Made by a program: the position numbers and the translations under genes
NCBI GenBank assembly: GCA_963769935.1
Contig: CAVYNY010000008.1
Span: 1-64,000 of the forward strand
Length of the DNA: 64,000 nt
Direction: 5' to 3'
Source of the DNA: an uncultured delta proteobacterium
GTDB lineage: Bacteria > Desulfobacterota > Desulfobacteria > Desulfobacterales > JAFDCJ01
Notes under the pieces: generated by a model
The model's database searches: none
What the model saw: only the letters and a program-made list of their open reading frames with translations
Told to the model about the DNA's origin: nothing
Shown here: one piece after another, positions 1 to 64,000 of the stretch
How positions within the stretch are numbered: the stretch's first letter is position 1
How the letters are laid out: each line of letters opens with the position of its first letter

Positions 1-1040
1 ATATCTGTTGGTGAGGCAATAGCTGGAGCTTTAGAGACAGCTCACTTAAAAGGGGTAATTCACCGAGACGTAAAACCATCGAATGTATTTATCCCGAAGG
101 AAAACGGAGATCTCAAATTCAATAATCCTTCTTTGATTGATTTCGGTGTTGTTGGTGTTATTCAACCAGATACACGGACTACAGTAGCTGGAGAAATCTA
201 CGGAACTCCACTATATATGTCACCAGAGAAAGTTCTTAGAAAAGAACAGTCAGTTGCAGCCGATATATACGGTTTAGGCGCTTTGCTTTATCATGCCATA
301 TTTGGAGAACCACCATTTCAGGGAGACTCATCACATCAAATCATTTTCGACATAATTCAAAAACCTGTCCAAATACCCACAATACCTCAAATACCTGATA
401 ATCTTCGTAGATTTCTTAAAGGATGTCTTGAAAAGCAGCCAGAACTCCGACCCAAATTTCCCACAGCAGAAATCCAAGCAATTATTTCAGACCTTATCTA
501 TGCCGAGGAGACCATCCAAGCCACCAGATTAAAGCGGCTCTCAGTTGGGAAAGATGAACAAGAAATGCCCAAAAATAGATCTTTCCCTGTGCTGCGCACC
601 ACATTTATCGCATTCTTAGTGTTGTTTGGGTATATTAATTAATATGTTTCTTTATTTTAGTGTGGTCTCCAGTTGGCATAAGCCTTCCGAAATTGAATTT
701 CAAATTTCTGAGTGGAGTCGGGGTCGGTATTATTTTGGGAATTGGAGGAATTATTCTTGGTTTCATAGTCAGCTTCTGGATAAATCGCAAGAAAACGGGA
801 CTGCATGAAGATACAGAGAGTTTCTTAGCTGGTGCGAGGGATCGTGATTTTTTATCGAAAAGTCTTGCTATTGATGATAAAAAGGCTGCGCTTCTGACCG
901 CTATTTAAATCTTTGAAAAGCTGATGCAACGTATGACACCTTGGTGGGTCCGCTATGAAAAGCTAATTGCAATTTTAGTTTCCATTGTAGGCATCATTTC
1001 TGGTATAGCCAAAGTATTAGAGACTATACTAAAAAATCCT
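1..1040 (+). pseudogene. Ser/Thr protein kinase (Hanks-type) with C-terminal TM segments; 5' end off-window, C-terminal part split by frameshift/stop
   Basis: Frame +1 from base 1 reads HRDVKPSN..DFG..GTPLYMSPE..DIYGLG; hydrophobic continuation in ORFs 660-908 and 924 onward; 3' end approximate. Confidence 0.75.
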
Positions 1041-1843
1041 TTTAATCTTTTTCCGGCATCTCGGTTAAAGATAGCATCCGGACACAGGTTTATAAGTGCC
1101 ATCGACCGCCCACCTGCAAGATCCCAAGCGATCCGCCAATTACGAGCAAGTTCATAATAGCCAGACTTTTGGACGCCTGCAATGTCAACAAAGGCGCTGC
1201 TGCCGTTAATATATTTATCCCATTTAGGACTTTTTTCATCCAGTGTGTCGTTTGGTGAGCAGTATTTGACCTCGATTAAAACCACACCTATATCGCCAAA
1301 ATCAAACATGACATCGGGTTCTGAATATTTTTGAGGGGACTCCCCTATTTGATTTAAAACCGTTATCAAATTTTTCTGGACATTAATTCCATGTCGATCA
1401 CCACCAGGCACCGGGACGCCCCATAATAACATCGTTGGTGCCATGTCAGTTGAAATTAACCAGTCGACCCCTGCTCTTTTAATGGACTCGCATAAAATTC
1501 CTCTCAGCTTTAAATAGTTAAAGGCGGTCCAGGTTACGGAATCTTCTGAGGTTTCGAAGGCAAACTTTTTCAGCTTGTTTTCTCTGTTAATTTTATTCAG
1601 TGCGTTTGAAACTGTTTCCAAGGCGCCATTGTGCACTTCAGGGGGTATGTTGTCGAGCGGGTCACGATAAATTTTAACAACGCTGTCCGGATTTTGTGCA
1701 TTGGAGTAACCAATCCCGCAATGATCGCAGCGTCGAAGGCAGGTGTCGAAGCTGGCTGCGGGAGGAGCACCACCCCTTGAGTTTGGGGTGTATTTGTTGG
1801 ACTGAATTACATCACCGCATATGTGGCATTTAATATTGGGCAA
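953..1843 (-). CDS. Hypothetical protein with Zn-ribbon-like CxxC pairs and PD-(D/E)XK nuclease-like motif
   Basis: CHIC and CDHC pairs; SEPDVMF...LIEVKY; 5' end abuts istA truncation. Confidence 0.55.
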   Translation of the reverse strand: MPNIKCHICGDVIQSNKYTPNSRGGAPPAASFDTCLRRCDHCGIGYSNAQNPDSVVKIYRDPLDNIPPEVHNGALETVSNALNKINRENKLKKFAFETSEDSVTWTAFNYLKLRGILCESIKRAGVDWLISTDMAPTMLLWGVPVPGGDRHGINVQKNLITVLNQIGESPQKYSEPDVMFDFGDIGVVLIEVKYCSPNDTLDEKSPKWDKYINGSSAFVDIAGVQKSGYYELARNWRIAWDLAGGRSMALINLCPDAIFNRDAGKRLKGFFSIVSNTLAIPEMMPTMETKIAISFS

Positions 1844-1848
1844 CCCGA

Positions 1849-2598
1849 GGTCTCGATATCCCGGATTTTAACATCCTCAACCCGGCGGTCATTCACTGGC
1901 TTAACACCGTGGCAAACATTCGACTTCACGGCGAAACCGGTCAAAGGCCAGTGGACAGGTTGCCGCGAGAACGTGAATCTATGACGCCATTGCCGCCATA
2001 CGCTTACGACATTGCCACCATCGACCAGGTCAGGGCTTCCCGACAGTTCCGGGTGCCGGTCGATGGCAACCGCTACAGTGTGCCGGCAGAATATGCCGGT
2101 GCTGCGCTCACACTAAAGGCATACCCGGATCGGCTTTGTATTTATCATCAGCAAAAACTGATTGCCCGCCATGTACGCAGCTATGACAGGCGAAAGGATT
2201 TTGAACTGCCCGATCACCCCAAAGCGCTTCTGGCTCAACGCAGAAAAGCCAGGGATCAGAAAATTTTCATGCGCTTTTTATCCCTGTCCGATAAGGCCGA
2301 CGCTTACTACCGGCAACTTGAACAGCGTCGCATGAACCCGCTTCACCATATCCGACAAATTGTTGCCTTGAGTGAAATCTATGGCGAACAATCCCTGCAA
2401 AGGGCCATCGAGGATGCTTTTGCCTTTCAGGCGTTTTCTTGCGAATACATCGCCAATCTGCTCGAACAGCGCACCCGCAAACTGCCTGAAGCCGGTGCCT
2501 TGCATCTTACACGCAGACAGGACCTGCTGGAAATTACGGTCGAAAAACCGGATATGGAAATCTACAACAAATCTTTAAAAAATGAGGAGAAATCATAA
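1849..2598 (+). pseudogene. istA: IS21 transposase IstA, C-terminal fragment
   Basis: WLNTVANIRLHGETGQRP and VDGNRYSVP motifs; N-terminal/DDE region missing. Confidence 0.85.
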
Positions 2599-3353
2599 TG
2601 ACAACAACCGACAATACGAAAAATGAGCTTGATGAAAAGCTCGGCTACCTCAAGCTATCCTATATGCGCGAAAATTATGAATCCCTGGCAAAAACGGCCG
2701 CACAAAAACAATGGACGCATGTGAATTACTTAACCGAGCTGGCCATCGCTGAAGCCAATCTGCGAGCCGATCGGGCTACCAAACGACGTATCCGCACCGC
2801 GCAATTTACCCAGATCAAAACACTGGAACAGTTCAAGTGGTCATGGCCCCAAAAAATCAACCAGCATCAAGTAAAAAACCTGTTCAGGCTCAAGTTCATC
2901 GATGAAAAAAGCAATGTGATTTTCCTTGGCGGCGTGGGATTGGGAAAAACGCACCTGGCCACGGCGCTCGGCTACCATGCCTGCCTACAGGGTCACAGCG
3001 TACTGTTCTGCTCTGCGGTGGATGTTATCAATAACCTGGCAGCTGCACAATCAGCCGGACGTCTAAAACAGGAATTGAAAAAATATCGTAAACCGGCATT
3101 GGTGATATTGGATGAACTTGGCTATTTGCCGATCGACAAAACCGGAGCGGATCTACTCTTCCAGATAATCAGCCAACGCTATGAACAAGGATCTTTGATC
3201 ATCACCACAAATCGTGCCTTCAAGCACTGGCCGGAAATCTTTAACAACGACACCACCCTGACTTCAGCATTGCTTGACCGGCTGCTACACCATACTGAAA
3301 CTGTGGTCATCGAGGGAAAAAGTTATCGGATGAAAGAAATTATCGAAAATTGA
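2598..3353 (+). CDS. istB: IS21 helper ATPase IstB
   Basis: GGVGLGKTHLA Walker A, LVILDELGY Walker B, ITTN, LLDRLLHH, GKSYR. Confidence 0.95.
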   Translation: MTTTDNTKNELDEKLGYLKLSYMRENYESLAKTAAQKQWTHVNYLTELAIAEANLRADRATKRRIRTAQFTQIKTLEQFKWSWPQKINQHQVKNLFRLKFIDEKSNVIFLGGVGLGKTHLATALGYHACLQGHSVLFCSAVDVINNLAAAQSAGRLKQELKKYRKPALVILDELGYLPIDKTGADLLFQIISQRYEQGSLIITTNRAFKHWPEIFNNDTTLTSALLDRLLHHTETVVIEGKSYRMKEIIEN

Positions 3354-3462
3354 TGCGCTGGTCGCCGGAGACAAATTAGCTCTGGCGGCCTACTTTTATC
3401 GGCCCGAAAAGATCACATTTTTAAACCGCCACTTCTATGACATTTTTACGGCGCCGCTAACA

Positions 3463-3968
3463 CTGTGCTGAGATGAGAACTCATTGTTTGGAAGTTGCTT
3501 TACCGCGTTTATTCTTTACTCCATCTTTGCGACGGGGACTTCCACCAACGAACATTTCATCCAATTCAACCACACCGGTTAAAAGACCTACGTCGGATTG
3601 CCTTTGATCCATCATTTTTCGGATAGCATGTCCGATTTTCCAGGCCTTTGGTTGAGTAACTCCGATCCACCGTTCCAAAACAACCGAGGATTTGGCATTG
3701 CTGGACCTGACAATCAGATACATCGCCTCCACCCACTTCCACAGCGAAGTTTGGTGCTGTGAAGCGGTGTTTTTTTAGTGACGGTGAACTGGCGTTTACA
3801 TTTTTTACATTCATAACGATCCGGTCGTATACTGTTGCCGTTGATAAGATAAGAGACTTCGTAGCTGCAATGCGGACAGATCCGACCATTTGGCCAACGA
3901 GTGTCTTCAAAAAATTGACGACATGAATTTTCATCCGGAAATTGTTGTCTTAATTGATCGATATCCAT
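3463..3968 (-). pseudogene. IS1595-family transposase, frameshifted and truncated by IS21
   Basis: RWPNGRICPHC..YECKKC zinc ribbon, FTVTKKTPLH, VELDEMFVGG; frameshift ~3730, stop at 3481. Confidence 0.85.
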
Positions 3969-4148
3969 AAGATCACCTTTCGATTTTTGTTTTTAGGAGA
4001 TCTTGCACCATGGCTGTGACAGATACGGTCACACTAACCTTAAATATGCAGATAGGCTGGTTTTTTCCATACCTATTATCAACCGTATTCAGCCTTTATG
4101 ACATATTTTCAATATTTCTTAAGTATTGGTTAATATTGCCGATAAAAA

Positions 4149-4202
4149 ATGTATATATTTTCTGTTTAAAAACGCATGTATATATTTTCTGTTTAAAAAC
4201 GC
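4149..4202. repeat. Perfect 27-bp tandem duplication ATGTATATATTTTCTGTTTAAAAACGC x2
   Basis: 4149-4175 identical to 4176-4202. Confidence 0.95.
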
Positions 4203-4334
4203 TATTGATTTTACTATTCAATATGAATTTCAGTCACTTATAGAGAAAGACAATCCAAATTTGCCATTGAATCATTAAAAGCAATTCGCTTATTCCAACT
4301 CTTTAATAAAACATGCCGAGGGAACCAAAATAAA

Positions 4335-6269
4335 ATGAGTTTGCAAATCGATGTAGAACCAAAATCTGAAAACTTACATAACGGTGCACCTAATCTTGAA
4401 GCGAATCCTTCTGGATATGGTAGTGAACTCGTAGAATGCTTTTTAAAAGCAGGAATCCTAACCCCTAAACAAGTTCAGCATGCCCAACGCGTTTCATCTA
4501 AGATAGAGACCTCTAAGCCTCTTACAAAAATATTAAAAGAACTCAATTTCATAACACATGATCAAATTATAGATGCATTACAAAATAAACCCATCTCCAT
4601 GCCGCTGGGTAAACTTCTGGTTGAATTAGGCCATCTTCGTCAGACAGAGCTGCAACTTGCAATTGATATTCAGACAAGTGAAAATTCAAAACGCGAAATT
4701 GAAAGAATCCTGATCGAGCAAGGGTTCATAGACGAGAAGACCTTGATGGAAACGAGAGCCCTTAAACTTGGCATTCCCTATATCGAACCGGCTTTCTCTG
4801 AAATAGATCGAACGCTTTTTTCCATGGCTCCAATTAATTGGTATTTAAAACATAATTTGATCCCGGTGCGCCGGGAAGGGCAAAAAATCCTTGTGGCCTC
4901 TGCTAACCCTGACAACAAGCAAGATTTGGAGGCTGCCAAACAGATTTATGGTACTAACTTTTTGCAGGCCATCACCACCAAGGCCCTCCTGGAAAAAGTA
5001 ATAGAATGGGTGCGGCGCGGAAATAAAACTGGAGGAACGGCATCTTCTAACGAAAGTTTTGCGGTGAATCTGGTTGATAAAATCATTTTGGCGGCGATAA
5101 AGAGAAATGCCAGCGACATACACATGGAACCTGCCAGTGATAAGTTGCGGGTTCGTTTTCGCCAGGATGGTGTGCTGGTTCATTTCGAGGATTTTCCGAA
5201 AGAAGCTATTCCCTCCCTGACCAGTCGCATTAAAGTTATGTGTAATGTCGATATTACAGAAAAAAGAAGACATCAAGGAGGCCGAATACTTTTCGAGTAC
5301 CCAGAAGGGGACCTTGATCTACGTGTTTCGTTTTATGTGTCTATCCACGGTGAGAAGATAGTTATTCGCCTGCTGAATCGACAGGGTCAACTATTAAAGA
5401 TCGAGGAAGTTGGAATGTCTGAGCAGATATTGGAGCGCTTTAAAAAAGATGCTCTATTTAAGCCGAGCGGTGTAATTCTAATCACAGGTCCCACCGGATC
5501 AGGGAAGACCACAACAGTTTATAGCTGCATCCATACTATCAATGATCCCAAAACAAGTATAATCACTGCTGAGGAACCCGTTGAGTATGTTATCGATGGG
5601 ATCACCCAATGCTCCATTAATCCAAAGATTAATCTCACCTTTGAAGAAACCCTGCGTCACATTGTCCGCCAAGACCCGGATGTGATCGTAATAGGTGAAA
5701 TTCGAGATAATTTTTCAGCTGAAGTCGCAGTTCAGGCCGCTTTAACAGGACATAAAGTGCTGACCACATTTCATACTGAGGACAGTATCGGTGGTTTAGT
5801 TCGTTTGTTAAAGATGAACATTGAAGCGTTTTTAATTTCCTCGACGGTTGTTAGTGTGTTGGCCCAACGATTGGTGCGAAAAGTATGTACAAATTGCAGT
5901 GAGCCATATAAGCCGTCTTCTGCTGAACTCCAAAATTTAGGTTATACGGTAGACGATATTTTCGATATGCCATTTCAGAAAGGCCGCGGCTGCTCCTTAT
6001 GTCAACATACAGGTTACAAAGGGCGTGTTGGAATCTTTGAGCTACTCGTTCTTGATGAGTTTGTTCGCAATGCCATTATTGAACTGAAAACAAGCCAGGA
6101 AATCCGTCGTATAAGCATTGAATCAACGGGCCTTCTAACCTTGTTCGAAGATGGAATTTTTAAAGCTGCATCCGGAATTACTACTATCGATGAGGTTCTG
6201 CGGTGCCTTCCCCAACTCGAAAAACCCAGGCCTTTGCATGAATTGCGAAGATATTTAGGAGGAAAATAA
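4335..6269 (+). CDS. GspE/PilB family secretion ATPase with MshEN-like N-terminus
   Basis: ASDIHMEP, GPTGSGKTTT, EEPVEY, RQDPDVIVIGEIRD, TGH, tetracysteine motif, GYKGR. Confidence 0.92.
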   Translation: MSLQIDVEPKSENLHNGAPNLEANPSGYGSELVECFLKAGILTPKQVQHAQRVSSKIETSKPLTKILKELNFITHDQIIDALQNKPISMPLGKLLVELGHLRQTELQLAIDIQTSENSKREIERILIEQGFIDEKTLMETRALKLGIPYIEPAFSEIDRTLFSMAPINWYLKHNLIPVRREGQKILVASANPDNKQDLEAAKQIYGTNFLQAITTKALLEKVIEWVRRGNKTGGTASSNESFAVNLVDKIILAAIKRNASDIHMEPASDKLRVRFRQDGVLVHFEDFPKEAIPSLTSRIKVMCNVDITEKRRHQGGRILFEYPEGDLDLRVSFYVSIHGEKIVIRLLNRQGQLLKIEEVGMSEQILERFKKDALFKPSGVILITGPTGSGKTTTVYSCIHTINDPKTSIITAEEPVEYVIDGITQCSINPKINLTFEETLRHIVRQDPDVIVIGEIRDNFSAEVAVQAALTGHKVLTTFHTEDSIGGLVRLLKMNIEAFLISSTVVSVLAQRLVRKVCTNCSEPYKPSSAELQNLGYTVDDIFDMPFQKGRGCSLCQHTGYKGRVGIFELLVLDEFVRNAIIELKTSQEIRRISIESTGLLTLFEDGIFKAASGITTIDEVLRCLPQLEKPRPLHELRRYLGGK

Positions 6270-7111
6270 TGGCCGATCAGATCTCTTTTGCTGAAATAGT
6301 GAATTCACAGCTAAGCTCTGAAAGAGCTCAGCTGCCTGTATTTAATAAGACAGCCATGCGAATACAGAACGAGATCGCCAAAAAGGATCCTGATGTAAAT
6401 CTAATCGAAAAACTAATTGTAAGTGATCAGGCACTAACGGGTGAAGTTTTAAAAGTCTCTAATTCTTCTTTTTACAAAGGCCTACAAGAGATAACAACCA
6501 TTCACCAGGCCGTGATACGTTTAGGGATAAATGAAGTTTCCAATATCACGGCACTTGTTACCCACAAAAATCATTTTCGTTCCAACGATTCAATTCTAAA
6601 TGATATTATGCGAGATCTCTGGCGACATTCTGTGGGATGTGCTATCGGGTCACATTGGTTAGCGGTCCATGGCGGCCTGCAGAGGATTAAACATGAATCT
6701 TTTTTTGCAGGCCTTCTCCATGATGTCGGAAAGCTTCATATCCTAAAGATCGCTGATAATCTGAAAAAAAATAACGGAACCGGCATTCAAGTTTCCAATG
6801 CTCTATTAACCGAGGCGATGGACAGCTTGCATACCGAATGCGGATATAGGCTAATGCATCACTGGAACTTACCTGGAAAATATTGTGAAATAGCCAGAGA
6901 CCATCACACAGATGATCTTGATTCCAAAAACTTATTACTGGCGCTGGTAAGAATGGCAGACAAAGCATGCTATAAACTGAGCATTGGTATGAGGAAAGAA
7001 CCGTCATTGGTCCTTTATGCAACACCTGAATCCGAGGTGTTACGTTTGTCTGAAGTGGATCTGGCGAATCTCGAGATATTCTTAGAAGACTCTCACGTCT
7101 TCGAGCGATAA
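6269..7111 (+). CDS. HDOD domain protein
   Basis: LPVF..DQALT..SNSSFY..LWRHS..GLLHDVGK..HH. Confidence 0.9.
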   Translation: MADQISFAEIVNSQLSSERAQLPVFNKTAMRIQNEIAKKDPDVNLIEKLIVSDQALTGEVLKVSNSSFYKGLQEITTIHQAVIRLGINEVSNITALVTHKNHFRSNDSILNDIMRDLWRHSVGCAIGSHWLAVHGGLQRIKHESFFAGLLHDVGKLHILKIADNLKKNNGTGIQVSNALLTEAMDSLHTECGYRLMHHWNLPGKYCEIARDHHTDDLDSKNLLLALVRMADKACYKLSIGMRKEPSLVLYATPESEVLRLSEVDLANLEIFLEDSHVFER

Positions 7112-7174
7112 ATAATCATGATCTATTGCTAAAATTCAGATTCTCAAGAATTTTTAAACTTAAGAGTATTTTAA

Positions 7175-7972
7175 ATGAGCAATAATAAGATTCTAGTTGT
7201 AGATGATGAAGCTTCTATTCGGAATATGCTAAAAATGGCGTTGAATAGAATCGGATATGAAGTGCGGATAGCAAAAGGAGCTGAGGAAGCCCTTGAAATT
7301 TTAGAACAAGACCAAATTCCGGTCATATTCATCGATTTAGGTTTAGATACAATGGATGGATTTGAATTATGTGAACTGGTTCGAAAAGATGATCCTGAAG
7401 CTATGATTTACGCATTGTCTGGCCATGCTGGCCTATTTGACCCGAAGGATTTTATAGATGCGGGGTTTGATGGGTATGAGACAAAGCCTATTGAAATCGA
7501 AAAACTATATAAAATAGTAAAAGAATCTTTTGAACGGATCGATCAATTGGCTAAAAAATCAACGGTTAAAGTGATCAAACAAATCCTGATAATTGATGAT
7601 GACGATCAACTCCGAAGGATGCTTAGGAGAATGTTAGAACATGATGGTTATACGGTTTCAGAGGCATCGAGCGGAGAGGAAGGATGTATACGTTATTCTG
7701 AGCAACCTGCAGATTTGATTATAACTGATCTTGTCATGCCAGGTAAAAGTGGCATCGAAACTGCTATGGATATAAAGGAAGAATACCCTGATGCGAAATT
7801 TATTATAATGTCTGGTTGCGATTGGTATGGTATCGATGCTGAGTTTGAAGTAGCTAAATCACTGGGTGCGCTCACTATAAAAAAGCCATTTGAGAAAAAG
7901 AATATGCTAACGGCCATTAAGCAAATGCAAAATTTGATTTTATTCAGCATGTGCATTTTTTATATTTCTTAA
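7175..7972 (+). CDS. Tandem receiver-domain response regulator
   Basis: ILVVDDE..IDL..DG..KP and ILIIDDD..TDLVMP..KP. Confidence 0.88.
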   Translation: MSNNKILVVDDEASIRNMLKMALNRIGYEVRIAKGAEEALEILEQDQIPVIFIDLGLDTMDGFELCELVRKDDPEAMIYALSGHAGLFDPKDFIDAGFDGYETKPIEIEKLYKIVKESFERIDQLAKKSTVKVIKQILIIDDDDQLRRMLRRMLEHDGYTVSEASSGEEGCIRYSEQPADLIITDLVMPGKSGIETAMDIKEEYPDAKFIIMSGCDWYGIDAEFEVAKSLGALTIKKPFEKKNMLTAIKQMQNLILFSMCIFYIS

Positions 7973-8032
7973 CTTGATGTAGGTATTGCAGTATCAAAAA
8001 ATAGGAAATTATTTTACCGCCCCCAAAATAAT

Positions 8033-8911
8033 TTAGTCAAATCTTAGGGTTCCAGATAATTCTTTTATCCAGTTACGAGTTTTTTCAGCAAATTTTTCAT
8101 ATTCTTCTAACTTAATTCCCAATCGGCTAAGCACTATAGAGGATGGCATAATTAATTGTTCATCACCTGAATCACCAGTAACATTTAGTTGACACACGAT
8201 GTTTGATAGATAAACCATATCTGATTTTGTGGTTGAATTATTTATACGTTTTGGAGTGTGGTGCCAACGAACCGCATTTACAATATAATCAGGAAATGAC
8301 CATCGGGCGAGAATCATTGCCCCTATTTCAGCATGATCAGTTCCTAAAACCATATGCTCGGCTAAATCCAAAGGCACGCCTTGCGCAGTTATTCGTTTGA
8401 TGTTTTGCTGCTCTTTTTTCACGAATTGGCCCAATATCAATTTTCCCATAGCATGGAGCAGCGCTGGAGTGAAAACATCATTCGTTTCAGCCAATTTCTT
8501 TTCTATTGCTAATGCTTCTGCGGTATTTGATACTGCAATTGAGTGGAGCCAAAGTTCTCCAGGAGATAGATCCTAGCCTTCGACAGCCTTATCCATAGAT
8601 TTGCTCATACTGGCACTGACTGCAATTTGAGCAAACCGCTTGACCCCCAACAACATCACTGCGTGTTTCAAATTCCCAACCTTTTTGCGGAGCCCAAAAA
8701 AAGCAGAATTTGCCAATCTGAGAACATTGGTCGCAAGCCCCGGATCATGACGTAGGATTGCTTCTATTTCATCCACCGAAACGTCTTCTTCTGCAAGAAG
8801 TGCCCTAAGCTTAATCCCTGACCGAGGCATACTGGGAAAAGATGCAACCTTCATCATGATTTCGTCCGGTAGATCATTTCCTAAAGCTTTTTTTTCTTCT
8901 GATATTTCCAT
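8033..8911 (-). pseudogene. HDOD domain protein interrupted by in-frame TAG at 8573-8575
   Basis: ORFs 8573-8911 and 8033-8494 are in the same frame: AVEG*DLSPGELWLHS; HD motif altered to LLHAMGK. Confidence 0.8.
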
Positions 8912-9814
8912 TGAACCATCTCTAAATTTTATCAGATAATTTTCAATATAGATTAGTAACGATCTATCCTTATCCTAATATCGGGACCTTAAAGCAGTGT
9001 CCCATATTTGGAGTTGTAGGTTTTTATTATATCATATATGCGAAGAATTTCAATTTGGGGGATGATATTCAGTGCTCAACGATAGGCAATTTTCATCTCT
9101 TAGCGGGAAACGCCAATTCTTGATTAAGATTAGTAGGTAATTTGATATTTACGAAAGCCTTTGCACATTTTTAAAATCAAAGGTTACAAACTCGAATATA
9201 AATTAAAAATAACAAATTCAGAATGCTATGCTATTAAAAGTCTGAAAAGAATTTTACTGAAAGAAGAAATCAGAATTTTTTATATCCACGATTCGATTAA
9301 AACTAAAGGTTTGAAATTGATATCGCAAGGATTTTATAAATCATTGTAAGGTCTTTTACAGCTGTCGTGATTTAAAGTTAAAATTATAGCATAAATTTAA
9401 ATCTTATGCAGATTGGCCAATCACGAACCCATTCTTTTTTCAGTCTCAATTAATTGTGGATATCGTGCCTGAATCGAATTCTGATAGTAATCCGATCCAA
9501 TGTTATATTTGTTCAGCAAAACATTAACCTTCTCGAAAAATTGTTAAAAATTTGAATATGAATCGAATAAATTGAATTTGGCTTCGGGGTTCATCGACCG
9601 GAGAATCTACACTTTCGGTTTAGGTATGAAGTTATAGTTTACATATGCGGCCGGGTCCAGAATAGCGGATGCTGAGCCGGGTCTTCAATTTACTCTTGGA
9701 AAATATTGAGCCTTTGGGTGTACGGCCGACGCACGCGTTTGTCGCGCATCCGGCGGTCAATCGAACTCCTATTTGCCTCTTTAAACCTATACTGACGAGC
9801 TTGCAAGCCGGGCT

Positions 9815-11305
9815 CTACGGCAAGGGGCCGACGTTGCCCTCAATGTGCCTGGTAACAAATTTGTAAGCAAGTTCGCCAATCTCAGGGCCAAATTCCCTGC
9901 TGGCTTCGATGGCACTAAGAAAGTGCAAGCCTCCCCATAAACGGGATAGACCGCATTCGTTTGCAAAGCCGGACCAGGTTGGCCATGGACCGAGAATTAT
10001 ATCCTCTTTTGGCGTGATCCCCGGTTCGACAGTTGAGGATCCCATTGGCGTGGGAACCGACCAATTGAGGTCGTTACTGCCGAAAAAACGCCTTGCGGCT
10101 TGTGCTTGCGCCTCACACATTGCGGTTGAAACTGAAGGATACTCCGGGTGATCCGGCAGGTTCAGGTATTCCTTCCACCGACTCGCCGGCAGGTCTGTGA
10201 CGGTGCCCATGCCCGGTCCGCCCCAAGCCGTCACAGGCCGATCTCCATACAAATAGCGGATTGCGCTAAACGGGCGCACGGAATTCCACTTGGTCTTTTC
10301 ATTCCAGGATACGATTCCGGCGTCAAAGGCAGCGACATTTGTCATGAAATCAAGGTGAATAAAGTCCTGCAGACCCAAATCGTGCGACTGAGCGGCAAAT
10401 AAGACGGAAAATCCGAGAGCTCGGATTTTATTATTGAAAAGCTCAGCAGCCATCTTTTGGTAGTCCGTCAGATTTGCAGAGGCTTGTAACACTTCATCCG
10501 CCTGATTTTTATAAGCTTTACGTCCACGCCACCCCCTCGGATTACTGGCAAAAGGCCTTGGCGTGTGAAACTTATTCGGGTTTTTAAATGAATACGGCGT
10601 AACATAGCGATATTGCGGTGTAACGAACTGCTGTACGTGAAAGGTTCCGTTGCCCATTGGGATGACTCTCGGTTGCCACTTCGATGGATCTCGCAGCTCA
10701 TAAGCCGTATTCACCGGCTTGAAGCCGGTATAATCCTCGTATGGTTCCAGGTTGTACACGCTGCCATCATAATCTCCCAGCTGGTTCATTCCGTCATCCT
10801 CACGAAACAACACCACCGCCTCGCCTGCGAGATTGCCGATTCCAATTGGCGTGGCCGTGTCCTCAGATGCATCATCAGGATCGAGTTCGACCGAGGTCAG
10901 CATGTCGCGCCAAATACCACTCCGGTTCGGCAGCAGGCTATTTAGCACATGATAGCTGGCATAGAGGCACGCCACGTTGATGTTTCTGTTCGTCGTGCTC
11001 TCACTCTCCGGGCGACGGCCAAGCCTTGAATAGACCCCTTGCGCTGTCGGATGGTATGGCGCCGATGCGTCAAACCAGGCATTGGTTATCAGGGTTGTGA
11101 TTCGAATCACAAGCGAGACATCGGAACCGGTAGGCGAAACGTCGCTGAAAATGTAGGGCACCACGCTTGGAATAATCACCTCGACTGGTGCGTTTCCGGT
11201 GTCCATATCAAATGCGCTCGCGGCCGGAGCGACCTGTAAGATCGCCGTCAATAATCCCACGGCAATTAATATGGCTGAAGGTCTATTATTTCTCTGCTGT
11301 TTCAT
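9815..11305 (-). CDS. Secreted vanadium-dependent haloperoxidase/PAP2-like protein (DUF6851-type N-terminus)
   Basis: Signal peptide; KWNSVRP, HPEYPS, SRLWGGLHF motifs; AGGAG RBS. Confidence 0.8.
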   Translation of the reverse strand: MKQQRNNRPSAILIAVGLLTAILQVAPAASAFDMDTGNAPVEVIIPSVVPYIFSDVSPTGSDVSLVIRITTLITNAWFDASAPYHPTAQGVYSRLGRRPESESTTNRNINVACLYASYHVLNSLLPNRSGIWRDMLTSVELDPDDASEDTATPIGIGNLAGEAVVLFREDDGMNQLGDYDGSVYNLEPYEDYTGFKPVNTAYELRDPSKWQPRVIPMGNGTFHVQQFVTPQYRYVTPYSFKNPNKFHTPRPFASNPRGWRGRKAYKNQADEVLQASANLTDYQKMAAELFNNKIRALGFSVLFAAQSHDLGLQDFIHLDFMTNVAAFDAGIVSWNEKTKWNSVRPFSAIRYLYGDRPVTAWGGPGMGTVTDLPASRWKEYLNLPDHPEYPSVSTAMCEAQAQAARRFFGSNDLNWSVPTPMGSSTVEPGITPKEDIILGPWPTWSGFANECGLSRLWGGLHFLSAIEASREFGPEIGELAYKFVTRHIEGNVGPLP

Positions 11306-11938
11306 GTTTATCTCCTTTCAAACCTGGTGTAGGTTTCTTCGGTTTGGGATTTGCTTCAGCAATCCAAAAGTTAACTTAAAATCAATCTGATCACCTGCTG
11401 AAGGCAATACATAGATGAAACCCAACATCGCAAGAATATGGTCCAATTCATGAAATGACCAAAATATCAAAGAGCTTTTAAAGCAGAATCGATGAAGACT
11501 CTCGCGAGAAGTCGTTTTCAACCGGATTATTGCAGAATGTGCTGCGATGAAATAGGCAAAATTTTACAGCCTCTAATTGGAGGTTGCGAATGTGGCGCTT
11601 GCCAAGAGTAGCAGAGGATTTAGGAAAATATTTTATAGAATTGATTAGAAAGCGTAAATTCCAATTTCGTTCAGTGTAAAAAATACCACAATGTCTGACC
11701 TCCATTATACAGATTAGATTTAAAAGTTGATTTGTCAACGTAGATTTGAAAAAAATTTAAAATTATTAGGCCAAAATTGGAGGCTTCGATTCGACGGCAA
11801 TAAAAAGACAATCAATGAATTCAGATTAATCTGCACCGGTTTCGAAAAGCCCTCGAGCCTGCCCAAAGCAAGCGGTTTGGCTCCTCCTATATCCATCTAA
11901 AATGCAATCTCCTTTCCCTCGATGGGGAGCTTTGCCGG

Positions 11939-12601
11939 GTGGATGTGGACGAATTTTTCTGCAAAATGGAAGAAGGCGCGCGAAAGGAGCTGCAGGGGGA
12001 TCTCAAAGAGGCCCTTGGCGTTTATGGGGAAGCCGAATCTCTTTACGGGGGGGATTTCCTGGCCGAGGAGCTCTATTCCCCCTGGGTGACGGCCAAAAGG
12101 GAGGAAATTCACAGAAAATATCTCGATATTTTATCGAAGATGGCTCACCTGTATGAGAAACAGGGGAGATTCAAAAAGGCCATTGTCTACAACAAGAAGT
12201 TGATCCAGGCGGACCCTTCCCTCGAGGCAGCCTACCGGAGCCTCATGATTCTATATGCAAATCGGGGCTTGCGTGCGGAGGCACTCAGAACCTATGAGGC
12301 ATGCTGCAAGGCGCTGCACCGCTATCCGAAAGCGATTGCTGGTGTCTATTTCTCGTTAGCGACTCCTTTTCTGGAGATTATCGATGCTCCCAATTTTGTG
12401 GTGGACTGGGCATATGGAAATTCGAAGGGCAAAACGACAGTTTTAAGAGTCGCCGGATCCTGTTGGGGTAATCCCGATGAACGCAGTCCCGCAGCGTTTG
12501 TCAATCAGGTCACAAAGCAGTGTTACCGGATAGAGATATATCTGGCCAAACGTTTCCGCCTCAAACCGGGCCTTTTTACCAGTTCCCTCGCCTTTATCTG
12601 A
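11939..12601 (+). pseudogene. Chimeric remnant: BTAD/TPR activator fragment fused to DUF927-like (phage primase-associated) fragment
   Basis: LYGGDFLAEELYSPW..DPSLEAAYRSLM (BTAD), then NFVVDW..GNSKGKTTVL..SCWGNP. Confidence 0.6.
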
Positions 12602-12733
12602 TCGATTGCTTCTTACCTCGGGCAACTGCGTCAGCTTTTTTCTGAAAGTGCCAGAAGGCCGGTTGTAGCTCTCTCCCCTTTCACGTCCCAGCCGCCATTT
12701 GTGACCGGAGTCACGTGGTACAATCTTTTATGC
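12600..12733 (-). pseudogene. DUF2188-like small protein remnant
   Basis: Minus strand YHVTPVTNGGWDVKGE, then after a frameshift GTFRKKADAVARG. Confidence 0.45.
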
Positions 12734-13032
12734 CTAATTTAAGTGGCTTCCTTTAAGAATGTCTAAATTTGATCGGATAATATAGATTTTAAGAGTTTAT
12801 CGATTTTTTGCCGACGAAACAAAACCCTTCAATTATCTTTGTGTCAACTCCTCCAAATTTTTCTAACTCATCCATAAAAATATTCTAAAACTCGTTATTA
12901 CCCGATTCTTTAATAATCCAATTCAGACTTTTATCCTTTGTTCTAAGCAGTGGTAATTACGGCAGTAATTTGTCGTAGGTAAAAACCGCATAAACTTATC
13001 CGGTCTTTAATGTCGGAAATGAGAGCTAACCG

Positions 13033-14301
13033 TTGACCTATGACGCTCAAAAGGATATTTTGACCCCCGAGGAGGTCTCCCAATATCTGCGCAAAAGCAC
13101 CAGCTGGGTTTACAAAAACTGGCCGGCATTGGCGGCAGGAAACTTGGAGGTTCTCTATTTTTTCCTGGAAAGGAGGACCTCTATGTGCGTCTATTTTGTA
13201 AAAGGCAAGGACAAGGGGTGGAGGTACGACTTCACCCTGAAGGGGATCAGGTACACGGAAGCCTGGTTCAAAACCAAAAAAAAAGCAAAGGAGGCAGAAG
13301 CAAAGCAACGAGAAGAGCTGAAAAGGCCGAAACTTCCGATTCCAACAGAACAGACCCCGATCGACATGGACTTCTTGGAGCTGGTAAATAAGCGACTGGA
13401 TCACGTTAAAGCGTATAATTCAGAACGGCATTACACGGATCATATATACATGGCCAGACGCTGGATTAAAGAATGGAAGGGATTAACCTGTTCGGAAATT
13501 TCAACCGACATGATCCAAAACTTTCTGCTCAAGCGATTGAGAGAAACCTCGCCATTCACGGCAAACAAGGAGCTACGGTATCTGCGGTCACTTTTCAATT
13601 ATGGATTACACCCGCGGTGCGAAACTTGATCACCCATAATCCGACCCGTGGCATCGAATTTTTTCCGGTGGACAAACAGATCAAATATGTGCCACCGAAC
13701 GAGGATGTGTTGCGTGTGATTTTAGCCGCTGAGCCGGATAGTCAGGAATATTTGTGGACGATCGCCCTGACAATAGCAAGAATGAGCGAGATAAACCGTC
13801 TGACATGGCAGGATGTGAATTTTACGGAAAGTTACCTGGTGCTGTAAACACGCAAGAAAAAAGGCGGGCACCGAACTCCGAGAAAGATCCCCATGACCGA
13901 CAAGCTACTTGATGTGCTTTCTCGCCGTTACGCCAAATGTGACAAAAGCGTACCTTGGGTGTTTTGCATCGTTACTGGAGTCGCAAAGTTGATGAATGGA
14001 TGGTCCCTACAAAGAGCGAAAAAAGATCATGCGAACGCTCTGCGACAGGGCTATAGTCAGATACTTCCGCTACCATGCGTTTCGTCATTTCGGCGCATCT
14101 TTGCTTGAGCAGTCAAATGTTCCGATTGGATCGATTCAGCGGATTCTTGGCCATGAAAACAGGTTAACGACTGAGCTTTATCTGCATTCAATTGGGGAGT
14201 CTGAGAGGCAAGCGATGGTCGTGTTCAATGAACGTTTTAGAAATTTTTCTCACACAGATTCTCACACAGATGAGAAAAGGGATATGACCGAATCGTCCTA
14301 A
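13033..14301 (+). pseudogene. Excisionase-like HTH plus tyrosine integrase, broken by frameshifts and a stop
   Basis: LTPEEVSQYLRKSTSWVY HTH; integrase from ATG 13183 with AGGAGG RBS; ARMSEI, HAFRH, LGH, ELYLH catalytic motifs; TAA at 13845. Confidence 0.85.
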
Positions 14302-14316
14302 CCCCTTGATTTTAAC

Positions 14317-14394
14317 TGGTGCGCCAGGCAGGATTTGAACCTGCGACCGACGGATTCGTAGTCCGGCGCTCTATCCGGGCTGAGCTACTGGCGC
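14317..14394 (-). tRNA. tRNA-Arg (ACG)
   Basis: GCGCCAGTAGCTCAG..CT ACG AA..GGTTCAAATCC..GGCGCACCA cloverleaf. Confidence 0.97.
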
Positions 14395-14484
14395 ATTTTA
14401 ATACTGTTTGAAATTTACGTGGAACATAAGCTAAAGTGATTTTGATGTCAATGGATTTATTGCTGGATACTTGGTGCTGGATAA

Positions 14485-14943
14485 ATGATTAAACCCCATG
14501 AACATTTCATAAGACTTGCGCTTGAAGAAGCGAAAAAAGCTGGACAAATCGGCGAAGTTCCGATAGGTGCAGTACTCGTTGCCGAAAACGGGGAAGTTCT
14601 ATCAGCCGCTTACAACCGGACCATTGAACTGGCAGACCCGACCGCACATGCCGAAGTTCTGGCGCTACGGCAAGCTTCTTCTAAAATCTGCAATTACAGA
14701 TTGTTAAATACGACGCTATATGTCACCGTCGAACCGTGCATCATGTGTATGGGGGCCATTGTACACGCCAGGGTTTCACGACTGGTTTTTGGTGCGCCTG
14801 ATCCCAAATGGGGAGCGGCGGGTTCGTTATATAATTTCGCCCAGGATGACCGCCTGAATCACCGGGTGGATGTCCTAAAGGGAGTCTTGGAAGAAGACTG
14901 CCGCAAACGGATGCAGGATTTTTTTCGTGCGAAACGAGTGTGA
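14485..14943 (+). CDS. tadA: tRNA adenosine(34) deaminase
   Basis: GEVPIGAV, PTAHAE, TVEPCIMC motifs. Confidence 0.95.
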   Translation: MIKPHEHFIRLALEEAKKAGQIGEVPIGAVLVAENGEVLSAAYNRTIELADPTAHAEVLALRQASSKICNYRLLNTTLYVTVEPCIMCMGAIVHARVSRLVFGAPDPKWGAAGSLYNFAQDDRLNHRVDVLKGVLEEDCRKRMQDFFRAKRV

Positions 14944-15072
14944 GATTTCAGCAACAAATTAGATGCTTGAAACTAGCCACAAATTAACGCGAATTGTGTC
15001 GAACTTATTTTTTTTCATTACATATGCTGCTGCTTTCGACCATTGCAATAATTCGTGTCAATAAGTGGTTAA

Positions 15073-16407
<1,335 letters not shown>

Positions 16408-16539
16408 CTGAGTTTATTGTGTTGATTGTGTTCGTTGAGTTGGTTGAGTTCATCGTTTCAATCTAATCAGCTAATCAACTCATTCAACCAAAGCAACTCT
16501 TTTGGCGCCATCGCGAACAAAAATATCTCATTATATTGG

Positions 16540-16568
16540 TTGACATTCAGAAAACTATATTTTAAAAG
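16540..16568 (+). promoter_or_regulatory. Sigma70-like promoter for tRNA-Pro
   Basis: TTGACA at 16540; 17 bp spacer; TAAAAG shortly before the tRNA. Confidence 0.55.
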
Positions 16569-16578
16569 CAGAATTTGT

Positions 16579-16655
16579 CGGGACGTGGCTCAGTCTGGTA
16601 GAGCACAGCGTTCGGGACGCTGGGGTCGCTGGTTCAAATCCAGCCGTCCCGACCA
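16579..16655 (+). tRNA. tRNA-Pro (CGG)
   Basis: CGGGACGTGGCTCAG..TT CGG GA..GGTTCAAATCC..CCCGACCA. Confidence 0.97.
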
Positions 16656-16691
16656 ATTACGCACTCAATATTAAAGCTTACTCTAAAGAAA

Positions 16692-16742
16692 GAAAATCCT
16701 GATTAGTGAGACCATTTTGGAGCCACTTTTCAGGATTTTTTT
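16692..16742 (+). terminator. Probable terminator after tRNA-Pro
   Basis: AAAATCCTGA...TCAGGATTTT followed by T run. Confidence 0.55.
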
Positions 16743-16743
16743 G

Positions 16744-16992
16744 TTATTTTATCAGCCGGGGATCAAATTCGAATTTTGTGGGACTGCCGATCTTTAATTT
16801 CGTAAAATCAGGGTGAACCGGATTGATAAGGTGTAAACTACCGCAAACCCTTTGCTGTTCCATCGCCCACCATAACGGCGTGAGCCCTCACCGGTAAAAG
16901 CACGATCTGCAATATGCGCTTGTACGATTCGCCAAGCAAATGACATTATGAGAATACACCATGTTCAAGGCGGCCAAGCAAATCTTCAACTA
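16744..16992 (-). pseudogene. Xre/RES toxin-antitoxin remnant
   Basis: Antitoxin C-terminus VEDLLGRLEHGVFS* overlapping ATG 16946 of RES fragment AFTGEGSRRYGGRWNSKGFAVVYT, joined to RES C-terminus LINPVHPDF..FDPRL. Confidence 0.75.
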
Positions 16993-17142
16993 CGAAATCG
17001 TGGACACAGATTTTCACAGATGCACACAGATTCAAAAACCAATGAACCCCATCGCCTCGGCAAGAAAAAAACAGGCTAATTTCTTCCTGCAGACTATGCT
17101 GGACTACACCTTCCGCCGCCGGGCGAACCTAAAATAGTTTAT

Positions 17143-17299
17143 CTGTACTACTAATATGAAAATTCTTTAAATTTTATTAAGCAAAATAAGCCGAAAGGGC
17201 TGAAATTCTAATAATTCAAACAGGTTGTAATAAAGTTTCAGCATGGGCAAAAACGGTCATAATCGCCCACAAAAATTTGGTTGCGGCTCTGCCGCGCTG
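17143..17299. mobile_element. Non-coding mini-element sharing both ends with the adjacent 1.74-kb element
   Basis: Left 43 bp match 17297-17339 at 39/43; right 25 bp identical to 19016-19040. Confidence 0.8.
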
Positions 17300-19040
17300 T
17301 ACTACTAACGTGTAAATTCTTTAATTTTTATTAAGCAAATCATGCTGCAAGAGCTGTAATTCTTGTAATTGGAATATGTTGAGTTTGAATGACAGCAGTG
17401 ACAATTTGACGACCCTTATCAGTCAAAACATAGCGAAAAGTGCGCGGTACCTTACGGATGATTCCGTGGGCGCGAAGCATACGGAGTCGGTAAGTGATCT
17501 GGGCGGACAGACGCCGTTTTGTATGGGTATCATGATTTCCGGGATAGAATTGTTGCTGAATATCTCTATTTCTAAATCCGTTGATATTGAATTCGCCTCG
17601 GCTGATTATTTCCAGAAGGGATGTATCCTCTTTAGCCCATGGACGGAGGGCACGAACCCGCTGGCTCTTCCAACAAGTGGGGCGGCAAACCGACTCGACG
17701 ATCTCACCCAACAAACGATCCACTTTGATAGAGGCCAGGGCAGCCAGATACCGTTGGTTGGATGCTTGAGAAATTTGGGCTCGCCGATGCAGATCGGCAA
17801 TGCCTTTACGCATTCGCTGCCAGGAACAGAGGCCTTCGGGGTCCCCTTCTTTTGGACGATACACCTTGAAATCCCGGGTGGTATTCATTGTGGTCTCGAC
17901 GCGAAGCACACTTCCCTGCTTGTCGTAGATTTTTACCGAGTTGGCTTTGAGTTGATGCTTAAGTCGGATGCCTTCGGTCCGGTGTCTATAATGGCTGACG
18001 ACTTCACCTTGGAAATTGCCATGGGGTTTTTTCCCCAAAAAACGCATGACATCCTGACTGCCGAATACCGAGATGCCGCTGCGTACCAGGGTTGGGTAGA
18101 TCCTGGCCAGGCTTTCAGCAGATTTGAACATGATATCCGTGGCCCATTCACTCTGGTGGGTCGACCAATAATAAGGTTCCCGAAAAGGTGCCAGCATGGC
18201 ATCATGATCCGGATTCAAACGACGGGCAATTTCGTCGAGTGTGGCCGGCCAATTTGTCTGCAATTGCTGGTTCATCAATTCTTGGGCTTTCTCGATTTGA
18301 TCAATCCACGGAAAACAGTTATCCCGTCTTTGGTAACGAAGTCCCAGTCGATCCATTTGTCGGGCCAACCATTCGCGCCCGTTGAGACAAATCTGGATAG
18401 AGAAGGGAAACCAGCTTTGGATCCGTGCATTCATAAACCCGAATATTTCATCGATCCAGTAATGATACAGAAACAAGCACTTTCTTATTCGCGGCTGGAG
18501 CTCGAGTTTTTTCTGTTGCCGGTTCCGAAATATTTCATAACTTTGACAGGGTTCCACGGCGGTCAAAACGCAAATCAATCCCTTACGAATCCCATCGCGC
18601 TGAACAATTTTACGGGCCTGCTCCTCCTTATTTGTCTTGGCAGAAGCAAGATAGATAACAGGGCGAGCCTCCCGGTGAGCTTGTGCACAGGAGGCTTCTT
18701 TCAATTGTTTGCTTTTATCCAGAAACATTTTACCGCAATCTTTCAATCGAACCCCTGTATTCCAAAGGTAGCTCATCATTCCACTTTTGACTGCCAAAAC
18801 TCGCAACGTGCCGCGCAGAACCAAACGGTCAAAACCGCTAAGATGCCCGATGATTTGTTTTTCATATTGTGTTATAAAACTGTCCATGGCGTCCTCCTGG
18901 GTGTTGGTGGTTGTTGGCACTTCCAACAATACCCCAGTTGTGACGCCATTTCTATTTTGTTTTTCAAGTGCTTGCAAAAAGCATTTGAATCGAGTCAATC
19001 CGAAATTAAGAGCTTATTTGGTTGCGGCTCTGCCGCGCTG
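17297..19040 (-). mobile_element. Unclassified single-gene insertion element (no TIRs, CTG at junctions, subterminal GCGGC-TCT-GCCGC hairpin)
   Basis: Ends defined by the mini-element; removal restores a dispersed repeat. Confidence 0.8.
17340..18887 (-). CDS. 515-aa putative transposase/replication-initiator-like protein with C-terminal winged helix
   Basis: AGGAGG RBS before MDSFITQ; motifs GFDRL, LNGREWL, KIYDK..LRVETT, YRLRMLRAHGII..RY. Confidence 0.75.
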   Translation of the reverse strand: MDSFITQYEKQIIGHLSGFDRLVLRGTLRVLAVKSGMMSYLWNTGVRLKDCGKMFLDKSKQLKEASCAQAHREARPVIYLASAKTNKEEQARKIVQRDGIRKGLICVLTAVEPCQSYEIFRNRQQKKLELQPRIRKCLFLYHYWIDEIFGFMNARIQSWFPFSIQICLNGREWLARQMDRLGLRYQRRDNCFPWIDQIEKAQELMNQQLQTNWPATLDEIARRLNPDHDAMLAPFREPYYWSTHQSEWATDIMFKSAESLARIYPTLVRSGISVFGSQDVMRFLGKKPHGNFQGEVVSHYRHRTEGIRLKHQLKANSVKIYDKQGSVLRVETTMNTTRDFKVYRPKEGDPEGLCSWQRMRKGIADLHRRAQISQASNQRYLAALASIKVDRLLGEIVESVCRPTCWKSQRVRALRPWAKEDTSLLEIISRGEFNINGFRNRDIQQQFYPGNHDTHTKRRLSAQITYRLRMLRAHGIIRKVPRTFRYVLTDKGRQIVTAVIQTQHIPITRITALAA

Positions 19041-19155
19041 AGAAAATCTGTGTCCCAAAATTTTTTACCACTTTTCAAATGATCAAAACAAAGGAAATGA
19101 AACCTGATCTGACCGATTTCCAGGCCGCTTTGCGGGAGGAGCATCACTCTCAGCT

Positions 19156-19605
19156 TTATATCATCCCGGCCAATCCCTCCAGTGCCAGCAGATATCCGTA
19201 CGATCCGAAACCGGCGATCCGCGCCGTGACAATATCTGCGATCATCGACTGATGGCGGAAGGGTTCTCTTTTATTGACGTTGGACAGGTGTATCTCGACG
19301 ATTGGAACATCCAGCATCGCCAGCGCGTCCCGAATGGCGATGCTGGTATGGGTAAAAGCGGCGGGATTGATGATGATTCCCTGGCAGTTGCCCATGGCCT
19401 GCTGAATTTCGTCAACAATCGCCCCTTCATAGTTGGATTGAAAAGTTGCGACCTTCAGGCCAAGATCTTCACCCAATGCTTTAAGTTCTGAGTCTATCTC
19501 TTCAAGGCCCTTGTGGCCATAAATTTCGGGCTCTCGCTTGCCGAGCATATTCAGGTTGGGGCCATGAATGACCAGGATTTTTTTCGCATCGGATCTTTCC
19601 GGCAT
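19156..19605 (-). CDS. aroQ: Type II 3-dehydroquinate dehydratase
   Basis: HGPNLNMLGKREPEIYG, NPAAFTHTS, EIHLSN. Confidence 0.97.
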   Translation of the reverse strand: MPERSDAKKILVIHGPNLNMLGKREPEIYGHKGLEEIDSELKALGEDLGLKVATFQSNYEGAIVDEIQQAMGNCQGIIINPAAFTHTSIAIRDALAMLDVPIVEIHLSNVNKREPFRHQSMIADIVTARIAGFGSYGYLLALEGLAGMI

Positions 19606-19634
19606 AATTTAGCTCCTCTTAATCAACCCATCAT

Positions 19635-20375
19635 TTAACCGACCAAATCGCCCTGCTCCAATCTGGCATTGATGTCTTTCATAATATCGATAAATTCATT
19701 CCGTTTTTTTCTGGCGTGCGGGTTGTAGCGATGCATATCCATGAACAATTGCCAGGTGTCGCGCTCGACAACTTCCAGAATGTGCAGGAGCCTTTTATAC
19801 CCCTCCGTATCGATATCGAGCCGGCCGGCGCCGGATTCCGATAAGGTCCGGCCGATCAAATGAGTCAGGGCCAGGCTGGTGGCGATCTGCCTGTCATGCT
19901 CCGTTGCAGATGCTTCGATGACGACCAAGCCTTTGGCTTCTAAATAAGTTTTAACATTGAGGTACTGTATTTCAGAAATTCTCACTTTACACAAACAGAT
20001 CTTTCTTCCCACCAGGGAATCCGAGGCGCTGTCCGGACCAAACATGGGATGGGTTGCCAGAATTGATACCGTAGCGGGCAGGATCTCTTTCATCCATTGG
20101 ATGGGATATTCTTTAACGGAACACACATCGACTATCAGCGCATCCGGTTTTATCAACGGGGAGATGTCTTTTAGAATATTCCGGAAGATCGAAATGGGCA
20201 CACTCGGTATTACGATATCCTGTCTGCATACCATTTCAAGAGGCGCCGCGCGGGCACCGGTCAAATTGATCTCCGATGATTTATCGGCTCTGTTATAGAC
20301 GAAGACTTCAAAGTCTTCCGCCAGATAATGCGCTGCGAGTTTCCCGAATCTGCCGAATCCAATAATCCCAATCAT
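19635..20375 (-). CDS. tyrA: Prephenate/arogenate dehydrogenase
   Basis: GFGRFG, DVCSVK, THPMFGP, EHD. Confidence 0.88.
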   Translation of the reverse strand: MIGIIGFGRFGKLAAHYLAEDFEVFVYNRADKSSEINLTGARAAPLEMVCRQDIVIPSVPISIFRNILKDISPLIKPDALIVDVCSVKEYPIQWMKEILPATVSILATHPMFGPDSASDSLVGRKICLCKVRISEIQYLNVKTYLEAKGLVVIEASATEHDRQIATSLALTHLIGRTLSESGAGRLDIDTEGYKRLLHILEVVERDTWQLFMDMHRYNPHARKKRNEFIDIMKDINARLEQGDLVG

Positions 20376-21502
20376 AAAGCCTCTGCTATTCTTGATAGAC
20401 CGTCTACCAGGCTGTCCTCGGGGACGGCATATGATATTCTGACGTGACCCGGTGAACCGAACTCTTCTCCGGGCACCACGGCAACACCATGCCGCTCGAG
20501 CAGGCGCCCGGCGAAATCAGCCGATGTCATGCCTTTGTCGAGACGGCGCGAGACATCGGGAAAAAGATAAAATGCCCCCCGGGGTTTGACACAGTCAAAC
20601 AAACCGGAAATTTTGCCGTAGGCATAGTCTCTTTTTCTTTCCAGATCGAAACGCCAGCCGGAAAGGTCCTCATCTCTCAATCCCAGGGCGGCAAGAGCGC
20701 CGTACTGGACGAAGGTGCAGACATTGCCGGTCAAATGGCTTTGCAATCGGTTGACCGCGCTGATGATATCGCGGGAAGCAGCTATATAGCCCAGTCTGAA
20801 ACCGGTCATGTTAAAGCCTTTTGAAAAACTTCGGGTTACAATCAGCTGAGGGCGTATATTCTCAATCGCGAACAAACTCTCAGCTTTAAACCCGTCATAA
20901 ACGTAAAAGTTGTAAGCTTCATCGGCAATAATGTAAAGCCGGTACTTTGAAGCAATTCGTGCAATCTCGGCTAAATCTTTTGCCGGGTAAACCGCACCGG
21001 TGGGGTTGTTGGGCGAGTTGACCAGGATTGCCCGCGTTCTGGGAGATATTGCTGCCTCAATTTTCTCACAGTCCAACTGATGGTCGTGCGTGTCGACAAA
21101 AATCGGGCGACCGCCCGCAAGCTTGACCTGCTGCGGGAAACTTACCCAATACGGCCGCGGTATGATAACTTCGTCATCAGGGTTACAGATAATCTGAAAT
21201 ATTGAATACAGGCACTGTTTCGAACCATTTGAAATAATGATGTTTTTTTCATCATAGCCGCCAAACTGCTGGCCCAGAGCCCATTTCAGCTCTTGCAGAC
21301 CCGCAACCGGCCCATATTTTGTCCGGCCGTCATCCAGCGCCTTTTTGGTAGCTTCGATGACATTTGAAGGCGTATCAAAGGGTGGTTCCCCCACCGCCAG
21401 GTCAATGACATCCCGGCCTTCTTGCCTGAGCTGCTGAAGCAGCAGGGTAAACTGCACGGTCCCGGATGCCTCAATTTGATTGATGCGATCTGATAGCTTC
21501 AT
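20372..21502 (-). CDS. Class I PLP aminotransferase (aspartate/prephenate aminotransferase-like)
   Basis: VGEP, NSPNNPTG, DEAY, SFSKGFNMTGFRLG. Confidence 0.9.
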   Translation of the reverse strand: MKLSDRINQIEASGTVQFTLLLQQLRQEGRDVIDLAVGEPPFDTPSNVIEATKKALDDGRTKYGPVAGLQELKWALGQQFGGYDEKNIIISNGSKQCLYSIFQIICNPDDEVIIPRPYWVSFPQQVKLAGGRPIFVDTHDHQLDCEKIEAAISPRTRAILVNSPNNPTGAVYPAKDLAEIARIASKYRLYIIADEAYNFYVYDGFKAESLFAIENIRPQLIVTRSFSKGFNMTGFRLGYIAASRDIISAVNRLQSHLTGNVCTFVQYGALAALGLRDEDLSGWRFDLERKRDYAYGKISGLFDCVKPRGAFYLFPDVSRRLDKGMTSADFAGRLLERHGVAVVPGEEFGSPGHVRISYAVPEDSLVDGLSRIAEAL

Positions 21503-21604
21503 AATTGTATAATGCCTAAAATGTGCTAAATTGCCTAAGATGCCTAAAATTAAAGAAACTATTCCTTCTTTTCCAATCCGCGTTCCGAAATCTGCAATCT
21601 GAAA

Positions 21605-22699
21605 TCAAAAATTTCCACCCCGTATCCTGCTCCGCTGCCGCAGCGCCAGATCGGCAATGACGAGGGCGGCCATGCACTCGACGATCGGAACGGCCCGCGG
21701 CACCACGCAGGGGTCGTGGCGCCCCCTGGCCTCCAGGGTGGTTTCGTTCCCGTTAAAATCAGTCGTTGCCTGCGCCTGCCCGATGGTTGCCGGCGGTTTG
21801 AAACCCACCCGGAATAAAATCGGCTCACCGTTTGAGATGCCGCCCTGGACTCCCCCGCTGAAGTTGGTCTGCGTCCCTAAGCGATCGCCTTTTTTCACAA
21901 AAGGATCATTATGTCTTGAGCCCGTCATCCGGGTACCCGCAAAGCCTGATCCGATTTCAAAACCCTTGGTTGCCGGAATCGACAGCATGGCCTGGGCCAG
22001 TCGGGCCTCCAATTTATCAAATACCGGCTCACCCAGCCCGGCCGGGACGTGACGACAAATGCAGGTGATAACGCCGCCCAATGAATCCTGCGCTTCGCGG
22101 GCGTCTTTGATCGCCCCCATCATTTGCCGGGCATCATCGTGGTTGGGACAGCGCACTTCTGTTTCGTCCACTTCCCGGCGGGCAATGCAGGTTTCATCGA
22201 CATCGGAGGCGCTGATTGGGCCGACCGAACTCACCCAGGCAACGATTTCTACACCATAATCCTCATACAGAAATTTTTCGGCAATCGCACCGGCCGCCAC
22301 ACGTCCAATGGTTTCCCGGGCACTGGATCTCCCGCCGCCGCTCGCCGCCCGTATTCCGTATTTCATCTGGTAGGTGTAATCGGCGTGCGACGGACGGGGG
22401 ATGGCTCGCAGCGCAGCATAGTCACCCGGTCTTTGATCCCGGTTGGCCACGCTTAGTGCAATGGGTGTACCCAAGACCCGGCCGTGTTCGACGCCGGATA
22501 GAATCGTAACCCGGTCGGCTTCATCCCGGTCGGTTGTCAAACGACTCTGACCGGGACGACGGCGGTCCAACTGCGGCTGAATGTCGCTTTCACTGAGTGC
22601 CATGCCCGGGGGGCATCCGTCAACCACCGCCCCAACCCCCTTGCCATGGGACTCACCGAAAGTGGTTACTTTGAAAATGGTGCCGAATGTGCTCGACAT
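21605..22699 (-). CDS. aroC: Chorismate synthase
   Basis: [28 protein letters not shown]. Confidence 0.98.
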
Positions 22700-22869
22700 T
22701 TATATTGTCTCCGAATTCTTTTTAGACGGTTTTTATCGTATCATCGTATCTCTGACTTATAGACGGCAATTCAAATTGATAAAGCGCGGAGACAAAATAG
22801 TTGATAGTTCATAGCTGATAGCTGATAGTTTAGATGATATCATCATGTTAAACCTCTATTAGCTTTGAG

Positions 22870-23442
22870 CTATGAGCTGTGAGCTTCATTACGCTCCGCA
22901 TCTAATGCTATAAGTTGCCGCATGATTGCCTCGCAGACCTCATCGATTCGCCGACCATCCGTATCTACTAAAAAATCCATAGCCCGTCTGTAACATGGTT
23001 CCCGTTCAAGCAGGGTTTCTTCTATCTCGGCAATACTGTCTTTGGAGCTCAGAGGAGGCCGAAATGCTTCGGTATCCGTGTCCTGCATCATTCTTCTTCT
23101 TATCGTTTCCGGCGCCGCACGCAGCCAGAAAATTTTTCCGGCTGCTTTCATGCCTGCCACATTCGCATCATTGAGCACCACCCCGCCGCCGGTCGCCACC
23201 ACCTGTTGATTTTGATCGCAGACCCGTTTGACAACTTCGTGCTCAAATTTGCGAAACTCCTGCCAGCCGCAGTTTTCAACGATTTCTCTGATGCTTGTCT
23301 GCTTCTCGGCAACCAACAAAGAATCCGTATCTGCAAAATGCCAACCCAACCTGGCCGCAAGCAACCTGCCCACCGATGATTTGCCGGTGCAGCGGTATCC
23401 GATCAAAAAAACATTGTTTGGGTTGATGGGTTCAGCGTTCAA
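22870..23442 (-). CDS. aroK: Shikimate kinase
   Basis: GYRCTGKSSVG, DTD, ATGGG, RPPL; start uncertain (lies in a repeat). Confidence 0.92.
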   Translation of the reverse strand: MNAEPINPNNVFLIGYRCTGKSSVGRLLAARLGWHFADTDSLLVAEKQTSIREIVENCGWQEFRKFEHEVVKRVCDQNQQVVATGGGVVLNDANVAGMKAAGKIFWLRAAPETIRRRMMQDTDTEAFRPPLSSKDSIAEIEETLLEREPCYRRAMDFLVDTDGRRIDEVCEAIMRQLIALDAERNEAHSS

Positions 23443-23657
23443 CGTTCAGGGTTTACCTCTCCATGCAGGTTCAAAGGTTCATGGTTCAGGGTTAGCTTCC
23501 TTAAATTGGATCGGGCCTATATACAAGATTAAGTCCAGGGAACTTAGCATCTTGAATTCACCCTACCCAGCCACCCCCGTCAAGGAGAAGGAGATCTATA
23601 GATCGTTTTTTAAAAGAGACGGAACACCTTAAATATTCAATCGGCAATCTTCAATAT

Positions 23658-24923
23658 TCAATTATAGAGCCCTTCGAAAACGTTCCAGAATTCGGGAAAT
23701 GACTTCTCTACGCAGCGCTCCGCCAGAATAAATGTCCCTGGAGTGACCAGCCCTGCAACCGCAAAGCTCATGGCAATGCGGTGATCTGCGTAAGTTTGGA
23801 TTTCAGCTCCGTGCGGCGTGCCCCCCGTAACGATCAATTCCTTGTCGCTGCAACGGGCCTGAATCCCCATTTTGACGAGCTCGTTGACAACCGAACTTAA
23901 CCGGTTACTCTCTTTGGCCTTGAGATGGGAAACATTCTTGATGACCGTTGTCCCTTCGGCAAAGGCTGCAACCACCGCCAGGGTCGGCACCATGTCCGGC
24001 ATGTCGCCCATGTCGATCTCGGCTGCCCGCAGGTGTCTGCCGGCAACTGTAATGCCATCGTGCTCCCTTTTGACTTCGCAGCCCATGTTTGCCAGCAGCT
24101 GCGCAAAATTGACGTCCCCCTGCCTGGAATCTTCCGTGACGCCTTTAACTTTGATCCGGGTTCCGCAAACGGCGGCGGCGGCCCAAAAATAACCGGCCTG
24201 GGAGGCATCCGGTTCGACCGCATATGCGCCCGCCCGATAGGATTGTTGGCCGGCAACCAGAAAGCGGCCATATTCTTCTCGGCCGACCGCTACGCCGAAC
24301 TTATTCATGACATCGATCGTCATGTCCACGTACGGCTTGGATACCGGGCCTTCAGAGACTGCGATATCCAGACCCTTTTCGGTACAGGGCGCGATCAAAA
24401 GCAAGGCGGAAAGATACTGGCTGCTCGTGCGGCAGTTGATGGTCACCGGACCACCCTTTAAGGGGCCGCCATGAATTTCAACCGGTGGACAACCATTGCG
24501 ATTTGTAGATCGGATCTGCACGCCGAGCTGGTGCAGGGCATCGATAAGATCCTGGATCGGCCGTTCAGCCATCCGTTCGGTTCCGAACAAAGTCAGGCTC
24601 TGTCGGCCGAGGGCGGCGACGGCGGTCAGCAGGCGCATGGAAGTACCGGAATTTCCAAGATAAATGCGATCCACACCTGGCTTGAGATGCCCTTTGCTTC
24701 CTTGAACGATGAACCGGCCCTCAGGGGCATCCGCGATGCGAATCCCCATCTGCCTGAGGGCCTGCATGGTCAGCCGGGTATCTTCCGCGAGCAGCGCATT
24801 TTCGATCCGGCATGCGCCATCCGACAGCGCGGAGGCAATCAGAATCCGGTGGGTATAGCTTTTGGAACCCGGAACGCTGACTTCAGCATATGGTTTTATG
24901 TGATGCGGCTTGATTTCGATCAT
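23658..24923 (-). CDS. aroA: EPSP synthase
   Basis: PGSKS, GNSGTSMR, SSQY, KESNR, DHRIAM. Confidence 0.97.
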   Translation of the reverse strand: MIEIKPHHIKPYAEVSVPGSKSYTHRILIASALSDGACRIENALLAEDTRLTMQALRQMGIRIADAPEGRFIVQGSKGHLKPGVDRIYLGNSGTSMRLLTAVAALGRQSLTLFGTERMAERPIQDLIDALHQLGVQIRSTNRNGCPPVEIHGGPLKGGPVTINCRTSSQYLSALLLIAPCTEKGLDIAVSEGPVSKPYVDMTIDVMNKFGVAVGREEYGRFLVAGQQSYRAGAYAVEPDASQAGYFWAAAAVCGTRIKVKGVTEDSRQGDVNFAQLLANMGCEVKREHDGITVAGRHLRAAEIDMGDMPDMVPTLAVVAAFAEGTTVIKNVSHLKAKESNRLSSVVNELVKMGIQARCSDKELIVTGGTPHGAEIQTYADHRIAMSFAVAGLVTPGTFILAERCVEKSFPEFWNVFEGLYN

Positions 24924-25075
24924 CGTCTATCAAAAAGTTTTTCGCTATTGTCAAAGTGTCAATCGAGACTTAACAATTGCGGGATTCATCCAACGGCTGG
25001 GAGGCTAGGGTGATAGGTGGCGGGAAGCACGCAGCAATTAATCTTTCAAGCCTTCCAGCTTTCCAGCTTCAAGCG

Positions 25076-26194
25076 TTAATGGTTTGACAGCGCTTCCAAC
25101 ACCACCTTGCGCATAACATCCACCGGTGCTTTCTGGCCGGTCCACAACTCAAACTGCACCGCTCCCTGATGTACCAACATGGCAACACCGTCTATGGTGG
25201 TGCATCCTTTTTTTTCCGCTTCCCTCAAAAAACGGGTTTCCAACGGGTTATATACCAGGTCCATGACAATCATTCCGCCTTCAAGCAGCGCGGCATTCAG
25301 AGGGGTGTCGGTTTCATGCGGCGTCATTCCGGCTGATGTGGCATTGATGACGATACTATAGGGCAGCCGCCGTACTTCCGCAAGAGGCTTGAATTCACAA
25401 TCCAGGTCGGCGGCAAGTGATTCGCCGCTCTGCTTTGAGCGGTTGATAATGGTCAGCCGCCCTCCTTCCTGCCGGATGCCGAACCCAACGGCCCGGGCGC
25501 TTCCGCCGGCCCCGATCACCGCTACTTCCCTGCCGTGAATGCCGATTTTTTCCGCAAGCGCTTTAATGGCACCGGTACAATCTGAGTTGTAGCCGCAAAG
25601 AGCTCCCTGCCGGTTTACAATTGTATTGACCGCACCAATTTTCCGGGCCAGCGCGTCTACCTGGTCGAGGTATTTCATGACGCCGACTTTATGAGGAATG
25701 GTGATGCTGACACCCCGTATATCCAGGGCTCGCACGCCCCTAACCGCTGCCGCGATGTCTTTGACCCTGAATGCTAAATAGACACCCTCGCAACCGGTCT
25801 GGGCGAGCGCACTGTTGTGCATGACGGGGCTGAGGCTGTGGCTTACCGGATCTCCGAAAACAGCATAAATCGGAGGCAATTCGCTTCCGAATTGCATTTT
25901 TTGAATGTCGCGGCCGGAATCAATGATGCTTCTGAATATGCGATAAAGCGATGCGGATTTTAATGCTCCGATACTCCGAGTCAAGAGTCTGGAATAAATT
26001 TCACTTTCGCGCCGTTTATCGACCACTGCGATCCCGGATTTGCGCTTGATTCTGCCGATGGCTTGGGCGGCCGCCAGCCGCCGGTTGATCAGTCCAAGGA
26101 TCTGATCATCGATATCGTCGATGCGCCGCCTGAGGGCTTCGATCTCAGCCCCGGGGGTGTCTGATTGGTTTTCTTTGTTAGTTGGTTTGTCCAT
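25076..26194 (-). CDS. aroE: Chorismate mutase (AroQ-type)-shikimate dehydrogenase fusion
   Basis: N-term LRRRIDDID..RL..IGRIK..RE; C-term HSLSPVMHN, VTIPHK-like motif, GAVNT, DLVYNP. Confidence 0.9.
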   Translation of the reverse strand: MDKPTNKENQSDTPGAEIEALRRRIDDIDDQILGLINRRLAAAQAIGRIKRKSGIAVVDKRRESEIYSRLLTRSIGALKSASLYRIFRSIIDSGRDIQKMQFGSELPPIYAVFGDPVSHSLSPVMHNSALAQTGCEGVYLAFRVKDIAAAVRGVRALDIRGVSITIPHKVGVMKYLDQVDALARKIGAVNTIVNRQGALCGYNSDCTGAIKALAEKIGIHGREVAVIGAGGSARAVGFGIRQEGGRLTIINRSKQSGESLAADLDCEFKPLAEVRRLPYSIVINATSAGMTPHETDTPLNAALLEGGMIVMDLVYNPLETRFLREAEKKGCTTIDGVAMLVHQGAVQFELWTGQKAPVDVMRKVVLEALSNH

Positions 26195-26282
26195 GATGTC
26201 AAAATGGGACACGGATAAACACCGATTGCACGGATATATTGTTTGAGGTCATTGATAGAGAATAGCTTCTGAATCCTGCTAA

Positions 26283-26438
26283 GGGCTCACTCAAAAATAA
26301 CTTCACATTTTATACGCCGATGCATCCCGCCCGACTGCGTTGCGAAAGCTCGGAATATCCAGATATTCCTGCGTTTTCGCGCCTTGCCGGACGAGCGCCT
26401 CAACGCCTAAAACCGTGAATTAATTTTTTCGTGAACCC
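26283..26438. mobile_element. 156-bp MITE copy 1 (TAA target duplication)
   Basis: Imperfect TIRs GGGCTCAC/GTGAACCC flanked by TAA; near-identical inverted copy at 55804-55959. Confidence 0.88.
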
Positions 26439-26527
26439 TAAGCTAGGCCGAGAAGGCCCCACTTACTACTCCGTGAAGATCTGTAAAAATCTGTGTCCTT
26501 TAATTTCAATTAGCTGAATTGGTGCCT

Positions 26528-27550
26528 TTATTTTTCAACCAACTCTTCCAGTTCCTGAATTGCAATTTCTTCAACATAGGCTTGGCCGATTTCACTGAGC
26601 AGCACAAAATGTATCCGATCCCCTTCCCTTTTTTTATCCTTTCGAATCGCTTCAAGCACCTGGTTGCGGTCAAATTGGAGCCGGACGGGCAGGCCGAATT
26701 TTTCAAGCAACCGGGCAATCCGGGCTGAATCTTTACTCGTCAGACTGCCTTTTTTCACCCCCAGTTCGCAGGCCAGCACCATTCCGGCGCTGACGGCTTC
26801 CCCGTGGCGAACCTGCGTAATTTTTTCGATGGCATGGCCGAAAGTATGACCGAAATTAAGTTTGCGGCGCGCGCCTTTTTCCTTTTCATCGAGGCTGACG
26901 ATAGATGATTTTATGATCACCGAATCGTATACCAATTTCTCGATAACCGCCCGGTCCAGGGACAGGGCTCTGTCGGAATTTTCTTCCAGATAGGCGAAAA
27001 GGTCTTGGTCGGCGATGGCGCCGTGTTTGATAATCTCGGCGAAACCGCTCAGGATTTCGCTTTGAGGAAGCGTTGTTAGAAGATCGAGGTCACAGATGAC
27101 AAATTCGGGCTGATTAAAGACGCCCACGATATTTTTGAAACCACCGAAATTGACCCCGTTTTTACCGCCCACACTGGCGTCCACCTGGGCCAGCAGGGTG
27201 CTTGACACAAACCCGAACCGCACCCCCCGCATGTAGGTGGAAGCGACGAAACCGGCAATGTCGCAAACGATTCCGCCGCCGATTCCGACAATAAAAGAAG
27301 ATCGGTCGGCCCCGAGCGTCAGTAATTGCTCATAAATGCAACGGACGGTGTCGATGCTTTTTATTTTTTCACCGGTTGCGGTTGCAATGACAGGTCCCGG
27401 CGGAAAATGCTTCCCCCAGTAATCCTGCACGTTGGTATCGGTGACGATAATGGGCGTTTTCACCGGCAGGTGCTTGGTCAGGTTCTGCAGCCGCTCACCG
27501 ATCATGATCATGGAATCTGCGGCCGCAGTTTTTATGTTCACTATCTTCAT
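26528..27550 (-). CDS. aroB: 3-dehydroquinate synthase
   Basis: GGGIVCD, QVDASVGGK, LNFGHT, HGEAV; ATGA overlap with upstream gene. Confidence 0.96.
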   Translation of the reverse strand: MKIVNIKTAAADSMIMIGERLQNLTKHLPVKTPIIVTDTNVQDYWGKHFPPGPVIATATGEKIKSIDTVRCIYEQLLTLGADRSSFIVGIGGGIVCDIAGFVASTYMRGVRFGFVSSTLLAQVDASVGGKNGVNFGGFKNIVGVFNQPEFVICDLDLLTTLPQSEILSGFAEIIKHGAIADQDLFAYLEENSDRALSLDRAVIEKLVYDSVIIKSSIVSLDEKEKGARRKLNFGHTFGHAIEKITQVRHGEAVSAGMVLACELGVKKGSLTSKDSARIARLLEKFGLPVRLQFDRNQVLEAIRKDKKREGDRIHFVLLSEIGQAYVEEIAIQELEELVEK

Positions 27551-28632
27551 AAAGCGTTCACCCAGCGGTCGGAACTGTTCGTTTTCGAGGAGTTTACCAG
27601 TTTCTCGGCCGCCGTCAGCAGCAGGCGTTCGGTGGTCTCCCAGGAAATGCACTCATCTGTGATGGATACACCGTATTGGAGAGAAGCAAGATTCCCGCTG
27701 AATTTCTGATTGCCTTCATACAGATTGCTTTCCAGCATAAGGCCGAATATCGCATCGTTGCCGGCGATATACTGGTCGATCACATTGCGCCAGACGATGG
27801 CCTGACCCTGGAATTTTTTCATCGAGTTGCCATGAGAACAGTCCACCATAATGGCCTCGGGCAGTTTTTTTTCAATCAGGTTCAGGCGGGCTTCTTCAAT
27901 ACTGATGGGATCGTAATTGGGTCGCCGGCCTCCCCGCAATACGATATGCGTCCACGGATTTCCGCCGGTTTGCACGATGCAGGTTTGACCGTTTTGATTA
28001 ATACCCAAAAAACTTTGGGCTGTTTTGGCCGCCAGGATAGCGTTTATGGCCGAAGACAAATTGCCGTCGGTACCATTTTTAAACCCAACCGGCATGGAAA
28101 GACCGCTGGCCATTTCACGGTGCGTCTGGGACTCCGTTGTTCGGGCGCCGATGCAGGCCCAGGTGACAAGATCGGCCACATACTGGGGGGTGATCGTTTC
28201 AAGGAATTCGGTGGCAGCCGGAACTCCTGTTTCATTAATCTGCAGCAGTATGCGGCGCGCTTTCTGCAATCCTTCCATGATATCACAGGTGCCGTCCATC
28301 CGCGGATCGTTGATTAATCCTTTCCACCCAACAGATGTCCGGGGCTTTTCAAAATAAACACGCATGATCACCAAGAGCGCTTCGCCGACCTTTTCTCTGA
28401 TTTTTCTGAGTTTGTCGGCATATTCATAGGCCGCCGCTTCATCATGGATAGAACAGGGACCGGCGATTACCAGAAGCCGTTTGTCTTTGCGGCTTATAAT
28501 CTCTTCGATGGCCTTTCTGCCGGACAGCACGGTATTGCTGGCCTCCCGGCTGATGGCAAGCTTCTGCTTCAACGAACTCGGCTCCATGAGCTGCCGATAT
28601 CCTTTCACGCGCAGATCATCGGTTGGTTTCAT
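27547..28632 (-). CDS. aroG: DAHP synthase class I-alpha
   Basis: GPCSIHD, RVYFEKPRT, GWKGLINDP, IGARTTESQ, DCSHGNS. Confidence 0.95.
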   Translation of the reverse strand: MKPTDDLRVKGYRQLMEPSSLKQKLAISREASNTVLSGRKAIEEIISRKDKRLLVIAGPCSIHDEAAAYEYADKLRKIREKVGEALLVIMRVYFEKPRTSVGWKGLINDPRMDGTCDIMEGLQKARRILLQINETGVPAATEFLETITPQYVADLVTWACIGARTTESQTHREMASGLSMPVGFKNGTDGNLSSAINAILAAKTAQSFLGINQNGQTCIVQTGGNPWTHIVLRGGRRPNYDPISIEEARLNLIEKKLPEAIMVDCSHGNSMKKFQGQAIVWRNVIDQYIAGNDAIFGLMLESNLYEGNQKFSGNLASLQYGVSITDECISWETTERLLLTAAEKLVNSSKTNSSDRWVNAL

Positions 28633-28714
28633 AATTCTTCCCCTCTGTTAGACTTGGTCTATTTGAGCTGCCAAAGTCTTAATTGTCCGGATTACCTTTA
28701 ATGCCGGTCATAAA

Positions 28715-28753
28715 ACAAAAAAACCGTGAGCTTTAAGTTCTGCCCACGGTTTT
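28715..28753 (-). terminator. Attenuator terminator of the leftward aro operon
   Basis: ACCGTGGGC-loop-GCTCACGGT followed by T run on minus strand. Confidence 0.85.
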
Positions 28754-28781
28754 GTATGCTTAATTATTTTGCTGTATCTTT

Positions 28782-28865
28782 TCAGCGCACCCCAGGCAGA
28801 CCGATGCCATTAAAATAATACCAATAATAAAAATAAGCATGGTTGCCAGAAAAGATTTGCGCCAC
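28782..28865 (-). CDS. Aromatic amino acid leader peptide MAQIFSGNHAYFYYWYYFNGIGLPGVR
   Basis: AAGGA RBS, GTG start, 8 consecutive Tyr/Phe/Trp codons, downstream terminator. Confidence 0.85.
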   Translation of the reverse strand: MAQIFSGNHAYFYYWYYFNGIGLPGVR

Positions 28866-29090
28866 GTTGCGGTCCTTTATAATTTTTTTCTATCGTGGAA
28901 ATGAGAGTATAGAATTGAATTCTGCGTGTCAAGTTCTTTTTTTAGTGCCCCACCCCCCCCTGTGAATCCCGCTTTCTTTGGGGCTCCAAAAGCCGAAGAT
29001 TCTTTTACGGTTAATGCGGCCGTTGCGATGGCCGGCGGTTTGGCTGACATTTTGAAATCTTGGGCCTTGAAACGATTTTAAAAAAAGATA

Positions 29091-29120
29091 TTGACAAGTA
29101 AAAAAGAATTTAGCTATGCT
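29091..29120 (+). promoter_or_regulatory. Sigma70 promoter for leader-aroF-pheA
   Basis: TTGACA-18 bp-TATGCT. Confidence 0.65.
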
Positions 29121-29148
29121 GACACGACTTATCAATGGGATCAAGAAA

Positions 29149-29232
29149 ATGAAGACAATTTATGTGACAAAAGGATATTTTAATTTCGGACGCTTCTTTT
29201 TTAATTTTAGAGGCGTCCATCCGGCCGGTTAA
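29149..29232 (+). CDS. Phe-rich leader peptide MKTIYVTKGYFNFGRFFFNFRGVHPAG
   Basis: 6 Phe codons within 10 codons; alternative hairpins and terminators follow. Confidence 0.85.
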   Translation: MKTIYVTKGYFNFGRFFFNFRGVHPAG

Positions 29233-29254
29233 CGCGAACCTACAGCTGTTATAA

Positions 29255-29332
29255 CCCCCGGGTGGACTTGAGCGCCGCCCGGGGAGTTTTTGTTTTTAAA
29301 AGGCCCCGGGAAAAATCCCGGGGTCTTTTTTT
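29255..29332 (+). terminator. Two tandem intrinsic terminators (attenuator)
   Basis: CCCCGGGTGG..CCGCCCGGGG+T run, and GGCCCCGGGA..TCCCGGGGTC+T7. Confidence 0.85.
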
Positions 29333-29488
29333 ATTGAGGCAATAATTAATGTCTCATAATTGAATAAATTGTTGTGCATACATGCAAAGCGTTGTGTATA
29401 TGTGACGCCCTGCGGTCGGCTTAGATTCAATCGATTCAAAGGGCCAATCAGCAATTTATCTAAACGCTTTGTATAAAGGAAAGTCATT

Positions 29489-30313
29489 ATGAAAAACATT
29501 AAACTAGCGATGCGTGAAACGGAACAGCGCACCATCATCAACATATGCGATGTCGCAGTCGGTCGGGATTTTACCGTAATCGCCGGCCCCTGCAGCGTGG
29601 AGAACGAGGAGCAGATGTTCGAATCCGCGCGGGCGGTCAAAGCCGCCGGGGCGGACATGCTGCGCGGCGGTGCTTTTAAACCCCGCACATCACCTTACGC
29701 TTTTCAGGGGCTGGGTTTAAACGGCTTGAAGCTGCTGTCCCAGGCAGGTAAAGAGACCGGGCTGCCGATTGTCACCGAGGTTATCGATCCGCGGGATGTC
29801 TCCTGGGTGGCTGAATTTGCGGATGTCCTGCAGATCGGAACCCGCAACATGCAGAACTACTCCCTGCTCAAAGAGGTCGGTCAGGCCGGACGGCCGGTGC
29901 TGCTCAAGCGAGGCATGTATTCAACCCTTGAGGAATGGTTGAACTGCGCCGAGTACATCCTCAGCGAAGGCAATCCGAACGTAATCCTCTGCGAACGGGG
30001 CATCCGAACCTTTGAAACCTACACCCGCAACACACTGGATCTGAGTGCGGTGCCGGCTATCAAGGAGCTGACCCATCTGCCCATCATTATTGATCCCACC
30101 CACAGCACCGGTCGTGTCAGCCTGATCGGCCCCATGAGCCTGGCGGCTGTCGCGGCAGGCGCGGATGGTTTGATGGTGGAGGTTCATTATAATCCCGCCG
30201 CAGCCCTGTGCGACGCCGACCAGGCACTCACTCCCCCAATTTTCGCGGATATCATGGAGCGCCTGCGGCCCTTGAAAACATTCATGGATAGCCTGCCGAC
30301 TAGTAGCAAATAA
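29489..30313 (+). CDS. aroF: DAHP synthase class I-beta (no obvious regulatory domain)
   Basis: [40 protein letters not shown]. Confidence 0.94.
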
Positions 30314-30334
30314 CAAATTCGAGGAGATAAAAAA

Positions 30335-31399
30335 ATGAAACCGGATGAAATCAACAAAAAAATAGACAAGATTGATCGGGAACTTCTGGTCCTGCTCCAG
30401 GAACGCATGGGACTTGCCTTACGCTCCCAGAAATTCCAGGAATCCGCCGGAGCTGCTCAGCGCGAGGAGGATCTGCTCGCGCGCATGGAGCGCATGAACC
30501 TGGACCTGGTTAAACGCTCATTTTCACGCCAGTTGCTGAAGACCATTATCGAAGAGAGCAAGCGGCTGCAGGATGAAGATCGTCAGTTGGTTGCATTCCA
30601 GGGGGAACATGGGGCCTACGGCGACGTTGCCGCCAGGCGTCTGGTGCCGGCCGGTGCGTATATCCCCTGCCTTGAATTCGTTGACGTCTTTCGCGGTGTG
30701 GAAGAAGGTTATTTGGATCTCGGCGTGGTGCCGGTGGAAAATTCCCTGGAGGGCGCCGTCACCCAGGTCAATGATCTTCTCACGACCACTGAACTGAATG
30801 TTGTCGGAGAGGTCAAAGTCGATGTCAATCACTGTTTGCTGGCTACGGCGGCAACGGATTATCGTGAGATCCGGGTGGTTTACTCCCATCCCCAGGCGCT
30901 GGCCCAGTGCCGTGATTTTCTGATGCGCAATAAACTTGAACCACGCCCCTACTACGATACGGCCGGTGCCGCAAAAATGCTGGCCCGGGAAAATCCCAAA
31001 GCGTCCGCCGCCATTGCAAGCGCCTTATGCGCCGAGCTTTATGACCTGGATGTTATAAAAGAAGGGATTGAGGACGGACCGTCCAACTCCACGCGGTTTT
31101 TACTTATGTCCCGTGAACCTTACTCCGGCGATGGCGATAAAACTTCCGTAATCTTTGCGGTGGCCCATGAGGCGGGCCAGCTTTATGGTGTCCTCAGATT
31201 ATTTGCCGATGCGAATATCAACCTGACCCGGATTTCTTCCATGCCCTTGCGTTCAGATCCTAGCAACTATAGCTTTTTTCTGGACTTTGAAGGCTCGGAA
31301 AAGAATTCAAAGGTCGCAGAAGTATTGGAGAAGATGGCGGCCATGACGATTTCACTGAAAAATCTGGGAAGTTATCCGGCAGACAAGGGAGGCGCGTAG
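30335..31399 (+). CDS. pheA: Chorismate mutase/prephenate dehydratase
   Basis: CM domain, FQGEHGAY, PVENSLEG, SHPQALAQC, NSTRF, ACT domain. Confidence 0.95.
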   Translation: MKPDEINKKIDKIDRELLVLLQERMGLALRSQKFQESAGAAQREEDLLARMERMNLDLVKRSFSRQLLKTIIEESKRLQDEDRQLVAFQGEHGAYGDVAARRLVPAGAYIPCLEFVDVFRGVEEGYLDLGVVPVENSLEGAVTQVNDLLTTTELNVVGEVKVDVNHCLLATAATDYREIRVVYSHPQALAQCRDFLMRNKLEPRPYYDTAGAAKMLARENPKASAAIASALCAELYDLDVIKEGIEDGPSNSTRFLLMSREPYSGDGDKTSVIFAVAHEAGQLYGVLRLFADANINLTRISSMPLRSDPSNYSFFLDFEGSEKNSKVAEVLEKMAAMTISLKNLGSYPADKGGA

Positions 31400-31501
31400 T
31401 ATAAACTTATCAAGATCGTATTATCTTTCCAAAAAAAATTAAACTCTAAATCAAAGAAAATTCCAGACTATGTATAGTTTTCTCCATTAACGTTGTTTAG
31501 C

Positions 31502-32044
31502 TTACAACCGGATCGCGCCGCAAACCGGTGCCTGCCAGTCCAGCTTTTCATCGTTAGCCAGGGTGGCGTCGAAATTTTTTGCGATTTGAGCGGGCATCGG
31601 CGCCGACCGCCGTATTCTCAAATCAGCGTGCGTAATCAGAGCTTCGAAGGTGGCCGCCAGCTGGGCGGTGGTTTCATTTATCATAAAATTGATGAAATGA
31701 ATGCGTTTATCCGACCGGCCGATAAAACGGGTGTGGACCGCAACGGTCTGATCCACTCTCACCTCAGCGAAATACTGAATAAACTGTTTTAAAGTAAAGA
31801 CCCCTGCCTTACCGCTGTGAAAGTACGCGCTGTCCAATCCGTGCGCTGCGGAAAATTTGCGGCCGGCTGTAGCAAACAATTCAAAATACCATCGGATATT
31901 CATGTGTCCCATGATGTCAAGGTAATCGGCGGGAATAGTTTCGCGATGATATACGGGCAACGCCTCCAGCAGGGTCAGCGGCAGCAGGCAGCCAACTTCT
32001 TTGTCCCAAATTCCGCATTCATTCTGATTATTAGCAGCTGTCAT
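31502..32044 (-). CDS. Acyl-CoA thioesterase (4HBT-like)
   Basis: DIMGHMN motif. Confidence 0.8.
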   Translation of the reverse strand: MTAANNQNECGIWDKEVGCLLPLTLLEALPVYHRETIPADYLDIMGHMNIRWYFELFATAGRKFSAAHGLDSAYFHSGKAGVFTLKQFIQYFAEVRVDQTVAVHTRFIGRSDKRIHFINFMINETTAQLAATFEALITHADLRIRRSAPMPAQIAKNFDATLANDEKLDWQAPVCGAIRL

Positions 32045-32065
32045 GTTATACCATTATCTCCATTT

Positions 32066-33040
32066 TCAATTTATCACCTGCGCAAACTTCGCTTTTATCA
32101 GCGCTTCAGCCTCGACCATGATCCGATCCAGCAGTTCCTTGCAGGTAGGTATGTCACGCACGAGCCCCATGCTCTGTCCGGCGGACATGACCCCCTTTTC
32201 CATGTTCCCGTCTTCAAGCATTTCTTTGCCGACCAGGCCGGAAACATAGGCTGCAATGTCTTCGATGCGGGTGTTGCCGCGGGTTTCGATTTCCAAAACC
32301 TTGTCAACCGTTTGATTGTGAAGCACGCGCTCGGTATTGCGCAGGGTGCGCATGATCAGGCGCGTGCTGCGTTCATCGTGATTAACCAGCGCCTGTTTGA
32401 CATTTTCATGCACCGGTGCTTCTTTGGTGGCCACAAAGCGCGTTCCCATGTTCATGGCGTCGGCCCCGAGTCCCAGACATCCCACCAGGCCGCGGCCGTC
32501 GGCAAAACCGCCGGATGCGATAATCGGCAGGCGGATGGCGTCGCGGGTGAGCGGAATCAGGATCAGGGAAGTGACGTCGTCTTCCCCGGGATGTCCGGCC
32601 GCCTCGAATCCGTCGATGCTGACCGCATCACAACCGATTTTTTCGGCTTTGACGGCGTGGCGCACCGAAGTGCACTTGTGAACTACTATGATACCCGCGG
32701 ACTTGAGTTGATCGAGGTAGGGTTCCGGGTTGCGGCCGGCGGTTTCGATAAACTTGATGCCTTCTTCAATGCAAACGTCGATGTAGGCCGGATAGTCGAT
32801 CGGCCTCAGGGTCGGCAGAAAAGTTAGATTGACGCCGAAGGGTTTATCCGTCATTGCCCGGCACTTGCGGATTTCAGCCCGCAACATCTCCGCCTCCGAA
32901 AATGTCAGGGCCGTCATAAAACCGATCCCGCCGGCATTGGCCACGGCCGCCGCAAGCTCGGCCCGGGCAATCCACATTAAGCCGCCCTGGACGATGGGAC
33001 GTTCGATGCCGAACAATTCCGTGATGCGCGTTTTAAGCAT
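32066..33040 (-). CDS. Nitronate monooxygenase/FabK-like flavin oxidoreductase
   Basis: PIVQGG, GFEAAGHPG, ASGGFADGRG, MGTRF. Confidence 0.9.
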   Translation of the reverse strand: MLKTRITELFGIERPIVQGGLMWIARAELAAAVANAGGIGFMTALTFSEAEMLRAEIRKCRAMTDKPFGVNLTFLPTLRPIDYPAYIDVCIEEGIKFIETAGRNPEPYLDQLKSAGIIVVHKCTSVRHAVKAEKIGCDAVSIDGFEAAGHPGEDDVTSLILIPLTRDAIRLPIIASGGFADGRGLVGCLGLGADAMNMGTRFVATKEAPVHENVKQALVNHDERSTRLIMRTLRNTERVLHNQTVDKVLEIETRGNTRIEDIAAYVSGLVGKEMLEDGNMEKGVMSAGQSMGLVRDIPTCKELLDRIMVEAEALIKAKFAQVIN

Positions 33041-33268
33041 AACTTTTCTAATCTCCTTTTTTTTATCGCAGAGCACGCAAAGATCACAGAGTCAAAGTCT
33101 ACATAATTGAATACTGAATATTTATAGTCTTTTATCGGCTAGCGATTCCACCATAAACGCATTATATTTTTAAAATCGAGCCTCCAGTCCGCAATTCTGT
33201 GCACACAAAACACACCCGGTTTTATGCCATTCGCCTATTTCACTCTCTCCTGTTTGGTGTTTTTCCAT

Positions 33269-34415
33269 TCAATAGTCTGGTCCTAACGCTTTGATATGTC
33301 GCTCAAAATTGGTAGTTCCCGTGACCGTGTATTTATTTACGTCGGTTGGCATCACATCGCCGCTTTTGATGAGGAGCTCACAGTGACTGACTATTTCATT
33401 GGCCGCCATCAGGCGCCCGAATCCCTCGAGCAGTTTTTCTTCAAAATGTTTTCGGGCAATTGCTTTGTCGGTCATGGGTTCATCGGCTAAAATTTCGAGA
33501 ATGGCCGCACATCGTTCGATATGGTGTTGGATCAGTTGATTGACCCTGGTCTTCAACTGGATGCCGTTCCAATGGCCGGCGTAATAGAGCCGATGGGCGG
33601 GCAGGACCAACAGGTCGGGATATTGCTGCCCGATCTGCTCAAGTTTCTTCAAGGACTTGAGGTAACATTGCAGTCCAAAAATTGCTTCGGGGTTGAAATA
33701 TCGTGGCTTAATTATGGCAGCGACTTCATCGAACATGCCCTCGCGGGTGGGCCAGGGAGAAATATCCGGCAGCACGACGTCCCCGGTAATGAGAGCTTCC
33801 GTTGGCCTATTAAGACTGCCAGACAGTCCGGGCTGTGGCCCGGCAGGTGGAAAGCTGTGGATATCAGGCCCTAACGGATCGTTTCGCCGTCATTAATCTT
33901 TTCCACCACCAAATTTTGCAAAACCTTATGGTAGTCCCAGGCAATTTTTTGATCCAAAAGGTTTCCGGCATCATACAGTGCCAGCATTTGGCCGGAAAAT
34001 TCTGTTTATGCCCCGCGGGCGCATTTTCGGGATACCGACGAATCAAAAGATCATAAATGGCATGCGCTTTTACCTTGAGCCGGGTCGATTCTACCAGTTC
34101 CGCCAGACCACCGTCATGGTCCTCATGGCCGTGGCTGATTAAAACGAAATCGAGATCCTCGGACTTGATACCGGCCGTTTCCAGCATGCCGACAAGGTTT
34201 TCGCCCTGCCCGAAACGTCCGGCATCCACCAGAAATGGTTTGTCCGCCATCACGGCATAATTCCAGGTTGGCCCCAGATCCCAGTGGCCACCGTAGTAAT
34301 TTTTAGTGGGAAGGCCGAATATTTCCAGCCCCGACGGCAATTGGAACTGGACGACCATTCCATTGCCGTTCTCATCGCCTGGATGAATTATCTTTTTTAA
34401 GTATTGCTCCGACAT
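33269..34415 (-). CDS. MBL-fold metallo-hydrolase (frameshifted)
   Basis: SHGHEDHDG, PGHSPD, GDVVLP, LPAH across frames. Confidence 0.75.
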
Positions 34416-34461
34416 GATACCGATAACCAACTGTGTTCAATGGATTTGAATCATTTTAAAT

Positions 34462-34485
34462 TCGCGGTTAAAAACCGCTCCCACA
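34462..34485 (-). repeat. REP-like palindrome TGTGGGAGCGGTTTTTAACCGCGA
   Basis: GTGG tetranucleotide followed by GCGGTT/AACCGC hairpin. Confidence 0.55.
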
Positions 34486-34587
34486 AACATATGGATGTTG
34501 ATGTCTCTGATTAGCGAAAGGAAATATTTGTCAGTTGATCCGCCGGAGACCAAACACCGGACAATTGACAACATACAATTGAAAACT

Positions 34588-35007
34588 TTAAATCGATTTC
34601 TCCCACCCCTGCCCGAAATCCGCCAACGGCCTGATTTCGTGGATTTCAAATGTTACCGCCGCATGCATCATTTTAGCAGCATTTTCTCCCGCATGTTTTG
34701 CCACGGCAGCCTTTAATTGATCCAGTTTCTTACCGGAGGTTTGGCAATCGATCATGGTGACGTATATTCTGACACCTTTCCAATCCATTATGCTCTTGCC
34801 CGGCTCCATGACCATAAACACGGCGTTGGGATTTTCCTGCAAGTTGGCAAAAGTGCGGTTATTGCCGAGTCCCATGAAAATAGTTTTTTCATCCATCATC
34901 CGCGGGGATCCAAAATAAGCCGAATTGACTTTGCCACTACTATCAGCTGTGCTGAGGGTGCCAAGCCGCGGCTGTTTGTTAAAGTATTCCATTAACCTTT
35001 CAGCCAT
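34588..35007 (-). CDS. Pyridoxamine 5'-phosphate oxidase-like FMN-binding protein
   Basis: LSTAD..G.VN..RTFANLQENP. Confidence 0.8.
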   Translation of the reverse strand: MAERLMEYFNKQPRLGTLSTADSSGKVNSAYFGSPRMMDEKTIFMGLGNNRTFANLQENPNAVFMVMEPGKSIMDWKGVRIYVTMIDCQTSGKKLDQLKAAVAKHAGENAAKMMHAAVTFEIHEIRPLADFGQGWEKSI

Positions 35008-35047
35008 AGTAAACCTCTCACTTTCATAGGGTAATCGTTATTGGTTA

Positions 35048-35506
35048 TTAGCTTCCTGTTTGTCTCTTTTTCATAATCGCATAGGTAGCCAGGCCTTTGG
35101 CAATCAGGGCATCATTTTCATCTCTGACATCAACATCCCCGATAGCCGTCTGGGTTCCTTTGTGAACAATTTTTGCCTCGGCAATAATTGCACTTTCTTT
35201 TACAGGCTTCAGATAATTAATTTTCATTTCCAGCGTCGATATATTTTCATCCCGGCCAATCAGGCCAACCAGTGCCATACCGACGGCGGAATCGGCCGGT
35301 GAAAATATGGCGCCACCGTGTACCAACCCGACGGCATTGGTCAGTTTATCATTAAAAGGAAGCCTGACCTTCGCCCAGCCTTTTTTAACTTCCATAAGCT
35401 CCATGCCAAGCAGGGACCAAAAGGGATTCCGGGTCTTCATCCAATCCAGCATCGCCGCTTTAAACTGCGGTGCCAGCTCTTCATATTCCGTCACAATTTC
35501 CACCAT
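35048..35506 (-). CDS. PaaI family thioesterase
   Basis: N..GLVHGG..D, EMKINYL. Confidence 0.88.
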   Translation of the reverse strand: MVEIVTEYEELAPQFKAAMLDWMKTRNPFWSLLGMELMEVKKGWAKVRLPFNDKLTNAVGLVHGGAIFSPADSAVGMALVGLIGRDENISTLEMKINYLKPVKESAIIAEAKIVHKGTQTAIGDVDVRDENDALIAKGLATYAIMKKRQTGS

Positions 35507-35718
35507 GTCGTATTTCCAATAATTAGGACACGGATTTTCTCAGATTTTCACAGATCACAGATTAGTTGATGAGCTCATAAGTTGTTAAGCTCTTTAGCAA
35601 AGGTATCTGAGCCTATTTCAGAGAAGCTTAACAGCTCAAGAACTTACGAACTCGTACAAAATCCGCTATCGAGACTCTCCGTGTCCCTCTTTAAAAAGCT
35701 AAAATCATTTGAACAAAA

Positions 35719-36606
35719 CTACTTCAAAAAGTCGCGAATCAGCGCATTTACCCGCTGCGGCTGCTCGTGGCTTACCCAATGGGTACCGTCTGGTATGCGT
35801 TTGACTGTCAGATCGTCGACATACTCCTCAAGGCCATCCAGGTTGCCGGAGAGAAGCGCCTGGTCCTCTTCGCCCCAGATGACCAGGCTCGGCACCTTTA
35901 CCGCCAGCAATTCACGGGGCAGATTTAAAATACTTTTTATCTTTTGGATATCTTCCGGCGAGGTGGGCGGATAAAGCGGCGACGCCCGGTAATAATTCAA
36001 GCCCCCGGTCAGAGCTCCGGGCTGCGACCAGGCCTCAATATATTTTAAGCGAACTTCCTCCGTCATTTTCCACTTGCTGCCGAATTGAGAAAGGACATCC
36101 ACCAGCCTGGCATAACTATTTTCCGACAGGATCCGTTCTGCCTGGGGTGACCGGAACAGCAGCATGTACTGGCTGGCCTTTTGCTGCTCGGGATTGTTCA
36201 ACAATTCCCGGGCGAAGACCGCCGGATGCGGGGCATTAATGATGACAAGCTTTTCCAGGCATTCCGGGTGGCGCATGGCAACAGACCAGGCCACCGCCCC
36301 ACCCCAGTCGTGAGCCACCAGAATAAATTTTTGATGTCCCAGATGTTCGGCCAGCGCCCGCAGGTCTTCAATGAGGCTCCCGGCATGATAGGCGTCGACA
36401 TTTCCGGGTTTGGCGGACAGATTATATCCGCGCATGTCGAGGGCCACGGCCTGGTGGTCTTGACCGAACTCGATCAGCTGATCTTCCCACTCGCCCCAGA
36501 ATTCGGGAAAACCGTGCACGAACATAATCATCTTTCCCTGTCCCACGCTCACATAGTGCAGGCGGAGGCCGTTAACGTCAGCGTATTGACTCTCAAAGGC
36601 AGGCAT
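35719..36606 (-). CDS. Alpha/beta hydrolase (epoxide hydrolase-like)
   Basis: HGFPEFW, DMRGY, AHDWGG, NYYRA, HWV. Confidence 0.9.
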   Translation of the reverse strand: MPAFESQYADVNGLRLHYVSVGQGKMIMFVHGFPEFWGEWEDQLIEFGQDHQAVALDMRGYNLSAKPGNVDAYHAGSLIEDLRALAEHLGHQKFILVAHDWGGAVAWSVAMRHPECLEKLVIINAPHPAVFARELLNNPEQQKASQYMLLFRSPQAERILSENSYARLVDVLSQFGSKWKMTEEVRLKYIEAWSQPGALTGGLNYYRASPLYPPTSPEDIQKIKSILNLPRELLAVKVPSLVIWGEEDQALLSGNLDGLEEYVDDLTVKRIPDGTHWVSHEQPQRVNALIRDFLK

Positions 36607-36939
36607 GACTCAACTCCTTGCTATGGAATAAAATCAAATGAAAGCGATCATCGTTCTACTAAACGCTCACATTTTAATTATAGAAATTAAAATATTCCGA
36701 TTGCTCCCGATTTGCAATAACAAACCCGAGTGTTGCGCGCATAATCCTTAACTTGGATTTCTTCTTTTTAAAAAAAGTTAGACTCCATACTTCGATTTTA
36801 TACCTTGGCGGTTGAAGGCCTACGTCAAATCCGTGACCCTGGTGGCATTTTTATCTTTATCCACCTCATTTAAGTTTTCCGTGAGATAATTTAACTATCT
36901 GAAATTAAGGCTAATAAATATTCTTGAGAACCAATGAAC

Positions 36940-36954
36940 TGGTACAATTCTTGC
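36940..36954 (+). promoter_or_regulatory. Sigma54-type -24/-12 promoter
   Basis: TGGTAC-AATTC-TTGC (GG-N10-GC) upstream of the ClpP-like gene. Confidence 0.6.
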
Positions 36955-37261
36955 TTTATCTCGTTCGAGTACTCCAAAACCAATTAAACGACTCGGGATT
37001 TCTACAGCTTAGACGGAGTATTTTTAAGGCCTGCGTTTTTGACGCAACCATGGAATAATGGAATATTGGCCTCCGGATCGTAGAGCCTACGGCTCGGAGA
37101 GAACGACGGGATAGTCGGGTTTAAAGCACAATAATTCATTTTTAACATTATCTTCCAAATGAATTTTCCCGTTGCCCTATAATGCAGTTTATTAGACCCA
37201 TTTTTCCAATATTCCGGCATTCCACTTGGGGCGAGGCCCCTAAATTGTAGGAGGGTCGATT

Positions 37262-37990
37262 ATGTCTAGAAATTTTTTATTCATCACTGTTTTAGGTATT
37301 TTTCTTGCCGGTTGCGCTGCGACAGGATCCCTGACGCCGCAACATCCCCAGAAAATCGTCGTCAGAGTTCAGGCAGCGGAATCGAAAAAAGCCGTAGCTA
37401 ATGATGGTGAAGGCGTCATCAAATCCATGGAGGTTCCGAATCAGGAATGCCAGCTTTCGGAGCTGTCGTTTATTTTGAAAGACAAGGCATTTGTTAAAAT
37501 TTTCTCCGATTTATCGGTAGCGGATGTTACCCGATTGTGGAATGACATCATTTTTCTGGAAACCAATTCCAATATACGCGATATTAATCTGTTTATCAAT
37601 TCTCCGGGTGGTGATGCCTTTTCAGGGCTGGCGCTTGCCGATCAGATCGAGCGCGCGCAACGCCATGGCTTTCATATCACCGCGCATGCCTCGGGCATCA
37701 TTGCCAGTGCCGCAGTTCCGGTTTTAGCAGTCTGCAAGGTCAGACTGGCTGCACCGGGAACGCTTTTTATGGTCCATGAAACTGAGCTCTGGAAGTGGCC
37801 GGGACGCGAAACGGCTTCGGATATCAACGCCCAAAACGACTTGATGATGCTTTTGAAGGACCGCTATATCGCCAAACTGGTAAGCACCACCAAACTGGAT
37901 AAGAATAAATGGGAACAGTTGGAAAGCCAGACAACATGGTTCAGTGCCGATAAAGCCCAGGAATGGGGTCTGGTGGATAGAATAGAATAA
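37262..37990 (+). CDS. ClpP-like peptidase with lipoprotein signal
   Basis: LAGC lipobox; INSPGG, IASAA, FMVHE, TWFSA..A..WGLVD. Confidence 0.8.
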   Translation: MSRNFLFITVLGIFLAGCAATGSLTPQHPQKIVVRVQAAESKKAVANDGEGVIKSMEVPNQECQLSELSFILKDKAFVKIFSDLSVADVTRLWNDIIFLETNSNIRDINLFINSPGGDAFSGLALADQIERAQRHGFHITAHASGIIASAAVPVLAVCKVRLAAPGTLFMVHETELWKWPGRETASDINAQNDLMMLLKDRYIAKLVSTTKLDKNKWEQLESQTTWFSADKAQEWGLVDRIE

Positions 37991-38088
37991 AAGGCACTCA
38001 TCAGGACTGCATAACGAGGACTGAGGACTGAGTTAAAGAGAATTTGGACGATGGAAATTGCCACATGCTCAGTCCTCGGCACCCATCG

Positions 38089-38400
38089 CTATTCTACTCG
38101 CTTCTTTTTTGTCAACCAGGCTGCCAGGACACCGGATATAAACCCGAAAAGATGGCCCGACCAGCTGGTTCCCGGAATATAAACCAACAAAGATTGAACC
38201 GCCCCGCCATATAAGATCAGAACGGCTGCGGAAATTATCAACGCCGTCCATTCGCGACGGAATGCACCCATGGTCATCAAAAAGCCGATCAGACCGAAAA
38301 TAACCCCACTGGCACCGATGTGAACGGCTCCCCCCCTGCCGAACAACCATACCAAACCGCCGCCCAAAAGCATGATGGTCAACAGGGCTTTAAATGTTAG
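38089..38400 (-). pseudogene. Rhomboid protease, C-terminal fragment
   Basis: HIGASG and SWSGHLFG; N-terminal half missing. Confidence 0.7.
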
Positions 38401-38780
38401 AGCCCGACTGTAAGATAACGATACCATCAACATTTGCAAAGAATGCCCGCTGAGGTCACTATCCAATACCTCGTTTAGCACTTTCTTCGCGGATTTTCAA
38501 TTCGTTGATCCGGTACGGCAAGCACCGGGCAGTTTTAAACTTCAAAGGCCTATGACCCGCGCATAAACGGAGTTGCTGATAGACAAAAGACTTGACACGC
38601 GTACCACCTTAAGGGAGATATCGTTTAAATTCTTCGACCTGAAAAATAATACCCCAACTGTCAGTTCGAGGGTGCAGCGAATTAATAAATTATACTCGAG
38701 ACCGAATTTATCGCTAACATGGCTGCGTCGCTTATGCGTGCTGCATTTGATTGCGCTTTGTTTTTCGGAGGTTCGCCGCT

Positions 38781-41700
38781 ATGGGCATAAAAGCGGTTTT
38801 TCAACAGATCTTAAGGAAGGCCGGCTCGCCGAAACGCGAGGCCCTGTCGTCGCCCACAACTGAATTCACCTATAAAGCCTTCATCTCATACAGCCATGCG
38901 GCCGACGGAAAGCTGGCGCCGGCCGTTCAAACGGGGTTACATCGATTTGCCAAGCCCTGGTACCGGCTGAGAGCCATGAGAGTTTTCCGCGACGAGACCA
39001 CGCTTGCGACCAGTCCGGAACTTTGGCCATCCATCGAATCGGCGCTAATGCGTTCTGAATTTTTCTTGTTTCTTGCCTCACCCGAGTCAGCGAAATCATA
39101 TTGGGTGCGTAAAGAGTTCGAATTTTGGTTGAGCCGACGCTCGAAGGGCCGGATGTTGATTATTCTGACAGACGGCGAAATTCTCTGGGACCGCAAGGCG
39201 CGTGATTTCGACTGGTCCGCAACAACGGCCATACCAACGGACGTTGGGCACGGATTTCAGGATGAACCATTGTATCTGGATCTGCGATGGGCCAAGACCC
39301 AGGAGCATTTATCCCTTAGAAACCTGACTTTTCGTTCAGCTATCGCAGATGTTGCCAGCACGCTTCTGGGACGCCCGAAAGATGAACTGATCGGCGAGGA
39401 TGTGCGCCGCCACCGGCAGACGCGACGCATCACGTGGTCTGCAATCGCTGCGCTTGCACTTCTGACCGCTGCCTCCATCGTGGCCGCAGTCATCGCCGTT
39501 CGGAACCAAGCGATCGCCGAGACACGGGGAGCGATCGCCCTGTCACGCCAGCTTGCCGCCCAGGCAGTATCACTTGCCGGCAGCGAACGCGGTGATCTCT
39601 CGTTGCTGTTGGGTATGGAGGCTCTCAAAGTCAGACCAACGGTTGATGCCAGAAACGGCCTGCTGGCTGCGCTCATACGTGATCCGCGCCGACGCTTCCA
39701 TCTCCATGGCCATATGGGCGAAATCATTAGTTTGGCCTTCACAGCCGATGGCCGGGAGCTGTTGTCACTGGGGTGCGAGGGGCTCGACACCCTCGGTCTT
39801 TGCAAGCACTTCGGCGTGCGCCGCTGGGATGCAAACAGCGGCCAAACCAAAGGGCTGGCGATTGTCGGCGGCGCGGACCCATGGACGTTATTGACCTCAA
39901 CCGGCGACGGCGAATCGATTGTCGTACAAGACCGCCACGGCAATGAATGGGACCCGAAGACGGGACGGCCTCTCGGACGGCGCTCAATAGTGAGCCGGAA
40001 AAGCCCGGATGGCAGGATCCTGGTCGAAACAGCCAACCATAGCTTGATTTTGCGTGCAGCGGATTCGAATCGGCAACTCGCAATTAAGTTCAGCACTGCT
40101 GGAGAGACGATGCGATCCGTAGAATTTAATAAATCGGCTGCTCTGGTTGCCATCGGCGGTTCCAAAGGCGAGCTGCAGCTCTGGGATACAGATGCGCTGC
40201 TGGCAGGTTCGCGTGATCCGCGCCGGATCATGGATGCTCACAGCGCCGCAGTGATTGATCTCGAATTCAGCCCGGACGGTCAATACCTCGTTACGGCCAG
40301 TTGGGATGATGCTGTTCTTCTGTGGAATCTGAACTCGGAGACCTCTCCGCGCCGACTCGCTGAAGGCGTCAATGTATCTTCCGTCATTTTCTCGCGGGAC
40401 GGGCGCTGGCTCGTCATAGCTGTCTCAATCGGCGATCGCGGAGGAGAGCTCCACTTATGGGATGCGCAACGATGGCAGCTGTTGGAAAAATTGGCTGGAA
40501 AGGCCCCGATCGCGCTTGACCCGCAGGGACGGTTACTGGCCGCAGCCGGCGCCGACGGCGCCGTCATCATGCGTGATCTCGATATAACCAGACCACTGGG
40601 AAGGCCCCTTTCGGACCCGGGTGATCCAATGTGTCTCACCTTCCTGGACGGGGGTCGGTTTCTCGCTGTCGGAGACCGTGATCAAACCTTAAGGGTCTGG
40701 GATGTCGAAAGCGGCCAGGCGGATCGCCCGCCCATCCACACGAAACAAAATTGGATTCAGGCGCTGGCTGCCCATCCGGACGGAAAGCATTTAGCCTCCG
40801 GCGGACAGGACGGAAGCGTCCTGCTCTGGAATCTGGAGAACCGCAGTTCTGAACCCGAACCTCAACTCGTTGGTCGCCATGAGGCGCCGGTCGAGGCCCT
40901 CGCTTTCAGCAAAGACGGTCGTTATCTCGTTTCGGGCGGCTTCGATGACAAACTGCGATTCTGGACCGTGAATACAGCCGATCAACCCCCAGGCATCGCC
41001 ACTATTGATACCGGGCAGGATATCTATGAGGTGGTGTTTGACCGCTCAGCTTCCCGCGTGGCTGCCGCTGCAGAAGATGGGACCGTTCTGATTTGGCAGT
41101 TGCTTACCAACGGCGCAGTCGGTCACGTTGTCGGCACGCACCTGCTTCAATCGGATGGCATGACCGGATTGGCGTTCGGACCGCAAGATCGGTTTCTGGT
41201 TTCGAGCAGCCTCGAACAAACTCAGCTCTGGGGTCTCGAGCCGAACGAACCCCGTGTCCGCGCCCCGATCGCGGGGAGCTTTGCGGCGCTGGACCCGAGC
41301 GGAAAGTTAATTGCCGTTGTGACAGACAGCGGCGAAATTCAGCTTGTTGACGTCGAGGCCTGGCGAATCTTCGATGCTACGCTGGGACGGCACGAGAATT
41401 TGGTCCACGCCATGGCCTTTAGTCCCGATGGGCGGCATCTCGCTTCTGCCGCCAAAGACGATCTTGTTCTGTGGGACGTGGATCTTGCCAGCTGGCTTGA
41501 ACGGGCCTGTGCAATCGCGCGCCGCAATCTGACGTCTGAGGAATGGGAAACTTACCTGGGCAGCCTGTCCTATCGCACAAGCTGTCCGGATACTGAGAAA
41601 CCGGCTGAGATTCCGCTTGACGCTGAGAGAGCGCTTGGACTTGCGGTCAGGGCAGCCAAGCTCGCAGAATCCGCCCAAGCCCGCTCATTTTTTACCAAAG

Positions 41701-42041
41701 CAGCCCAGCTGGCCGCGGCCGGCGATCATGCCGAGCTAGCCAACCGGATCTGCTGGTTCGGTGCTACGCGCGGTGCTTATGTCGAGGTTATGGTTGCCTG
41801 CGAGCGAGCGGTCGCGCTGGATCCCGATAACGCTGGGTTTCGCGACAGCCGCGGACTTGCCCGGGCTCAGGCGGGAGAAATCGCCAGCGCCATCGAGGAT
41901 TTCCGCACATACGTGGACGCCGTCAAGAAAGACAGCAACAAAGCGAATCGCCGTTCCCGGCGTCAGTCCTGGATTCAAGCCCTGGAGGCCGGCCGCGATC
42001 CGTTCGACTCCATGGAGCTTTACCGCATCCGGAATGAGTAA
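38781..42041 (+). CDS. TIR domain-TM-WD40 repeat-TPR protein
   Basis: AFISYSH..VFRDET..SYWVRKE; one TM helix; many WD repeats; C-terminal TPR-like DSRGLARA; GGAGG RBS. Confidence 0.88.
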   Translation: MGIKAVFQQILRKAGSPKREALSSPTTEFTYKAFISYSHAADGKLAPAVQTGLHRFAKPWYRLRAMRVFRDETTLATSPELWPSIESALMRSEFFLFLASPESAKSYWVRKEFEFWLSRRSKGRMLIILTDGEILWDRKARDFDWSATTAIPTDVGHGFQDEPLYLDLRWAKTQEHLSLRNLTFRSAIADVASTLLGRPKDELIGEDVRRHRQTRRITWSAIAALALLTAASIVAAVIAVRNQAIAETRGAIALSRQLAAQAVSLAGSERGDLSLLLGMEALKVRPTVDARNGLLAALIRDPRRRFHLHGHMGEIISLAFTADGRELLSLGCEGLDTLGLCKHFGVRRWDANSGQTKGLAIVGGADPWTLLTSTGDGESIVVQDRHGNEWDPKTGRPLGRRSIVSRKSPDGRILVETANHSLILRAADSNRQLAIKFSTAGETMRSVEFNKSAALVAIGGSKGELQLWDTDALLAGSRDPRRIMDAHSAAVIDLEFSPDGQYLVTASWDDAVLLWNLNSETSPRRLAEGVNVSSVIFSRDGRWLVIAVSIGDRGGELHLWDAQRWQLLEKLAGKAPIALDPQGRLLAAAGADGAVIMRDLDITRPLGRPLSDPGDPMCLTFLDGGRFLAVGDRDQTLRVWDVESGQADRPPIHTKQNWIQALAAHPDGKHLASGGQDGSVLLWNLENRSSEPEPQLVGRHEAPVEALAFSKDGRYLVSGGFDDKLRFWTVNTADQPPGIATIDTGQDIYEVVFDRSASRVAAAAEDGTVLIWQLLTNGAVGHVVGTHLLQSDGMTGLAFGPQDRFLVSSSLEQTQLWGLEPNEPRVRAPIAGSFAALDPSGKLIAVVTDSGEIQLVDVEAWRIFDATLGRHENLVHAMAFSPDGRHLASAAKDDLVLWDVDLASWLERACAIARRNLTSEEWETYLGSLSYRTSCPDTEKPAEIPLDAERALGLAVRAAKLAESAQARSFFTKAAQLAAAGDHAELANRICWFGATRGAYVEVMVACERAVALDPDNAGFRDSRGLARAQAGEIASAIEDFRTYVDAVKKDSNKANRRSRRQSWIQALEAGRDPFDSMELYRIRNE

Positions 42042-42255
42042 GAACCTGAGTTTTATACAAAAATACACCTCGGGGAAGCTGGAGGTCAAGTTATCGCAAT
42101 GGATTTGGACCGCTGGTTTTTGCAAAAAAACTAAGGTATTCAGAATCAGGGGAGATCTGCGGAAATCCATGTCCTCTAATTATCGCTGGTTTCCTGATAT
42201 TTAGTTTTGGTATTCGAAAAACCTTGAAGAAATCGAACAGGTTCTGCTAAGAATA

Positions 42256-42465
42256 ACTGAAATCGCCGAAATTAAAGTTGTGGCGCCGAATATGGCCTTA
42301 AAAGTCATCGACCGTGCCATTCAGGCTCACGGCGGCATGGGTGTCTGCAACGATACCTGGCTGGCAGCAGCCTACGCCAACATCCGGACACTGCGTCTGG
42401 CCGACGGTCCGGACGAAGTTCATCGCGAAGTCATCGCCAGACTGGAATTAAGGAAAGAGACATGA
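42256..42465 (+). pseudogene. Acyl-CoA dehydrogenase C-terminal fragment
   Basis: [30 protein letters not shown]; no N-terminus. Confidence 0.8.
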
Positions 42466-43502
42466 AAACAGATGCCAAATTAACACCGGTGCGCGAGGCG
42501 CATCGCTTTGATGAGAGTGCGCTGGACATTTATCTAAAAAAAAATTTGCATGGCTACCAGGGTCCCCTCACCGTCCAGCAGTTTGAAGGCGGCCAGTCAA
42601 ATCCCACATTTCTTCTGACGGCCGTCGGAAAAAAATATGTGCTGCGCAAAAAACCGCCCGGCGATCTCCTGCCGTCGGCCCACCAGGTGGATCGCGAGTT
42701 CCGGGTGATGAAAGCCCTGGAAAAATCAGAAGTGCCGGTTCCCGAAATGTACCTGCTATGCGAAGACAAAAACGTGATCGGTACAATCTTTTTTGTAATG
42801 GAACATGTTCAGGGACGCGTTCTGGAAGACATCTCACTGCCGGGTATGACGCCGGATGAAAGACACGCCATTTATTTTGATATGATCCGGGTATTAGCGG
42901 CCTTGCATTCGGTGGATTATGGTGTCCTGGGGCTGGACGATTTCGGTAAACCGGGCAATTACTTCATCCGCCAGATCGGCCGCTGGTCGAAGCAGTATGT
43001 GGCGGCCAAGACCGATGAAATAGAATCCATGGAGCGTCTGATGGAATATCTGCCGGCCAACGTGCCGGTAGACGACACCAGCTGTATCGTCCACGGTGAC
43101 TATCGCATGGGCAACATGCTCCTCCATCCCACCGAACCCAGGATAGTGGCACTGCTGGACTGGGAGCTTTCAACCCTCGGCCATCCTCTCGGCGATCTGG
43201 GTTACAGCTGTATGTTCTATCGGTCCGGAATTGCCGGAAGAATCAGTCTGGACGGCCTGACCGGCTCTTCCACCGGCATTCCGACCGAAGATGAATTTCT
43301 GGCGGAATACTGCCGCTTAAGCGGCCGCTGCGGCATAGCCCACTGGAATTTTTATCTGGCCTTTTCTTTTTTTCGCCTGGCCAGTATTCTGCAGGGAGTC
43401 TATAAGCGGGGAATCATGGGTAACGCCAGCTCCACCGAAGCCATTGAAAGAGGCCGCATGGCCCGGGAGATCGCGGATCTCGCCTGGTCGCTCCTGGAAT
43501 GA
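42462..43502 (+). CDS. APH-family phosphotransferase (ACAD10/11-like)
   Basis: [29 protein letters not shown]. Confidence 0.92.
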
Positions 43503-43612
43503 TGAATGACGAATGACGATTGAATAATTATGGATTTTTATCTTAATTTATTTAAAAAGACAGAATTCCACAAATATTCAATATTCAATCGTCAATATTC
43601 ATTTGAAATCTT

Positions 43613-44161
43613 ATGGCAAGAATCTATCTGGTGCGTCACGGCAGAGCGGCGTCCGGCTGGGGTTTGGAAAAAGATCCCGAGCTTGACGACTTGGGTCGTT
43701 CTCAGGCGAAGGCCGCAGCCCAAAAATTGGCTCCTCGGGGACCGCTTCCCATTATTACCAGTCCGCTTAACCGCGCCAGGGCAACGGCCGCACCGTTGGC
43801 TGAAATTTGGCAATGTGAGACCAGAATTGAACCACGCCTCGGGGAGATACCATTTCCTTCCGAAACTCCAACGAACAGGGTCGGCTGGCTTAAAGAAGTG
43901 ATGATCGACCACTGGTCAAATCTTGATCGAAAACTTCGCGCATGGCGCCAGGATGTTATCGAGACGATCTTTTCGATTACAGCGGACAGTGTGATTTTCA
44001 GCCATTTCATTGCAATTAACGTTGCGGTTGGTTTTGCCGTTGAGGACGACCAGGTCGTCATCTTCAGACCGGACAACGCCTCAATCACTATTTTGGAGAC
44101 CAAGGCAGACCGCGTAAATCTTATAAAGCGAGGAGATGAAGCCGATACCCGGGTCAACTGA
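43613..44161 (+). CDS. Histidine phosphatase family protein
   Basis: LVRHG, SPLNRA, SH. Confidence 0.88.
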   Translation: MARIYLVRHGRAASGWGLEKDPELDDLGRSQAKAAAQKLAPRGPLPIITSPLNRARATAAPLAEIWQCETRIEPRLGEIPFPSETPTNRVGWLKEVMIDHWSNLDRKLRAWRQDVIETIFSITADSVIFSHFIAINVAVGFAVEDDQVVIFRPDNASITILETKADRVNLIKRGDEADTRVN

Positions 44162-44193
44162 CCGCCTGAATTTGTTCTGGAAGGAACACACTT

Positions 44194-45041
44194 ATGACAC
44201 AAGATACCACGATTCTACTAGACGGGCTCCTCTTTCCGGAGGGGCCGCGATGGCATGCTGATAAACTCTGGTTTTCCGATATGCAGGGTCTTCACGTGAT
44301 GACCGTGGATCTGGCCGGCAACAGCGAAAAAATAGTTAAGGTCAAAGGATCGCCATCCGGTCTGGGGTGGCTCCCGGACGGACGGCTGTTGGTCGTCTCG
44401 ATGATCGATCGGCGCCTGCTGCGTCTCGACCCGTATCGGATTGGTGGAAATCGCCGACTTGAGAAAACTCGCTTCGTTTCATTGCAATGACATGGTGGTG
44501 GATAAACAAGGCCGGGCCTATATCGGCAATTTTGGTTTTGATCTGGCGGCCCAAGCACCGCTTAAACCGGCAGAGATTGTGCTTGTAACCGCCACCGGCG
44601 ACATGCGGGTTGTGGCGCAAGATCTGCTCTTTCCCAACGGCACGGTCATTAGCGCCCGACGATCGGACGTTGATTGTGGCCGAAACCTGGGGCAATCGCC
44701 TGACCGCATTCGATATCAACCCCGACGGCAGTCTTGAAAATCGCCGTATCTGGGCCAAATTTGAGGACGTATATCCCGATGGAATTTGTCTGGACGCAGA
44801 AGGGGCAATCTGGGTAGCGGCCCCTTATCCCGGAGAAGTTGTGCGGGTTCAGGAGGGAGGCAACATTACGCACCGTTTGAAGGTTTCGGCCAAACCCTAT
44901 GCCTGTATGCTCGGCGGAGCGGACCGCTGCACCCTGTTTGTGTGTACGGCGGAATCTCACAATCCGGACGAGGTTCGCCTGAAACCCGGCGGCAAAATCG
45001 AAATTGTGCAAGTCGAGGTCCCCGGAGCGGGTCTTCCCTAA
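44194..45041 (+). CDS. SMP-30/gluconolactonase family protein (frameshifted)
   Basis: FPEGPRW, CNDMVVD, FPNG, PDGICLD across three frames. Confidence 0.85.
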
Positions 45042-45192
45042 ATGTGACATTGATTTGAACATTAATATTTGATGGTTACCTTATTTGACACATTAATTTT
45101 TTGATATCTTTTTTAACTACAAACAACAAGCAGCACACAACAAACCCCCTGCTCGAGCTTTACGCCTTGATCAGGGTAAAAACGGAGCATTA

Positions 45193-46255
45193 ATGTCTGA
45201 GCAGCCTGCCAAGAATTTTGATTTTGAAGTCGGCGTGTACCGTCCCCCGAGTGAAGGCGGCAGCCACTCGCTGCTGGTGCGGGTAACCCGCAACTGCCCC
45301 TGGAACCGGTGCGAGTTTTGCGCGATGTATAAAACCGAAAAGTTTGAACTAAGATCCCCCGCCGAAGTCAAGGGCGATATCGACACGATTGCCGATATCT
45401 GCAATAAACTTAGAGACATATCCTGGAAACTCGGCTTTGGCGGCAACGTTACCCGTGAGGCTGCCATCGAACTATTGAATTCAGAGCCGGAGCTGAATTA
45501 CCATCAGGGTTTTGTCATGGTTTATAACTGGATACAAGCCGGCGCTAAAACCGCATTTCTGCAGGATGCCAACAGCCTGATTATGAAGACCGATCAACTG
45601 GTGGATATTCTGCGGCATTTGAGAAAAACGTTTTCGTCCCTGAACCGGGTGACGTCCTATGCCCGGTCCAAAACCCTGGCTCAAAAAAAACTGGACGAGT
45701 TAATCGCCATTCGCGAGGCAGGTTTGGACCGCGTGCATATCGGTTTGGAAACCGGCGATGACGAACTGCTGGAAAAAATCAAAAAAGGCGTAACCAGCGC
45801 AGGGACATATCAAGGGCGGCCAAAAAGCTATGCAAGCCGGATTTCAGGTATCCGAATACTGGATGCCGGGTCTGGGCGGGACCCGGATGTGGCAGAACCA
45901 TGCCATAAATACCGCCCGGGTGTTAAACGAAATCAATCCGCACTACATTCGTTCGCGACCGTTTTATCCCGTCCCGGGAACACCCATGCATGAGCACATG
46001 AGCAGCGGCGAATTTCAGCTGCTGTCGGCCGACGAACAATTGATGGAATTAAAGCTGATGATGGAACACCTGAATGTTGCCTCAAAAGTCTGCTTTGATC
46101 ATGCCGGCAACTACTGGCATAACCGGCACGGCGGACTCTTGTTCAGCCAGAGCTACGAAGGCTATAAGTTTCCGGAAGAAAAACCCAGGGTGTTGGAGCT
46201 GATTGATGAGGGCCTGACGGCCGGAAACAGACGTCCCGAATTTTTAAGGTTCTGA
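45193..46255 (+). CDS. Radical SAM protein (frameshifted ~45810)
   Basis: CPWNRCEFC; GLETG. Confidence 0.85.
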
Positions 46256-46518
46256 TTTTTACGCTGTAAAAATCAGATCATAATCCAATTGCAAATAATA
46301 AGGCACGGCCTAGTGGCGAACCAGGCTTATAACAGGAGCAAAGTTTCAGACAAATTTAAATTACCGAGACGCCTTAAACGAAGGAAAATTAATCCGGCGT
46401 CAGGCATGGTTTTAGCCGCCTTTGCTTTAAGCGAAGACACGCCGGCCCAAGTGGTTCAATTAAAGGAATTCAGCGCGGCGGTTGACGCCTGGATAGGAAT
46501 ATTTTGACAGTTTTCCGA

Positions 46519-47343
46519 ATGAAAAACATGCCGATCTTGCCGCTGGCCTGCATCCTGGCATTATTGCTCGGATGTTCTTCACACAGGGCTGCCGAGGGAC
46601 CGTCCCCCAATACCAGACGTATCGTTGACCTTGTCATCGATGAAAATTCTACATCATTGATTCTCACAATAAAAGGCAACCGCCCCCTTGTCTATACGAC
46701 CAGCAGGCCTGCTGACCCAAAAGCCATATTGCTTCGATTTCCCGATACCGGTTTGGGGTTCAGCCGCAACCGATTTCAACCGCCGGAAAATAATTTTATC
46801 AGTGTGATCAGAACCGGCGAAATTGATGAAAACAATACACCAACGTCCAACATATTGATTAGCCTGAAAAAGGAAGCGTCCTACGATCTGGTGCCGGTTG
46901 AAGCCGGGTTGCAGGTCGTCTTTCCAAAGTCCCCTGCCCTTTCAGGCAGCACCAAAATGCCGCAGAAAACTGCCGACCCCAAGCCGCAGCCAAAGCCGAA
47001 TCAGAAAAACACACCGGTCGCTACGATTCTTAAAACAGTCACTACAAAATCTCTGGCGGATAATTTTGTCGTCAACGTTGAAGCCGACGGCGCCATTAAA
47101 AATTACAAGACATTTATCATGAAAAACCCCGCTCGCATCGTATTTGACTTTTACCAAGTTAAAAGCGCACACCGCGGTGAGCAAAGAGTTGATGTTGAAT
47201 CGAAATGGGTGAAACGAATCCGCTATTTTGGTCATCCGGATAAACTGCGGCTGGTGATCGAGACCTATAACGATTATATATCCAAATATTCATCCGTGCC
47301 GACGGACACCGGTCTGATCATTTATATAGGCCAAACTAAATAG
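46519..47343 (+). CDS. AMIN-domain lipoprotein
   Basis: LLGC lipobox; NPARIVFDF, KLRLVIE. Confidence 0.75.
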   Translation: MKNMPILPLACILALLLGCSSHRAAEGPSPNTRRIVDLVIDENSTSLILTIKGNRPLVYTTSRPADPKAILLRFPDTGLGFSRNRFQPPENNFISVIRTGEIDENNTPTSNILISLKKEASYDLVPVEAGLQVVFPKSPALSGSTKMPQKTADPKPQPKPNQKNTPVATILKTVTTKSLADNFVVNVEADGAIKNYKTFIMKNPARIVFDFYQVKSAHRGEQRVDVESKWVKRIRYFGHPDKLRLVIETYNDYISKYSSVPTDTGLIIYIGQTK

Positions 47344-47681
47344 AACCATTCCAAGCTGTCAAACATCCCACCCCCTGCGCGCTCAGATAAGGCTGCATCT
47401 CCTACCAATAAATAAATTCTATAGCTATTGACTTTGCCCGTTATTTTTAGGTCTTGACAATTCCACAGGAAACACGTAGGAATTTTTGTAATTTATCATC
47501 CCCGGAAGATCAGGTTGGAACCGCCTGAATCTAACATAATAATGCGTTAACGATTTTTCCCATCGGATAATCCCCAAAATGAATGCTATGGCATTCAATT
47601 TCCGAAAAGGTCAATTCGGTGAATTCAACTCGGGATATCTGCAACTCAAAACGAATGTTTATCAGATGAAAGGAGACGGTT

Positions 47682-48958
47682 ATGAAATTTAGAAAATTGA
47701 CTCTGGTTTTGGCAGGTTTGGCCCTTTTTGCCATGGTGGGCGGAACCGCCATGGCGGCCGACACCATCAAAATTGCGTACATCGATCCGCTGTCAGGCGC
47801 TTTTGCGGGGGTGGGGGATGCCGGCTACAAGCATTTTCAATACAATGCCGAATTGATCAATGCCAAGGGCGGGGTTCTCGGCGGCAAGATGTTTGAGATT
47901 GTGCCCTTCGACAACAAAGTCAGCCCCAAGGATAGCCTGATTCAGCTTAAAAGCGCCATCGATCAGGGCATCCAGATCATCACCCAGGGCAACGGCTCCA
48001 GTGTGGCCGGGGCCTTGATCGAAGCGGTGAACAAACACAATAAACGCAATCCCGACAAACCGGTTCTTTATCTGAACTATGCGGCGGTCACCCCGGCGTT
48101 TACCAATGAAAAGTGCAGTTTCTGGCACTTCCGCTTCGACGCCCATGTGGACATGAAGATTGCGGCCATCACCGACTACATCAAAGAGCAGAAAAGACAT
48201 TACCAAGGTCTATCTGATCAATCAGGACTATGTCTTCGGCCATGCCGTCAGCGATGCAGCCAAAGCCATGCTTAAGGAAAAGCGTCCGGATATCGAGATT
48301 GTCGGCGACACCTTCACCCCGCTGGGCAAAGTCAAGGATTTTTCACCCTATGTCGCCAAGATCCAGGCCACCGGCGCGCAAGCCGTCATTACCGGAAACT
48401 GGGGTGCGGACATGTCGCTGCTTGTCAAGGCCGCTAAAGATGCCGGTCTCGATGCGCAATTCTATACCTTCTACGGCAGCGGTCTGGGCGCGCCCGCGGC
48501 CATCGGTGAGGCGGGCATCGGCAAGCTCATTTCGGTCACCGAATGGCATCTCGACCTGAACCAGGAAGAAAACAACAAAGAAGACGAAGAGTTTTTCCTG
48601 GGCTATCAGGAAAAGTATTCGGACGGCGGCAAGGTCTCCCTACTACTACGGCCGCATCCGCACCGAAATGGACATGCTGGCCGCGGCCATCAATAAGGCC
48701 GGCAGCACCAACCCCAAAGACATCGCCTATGCCCTGGAAGGCATGGAGTATGAAACCCCGTACGGCAAAGTCCTCATGCGGGCCGAAGATCATCAGCTGA
48801 TCCAGCCGCTGTACCTTTCGGTCTATGCCAAGGCCGGTGAAGGGACCGTTAAATATGACGCCGAAAATTCCGGCGTCGGCTTTAAAACCCTCAAGCGGAT
48901 CGAGGCTGCGGCCACAGCCATGCCGACGACCTGCCAGATGGTACGTCCGCCGAAATAG
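47682..48958 (+). CDS. Liv-type ABC transporter substrate-binding protein (frameshifted)
   Basis: Signal peptide, IDPLSG, DFSPYV, TGNWG, MRAEDHQ. Confidence 0.88.
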
Positions 48959-48989
48959 GCCAATTCTATCGGATTACAATTTATAACAA

Positions 48990-49022
48990 GGCCTTGCCGG
49001 ATCAAGTCTTTCCGGCAAGGCC
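48990..49022 (+). terminator. Hairpin between SBP and permease genes
   Basis: GGCCTTGCCGGA...TCCGGCAAGGCC, no T tract (possible mRNA stabiliser). Confidence 0.5.
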
Positions 49023-49155
49023 GGAGCCGACTGTTGCAGGCGCAGTCCCCGCTGTTGAGGGAGACTATGTGCCGGCACAGCGGACGGCCGTGGTAAATCG
49101 CACCGCCCGTTCCTTAACTTTTCACTGCACCACGTTTAATCAGGAAAGCAATCAT

Positions 49156-50107
49156 ATGCTGGAATACGTTTTCTTTTCGATATTAAACAGCCTGGTGCTG
49201 GGCATGCTCCTTTTCATGCTCTCCAGCGGTCTCACACTGATTTTCAGCATGATGGGCGTACTCAATTTTGCCCATGCCAGCTTTTACATGCTGGGCGCTT
49301 ACTTCGGCTATCAGATCACCAAGATGATCGGCTTCTGGCCCGCGCTGGTCATCGCCCCTTTACTGGTGGGCGTCTTGGGGGCGCTGGTCGAACGCTACGG
49401 CCTCAGAACCGTCCACAAATACGGTCACGTGGCCGAGCTGTTGTTCACGGTCGGCCTTTTCTATATTATCGAAGAGAGCATCAACCTGATCTGGGGGCGT
49501 AATGCCGTGAACTATCCCATACCGGCGGCCCTTGATTTTCCGCTGTTTACCTTCTTAGGCGCCGAGTTTTCAGCCTACCGCATGTTTATGCTGGTTATTT
49601 CGGTGGCCATGTTCGTGGGGCTTTATCTGGTTTTAACCCGCACCCGCATCGGACTTGATTATTCAGGCCGCGCTGACCCATCCCGACGGCGTCAGCGCCC
49701 TGGGGCACAATGTGCCGGCGGTGTTTATGATGGTTTTTGGCGGCGGTTCCGCGTTGGCCGGACTTGCCGGGGTCATCGGCGGCATACTTTTGATTACCGA
49801 GCCGGCCATGGCCGCGACGTTGGGGCCGATCGTCTTTGTGGTGATCGTTGTCGGCGGTATGGGCTCTTTGACGGGTGCTTTCGTCGCCTCCCTGCTTTTG
49901 GCTGCCATCCAGACATTTGCGGTGGGCATCGAATATTCGTTGACCGACCTGTTTGCCTTATTCGGACTGCAAATCGATACCGGCGGCCTGCTGAGGGATA
50001 TTTGGCGCATCCAGTTGGCCCACACCGGCCCGATTCTACCCTATCTGTTTATGGTGTTGATGCTGATGTTTCGACCAAAAGGATTAATGGGGAAACGCGA
50101 ATCATGA
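49156..50107 (+). CDS. livH: ABC permease LivH-like (frameshifted)
   Basis: GLTLIFSMMGVLNFAH; VVGGMGS. Confidence 0.85.
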
Positions 50108-51389
50108 CCACGAGTGGCAAAGGAAATCATCCACATATGAAGGCTTACTGGCAGCAGGGCGGAATTTGGCTCGCGGCCGTTCTCGTTTGCGCCATACTAC
50201 CGTTGGTGTTCAACTCAGGCTTCGCCCTGTCCATGCTCAGCCAGATGGGGATCGCCATCATCTTTGCCCTCTCCTACAACATGCTGTTGGGACAGGGCGG
50301 CATGCTCTCTTTCGGGCATGCGGTTTATTACGGTTTGGGTGGATTTCTCGCCATGCACGCGATCAATATGGTCGGCGCCGGCGTGTTGCCGCTGCCGCTG
50401 GAGTTGTTGCCGCTGGTAGGCGGCGTGGGCGGGGTGGTCGCCGGTATGTTTTTCGGTTGGTTGTCCACGGATAGAGCCGGCACGACCTTTGCGCTCATTT
50501 CTCTGGGAATCGGCGAGTTGATCGCCGCCAGTGCACTCATGCTGCCGGGTTTCTTCGGTGGTGAAGAGGGAATTTCCGCCGACCGCATGGTCGGACACAC
50601 CCTGACCGGATTCGGCTTCGGTCAGCAGATCGAGGTCTTTTACCTGATTGCCGCCTGGATGCTGGTGTGTGTAGCGCTGATGTACCTGCAAACCAAGACC
50701 CCGTTGGGCAGGGTGGCCAATGCGGTGCGGGACAACCCCGAGCGCGCGGCTTTCATCGGCTACAACGCGCGTTGGGTCCGAACGCTGCAATTAACCTTGG
50801 CGGCCTTTTTCGCCGGTATTGCCGGCGGTCTGTTTGCCATCAATTATGAGATCATCACCGCCGAGACCATCGGCGCCATCCCATCGGGCAATGTATTGAT
50901 GATGACCTACATCGGTGGGATCGGCCATTTTTTCGGACCGATTCTGGGGGCAATCCTCGTCACCTTTATGCAGCTCTCCCTGGCCGGCATCACGCATGCC
51001 TGGCTGCTTTATTTCGGCCTGCTCTTCGTGGGCATGGTCCTATGGGCGCCGAACGGTTTGGCGGGTATCATCATGCTGCACCAGCCGGTGTGGCAGGCCG
51101 GCCTCATGAAACGGCTGCTGCCGGCTTACGGTCTGATCGCCCTGCCGAGCCTGGTGCTGTTTTCAGGCGCCATGACGCTGATCGAGATCAATTATCATCT
51201 CTCTTTAAGCATCAACCCGGATGAGCCCATGAGCCTGTTCGGCATTTCATTCCGCGCCCAATCGCCGCTTGCCTGGCTGGTGGCCGTCGTATTGATCGAT
51301 CGTCGGGTTTTATTTCTTTCGCAAGGCCCAACGCGTGGTGCGACGCAGCTGGAATGAAGTGACTCAAATGATGAAGGAGAGGGCGATAA
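50104..51389 (+). CDS. livM: ABC permease LivM-like (frameshift near 3' end)
   Basis: SYNMLLGQGGMLSFGH, GGEEG, AVRDNPER. Confidence 0.85.
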
Positions 51390-51390
51390 T

Positions 51391-52138
<748 letters not shown>

Positions 52139-52838
52139 ATGCTGGAGGTCAAAGACCTGCACGCCTATTACGGCCGCAGCCACATTCTTGCAGGGCGTAA
52201 ATTTGAAGGTCGGCAACGGCGAAATCGTCAGTTTGCTGGGCCGCAACGGCGTCGGTCGATCGACTGTCTGCAAAACGATAATGGGGCTCGTGCCGCCCCG
52301 AGGGTTCGATCATTTATCAGGGCGAAGAGATCGCCGGACTGCAAGCCTCATACGATCGCACACAAAGGAATCGGATTTGTGCCCGAAGATCGCTGGATAT
52401 TTCCCGGGTCTGACCGTGCTGCAAAATCTTCAGCTGGGTTTGAAAGGCAGAAAACCGCAGGGACGCTGGACCATCGAGGACGTGTTCGAAATGTTTCCGA
52501 GACTGGGCGAGCGATCCAACGTCCAGGGCGGCTTGATTTCCGGCGGAGAACAGCAGATGCTGACCATCTGCCGCACACTGATGGGAGATCCCGACTTTAT
52601 CATGATTGACGAACCCACCGAAGGCCTGGCGCCCAAAATGGTTGAACAGGTCGGCAAACTGATCGAAGAAATCGCCCAGCGCGGCATTTCCGTGCTGCTG
52701 GTTGAGCAGAAGCTGAACATCGCCTTGAAGATATCCCAACGCTTATACATCATGGGCCATGGGCAGATTGTCTTTGAAGGCACCCCGGAAGACCTGAAAG
52801 CCGATGAATCCATACGCAAAGAATGGCTGGAGGTATAA
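52139..52838 (+). CDS. livF: ABC ATPase LivF-like (frameshifted)
   Basis: GRNGVG, SGGEQQML, DEPTEGLAP. Confidence 0.85.
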
Positions 52839-52985
52839 GGAATGAATATTGAAGATTGAAAATTGAATATTTAAGGATTTTAATCTTTTTAATTGACACA
52901 TTAGCTTTAATCAGGTGAAAGTCGAAAATAAAATAGACAGGATACCACAAATATTCAATCTTCAATTAGACTGGAGGGACTACTC

Positions 52986-54624
52986 ATGTTTGGTTTAATG
53001 CAGGATCGACCGTTGTTGATTTCATCACTGATTGAATTCGCCGCCCTGAATCATGGCGATGAAGAGATTGTTTCGCGAACCATTGAGGGCCCTGATTCAT
53101 CGGTACACCTATAAGGAATGCGCCGTGCGCTCCCGGCAACTGGCAAAAGCCCTCGACAAGCTCGGCGTCGAACAGAGCGACCGGATCGCCACCCTGGCCT
53201 GGAACGGATACCGTCACGTGGAAATTTATTACGGCGTTTCCGGCATGGGCGCCATCTGCCACACGATCAATCCGCGGCTGTTTCCCGAACAGATCGTTTA
53301 CATCGTCAACCATGCGGAAGACAAATATATCTTTATGGATTTGACCTTTGTCCCCCTGATCGAAAAAATCGTCGACCAAATCCCGCATGTAAAGGGCTTC
53401 GTCATCATGACGGACGAAGCCCATATGCCGCGAGACCAGGCTGCCGAATGTCATCTGCTATGAAAACCTGCTGGCCACCGCCGATGATGATTATCAATGG
53501 CCGGCCTTTGATGAACGCACCGCTTCTTCGCTTTGCTACACCTCCGGCACCACCGGAAACCCGAAAGGGGTGCTTGTTCAGCAACCGCTCCACCATCCTG
53601 CACAGCTATGCCGTCTGTACCCTGGACGGGCTGGGCTTGTCCAACCTGGAAACCATCCTGCCGGTGGTCCCCATGTTTCATGTCAATGCCTGGGGCATTC
53701 CGTATGCCGCTGCCATGTGCGGCGCCAAGATGGTCATGCCCGGAGCCAGAATGGATGGCGAATCCCTTTATGAGCTGATGGAAAGCGAGCAGGTAACTCT
53801 GTCGGCGGGAGTGCCGACGATCTGGATGATGCTGCTTGGCTATATGAAGGAAAACAACAAAAAGTTCTCCAGCATGAAGCGCACGGTTATCGGCGGTGCG
53901 GCAGCCCCCCGGGCGATGATCGAAACATTTGAAAAACAATACAAGGTCAATGTCATCCATGCCTGGGGCATGACGGAAATGAGCCCGCTGGGAACCGCCT
54001 GCAACCTGAAAAAGAAGCACCAGAACTTATCCCTCGATCAAAAGATCGATTTGTCGCTCAAACAGGGTCGGGCCATATACGGCGTCGACATGAAAATTGT
54101 CGACGGCCATCGGCAATGAGCTGCCCTGGGACGGCAAGGCCTTCGGCAACCTTCTCGTGCGAGGTCCCTGGATTACATCAGGGTACTTTAAAGGCGAAGG
54201 CGGTGACGCAGTGGATGAAGACGACTGGTTTGACACCGGCGATGTGGCCACCATCGATGCGGACGGCTACATGCAGATTACCGATCGCTCCAAGGATGTC
54301 ATTAAATCCGGCGGCGAGTGGATTTCTTCCATCGATGTCGAAAACGAAGCTGTCGGATGCCCCGGCATTGCCGAGGCGGCCGTGATTGCCGTGTCGCATC
54401 CGAAATGGGATGAGCGGCCCCTTCTGGTTGCCGTCAAAGAAGAGAATGCCAGTGTTACCAAAGAGGATGTCATCGAACATCTGAAGAGATCGCTGGCGAA
54501 ATGGCAGCTGCCCGACGATGTCATTTTTGTCGACCAATTGCCGCACACGGCCACCGGTAAGATTTTGAAGATGAAACTGCGCAGCGAGTACAAAGACTAT
54601 AAACTGCCGACTGATGGGGATTAA
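52986..54624 (+). CDS. Medium/long-chain fatty acid-CoA ligase (DmdB/AlkK-like; frameshifted)
   Basis: [40 protein letters not shown]. Confidence 0.88.
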
Positions 54625-55009
54625 TTATTCGCGTGGCCTAATTCAGCCATAAGGGAACTCTGCAAACTCTCGACTCAAGCCTGCGGAGTACTGCCGTGTT
54701 GGAGTAATGGAAAGACTGATTTTCGTATTTCGGCGGAATTATACTTTTATCTAACCGCGTCCTGCGACCGGTTTTAAAGCTGTGGCAAACCCGCTCTGGA
54801 AGACAGCATTTACAGAGCGGGTAAATATTTCAAATATTGGCTTTGAAAAAAATGATGGTTTTTATTTTAAGTTAAATTGGCATAAAGCAGCCTCTTCTCA
54901 AGGACTCTGGTTAAAACTCTCTGTACGCTCTGTGAGAGACACAAAAATCTTTTTTGGGTCAATTGCCGGCCACTGCTTTCAGGGGTAATATTTGACTATC
55001 TGAAGGGGA

Positions 55010-55780
55010 TTATTCCCCGGTGAATAGCGGCTCACGCTTTTCCAAAAATGCACTAAAGCCTTCGACGCGATCCTTGGATGCGCCGACAACGGCACTGCCC
55101 TCCTCTTCAACCTTTAGCCCCCGTTCGAAGCCTTCATACTCACCGGCGGAGATGGCTTTCAGAACACAACTTACCGCCAGCGGCGGCCGTTTCATCAGCT
55201 TCTCCGCAAATTCAACGGCTGCATCCATTAGTTTCTCAGGCGGCGACAGGCGGTTGGCAAGTCCGCATTCAAGGGCCTGCTGCGGGTCAAGCCGCGTGCT
55301 GAACAGGATCATATCCAAGGCCCTGGCTTTGCCCACAATCCGGGTCAGCCGCTGGGTGCCGCCCCAGCCGGGAATGATGCCGACGTTGAGCTCCGTCAGT
55401 CCGATGTTTAATTTGGGGTTATCCGCCACGATCCTGAAATGACAGCTCAAGGCCAGTTCCAGCCCTCCGGCAAGAACATGACCGTTGATGGCGGCAATGA
55501 CCGGTTTTGCAAAACGATCCAATCGGGTCCAGAGTTGCCGTCCCTTGGGTGAGGTTTTATGCGAGTTGGCCGAATCACTGAGATCAAAGCCGGCGGAAAA
55601 AGCCTTCTCGCCGCCGCCGGTGATAATAAGCACCCGCAGCGCTTTATCGTTTTCAACGTCATCGATGGCTCTTTCAAAATCGGACATCATGCCCCAATTC
55701 CAGGCGTTTACCGGGGGATGGTTGAGCGTGATGATGCAGATGTGGCCCTTCTTCTCTACAATCAGATTTTCGTAATCCAT
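55010..55780 (-). CDS. Enoyl-CoA hydratase/isomerase
   Basis: FSAGFDL, GGLELAL, E..GIIPGWGGTQRL. Confidence 0.92.
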   Translation of the reverse strand: MDYENLIVEKKGHICIITLNHPPVNAWNWGMMSDFERAIDDVENDKALRVLIITGGGEKAFSAGFDLSDSANSHKTSPKGRQLWTRLDRFAKPVIAAINGHVLAGGLELALSCHFRIVADNPKLNIGLTELNVGIIPGWGGTQRLTRIVGKARALDMILFSTRLDPQQALECGLANRLSPPEKLMDAAVEFAEKLMKRPPLAVSCVLKAISAGEYEGFERGLKVEEEGSAVVGASKDRVEGFSAFLEKREPLFTGE

Positions 55781-55803
55781 TTGATTCTCCTTTTAATGAC
55801 TAA

Positions 55804-55959
55804 GGGTTCACGAAAAAATTAATTCACGGTTTTAGGCGCTGAGGCGCTCTTGCGGCAAGGCGCGAAAACGCAGGAATATCTGGATATTCCGAGCTTTCGC
55901 AACGCAGCCGCAAGAGATGCATCGGCGTATAAAATGTGAAGTTATATTTGAGCGAGCCC
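55804..55959. mobile_element. 156-bp MITE copy 2 (inverted relative to copy 1; TAA duplication)
   Basis: Reverse complement of 26283-26438 with few differences. Confidence 0.88.
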
Positions 55960-56495
55960 TAAGGCCGAGATAAAGGTTTCAGGTGTCAGATCCTCATAGG
56001 TTTCAGGTGTCAGGTGTCAGCCCAGCCGCCGGCCAAAACAACGGCCGGTCTGATCATAAAAGAAACTTTTGGAAATCGGACACAGTTGGATTTAATATCA
56101 CGCCCACTTTCAGGCTTCGCTCTTCGAGCTACGACCCGACAAGCCGTTAGAGCTCACAGAGACCGCAGAGAACATTTTTCTTTCGCCGCAGGCGCCTGTA
56201 AACCCAGACCTCTGTGATCTCCGAGCGCTCTGTGTGAGATGTAGTTTCATACGAGGTGTCAGCAGGAAGACGGACACTATCTAATTTTTCATAGCTGAAA
56301 TCTCGAACATTACACAATCAGCTTAAAGGTTCCAAAGGAATTGGCCAGCCCCTTAATTCCAATTTATCATTTATCTGATACTCCTGTGCTTCTTCAGCTA
56401 CCTGCCAACGCCGATCTCTTGCTGAAACCTTTTTACGGCTGATGCCTAAAACTTAAAGCGTCATTAAGATGTCCGATGCCAATTCAAAAACATTA

Positions 56496-57701
56496 TCAAT
56501 TGAGCGGCGTCATCGACTCAATAAACGCTTCCAACCGCGTCTCCACCTGCGCATCCGAATACGCCCGGGGATCATTCTGGTCGGCTTCTATGACAACGCC
56601 GGGCTTGCCCGTCATTTTGGCCAGTTCATCCTGCATACGGTACATGCCTATGGAATAAGGCTTGCAGGAGCGGTTGGAGTGCATGATAAAGCCGGTTAGC
56701 GAGAACTCATCGATCAATCCGGCCAGATATTTGATCCTGTCTTCAAAGCCGGTATTAATGTAAACGTTCAAATAGCTTTTGGCGACGGCTTCATATGGAT
56801 CGTCGTTTTCTTCTACGGAATAATTGCTGTATTGGCCCCAGCTGTTGGCATAGGTAGTTACGACCAGCGTACACTTCTGTTCTTCGAAGAATTGCTCCAG
56901 GCGCCGCATTTTAAACCACACCGGCAGATTGTCCCAGAGCACGCGGTATTTTTCTTCAGGCAATGATCCTATTTTTTGGGCAGCCCGTTCGGCGATTTCT
57001 TCATAGAGCATTTTGTTATAATCCACACACGCCCGGGTGCCGCGCAGGGTGACGATGGGACCTAAATGGATAAATGTGTCCAGACTGTTGAAGGGCGAAG
57101 GAATCGTCTTGCCCAGTTGAAGCAATTTTTGCCAGTAGCCGGCGGCCTCCCGGCTTAAGCGAAGCACTTCCTTCAGCCGGTCACGGTCAAACGGCTTACC
57201 GGTAAAATCAGCCAGGAATTTTTCAAGATCCTTGAATTGGGAAACCGTGTAGTCGATCAGGTCCTGTGTCAGACCGTCATGCAAAAACGGCGTGTCAACG
57301 ATGAAAAGCGGCACATCGTATTTGCGGGCGATCACTTCATACCACTTGATTACCGTTTTGCAGATGTTGGTGGAGCACAAGAGAAAATGCGGCGCCGGCA
57401 GGCCGGCTGCCGGACCGCCCTGGGTAATGTCGGCGCCGAAATCGGTTCGGGCATAAGCGCAGATATCCTGAGAAAAACCTTCCGCTTCCGCCGCTTCCAT
57501 CAATTCAATGGATTGATGGTTGGCCGCACACATGGCGGCATAGTTTTCCGGGTAAATCGGCAGGATGTCCATGGCATATAGAAACTCCACCGGTGCACCG
57601 CTGGTGATCCAGGCGATCGGCTTTTCCTTGGTGGTTTTAGCTTCAATATAGTAGTTCGTCAGAAGCTCTTTCATTTTATGGTAAGCGTTGAATTTGGTCA
57701 T
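56496..57701 (-). CDS. 2-hydroxyacyl-CoA dehydratase subunit (HgdA/BcrB-like)
   Basis: YPEN, DICAYAR, NICKT..KW, SCKP, IEADQND..TRLEAF. Confidence 0.85.
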   Translation of the reverse strand: MTKFNAYHKMKELLTNYYIEAKTTKEKPIAWITSGAPVEFLYAMDILPIYPENYAAMCAANHQSIELMEAAEAEGFSQDICAYARTDFGADITQGGPAAGLPAPHFLLCSTNICKTVIKWYEVIARKYDVPLFIVDTPFLHDGLTQDLIDYTVSQFKDLEKFLADFTGKPFDRDRLKEVLRLSREAAGYWQKLLQLGKTIPSPFNSLDTFIHLGPIVTLRGTRACVDYNKMLYEEIAERAAQKIGSLPEEKYRVLWDNLPVWFKMRRLEQFFEEQKCTLVVTTYANSWGQYSNYSVEENDDPYEAVAKSYLNVYINTGFEDRIKYLAGLIDEFSLTGFIMHSNRSCKPYSIGMYRMQDELAKMTGKPGVVIEADQNDPRAYSDAQVETRLEAFIESMTPLN

Positions 57702-57965
57702 GACGGTATTTCTTTCCCCAAAATTTTTCCTATCTTATGGGACACGGATCTTCACGGATTGACACAGATATTATAATAGCTGATAAGCTGCTGAGCTGGT
57801 AAGCAATAAGCATAAAATACTTCAATATTTTAAGAACGTACAGCTTACGAACCTACGAAATCATGAGCTAATCTATTCTATTCGCCTACGAACTCACGAA
57901 CTTAAGAGCTTACCAGCTCAATAGCTCAAGAGCTTGCCAGCTTATCAACTCAATAGCTTACCAGC

Positions 57966-59084
57966 TTAGGAACTTCTTTCCAGTATTTCACAAAACGCAT
58001 TAACCCTGGTCCTGACAGCATCAAAGTTGGTCATGGTCAGCTCCAGATCGATGAAAGCCACCGGTATGCCTGCATCTTTGAGATGTTTCATCAGCTGGGG
58101 CCGATCGAAGGCGTCCGGTTCGCAAAATTTTATGTACCAGAATAAAACCCCGTCCGCACCGGACGCTTTTACTTTATTCAGCAGGTAGGGATGGCGGTCA
58201 TTGTCGGGATTGTAAATACAGCAGCAAGGCGCCGGATTGAAAAGGTATTCGGTGATGCCTTCCACCAGGTTGTCGGTTTGCAGGACTTCCTTGGATACCG
58301 TCCGCCAACCGTCGGCAAAGTCGTCGTCCACAATCCAGGCGCCGGATTCATCGAAGATTTTATAAATCTCGAGGGGGTCAAAAACCATTCCGCACAGGAG
58401 CAGTTTCGGGCGGTTGAGATCGTCTGCGGCTAGCTTTTCAAGCTTGCCAAGCAAATCCTCCAACATTCGAGTGTAAGCATCGGCGGGCAGGAAGAAGCCG
58501 GCCTTGATGACCGTATAAAAATCATGGTTTTTAACCAGGCCGGGTTTATCGCGCCGGACCTGGTAAAGCCGGCGTTGCAGCGTCCGCATCCGACCATAGA
58601 TACCGGCGGCTTTCGTCAGCGAATCCGGCGTAATCCGTTTTCCGGTAACCGCTTCCAGTCCATCGGTTGCGGATTTAACCACACTTTTGAGATAGCCGCG
58701 CCGGGCCTCCGCGGTGCGGGTAATCGGAATGGAGAGCTCCAGAGTCGGTTTGGGGATGATCCGGCGATAAATTTCCCTCAAATTGATCAGCGTGTCGCAC
58801 AGCGAGGTAAACGCATAGGCCTTTACCATGTGGGCAATGCCCCGCAATTCGAGCTCCAGCACTGAACGCGCCACCGAACAGCAATAGGACTGAAGATAGG
58901 CATCCGCTTTTTCAATCGGCAAATTGTTGCCCCACAACTGAACGGGATAGCCACCGGCGGCTTCAATCAGCTCCATAGGGAAATAGGCCGGCATGACGCC
59001 GATCACCGGGCGGTCCAGTTCTTTTTCATATTTCAGGATCGTTTGCGAAACGTTTCCGACGACTTCATGGAATACTTCAAACAT
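57966..59084 (-). CDS. 2-hydroxyacyl-CoA dehydratase subunit (HgdB/BcrC-like)
   Basis: PMELIEAAG, YCCS, LCDT, KFCEP, TRVNAF. Confidence 0.85.
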   Translation of the reverse strand: MFEVFHEVVGNVSQTILKYEKELDRPVIGVMPAYFPMELIEAAGGYPVQLWGNNLPIEKADAYLQSYCCSVARSVLELELRGIAHMVKAYAFTSLCDTLINLREIYRRIIPKPTLELSIPITRTAEARRGYLKSVVKSATDGLEAVTGKRITPDSLTKAAGIYGRMRTLQRRLYQVRRDKPGLVKNHDFYTVIKAGFFLPADAYTRMLEDLLGKLEKLAADDLNRPKLLLCGMVFDPLEIYKIFDESGAWIVDDDFADGWRTVSKEVLQTDNLVEGITEYLFNPAPCCCIYNPDNDRHPYLLNKVKASGADGVLFWYIKFCEPDAFDRPQLMKHLKDAGIPVAFIDLELTMTNFDAVRTRVNAFCEILERSS

Positions 59085-59129
59085 ATTTTCTGCCCCTTGT
59101 GCTGATTCCATTCTGACCTGCTATAGAGA

Positions 59130-59176
59130 AATTTTCTGCCCACCCCAGCAAGATATTTTGAGGTGGGCAGAAAATA
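59130..59176. terminator. Long hairpin between thiolase and dehydratase genes
   Basis: ATTTTCTGCCCACC...GGTGGGCAGAAAAT. Confidence 0.55.
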
Positions 59177-60382
59177 TTAGTAGTCCTCCCGCTCGATGAT
59201 CGTGGCCACACCCTGACCGCCGCCGACGCAGGCATTGGAACAGCCGTAGCGGCCGCCTTTGGCTTCCAAAATGCGGGCCAAGGTTCCCGTCAGACGAATG
59301 CCGGTCGCACCCAGCGGATGGCCGATCGCCGTCCCACCGCCCATTACGTTGACGCGCTCCGGGTCGAGCCCCAGTTCCTTGATGCAGTTGAGCGCCACGA
59401 TACAAAATGCTTCATTGATTTCCCAGAAGTCTATATCAGACGCTTTCAGTCCGGCTCTATCAAGGGCCTTTTGGCTGGCCGGAACCGGACCGTGTCCCAT
59501 GATGGTGGGATCCACGCCGGCAAATCCGATCGAGCGGATTGTCGCCAGGGGTTTGATGCCCTTCTTTTTGGCAGTTTCCTTGGACATCAGCACCATGGAG
59601 GTCGCGGCGGCATTTAAAGGCGATGAGATGCCGGCCGTGATGACGCCGTCTTTTTTAAATGCCGGCTTCAGGGAAGCGAGGCCCTCCAGGGTGGTGTCGG
59701 CCCGGACGGCCTGGTCTTTGTCCACCACCATCATCGAACCGTCGGCCTGCTCGGCTTCGATGGGCAAAATTTCGCCGTCAAAAAAGCCGTCTTCCTGAGA
59801 TTTGGCAGCGCGCCGGTGGGAGCGTACCGCCCATTTATCCATGTCTTCTTTGGTATAGTCTGTCAGGGCAAAAAGTTTTTCGGCGGTCAACCCCATGTTC
59901 ATGGCGGTCATCATGTCCCAGTGCTGGTACTTGGGATCCATGAAAAGAGTCATGTTGGGAACAATAGCACCCCGGTCTATCAGGGGTCCGCCCATGGGAA
60001 CCCGGGTCATGTGCTCCATTCCGCCCACCAGAACGATGTCGGCAAAATCCTGGGCGATTTCCATAAAGCCGATGTGAATGCCGGCCATGGCCGAGCCGCA
60101 CTGTTGATCAACAAATTTGGCGGCAATCGAACTTGGCAAATTGGCTAGAAATAAAGGATTGCGCCCGCCGTACGTCCATTGCTCGCTGACACCGGTGGCG
60201 CAGCCCACCAGAAAATCATCGATTTCTTCGGGTTCAACGCTGCTTCTCTTGATTACTTCCGGCAAAAGCTTGGCCAGCAGTTCGTCGGACCTCATTTTAC
60301 AAAACCAATCCCGGGCCGGGTCATTGGGTCTTGACCGCGACTGAGCGGTTCTTAGATATCCAGCGATGACAACTTCTTTCAT
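59177..60382 (-). CDS. Acetyl-CoA C-acyltransferase (thiolase)
   Basis: QQCGS, EINEAF, GHPLGATG, CVGGGQG. Confidence 0.95.
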   Translation of the reverse strand: MKEVVIAGYLRTAQSRSRPNDPARDWFCKMRSDELLAKLLPEVIKRSSVEPEEIDDFLVGCATGVSEQWTYGGRNPLFLANLPSSIAAKFVDQQCGSAMAGIHIGFMEIAQDFADIVLVGGMEHMTRVPMGGPLIDRGAIVPNMTLFMDPKYQHWDMMTAMNMGLTAEKLFALTDYTKEDMDKWAVRSHRRAAKSQEDGFFDGEILPIEAEQADGSMMVVDKDQAVRADTTLEGLASLKPAFKKDGVITAGISSPLNAAATSMVLMSKETAKKKGIKPLATIRSIGFAGVDPTIMGHGPVPASQKALDRAGLKASDIDFWEINEAFCIVALNCIKELGLDPERVNVMGGGTAIGHPLGATGIRLTGTLARILEAKGGRYGCSNACVGGGQGVATIIEREDY

Positions 60383-60454
60383 GATGTTTCCTCCTTATTT
60401 GGTATTTGTTTGAGATTTGTTTTTGTGCTTGGAATTTTAATATGAGCGAAACGG

Positions 60455-62586
60455 CTATTCCTGATAAAACGCTTTACCGGATTCGGCCATCTCTTTAATC
60501 AGATCCGCGGGCTTGAAGCGCAGCCCGTAACGTTTCTCAAGCTCCACCAGCTTCTGGTAGACATTCTTCAGCCCCCATTTGTCGGCATAGCGCAGAATAC
60601 CGCCGCGATAGGGGGGAAAGCCGGTGCCGTAAATCATGGCCAGGTCCATATCCTGCGGACGGTCGCAGATGCCCTCTTCAATCATGAGGGCCGCCTCGTT
60701 GATGCCAAGGGAAAGCAGGGTGTCGGTTATCTCCTCTTTCGACATCTTTTTGGGTGCTACCCCGTGGTCCTTGAGGTATTTCTGCACCACCTCTACGACC
60801 TTGGGATTGGGGACCGGCTTAGGACCGCTGTAGTCAAAATATCCGGCCCCGGTTTTACGGCCATAGCACCCGGTTTGATAAATCAATTCCGTCAGTGGAT
60901 GCACTTTGTATCTCGCGCCCAATCTCTTTTCAAAGGTCTTGTTCACATGGTAGCCGATATCGATGCCGGTCAGATCCGACAGCGTGGCCGGCCCCATGGG
61001 CATGCCGAAATCCAGCATAGCGGCTTCAATGGCGGCGCCGTCCACACCATCGGCCGTCAGGTAAACCGCTCCGCCCAAAAGACCGCTCAGCTGTCTGGAC
61101 ACATAAAATCCCGGTCCGTCATTGACGACGATGGGTATTTTCTTGATGGTCCGGGCGAAAGCCACACTGGATGCCAGCGTCTGGTCGGATGTTTTTTGAG
61201 CACAAATAATTTCCAACAGCTGCATGCGGTGGGCCGGATTGAAGAAATGCAGTCCAATCATGCGGCCGGGATCTTTTAATACGGATGCCATCTCGGTGAT
61301 GGGCAGCGCCGATGTGTTGGTGGCAAAAATGACATCCGGTCGGCAGATGCCTTCCAGTTTTTGCCAGATGCCCTGTTTGACCTGCATGTCTTCCAAAACG
61401 GCTTCAATGATCAGATCCACATCTTTGAGCTCGTCCAGCGAAGTGGTCGTCTTCAGCTTATGTTCCAGCAGGTCGTCCAGGCCGGCCTGGGTCATTTTCC
61501 GCCTTTTGATCGGATAATCAAAGGTTTTACGAACCGAACTCTACCCCCTTGGCGACGGCCTGGTCGTTAATTTCCCACAGCGTCGTTTGATAGCCGCCGT
61601 TAAGCAGCAGGTTCACAATGCCCGAACCCATGACACCGGCACCGAGCATGGCGACCTTTTTGACGGGTACCGGCTGCAGGCCCTTAATCCTCGGCAGCCT
61701 GCCGGCAGCGCGGGTATTCAGAAAGATGCCGATCAGATTTTTGGCCACATCCGATACCGCACAGTCGGCAAAGAGGTCGGCTTCTCTTTGCCAGATCCGC
61801 ATCGATGTCATAGCTCAGGCCCTTGTCGATCGCTTCGACCGCTTTAAAGGGGGCAATATAGCCTTTGGCCTGGGCCGCCGTCATGGCCTTGGTGAAGTCC
61901 ATGAGCGCTTTTTTTTCGGCAGCACTGGGAATCCAGTAGTGCCGGTTGCGGGTGGCCCGGGCTTTAATATTCAATTCACGGGCGGCAAACCGTCCGGCCG
62001 CTTTTACAGCGGCAGCAAGCAGCTTCTCGGGATCGGTCACTTCATCGACCAGCCCTCTTTGATGAGCTACTTCAGCTTTGATGGGTTTGCCCATGGTGAT
62101 CATTTCCAGGGCATAGCGCAGGCCGATCAAACGCGGCAGCCTCTGGGTACCGCCGGCCCCGGGAATGAGCCCGATCTGAACTTCCGGCTGACCGAGATTG
62201 ATTCCTTTAACGGCGACCCGATAGTGGCAGCACATCGCGATTTCCAGCCCGCCGCCCAGGCAGTTGCCGTTGATGGCGGCCACCACCGCTTTGGGTCCGG
62301 TTTCGATGCTGTTGAGAAAATGCATGTTGGCCTTCATCTTCGGCAGCAGTTCTGCTTTGGTTTTAACATCTTTAATCTGCGTGATGTCGGCGCCGGCAAT
62401 AAAATTGTTGCCGCTGCCGGTGAGCACCAGGGCTTTTACCCCATCATCCCCAAATGCCTCGCTGACGGCTTGCGCCAGTTCCAGCACGAAATGCTCCGAC
62501 AGCTGGTTGACCGGCGGATTGTTCATGGTAAGCACCGCCACACCATCCTTGATCTCAACCTGAATGGTTTTAAAATCTGTCTTCAT
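60455..62586 (-). CDS. fadB: FadB-like enoyl-CoA hydratase/3-hydroxyacyl-CoA dehydrogenase (frameshifted)
   Basis: FIAGADI, GGGLE, GAGVMG, NTSAL, HFFNP across three frames. Confidence 0.88.
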
Positions 62587-62618
62587 TTTTACCTCCCCCT
62601 CTCCAAATTAGCTATTGG

Positions 62619-62870
62619 TTATTCATTTCCAATGGTCTCATCAAAGGTGATATCACAGCCGGCGCCCCACTCACGATCGTAGAAGCCGTTCTTGACATAC
62701 CGGCTGAAGGATGAGTATTCCCAATCCCTGGGTGCTTTTACCAGCCCGTGCTTTACCGGATTGTAATGAAGGTAATCGACATGGGCATTATAATCCTTCT
62801 GGTCCCTAATTTGATGCTCCCAAAATCTTCGTTGCCATATGCTCCCCTCTCCATGTCCTACTCTGGACGC
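62619..62870 (-). pseudogene. REP-associated tyrosine transposase (RAYT), C-terminal fragment
   Basis: IWQRRFWEHQIRD..YLHYNPVKHGLV..W.YSSF; HUH N-terminus missing. Confidence 0.85.
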
Positions 62871-62987
62871 CGTAGGGTGGGCTGACACCTGTCTGTCCTC
62901 CATAGCCTGAAAGGCAAAGGGGGAACACCTGAAACCTTCTTACAGCCGACACCTGAGACCTACTACATACTTTCCGAACAATGGCTG

Positions 62988-64000
62988 CTATCTATTCTTC
63001 CCGGCCTCCTCGTCCCTCAGCACCTTCCTGAGAATCTTGCCCACGGCCGACTTGGGAAGCTCAGCGCGAAATTCAACGAGTTTAGGCGATTTGTAAGCGG
63101 CTAATTTTTCCCGGCAAAAACTGATGATTTCTTCAGCCGCAGCAGTTTCACCTTCCTTCAGCACCACAAATGCTTTAACGGTTTCACCCCGGTACTCATC
63201 GGGAACGCCGACCGAAACGGCATCGGCAATTTTGGGATGCTGATAGAGCACCTCATCGATTTCACGCGGATAAATATTGTACCCACCGGCAATTATCATA
63301 TCTTTCTTGCGGTCGACAATGGAAAAATAATCGTCGTCATCCCGAACGGCGATATCACCGGTGTAAAGCCAACCGTCTTTAATCTGACCGGCCGTTTCTG
63401 CCGGATTGTTCCAGTACTCTTTCATGATCAACGGGCTCTTGAATATGATTTCACCGGGTTCGCCCTGCGCAACTTCCTCTTTGCCCTCCTCCACGTCAAC
63501 CAACCTTGACGTCCGTGTCCGGAAACGGGATCCCGATCGAACCGACCTTTTTCAGCCCCAAAGACAGGGTTGGCGATGCCCAGGGAGGTGGTTTCGCTCA
63601 TGCCCCAGCCTTCGCTGAAAGCGATTCCCATATCCCGCGCCCGCTCGATCAGCTCCACCGGCATGGGGGCGGCGCCGCTGTTTAGCAGCCCCAGTTTCTT
63701 GTCCAACTGCAGCTCGCCGGCTTTGGGATGATTTAAAATGGCGTTAATCATGGTCGGCACCGACGGGAAAAAACTGATCTCTTTGAAATTGCCCAGAATG
63801 CCCATCAATTCATCGAGTTCAAAACGCGGCACCATGATTTGGGTGGCACAGTTGAACATGGCCCAGCTCATGACCACGATCGTTCCGTAAACGTGGAAGA
63901 ATGGTAAAACGGCCAGCACGGATCGCTTTTCCGGCGGCGTCAGCCCGATCGTCGGATTGCCCCAGAGGGCACACTGCATGGTGGCCGCGACCAGATTGGC
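62988..64000 (-). CDS. Long-chain fatty acid-CoA ligase, 3' part (frameshifted; start off-window)
   Basis: LPFFHVYG, GWGMSE, TGD, DRKKD..GGYNIYP, SAVGK. Confidence 0.9.

Follow-up and report, generated by a model that had tools for sequence, protein, structure and literature searches.

The DNA analyzed was a stretch of 64,000 nucleotides (the window) from the assembly of an uncultured delta proteobacterium. The interrupted locus is intergenic, with a tRNA-Pro gene (16579–16655) on one side and the end of an open reading frame at 19156 on the other. It begins with the left arm of a host repeat cassette (17002–17031, plus strand), found by repeat search and made of three 10-bp periodic units, followed by the core of this ~165-bp cassette (17032–17141), identified from uninterrupted copies. 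The right arm of the cassette is split, its inner part (17142–17146, minus strand; junction comparison) being separated from its outer part (19042–19056; junction survey) by two units in tandem. These are a 154-bp non-coding mini-element (17147–17300, minus strand), recognized by its copies in the genome and carrying both ends of the full element, and a 1741-bp element of autonomous type (17301–19041, minus strand), defined by direct repeats and the junction survey. The presence of two units, claimed earlier from the letters of the window, was confirmed by direct repeats at spacings of 154 and 1741 which mark them both.

The 1741-bp element has one gene, no terminal inverted repeats and no target duplication. 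The gene (17340–18887, minus strand) encodes a 515-aa candidate transposase, assigned from the open reading frame, its conservation and a structural model, and is preceded by a ribosome-binding site (~18894–18899, minus strand). Read on the gene strand (window minus), the order is host C, N(C/T)AG, GC hairpin, spacer, gene, ~42 nt, TAGTAGT and host RYAG. The hairpin end of the full element starts with TCAG at 19041, and its GC hairpin (19024–19036, minus strand) lies 5 nt inside the terminus. The conserved TAGTAGT end (17301–17307, minus strand) is located 42 nt past the stop codon, and its bases −5 and −4 are complementary to target positions +2 and +1. Host base G19042 is, on the gene strand, the nearly invariant C of target position −1, while the host half-site on the TAGTAGT side (17142–17146) supplies target +1 to +5 (ACAGA on the gene strand). 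The GC hairpin at the mini-element's hairpin end (17283–17295, minus strand) has a 5-bp stem and a 3-nt loop. The genome contains one full element and four mini-elements; copies of the 154-bp form are present on contigs C34 (100%) and C16 (98%), and a shorter relative on C11. In an Rfam search the tRNA alone was matched, with no RNA family in the element.

The sequence-only reading had removed both units and joined the flanks with the boundaries set at CTG. The 20-mer rebuilt in this way does match 17002–17021 and 35526–35545, each at 19 of 20 positions. When T17146 was kept with the host and A19041 was given to the element, the empty site matched the left arm at 20 of 20. The 15-mer spanning this corrected junction has exactly 11 uninterrupted occurrences in the genome and was also found in all three of the related-genome loci tested, compared with no genome occurrence in the original register, and uninterrupted copies of the cassette (C1, C13, C21 and C35) carry T where the original join has A. 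On these grounds the unit boundary was shifted by one base. CTG is not a duplicated core; the element end itself begins with a target-like tetranucleotide. The inverted pair 17002–17019/19038–19055 is present, and this sole inverted pair of the region is host arm against host arm rather than element termini. An orthologous, fully empty allele of the exact locus was not found among 22 same-genus genomes and four runs of one study. Two joints considered as empty alleles (17031–19044 and 17146–19126) had sides of <30 bases, probably stem from paralogous repeats, and were set aside.

The interrupted repeat is dispersed, as had been proposed: the repeat query gave 19 genome matches within 3 mismatches (one being the junction itself and two looking like chance), against 0–3 for each of eight shuffled queries. 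By pattern, ~57 arms were counted in the genome, some of them likely to be chance. Uninterrupted copies of the cassette core on C1, C13, C21 and C35 are 88–92% identical, and the core was also found at non-orthologous loci of two same-genus genomes. The ~165-bp cassette (17002–17146 with 19042–19056), which recurs at unrelated loci, may itself be a mobile non-coding unit. More arms occur in the window at 26207–26498, 35526–35700, 42156–42175 and 57740–57760, and between the paired arms at 26207 and at 35526 lies other non-coding DNA, palindromic or with a period of 7–10 bp. The C16 mini-element sits in a 71%-identical cassette variant, in the other arm. An inverted partner arm does not appear to be needed for insertion, since one was present at 13 of 28 periodic sites compared with 130 of 450 controls. 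Deletion of a repeat unit upon insertion was considered and rejected; the unit that is missing does not adjoin the junction, and two-unit arms account for 14 of the 35. A link between PF13366 genes and the repeats was not established, the two genome matches being tied to no arm. In the right flank of locus L003 the repeat runs on into a seemingly broken gene, which we take to be of the GxxExxY type.

The mini-element's hairpin end starts with ACAG, so that a target site is formed anew with the host C in front of it. Most likely the mini-element was inserted first and the full element would then have entered the target recreated by ACAG, because the opposite order needs T at −1. In one contig from a related run, 17 mini-specific bases adjoin the right flank (19016–19326) and the full element is missing; the depth of this contig is 4.6, and the short side has only those 17 bases, with one mismatch. 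In the same-genus genome G402 (the same genome as G661), seven mini-elements of 218–221 bp (L124, L128, L139, L141, L142, L144 and L146) carry the whole GGACAC inverted-arm cassette and two of 150 bp (L131 and L133) carry one arm; mini-elements can thus carry the repeat. The window's own mini-element has no repeat inside, and an internal array was found in only 3 of 60 full elements. At L032, L089 and in the window, tandem arrays have arisen where one element of the family was inserted at, or directly next to, the end of another.

Junctions were surveyed in homologous loci. The TAGTAGT end was located in 80 of 98 usable loci using a profile in which the four columns tested later were masked. 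Both junctions were available at 73 sites (60 full elements, nine G402 mini-elements and four sites of this genome); the sites are not independent (a single genome contributes 10), and at least two of the junction assignments, those of L065 and L098, look misplaced and were kept in the counts. The target motif was C|RYAG. Base −1 was C at 71 of the 73 sites, and the targets started with ACAG (37), GCAG (12), ATAG (6) or ACGA (5), among others. The absence of a target duplication follows from the 42 of 73 sites at which the element start and the target share not one base. Interquartile ranges of the spacers were 42–45 nt on the 3′ side and 108–229 nt on the 5′ side.

Several minor features were recorded in the survey. 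Some end-plus-target junctions (L022, L079, L213 and L234) read TAGTATT|AC or nearly so and thereby resemble the nonamer that is nicked in circular single-stranded DNA viruses, a likeness that is probably coincidental. A distant clade (~30% identity; L101–L111, L152 and L226–L229) keeps the layout with CYAA starts and CTAA targets, in part with a CCGG-stem hairpin replacing GCGG/CCGC. Five hairpin ends in G402 (L135, L137, L143, L147 and L148) have no TAGTAGT end, and their break points share no common motif; in this genome a 17-nt hairpin-end remnant lies inside a CGCAGAG-type repeat on C3 near 21870 (G000). No solo TAGTAGT end was found (0 in G402), and neither a circle junction nor a product of one-ended transposition was seen. 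The odd left flank common to L003 and L004 was considered as one-ended transposition and rejected, as in each of them a normal hairpin end lies 442 nt upstream.

A site was scored as periodic when a like unit was present 9–10 bp away. By this measure 42 of the 73 sites were periodic, as were 21 of 49 on metagenome contigs alone and 16 of 17 in the window's own (closest) clade; in the subgroups with TCAG, ATAG or TTAG targets the count was 0 of 12. Among C|RYAG sites 34 of 54 were periodic. The corresponding control values were 3.1% across the genome and 5.7% in its intergenic DNA, both measured in a single genome whose ORFs were masked crudely, and 35 of 392 in the DNA flanking the loci themselves. 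When C|RCAGA sites were compared with intergenic controls of the same motif, the values were 33 of 42 and 23.7%; a second motif-plus-intergenic match (C|ACAGA) gave 24 of 31 and 27.5%. In this genome three of the four sites lie in GGACAC-type arms, which hold only 62 of its 42,021 C|RYAG sites; the C11 mini-element lies outside. Insertions in periodic repeats were always at C|RYAG or C|ACGA, and the independent insertions of the same mini-element (C16 and C34), together with homologous elements elsewhere, favor such repeats far more than motif-matched controls do. Homologous insertion sites, whose collection had been suggested as a check, thus show a preference for periodic repeats. The proposal that the element targets the GGACACAGAT family holds to the extent that a dispersed intergenic repeat has the insertion in one of its arms and that other insertions favor such repeats. 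It was too narrow, the target being the broader set of 9–10-bp periodic repeats (CACAGA, CGCAGA and CACGAA types), and such targeting is not obligatory, with the C11 mini-element and 31 of the 73 sites lying outside these repeats.

The same element and enzyme could have read only the short motif C|RYAGA, with motif-dense repeats and the purging of insertions in genes producing the enrichment. This explanation draws on the periodicity of 23.7–27.5% of intergenic C|RCAGA or C|ACAGA sites in the genome, on the other-motif subgroups and the C11 mini-element outside any repeat, and on the avoidance of open frames, which cross 6 of 39 testable sites compared with 715 of 1500 control sites (48%). It is nevertheless judged unlikely, because an approximately threefold excess is left after both motif and intergenic matching, and because the neighboring unit shows a bias that survival would not produce: it lay upstream of the cut in 37 of 42 periodic sites (control sites were about even), upstream only in 22 and downstream only in 5 (controls, 188 and 217). 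As the sites are related to one another, binomial p-values computed for these comparisons exaggerate the significance. The upstream bias points to recognition of the upstream unit and not to survival alone. The repeat preference is thus real but not obligatory, and is supported in the window's clade; survival in intergenic DNA may be a contributor to it. The avoidance of open frames fits the suggested role of intergenic repeats as a safe haven, but would be expected just as much if harmful insertions were purged.

Neither Pfam nor NCBIfam has a family for the 515-aa product, and the source names are "hypothetical protein". Nothing above cut-off was obtained from Pfam, NCBIfam, PHROGs or PDB sequences, where only weak winged-helix or unrelated matches were seen. 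PF02486 or PF05144 was matched at E ≤ 0.05 by 0 of 87 family members, PDB sequences searched with family profile A2 yielded no Rep protein, Foldseek gave no match on PDB at E ≤ 0.001, and a full-length ESM Atlas query returned unnamed clusters only. The model of residues 1–388 (pLDDT 96) matched TBP at Z 8.2, RepDE (4cwc) at Z 6.8 (175 aligned, rmsd 4.6) and RepSTK1 (4cij) at Z 6.7 (193 aligned, rmsd 5.0), Z-scores that are middling and in which TBP stands above the Rep proteins. Residues 230–388 retrieved Rep_trans/Phage_CRI clusters at 0.93–0.95, with the family on 14–73% of their members, and residues ~390–515 matched MarR-type winged helices at Z 8–9.

Across the 87 sequences E247, Y321, R329 and E331 are invariant, while D20, A249, D251, K319 and K323 are ≥90% conserved. 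In the predicted model the conserved D20, E247xA249xD251, K319xY321xK323 and R329xE331 all lie on strands. Their spacing repeats that given for RepD (D46, D142xA144xD146, R189xY191xK193 and R212xE214) in the text of PMC4797284 consulted, which also reports the TBP likeness of Rep_trans; the equivalence of the residues rests on this spacing, and R140 of RepD, two residues before D142, has no counterpart, the position being Gln245 here. A match of HUH type was found in neither Pfam nor NCBIfam, a His pair is missing from the invariant columns, and the catalytic motif has one tyrosine, invariant and on a strand. The protein is accordingly described as a predicted TBP-like/Rep_trans-like catalytic domain (1–388) with a MarR-like winged helix.

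Rep_trans initiators and MOBT relaxases (PF02486; 4cwc, 4cwe and 4cij; Phage_CRI, PF05144) resemble it in the predicted TBP-like sheet and in an Asp/Glu metal triad and a tyrosine on β-strands with the same local spacing. They differ in that the present protein has 515 aa and no Pfam match, a larger domain with insertions and a fused winged helix, has E for D142, K for R189 and no R140, and is encoded by an insertion element, whereas Rep_trans proteins are found in plasmids, phages or ICEs. A second parallel is the Rep-Arvir/DUF7845 group (RepSNJ2), for which the portion of PMC13107129 consulted describes a Rep_trans-like domain followed by a MarR-like winged helix, recognizable by structure only; the viral Foldseek hits A0A345MNV4 and A0A2N9QVX7 are common to both. 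Rep-Arvir proteins serve archaeal virus and plasmid replication and have a KHYYM motif and an extra C-terminal domain (same portion of PMC13107129), in contrast to the KxYDK motif, the bacterial hosts and the chromosomal insertions seen here. No member matched DUF7845 (PF25227) in the Pfam search, although the Pfam copy used may lack PF25227.

With masked columns, covariation was scored over 60 end–target column pairs, and the top two, −5:+2 and −4:+1, are both complementary. The first had 70 Watson-Crick and 5 wobble pairs of 77 (G:C and A:T), and the second 63 Watson-Crick and 2 wobble pairs of 77 (T:A, C:G and G:C). Contrasts on the tree were 4:0 of 5 pairs (p 0.125) and ~3.5:0.1 of 6 (p 0.25), neither being significant. 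Nine of 24 held-out loci scored above a preset value, and of these 9/9 paired at −5:+2 and 7/9 at −4:+1; among held-out variant loci three agree with the pairing and two disagree. These counts suggest covariation between two bases of the end and two of the target, with the tree contrasts not significant. Symmetric recognition by protein could give the same pattern, and an end–target pairing of this length is too short to appear as a fold.

A mechanism in which a Rep_trans-like tyrosine nickase transfers the element in single-stranded form to C|RYAG sites within 9–10-bp periodic repeats is the reading we favor and consider fairly likely. According to the part of PMC5714925 available, IS91 combines a tyrosine nickase, unlike ends and no target duplication with single-strand transfer, and the same combination here suggests the same route. 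Tyr321 would nick one strand at each end; the nicked strand would be copied out by rolling-circle displacement in the manner of IS91, though by a non-HUH enzyme; and the TAGTAGT end, once released, would be linked to a C|RYAG target, probably aided by the two end–target base pairs. The winged helix might read the hairpin or the neighboring repeat unit. IS91/ISCR elements and Helitrons are alike in lacking both terminal inverted repeats and a target duplication, in having two dissimilar ends and in using a tyrosine enzyme (PMC5714925, available part), and differ in that their enzyme is of the HUH type with tyrosines on a helix, as opposed to a protein with no HUH match and a strand tyrosine.

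The layout of the ends bears on the choice between modes of transfer. IS91 has its hairpin end upstream of the gene and its fixed end just after it. In IS91 and Helitrons one terminus mimics the target tetranucleotide and a hairpin stands near the CTRR-like end. IS200/IS605 elements, for their part, use a guide tetranucleotide at the hairpin foot, where here the covarying bases are in the terminal 5 nt. Their TnpA Y1 enzymes and the related TnpA-REP/RAYT proteins share with the present family subterminal hairpins, a short target motif, base interactions in site choice and an association with dispersed palindromic repeats (PMC6006769, as far as the excerpts consulted extend); they are small HUH proteins, unlike the 515-aa non-HUH protein. 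A Rep_trans-like enzyme acting instead by non-replicative peel-and-paste from single-stranded DNA, guided by base pairs as in IS200/IS605, is an alternative that has to be weighed. The subterminal hairpins at both ends speak for it, as do the complementarity of the two top-ranked of 60 column pairs and the selection of cleavage sites by base interactions in IS200/IS605 described in those excerpts. We give it only a minor share of the probability, since Rep_trans proteins are rolling-circle initiators according to the part of PMC5714925 available, and the hairpin end upstream of the gene with the fixed end just after it recalls IS91. Multiple identical copies per genome fit either mode alike. 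In sum, the end logic works like that of IS91 or IS200/IS605, but the enzyme lacks the features that define both.

Homologues of the 515-aa protein number at least 7998, with 6715 representatives at 50% identity; those listed are mostly on ~2-kb contigs. Relatives were present in 31 of 401 genomes of the order and, under stricter cut-offs, in 7 of 251, 10 of 401, 8 of 167 and 4 of 401 genomes of four other phylum samples. There was no match in 50,697 phage records, and among 72,556 plasmids only 13 distant matches were found, all on large replicons (199 kb–2 Mb). The gene might be the replication initiator of a minimal replicon integrating by Rep-mediated recombination at origin-like sites, for which the Rep_trans-like domain and MarR-like winged helix offer a parallel in the archaeal Rep-Arvir initiators (PMC13107129, portion consulted). 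This is improbable in view of the phage and plasmid counts and of the copies and mini-elements that occur with precise ends at many unrelated chromosomal sites. Still less probable, to the point of being nearly discounted, is insertion at a common CTG core by IS110-type recombination or with a 3-bp target duplication, as the sequence-only boundary implied: CTG does stand at all three junctions of the window, but that junction was found 0 times against 11 for the shifted register, ACGA-target elements have no CAG on that side, the near-identical mini-elements L131 and L133 have the same start base and different bases after TAGTAGT, and no IS110 domain was detected in the 515-aa protein.

The favored reading, a Rep_trans-like nickase acting on C|RYAG targets, was compared with further groups. 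IS110/IS1111 elements are defined by DEDD and serine recombinase domains and a common core; here there was no domain match, the core register was contradicted and no RNA family was found. DDE insertion sequences and classical MITEs have terminal inverted repeats and target-site duplications, neither of which is present. The REP-targeting insertion sequences ISPa11, ISPpu9, ISPpu10, ISPsy8, ISRm19 and ISRm22 are similar in their fixed-point insertion into intergenic repeats (PMC1525189, in the section consulted), so that a repeat-targeting lifestyle as such is already known; they are unlike in carrying known transposases, for example IS110 for ISPpu9, and the 9–10-bp periodic repeats are not classical REPs. 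No description of the present family was found in the open literature, outside ISfinder, subscription journals and supplements. The transposases of ISPa11, ISPpu10, ISPsy8, ISRm19 and ISRm22 belong to known families. Known transposases in general fall into a few chemistries, namely DDE, HUH, serine and DEDD. Rep_trans proteins, for their part, are described as replication initiators and relaxases in the part of PMC5714925 available.

The enzyme class is likely to be new. The wider proposal, to which we give somewhat less than even weight, is that the elements form an undescribed and widespread class of bacterial transposons with a Rep_trans/TBP-like transposase, base-pairing between end and target, homing to 9–10-bp periodic intergenic repeats and repeat-spreading mini-elements, so that element and landing site would amplify each other. 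If true, a transposon family of Rep_trans fold would add a class, give names to thousands of "hypothetical" genes and represent a second origin of single-strand transposition. Scarless insertion at a short motif, where the bases of the end seem to dictate those of the target, would make the system attractive as a compact DNA-writing tool, and mini-elements carrying repeats offer a possible and testable dispersal route for periodic repeats that are otherwise unexplained. The ends, the target motif, many independent insertion sites and the periodic-repeat enrichment were observed; the fold and active site are model predictions.

Two further features of the window were noted. At 11939–14394 a phage-type integrase is present in pieces (13033–13629 and 13996–14301), adjoining a tRNA-Arg gene (14317–14394), along with a DUF927 fragment fused to a BTAD fragment; this segment is probably what is left of an integrated element. 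For the 515-aa gene, the codon-aligned antisense frame is fully open (17376–19082, plus strand; 568 aa), the gene having no TTA, CTA or TCA codon. The same antisense frame was stop-free in 26 of 104 related loci, with a median of 2 stops compared with 20.5 and 23.5 in the other two frames; in control genes of 44–50% GC it had a median of 11 stops, and 1 of 125 had none.

Follow-up and report, generated by a model that had tools for sequence, protein, structure and literature searches.

A 64,000-nucleotide stretch of the genome of an uncultured deltaproteobacterium (hereafter the window) almost certainly harbours a genuine and recently mobile insertion sequence together with its non-autonomous mini elements. 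It is probable, in our judgement, that this element belongs to a widespread and undescribed class of bacterial transposons, which would employ a tyrosine nickase of the Rep_trans/TBP fold in single-strand transposition independent of HUH enzymes, and which would combine IS91/Helitron-like ends, thousands of clusters, stacking MITE-like minis that gather repeats, and a hairpin end that captures genes. Searches of the openly accessible full-text literature did not turn up any account of a transposase of the Rep_trans type, and in the accessible parts of two reviews HUH enzymes are the only single-strand or rolling-circle transposases listed (PMC10288648, PMC5714925).

Two head-to-tail units are situated between a tRNA gene (16579-16652), which was the sole match in an Rfam scan, and the gene for a type II dehydroquinase (aroQ) (Table 1). 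An initial interpretation of this locus, made from the letters of the window and here called the sequence-only reading, had described L ends identical at 39/43 positions between the units, identical R ends (25 nt) with a GCGGC/GCCGC hairpin, the absence of terminal inverted repeats in either unit, and a 515-aa ORF on the minus strand whose stop abuts L and whose product (P0001) carries KIYDK..LRVETT and a C-terminal winged helix. All of these features are present, but the positions of the unit ends were a few bases off and are corrected in the table. Sequencing run X1 contains the 1741-bp element with one difference. Promoter and terminator scans gave chance level only. A 568-codon open frame runs antisense to the transposase gene (17376-19082, plus strand) and is probably a shadow frame.

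Table 1. Features of the tandem locus and of the protein that it encodes (window positions unless residues are given)
Feature	Position	Strand	Remark
Host dispersed repeat (~160 bp), left part	16987..17146	.	Insertion target in its right arm, 10-bp period
Host tetranucleotide CTGT serving as target, external to the element	17143..17146	+	Empty sites: CTGT then GAAAATC
Non-autonomous mini element, 154 bp, non-coding	17147..17300	+	Solo copies C34, C16
Mini L end (putative origin end): ACTACTA and A/T-rich imperfect inverted repeat	17147..17185	+	40-nt profile conserved among relatives
Mini R end (putative terminator end)	17275..17300	+	Stem 17283-17287/17291-17295; terminal tetranucleotide CTGT 17297-17300, which doubles as target of the long unit
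Autonomous element, 1741 bp	17301..19041	+	Equal length and ends in L002, at a different site
Long-unit L end (putative origin end)	17301..17339	+	Directly after the ORF stop
515-aa putative transposase ORF (P0001)	17340..18887	-	Stop abuts L
E331 codon, predicted metal ligand (R329-x-E331)	17895..17897	-	121/121 members; RepD R212/E214 (PMC4797284, excerpt)
Y321 codon, predicted catalytic tyrosine (K319-x-Y321-x-K323)	17925..17927	-	121/121 members; RepD order R189/Y191/K193 (PMC4797284, excerpt)
D20 codon, predicted metal ligand, first strand	18828..18830	-	120/121 members
Long-unit R end (putative terminator end)	19016..19041	+	Stem 19024-19028/19032-19036; terminal tetranucleotide CTGA 19038-19041
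Host repeat resumes	19042..19055	.	Matches continuation of empty copies; arm of inverted pair I2
P0001 domains	Residues 1-390, TBP-like/Rep_trans-like region; ~392-515, winged helix		Predicted model

The ends were surveyed in 80 metagenome loci, the best 80 of 562. A distal end, downstream of the ORF and of the type TAGTAGT^NCAG, was present in 61 of the 73 relatives with enough flank as compared to 17 of 1460 shuffles; the matrix was seeded with this motif, and the conserved A-rich inverted repeat 14-40 nt further inside was not seeded. In these 61 relatives the distal end lies 35-75 nt past the ORF match, a tightness that is partly built in since the search spanned only 110 nt, and the distance from hairpin to ORF at the other end ranges over 20-585 nt. 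The hairpin end was found in 68/77 relatives, with second hairpins in 4/72, and the base just outside it is C in all 68, which the search pattern did not require, as well as in 63 of 69 distinct two-ended sites. The hairpin pattern turned up in 30 of the phylum's 401 genomes and its reversed control in none, a result far outside chance expectation. Ends of identical type flank relatives down to 45% protein identity. A homologue of 32% identity on a plasmid, called an ArsR regulator by RefSeq, shows this hairpin end in variant form, and in distant members (~30% identity; L018, L021, L025, L028, L230) a variant hairpin end consists of a CCTAA-CCGG stem with AACCA after it.

The letters at the two junctions show how the element is inserted. 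In 25 of 53 elements, every one of them with the commonest word ACAG, the two junctions carry the same tetranucleotide, and in the other 28 they carry different ones. The last three letters agree in 27 elements and disagree in 26, and there is hence neither a target duplication nor a core. Empty copies of the host repeat, four in the same genome and 5/5 fetched from congeners, read CTGT followed by GAAAATC, and the version of the empty site expected under a core model has 0 occurrences. The empty copies are one 10-bp unit longer than the copy in the window and are hence paralogues rather than the exact allele. The element thus inserts without duplication after a target tetranucleotide, CTGT^G on the window strand, as seen from nine empty copies and 69 filled sites, and the general target is 5'-C^NCAG on the ORF strand, or CTGN^G on the other. 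Both the target-duplication model, with which tetranucleotides and empty sites disagree, and the CTG-core model were rejected, the latter since just 27/53 agree in the last three letters and the empty sites are without the letter that it predicts. The CTG that the sequence-only reading took for a repeated core is instead made up of the first three letters of the target tetranucleotide (outside, at L) and of the terminal tetranucleotide (inside, at R).

These counts also bear on an IS110-like element moved by a site-specific recombinase through a double-stranded circle with a short CTG core. The identical tetranucleotides, the absence of terminal inverted repeats and a joint resembling a circle junction would agree with such an element, but it is very improbable given that every identical case is the commonest word, that about as many elements differ in the last three letters, that the empty sites fit the model with no core, and that the protein has no match to a DEDD, serine or tyrosine recombinase family. 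IS110/IS1111 membership was accordingly rejected, with no DEDD family match and no shared core, and so was a DDE insertion sequence, terminal inverted repeats and target duplication both being absent.

Which of the two words belongs to the element can be read from discordant sites. Of the 69 distinct two-ended sites 41 are discordant; one repeat period away, the distal tetranucleotide recurs in seven and the hairpin one in none, with 34 undecided. Near-identical minis of genome G408 keep ACAG or CCAG as the hairpin word and have ACAG, GCAG or ATAG as the distal word according to the flank. On these comparisons, together with the empty sites, the hairpin end carries the element's own terminal tetranucleotide, and the distal tetranucleotide is that of the host; it must be noted that in some minis in which no distal end was found the hairpin-side words look target-like, which counts against this assignment. 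Elements often reside in CACAGA-type 10-bp repeats and are also found in unique DNA. End sequence and target letter covary in L073-L152 (TAGTAGT^A, TAGTAGA^T, TAGCAAT^G), and a search by eye for a guide-pairing rule linking end sequence to target found none, kinship being a confounder. The 160-bp host repeat itself (16987-17146 and 19042-19055) has inverted CACAGA-type arms and at least four further copies in the genome, and its copies in congeners are 78-94% identical; those at C21, C35, C1 and C13 have 88-92% identity and are uninterrupted by an insertion in 4/4.

Besides one full element the genome contains three solo minis, at C34 (100% over 160 nt), at C16 (98%) and of a shorter type at C11, in agreement with the non-autonomous derivatives anticipated by the sequence-only reading. 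In runs X1 and X5 the C11 type shows up as the long unit with 1666 nt skipped internally, and it has other flanks in X1, X5 and X6, four runs of two studies having been examined; the empty-site joint at the C11 mini was not found in these four runs, and no circle was seen in any run. The first 81 nt of the window's mini and long unit are only 79% alike, and the mini therefore derives from a related element and not from the long copy beside it. Read along the ORF strand, the first letters of the mini after the target C are ACAG; the target C^NCAG is thereby recreated, and the long unit sits exactly there. Most likely, then, the tandem arose by insertion of the long element into the target recreated by the mini, with the mini first and the long unit second; this order is favoured since the reverse would need T where C is nearly invariant. 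In four other tandems (L108, L115, L169, L172) the second unit likewise begins with ACAG in 4/4. As the two units differ, the tandem is no concatemer of one element. The R-CTG-L joint, earlier likened to a circle junction, does have that form, but the elements on its two sides are different ones, and insertion accounts for it better.

Minis of other genomes (L153-L192, L050-L072) are filled with nested short repeats, comprising GC hairpins and CACAGA, CGAAAT and TGAACT arrays, and some have a second hairpin end in the manner of a Russian doll. Among the near-identical 219-bp minis of G408 (L216-L220) the 3-nt hairpin loop varies (AAA, ATA, GGA) and the stem is fixed, which suggests recognition of shape or exchange of ends.

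Relatives were detected in 22 of the 401 genomes of the phylum and in 10/23 of the genus, with one full-element copy in the window's genome and one to three in others. When several copies share a genome, their ORFs are 0-4 nt apart and their flanks are unlike, and dN/dS of the ORF is 0.06-0.15 versus five relatives. The tRNA-aroQ interval holds neither element nor host repeat in four congeners, which were chosen for close tRNA and aroQ matches, wider intervals being left out. The proposal of a mobile, non-DDE, non-HUH element with asymmetric ends and a non-autonomous derivative is borne out by these data, and when flanks of homologues are aligned the ends are kept and the homologues are not syntenically fixed. 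Every one of the 7998 scored candidates is a homologue; of the 120 listed, 113 come from contigs no longer than 5 kb, which is typical of repeats. With a family profile, at E<=1e-30 the search recovered at least 2,283 clusters formed at 50% identity, and 8,752 at 1e-10, where counts at the weaker threshold may include matches to the winged helix only. Named hosts are deltaproteobacteria, Chloroflexota, Binatia and Candidatus Angelobacter, in addition to plasmids of Burkholderiaceae and Rhodococcus (13 records); in the ESM Atlas unnamed clusters only were found.

The protein P0001 has no match among Pfam, NCBIfam and PHROGs beyond a weak winged helix, and none among PDB sequences. Among 61 family members there was no match to a transposase or recombinase family and no conserved HUH column, only seven scattered triplets, and neither an RNase-H motif in P0001 nor DDE family matches were seen; the protein thus matches none of the curated transposase families searched, as had been supposed. 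The winged helix is indicated by weak Pfam matches at 464-500 and by a MarR structural match (Z 7.9) at 392-515. The predicted model has a pLDDT of 88 in full and 96 over residues 1-390. In Foldseek against the PDB there was no match at E<=0.001; with the full model RepSTK1, TBP and RepDE appeared as high-probability rows (E 0.012-0.046), and with the domain alone TBP was present and Rep_trans absent among the matches listed. In a fold comparison against 48,161 chains TBP took ranks 1-5 (Z 7.0-8.1), followed at ranks 6-7 by RepDE (Z 6.7, 180 residues aligned, rmsd 4.8) and RepSTK1 (Z 6.6, 190 residues, rmsd 5.0). These scores are middling, since best Z values of 7-8 are common for unrelated models, Rep_trans ranks below TBP, and a phosphoglucomutase, which is unrelated, reaches the same Z of 6.6 over half the length. 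Transposase or recombinase folds were not among the matches listed in the fold searches. BFVD gave seven matches at E<=0.001, with viral Rep proteins present, and its rank 8 is an inovirus protein identified as Rep_trans in the accessible part of PMC13107129.

Rep_trans proteins share the TBP-like sheet, and in RepD the metal ligands are D46, D142 and E214, accompanied by conserved R189, Y191, K193, R212 and D146 (PMC4797284, in the part available). The family of P0001 displays a near-invariant set in the order of the Rep_trans active site, D20, E247, D251, K319, Y321, K323, R329 and E331 (112-121 of 121 members), K323 being present in 112 and R329, like E331, in 121. Y321 sits on strand 316-323 of the model, and D20 falls on D46 of RepDE and D9 of RepSTK1 if the strand is ungapped (alignment starts 13/39 and 12/1). 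At the position of motif I the family has Q/E-x-E-x-A/S-x-D (E247-x-A-x-D251), with Q/E in place of the R of Rep_trans RxDxAxD, and motif II (T/SxYxG) was not seen in the alignment of 121 members. A comparison by hhalign with a 50-member Rep_trans alignment was negative (probability 0.1-0.3%); when one lobe was picked post hoc, its YxK and RxE motifs aligned with those of Rep_trans at 10% probability, and a scan of viral contigs for Rep_trans controls found nothing. With the profile comparison negative, the link to Rep_trans is one of fold and motif order and not of sequence. The suggestion of a Rep-like protein is in this sense upheld on the predicted model, by a fold match, if a middling one, and by motif order, whereas the expected relationship at profile level did not materialize. 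The modelled fold and the motif order make it quite probable that a Rep_trans-type nickase is the transposase of the element. A second invariant cluster is found in the N-terminal lobe (E112, Y141, Y143 in 121/121, and N169; residues 112-169) and could be a second active site or a DNA-binding face.

It is conceivable that P0001, with a TBP-like saddle and a winged helix, is a passenger or regulator and that the hairpin-ended units owe their movement to another enzyme, for example a transposase of the RAYT or IS91 kind. The TBP fold is indeed the top match, the plasmid homologue bears the name of a regulator, and many genomes carry the hairpin end without a detected gene. This is nevertheless very improbable, as the ends accompany the ORF in relatives of 87% down to ~32% identity, the end variants follow the protein clades, and the invariant D/E/Y/K/R set comes in Rep_trans order. 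Furthermore, none of the 11 long ORFs behind hairpin ends in 30 pattern loci, seen over <=1.5 kb downstream, matches a transposase family. That the units are what is left of an integrated small rolling-circle plasmid or phage, with a Rep that occasionally integrates at origin-like sites, is extremely improbable. A Rep-like fold with a fused winged helix does recall the Rep-Arvir replicases (PMC13107129, excerpt), and viral Rep proteins are among the BFVD matches, but 0 of 50,697 phage records matched, IMG/VR held one partial locus, and what is found at many chromosomal sites is a fixed two-ended unit of ~1.7 kb, along with minis that have both ends.

The most plausible hypothesis, which we hold to be probably correct, is a single-strand, IS91-like rolling-circle transposon with a predicted tyrosine nickase of the Rep_trans type. 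The winged helix would bind the inverted repeat in L, and Y321, with D20/E247/E331 holding the metal, would nick, at the junction of the target CTGT with ACTACTA, the strand antisense to the ORF, staying attached to the 5' end. Host replication would displace the nicked strand, a second nick would follow after the element's own tetranucleotide (CTGN) just past the hairpin, and the freed strand, or its circle, would then be connected to another target site that has been nicked behind its CTGN (CTGN^G). Minis keep both ends and could be moved in trans; an element beginning with ACAG after the target C would recreate the target, so that a second element may land at its foot. Missed or shifted termination would explain why the hairpin end collects passengers and nested repeats. 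Variability in length and passengers does concentrate there, as one-ended events predict: four relatives (L084, L090, L131, L093) have, between the hairpin end and the transposase gene, a passenger gene in opposite orientation, namely 23S_rRNA_IVP four-helix-bundle genes in three and a split PDDEXK_3 gene in one. The presumed active strand rests on analogy because the hairpin folds with nearly equal energy on the two strands (-6.0 versus -5.8 kcal/mol). Purine-N-A triloops would favour the strand that carries them, here the ORF strand, and such triloops account for 28 of 55 parsed loops.

The main rival retains the same enzyme and cut sites and assumes peel-and-paste transposition like that of IS200/IS605, in which a single-strand circle leaves the replication fork and the donor is resealed, with no dedicated rolling-circle synthesis. 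In IS608-type logic a target tetranucleotide lies outside one end and a similar one inside the other, accompanied by a hairpin and no duplication, and this fits the present ends equally; the low copy number of the full element also accords with it. We consider this rival rather unlikely but well short of negligible, given that there is only a single strong hairpin, that length variation and passengers cluster at the hairpin end, and that Rep_trans-type enzymes use double-stranded origins and start rolling circles (PMC5714925, in the part available).

The IS91/ISCR elements (IS91, IS801, IS1294) are among the closest known systems and, like the present element, lack terminal inverted repeats. 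In IS91 a terIS hairpin and an internal cleavage tetranucleotide lie upstream of tnpA, oriIS abuts the target, no duplication arises, and the bottom strand is active; the accessible part of PMC13181058, from which this is taken, also supports the likenesses with the present element, i.e. a single transposase gene, unlike ends, no target duplication, a target tetranucleotide at the gene-downstream end with a hairpin and similar internal tetranucleotide upstream (68/77 relatives), and sometimes an extra gene between hairpin end and transposase. IS91 enzymes, however, are HUH nucleases with a helical catalytic tyrosine, whereas P0001 has no shared HUH and its Y321 belongs to one of the strands making up a TBP-like sheet; the insertion target differs as well, being CTGN^G. 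With the Rep_trans/MOBT relaxases (PF02486; RepDE 4CWC, RepSTK1 4CIJ) the model shares a crescent TBP-like sheet (Z 6.6-7.3; with TBP included Z 6.6-8.1 over 174-190 aligned residues, which is middling) as well as the acidic triad and the N' (D), III (YxK) and IV (RxE) motifs in the same order. It differs in the absence of a Pfam or profile match, in a large inserted subdomain, the fused winged helix, the altered motif I and the missing motif II, and known members serve plasmids, phages and ICEs, with no stand-alone transposon described in the accessible part of PMC5714925.

The archaeal Rep-Arvir proteins (DUF7845) likewise have a Rep_trans-like fold, a fused MarR-like winged helix and a hairpin origin, and two BFVD proteins named in PMC13107129 are among the top eight matches of the model; these are, as far as the excerpt of that paper goes, viral and plasmid replicases of archaea with a KHYYM motif, in contrast to a bacterial chromosomal element with target-specific insertion. 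P0001 has no Pfam match beyond the weak winged helix, and its motif differs from KHYYM. IS200/IS605 and RAYT/REP systems also show tetranucleotide-guided insertion without duplication, a hairpin end and many short non-autonomous derivatives, but have small Y1 HUH enzymes as compared to a non-HUH protein of 515 aa. The main text of a REP survey (PMC3733652), as far as available, did not contain the hairpin motif. Helitrons share the absence of duplication and the capture of DNA at the hairpin end, and the unit, when read on the window strand, closes with a GC-rich hairpin and then CT-purine-N, which resembles the Helitron 3' end with its CTRR. Unlike the element, which encodes no helicase, Helitrons are eukaryotic and use an HUH Y2-helicase fusion. 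The element would work like IS91, yet it is not a member of IS91, IS200/IS605, IS110, the DDE elements or, by profile, Rep_trans.

If the transposase is indeed of the Rep_trans fold, it would add a new enzyme class for transposition and exemplify convergence on the IS91/Helitron layout. The family, which is currently annotated as hypothetical or regulator, would account for an abundant unnamed hairpin repeat of deltaproteobacterial genomes. A 154-bp mini, one protein of 515 aa and a 5-bp target make up a small system that lends itself to direct tests, and an inserter that works seamlessly at a defined target could serve as a tool.

Elsewhere in the window, an ORF at 11939-12601 combines BTAD and DUF927 matches, and a phage-integrase gene is present in three fragments at 13033-14301.

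What the first reader, a model, noticed from the sequence alone, without database searches (positions are those of the whole stretch)
28715..28880. Leader peptide YFYYWYYF: an attenuator sensing all three aromatic amino acids
Unannotated 27-codon ORF with eight consecutive aromatic codons (5 Tyr, 2 Phe, 1 Trp) upstream of the nine-gene common-pathway operon. Its 3' part (TCTGCCT) can pair with the terminator 5' arm (GGGCAGA), forming an antiterminator. Classic trp/phe leaders sense one amino acid; a three-way sensor for the shikimate pathway is logical and, to my knowledge, little described.
Basis: partly seen in the sequence, partly recalled or inferred. Interest (0 to 1): 0.75.

Follow-up and report, generated by a model that had tools for sequence, protein, structure and literature searches.

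The report
Aromatic leader-peptide attenuator, Trp optional
A 27-codon mini-gene with eight aromatic codons in a row and a terminator hairpin sits before the nine-gene aromatic amino-acid operon, recurs in most related genomes, and likely switches the operon on when tyrosine or phenylalanine runs short, while its single tryptophan codon is missing in about half of the relatives and is likely optional.

Summary
In detail: a 27-codon ORF (28865-28782, minus strand) with 5 Tyr, 2 Phe and 1 Trp codons in one run, a Shine-Dalgarno site, a competing antiterminator and a terminator precedes a nine-gene aro operon. It belongs to an uncatalogued family: an RNA model finds it in 136 of 151 genomes of the order, ahead of DAHP synthase or of the unrelated archaeal-type ADH synthase, with covarying helices. 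The three-way claim is only partly supported. Tyr and Phe codons are kept in 166 of 167 leaders, Trp in 77. All 20 congeners have Arg at this Trp position, the codon's GG usually pairs inside the leader hairpin, and this genome's own trp operon is decayed. Best reading: a classical ribosome-sensed attenuator reading Tyr and Phe supply, with an optional Trp input. Regulation itself is untested. The closest published case is C. glutamicum aroR-aroF. This scan has noted similar leaders on other DNA before (32 findings by word search). Verdict: new variant of a known kind, moderate interest.

The parts
28904..28932 (-). Predicted sigma-70-type promoter: -35 hexamer at 28932-28927, 17-nt spacer, weak -10 at 28909-28904
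   Evidence: Sequence; the same -35 box and spacing are seen by eye upstream of several congener leaders. Not called by the consensus scan. Inferred.
28873..28877 (-). Shine-Dalgarno site, 7 nt before the leader's GTG
   Evidence: Sequence; similar sites in most relatives
28782..28865 (-). Leader peptide ORF, 27 codons
   Evidence: no NCBIfam match; conserved in 26 of 26 DAHP-synthase loci first examined
28812..28835 (-). Control codons: eight consecutive aromatic codons (5 Tyr, 2 Phe, 1 Trp); the Trp codon is at 28823-28821
   Evidence: composition across relatives
28837..28850 (-). Segment 1, 5' arm of the predicted 1:2 (anti-antiterminator/pause) hairpin, just before the control codons
   Evidence: Folds; 83% of cells paired and 5 of 7 pairs with two-sided change in 60 sequences
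28789..28807 (-). Segment 2, pairs either with segment 1 or with segment 3 (antiterminator)
28720..28753 (-). Segments 3 and 4, intrinsic terminator hairpin; its 5' arm (28749-28739) is the antiterminator partner
   Evidence: 92.9% of cells paired and 53 two-sided changes in 60 sequences
28712..28723 (-). U tract of the terminator, 80 nt before the DAHP synthase start
   Evidence: Sequence
27547..28632 (-). DAHP synthase, class I-alpha (aroFGH type), first regulated gene
   Evidence: TIGR00034 above cut-off
19156..27550 (-). Rest of the operon: aroB, CM-aroE fusion (25076-26212), aroA (23658-24923), shikimate kinase (22870-23442), aroC (21605-22699), aminotransferase (20372-21502), prephenate dehydrogenase (19635-20375), aroQ (19156-19605)
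   Evidence: same order in 4 of 4 congeners read in full. Co-transcription inferred.
29149..29232 (+). Second, divergent leader ORF (27 codons, 6 Phe, 2 Tyr) with hairpins at about 29256-29296 and 29298-29329, ahead of a class I-beta DAHP synthase (29489-30313) and pheA (30335-31399)
   Evidence: a similar Phe-rich ORF in 4 congeners

Best explanation
This is likely a classical ribosome-coupled transcription attenuator that would let RNA polymerase read on into the aro operon when charged tRNA-Tyr or tRNA-Phe is short, with the lone Trp codon a likely optional, partly structural extra. Shown: the ORF, codon run, Shine-Dalgarno site, terminator, complementary segments, the downstream operon and order-wide conservation. 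Inferred: a ribosome loads at the GTG and opens the 1:2 hairpin. If it stalls anywhere in the aromatic run, it covers segment 1 and leaves segment 2 free (the last aromatic codon lies just far enough upstream). Segment 2 then pairs with the terminator's 5' arm and transcription continues. If it reaches the stop it covers segment 2, the 3:4 terminator forms and transcription ends 80 nt before the first gene. Phe-branch and Trp-branch genes have their own Phe-rich and Trp-rich leaders, so this leader would set flux through the shared pathway and the Tyr branch.
For: Model R1 matches 136 of 151 genomes of the order, 104 of 112 high-quality ones (genomes that supplied training sequences are included), and 61 of 151 in the phylum. 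The leader follows the pathway, not one gene: in 167 leaders it precedes class I-alpha DAHP synthase (107), archaeal-type ADH synthase (50), aroK (3), aroE (3), or others. All three exclusive helices beat column shuffles (0 of 500 on cells with two-sided change) and slid controls on percent paired in 60 sequences. The antiterminator duplex averages -21.0 against -12.6 kcal/mol shuffled, better in 137 of 138. Geometry is fixed: the last aromatic codon is 7-10 codons before the stop in 153 of 167. Synonymous TAT/TAC (546/137) and TTT/TTC (395/59) both occur. Tyr and Phe are in 166 of 167, Trp in 77 of 167, Arg at the site in 20 of 20 congeners. The middle G of the interrupting codon is predicted to pair just after the run in 36 of 51 Trp and 31 of 33 Arg cases, against 16 and 13 after shuffling. 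Trp presence needs 19 changes on a quick aroA tree, shuffled mean 22.0, 7 forced by strong branches. This genome's trp operon is decayed.
Against: No translation, termination or starvation response was measured. TGG is the commonest interrupting codon (59) and is in 26 of 27 of the ADH-synthase leaders caught by the pattern scan (closely related records), so it may be selected as a sensor. In this window the Trp codon's G is predicted unpaired (0.05), so the structural excuse does not apply here. Leaders were partly chosen by having a terminator, so 138 of 138 terminators is not an independent test. The covariation shuffles ignore relatedness, and the count of pairs with two-sided change was not significant for the 2:3 and 1:2 helices (39 and 37 of 500). 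The inner antiterminator helix was only 50% paired.
Confidence: 0.62

Rival explanations
1. A true three-way attenuator: the single Trp codon is a selected sensor, so shortage of any of Tyr, Phe or Trp opens the shared pathway; lineages with Arg or Gly there have dropped to two inputs.
For: Trp in 77 of 167 leaders and 44 of 66 families. TGG far outnumbers Cys codons, which are fewer mutations from Tyr/Phe codons (59 against 9). It lies 11-13 codons before the stop in 51 of 88 cases, inside the window where a stall frees segment 2. Trp is rarer in genomes without trpC (7 of 27 against 70 of 140, p 0.034). One leader that heads aroG plus the whole trp operon has two Trp codons (L294).
Against: The trpC link vanishes outside the window's genus (6 of 16 against 69 of 130, p 0.29). 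0 of 20 congeners keep Trp at the site, including 10 scored as having trpC. This genome has the codon but no intact Trp pathway. trp operons carry their own multi-Trp leaders (4 loci). In C. glutamicum aroR, Tyr is encoded but not sensed (review passage).
Confidence: 0.27
2. An attenuator in which one amino acid dominates (Tyr, or Phe as in aroR) and the other aromatic codons add little.
For: Tyr codons are the majority (mean 4.35 Tyr, 3.10 Phe; 5.7 Tyr in this genus). The operon holds the Tyr-branch dehydrogenase while pheA has its own Phe leader. The aroR precedent shows selective sensing.
Against: Phe is kept in 166 of 167. Its share rises when pheA is in the operon (0.44 in 38 family groups against 0.38 in 24, p 0.022), which suggests Phe codons are tuned.
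Confidence: 0.07
3. Not tRNA-sensing: a fixed leaky terminator, a protein- or ligand-switched RNA, or an arrest peptide that senses a free amino acid in the ribosome tunnel, as TnaC does (TnaC recalled, no call).
For: U-rich DNA gives Phe/Tyr codons easily. The C-terminal residues are conserved, and a few leaders look frame-shifted or stop early (L021, L023, L121, L122, L125, L250).
Against: Reading frame, start site and stop spacing are kept. The conserved C-terminal codons coincide with segment 2, which explains them. No T-box or riboswitch model matches.
Confidence: 0.04

Closest known systems
Corynebacterium glutamicum aroR-aroF attenuator (Neshat et al. 2014, seen only as summarised in PMC11802643; leader first noted in PMC4046766)
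   Same: Leader peptide with mixed aromatic codons ahead of a DAHP synthase operon; ribosome stalling raises transcription.
   Different: aroR has only Phe-Tyr-Phe and responds to Phe, not Tyr. This leader has a median of 8 aromatic codons in 12, often a Trp, heads up to nine genes and also precedes ADH synthase. Sequence homology to aroR was not tested.
E. coli pheL-pheA and trpL-trpEDCBA attenuators (Rfam Phe_leader, Trp_leader)
   Same: Same four-segment logic: leader ORF, control codons, 1:2 / 2:3 / 3:4 hairpins, U tract.
   Different: They read one amino acid and control terminal branches. No Rfam leader family reaches its gathering score here. PMC3082878 predicts a pheL before pheA in Desulfobacterium autotrophicum, which resembles the window's divergent Phe leader rather than this one.
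Multivalent thr and ilv attenuators (thrL, ilvL; recalled, no call)
   Same: One leader reads several end products of a branched pathway.
   Different: They read Thr/Ile or Leu/Ile/Val, not aromatic amino acids.

Membership tests
Classical ribosome-mediated transcription attenuator | Short leader ORF with ribosome-binding site ahead of the operon | tested here: met
Classical ribosome-mediated transcription attenuator | Run of codons for the pathway's end products, conserved | tested here: met
   Tyr and Phe in 166 of 167 leaders; longest such run in the genome
Classical ribosome-mediated transcription attenuator | Intrinsic terminator before the first gene | tested here: met
   (predicted structure with covariation); missed by the simple scan
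Classical ribosome-mediated transcription attenuator | Mutually exclusive antiterminator placed so that a stalled ribosome frees it | tested here: met
Classical ribosome-mediated transcription attenuator | Termination depends on leader translation and tRNA charging | not testable with these tools
   Needs reporter, Term-seq or Ribo-seq data
Three-way (Tyr/Phe/Trp) sensor | Trp codon conserved like the Tyr and Phe codons | tested here: not met
   77 of 167; 0 of 20 congeners at this site
Three-way (Tyr/Phe/Trp) sensor | Trp codon tracks the ability to make Trp | tested here: inconclusive
   p 0.034 overall, p 0.29 outside the genus; this genome has the codon without an intact trp operon
Rfam Phe_leader / Trp_leader / His_leader families | Match at the family's gathering score | tested here: not met
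   No match at gathering in window 28400-29600 or in 4 relative loci
T-box or riboswitch leaders | Match to a T-box or riboswitch covariance model | tested here: not met
C. glutamicum aroR family | Sequence homology to aroR | not tested
   The aroR sequence was not fetched; the primary paper is not held

The most novel reading that the evidence does not exclude
Sulfate reducers of this order use a phylum-wide, uncatalogued leader that integrates Tyr, Phe and Trp supply in one ribosome stall window. It has stayed in front of the aromatic pathway while the entry enzyme was replaced by an unrelated one, and the Trp input is switched on and off in evolution by single base changes in a codon that doubles as a hairpin arm.
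Probability: 0.3. Interest if true: 0.65.

Novelty: new variant of a known kind. Interest (0 to 1): 0.45.

Why it matters
It gives a regulatory model for aromatic amino-acid synthesis in a large group of mostly uncultured sulfate reducers and a ready RNA family that Rfam and NCBIfam lack. It is also a natural series for asking how many amino acids one attenuator can read and whether one codon is enough: Trp, Arg and Gly variants of the same position exist side by side. The mechanism itself is textbook, and the scan has met similar leaders elsewhere.

Tried and rejected
Rfam and NCBIfam gave no family for the leader. Whole-leader folding stability is not unusual. The promoter/terminator scan missed both elements. 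A plasmid BLAST found nothing.

RNA data: four metatranscriptome runs of one study hold a close relative as assembled contigs only. One contig spans 26641-28886, across leader, terminator and the first genes, and the gap between the two divergent leaders has almost no cover. Contigs cannot show strand, ends or levels and DNA may be present, so this is not used as evidence. The leader-level letters of that relative were not seen.

A link between Trp codon and trpC failed once the genus was removed. A link between Trp codon and pheA in the operon was not significant (p 0.074). Compensatory pairing for non-GG interrupting codons was not found (5 of 29 against 4). The careful aroA tree did not finish, and the quick tree was used.

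Rows left out: L026 and L027 (partial or weak); L130; L170-L173 and L175 (gene motif not matched); L225. No leader was found before DAHP synthase in L036, L129, L137, L165, L168, in two operon-internal copies (L135, L169) or in five second-in-tandem copies.

Nine paper searches found no description of this family. Vitreschak 2004, Lopatovskaya 2010 and Neshat 2014 were seen only as citations and could hold such a prediction.

Full report
Observation. The minus strand carries a GTG-started 27-codon ORF at 28865-28782 with a Shine-Dalgarno site 7 nt upstream. Codons 11-18 are five Tyr, two Phe and one Trp. This is the longest aromatic run in any frame of the genome, 1 of 19 runs of six or more. 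A hairpin with a U tract lies at 28753-28712, 80 nt before a class I-alpha DAHP synthase. The simple scan did not call this terminator and the whole leader is not unusually stable (z -0.69), so the case rests on comparison. Downstream are nine genes: DAHP synthase, aroB, chorismate mutase-aroE, aroA, shikimate kinase, aroC, an aminotransferase, prephenate dehydrogenase and aroQ. Four of four congeners read in full have the same order.

Conservation. All 26 DAHP-synthase loci first examined had the leader. A search of 301 genomes of the order, a pattern scan (51 hits, 47 with titles naming Desulfobacterales or other deltaproteobacterial groups) and fetched regions gave 138 leaders after removing duplicates. 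I infer from those titles that the window is from the Desulfobacterales. Loci without a leader and rows left out are listed under Tried and rejected. A covariance model from 60 of the 138 matches 136 of 151 genomes of the order, training genomes included. It matches 61 of 151 in the phylum; 19 of 25 new phylum loci inspected precede an aro gene. In this genome it has one strong match, this one. In a set of 167 leaders from 165 genomes the first gene is class I-alpha DAHP synthase in 107, archaeal-type ADH synthase in 50, and aroK, aroE, pheA, DHQ synthase II or class I-beta DAHP synthase in nine; one has none assigned. The leader has therefore stayed with the pathway across replacement of its entry enzyme.

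RNA switch. On the 60-sequence alignment the terminator is 92.9% paired with 53 two-sided changes. The main antiterminator helix is 85.6% paired, with 39 two-sided changes over both its helices. The 1:2 helix is 83.4% paired with 15. Each beats all 500 shuffles on that measure, and slid controls pair at most 55%. The shuffles ignore kinship, the number of covarying pairs was not significant for the last two, and the inner antiterminator helix is only 50% paired. Antiterminator duplexes average -21.0 against -12.6 kcal/mol for shuffles, are better in 137 of 138, and prefer their own partner in 94 of 138. For this window, folding only what a ribosome would leave free gives the antiterminator after a stall at the first or last aromatic codon, and the terminator after arrival at the stop. 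The last aromatic codon lies 7-10 codons before the stop in 153 of 167 leaders.

Which amino acids. Two or more Tyr codons and at least one Phe codon are each in 166 of 167 leaders; Trp is in 77 (30 of 50 before ADH synthase, 42 of 107 before DAHP synthase). Among 66 families, 44 have some Trp leaders and 22 none. All 20 congeners have Arg at this window's Trp position. TGG is still the commonest codon interrupting the Tyr/Phe run (59, CGG 29, Gly 25, Cys 9). Its GG, like that of CGG, is predicted to pair with bases just after the run (36 of 51 Trp, 31 of 33 Arg; 16 and 13 after shuffling), though not in this window (0.05). On a quick aroA tree of 70 rows Trp needs 19 changes against a shuffled mean of 22.0 (44 of 500 as low), and the window sits inside its genus. 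The codon is labile, and may be a reversion here (inference, weak support).

Trp metabolism. This genome (96.7% complete) has no match to the anthranilate synthase family or to trpA. In mid-contig C13 lies a remnant: a three-Trp leader with terminator, a trpE start that stops after about 51 codons, an internally deleted trpD and a 108-codon trpC piece. The trpB2 gene is in pieces, which could be assembly error. The organism is likely a Trp auxotroph, so a Trp signal could not be answered by this operon. Across genomes, Trp codons are rarer without trpC (7 of 27 against 70 of 140), but not significantly once this genus is removed (trpC calls from 52, 53). Intact trp operons next to aro operons have their own multi-Trp leaders in four loci. 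In this window a divergent Phe-rich leader heads a second DAHP synthase and pheA. The Phe share of the aromatic leader is higher when pheA is in its operon (p 0.022 by family).

Mechanism. Most likely a classical attenuator reading charged tRNA-Tyr and tRNA-Phe, with Trp optional (0.62). A selected three-way sensor remains possible (0.27), a single dominant input less so (0.07), and a non-tRNA mechanism is unlikely (0.04). Attenuation in some form is thus about 0.95. No step of regulation was measured.

Known relatives. No Rfam family reaches its threshold and NCBIfam has no model for the peptide. PMC11802643 (passages) describes C. glutamicum aroR before aroF, with Phe-Tyr-Phe, responding to Phe but not Tyr. 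PMC4046766 (passages) first noted that leader. PMC3082878 (passages and section 10) predicts a pheL in Desulfobacterium autotrophicum; its figure was not visible. PMC2659441 (passages) lists Shewanella aroF as a possible Tyr attenuator. PMC4833913 (passages and a supplement search) has only genome lists. Nine searches found no account of this family, but three key subscription papers were not readable. Earlier notes of this scan report like leaders in other genomes; they gave me the aroR lead and are not independent support.

Verdict. A real and widespread, uncatalogued variant of a textbook switch. Interest 0.45.

Noticed in passing
window 29091-29335 (+): A second, divergent attenuator-like leader (6 Phe, 2 Tyr; strong promoter match; two hairpins with U tracts) heads a class I-beta DAHP synthase and pheA, so two attenuators sit back to back. 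A similar ORF is in 4 congeners.
   Followed up: partly
L179 (G000:C13:320542-322200, minus): Decayed trp operon: three-Trp leader and terminator, truncated trpE, internally deleted trpD, trpC fragment; no trpA or anthranilate synthase match in the genome. Likely Trp auxotroph; 11 of 22 congeners also gave no trpC match.
   Followed up: partly
L309 (G000:C34:122980-124359): The trpB2-type tryptophan synthase beta gene is split over three frames; pseudogene or assembly error.
   Followed up: no
L316, L324, L330: Phe-rich leaders matching the model precede what look by eye like ABC substrate-binding proteins in three genomes of the phylum; possible attenuation of amino-acid uptake.
   Followed up: no
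window 25076-26212 (-): Chorismate mutase-like domain fused to shikimate dehydrogenase; separate small CM genes stand at this place in some relatives.
   Followed up: no
L294: One genome joins DAHP synthase directly to the whole trp operon under an aromatic leader with two Trp codons.
   Followed up: no
L021, L023, L121, L122, L125, L250: Leaders whose ORF stops early or appears shifted in frame relative to the conserved downstream segment, while the terminator is kept.
   Followed up: no
many relative loci, e.g. L018, L022, L025, L042: A second hairpin with a U tract follows the main terminator in many relatives, giving tandem terminators (seen by eye).
   Followed up: no
window 17340-18998 (-): A 552-aa ORF that looks like a mobile-element protein sits right after aroQ, with a 568-aa antisense frame; not searched.
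   Followed up: no
L056, L065, L095: Leader hits in records titled Gillisia, Gammaproteobacteria and Nitrospinaceae are near-identical to Desulfobacterales leaders; probably mis-binned or mislabelled contigs.
   Followed up: no
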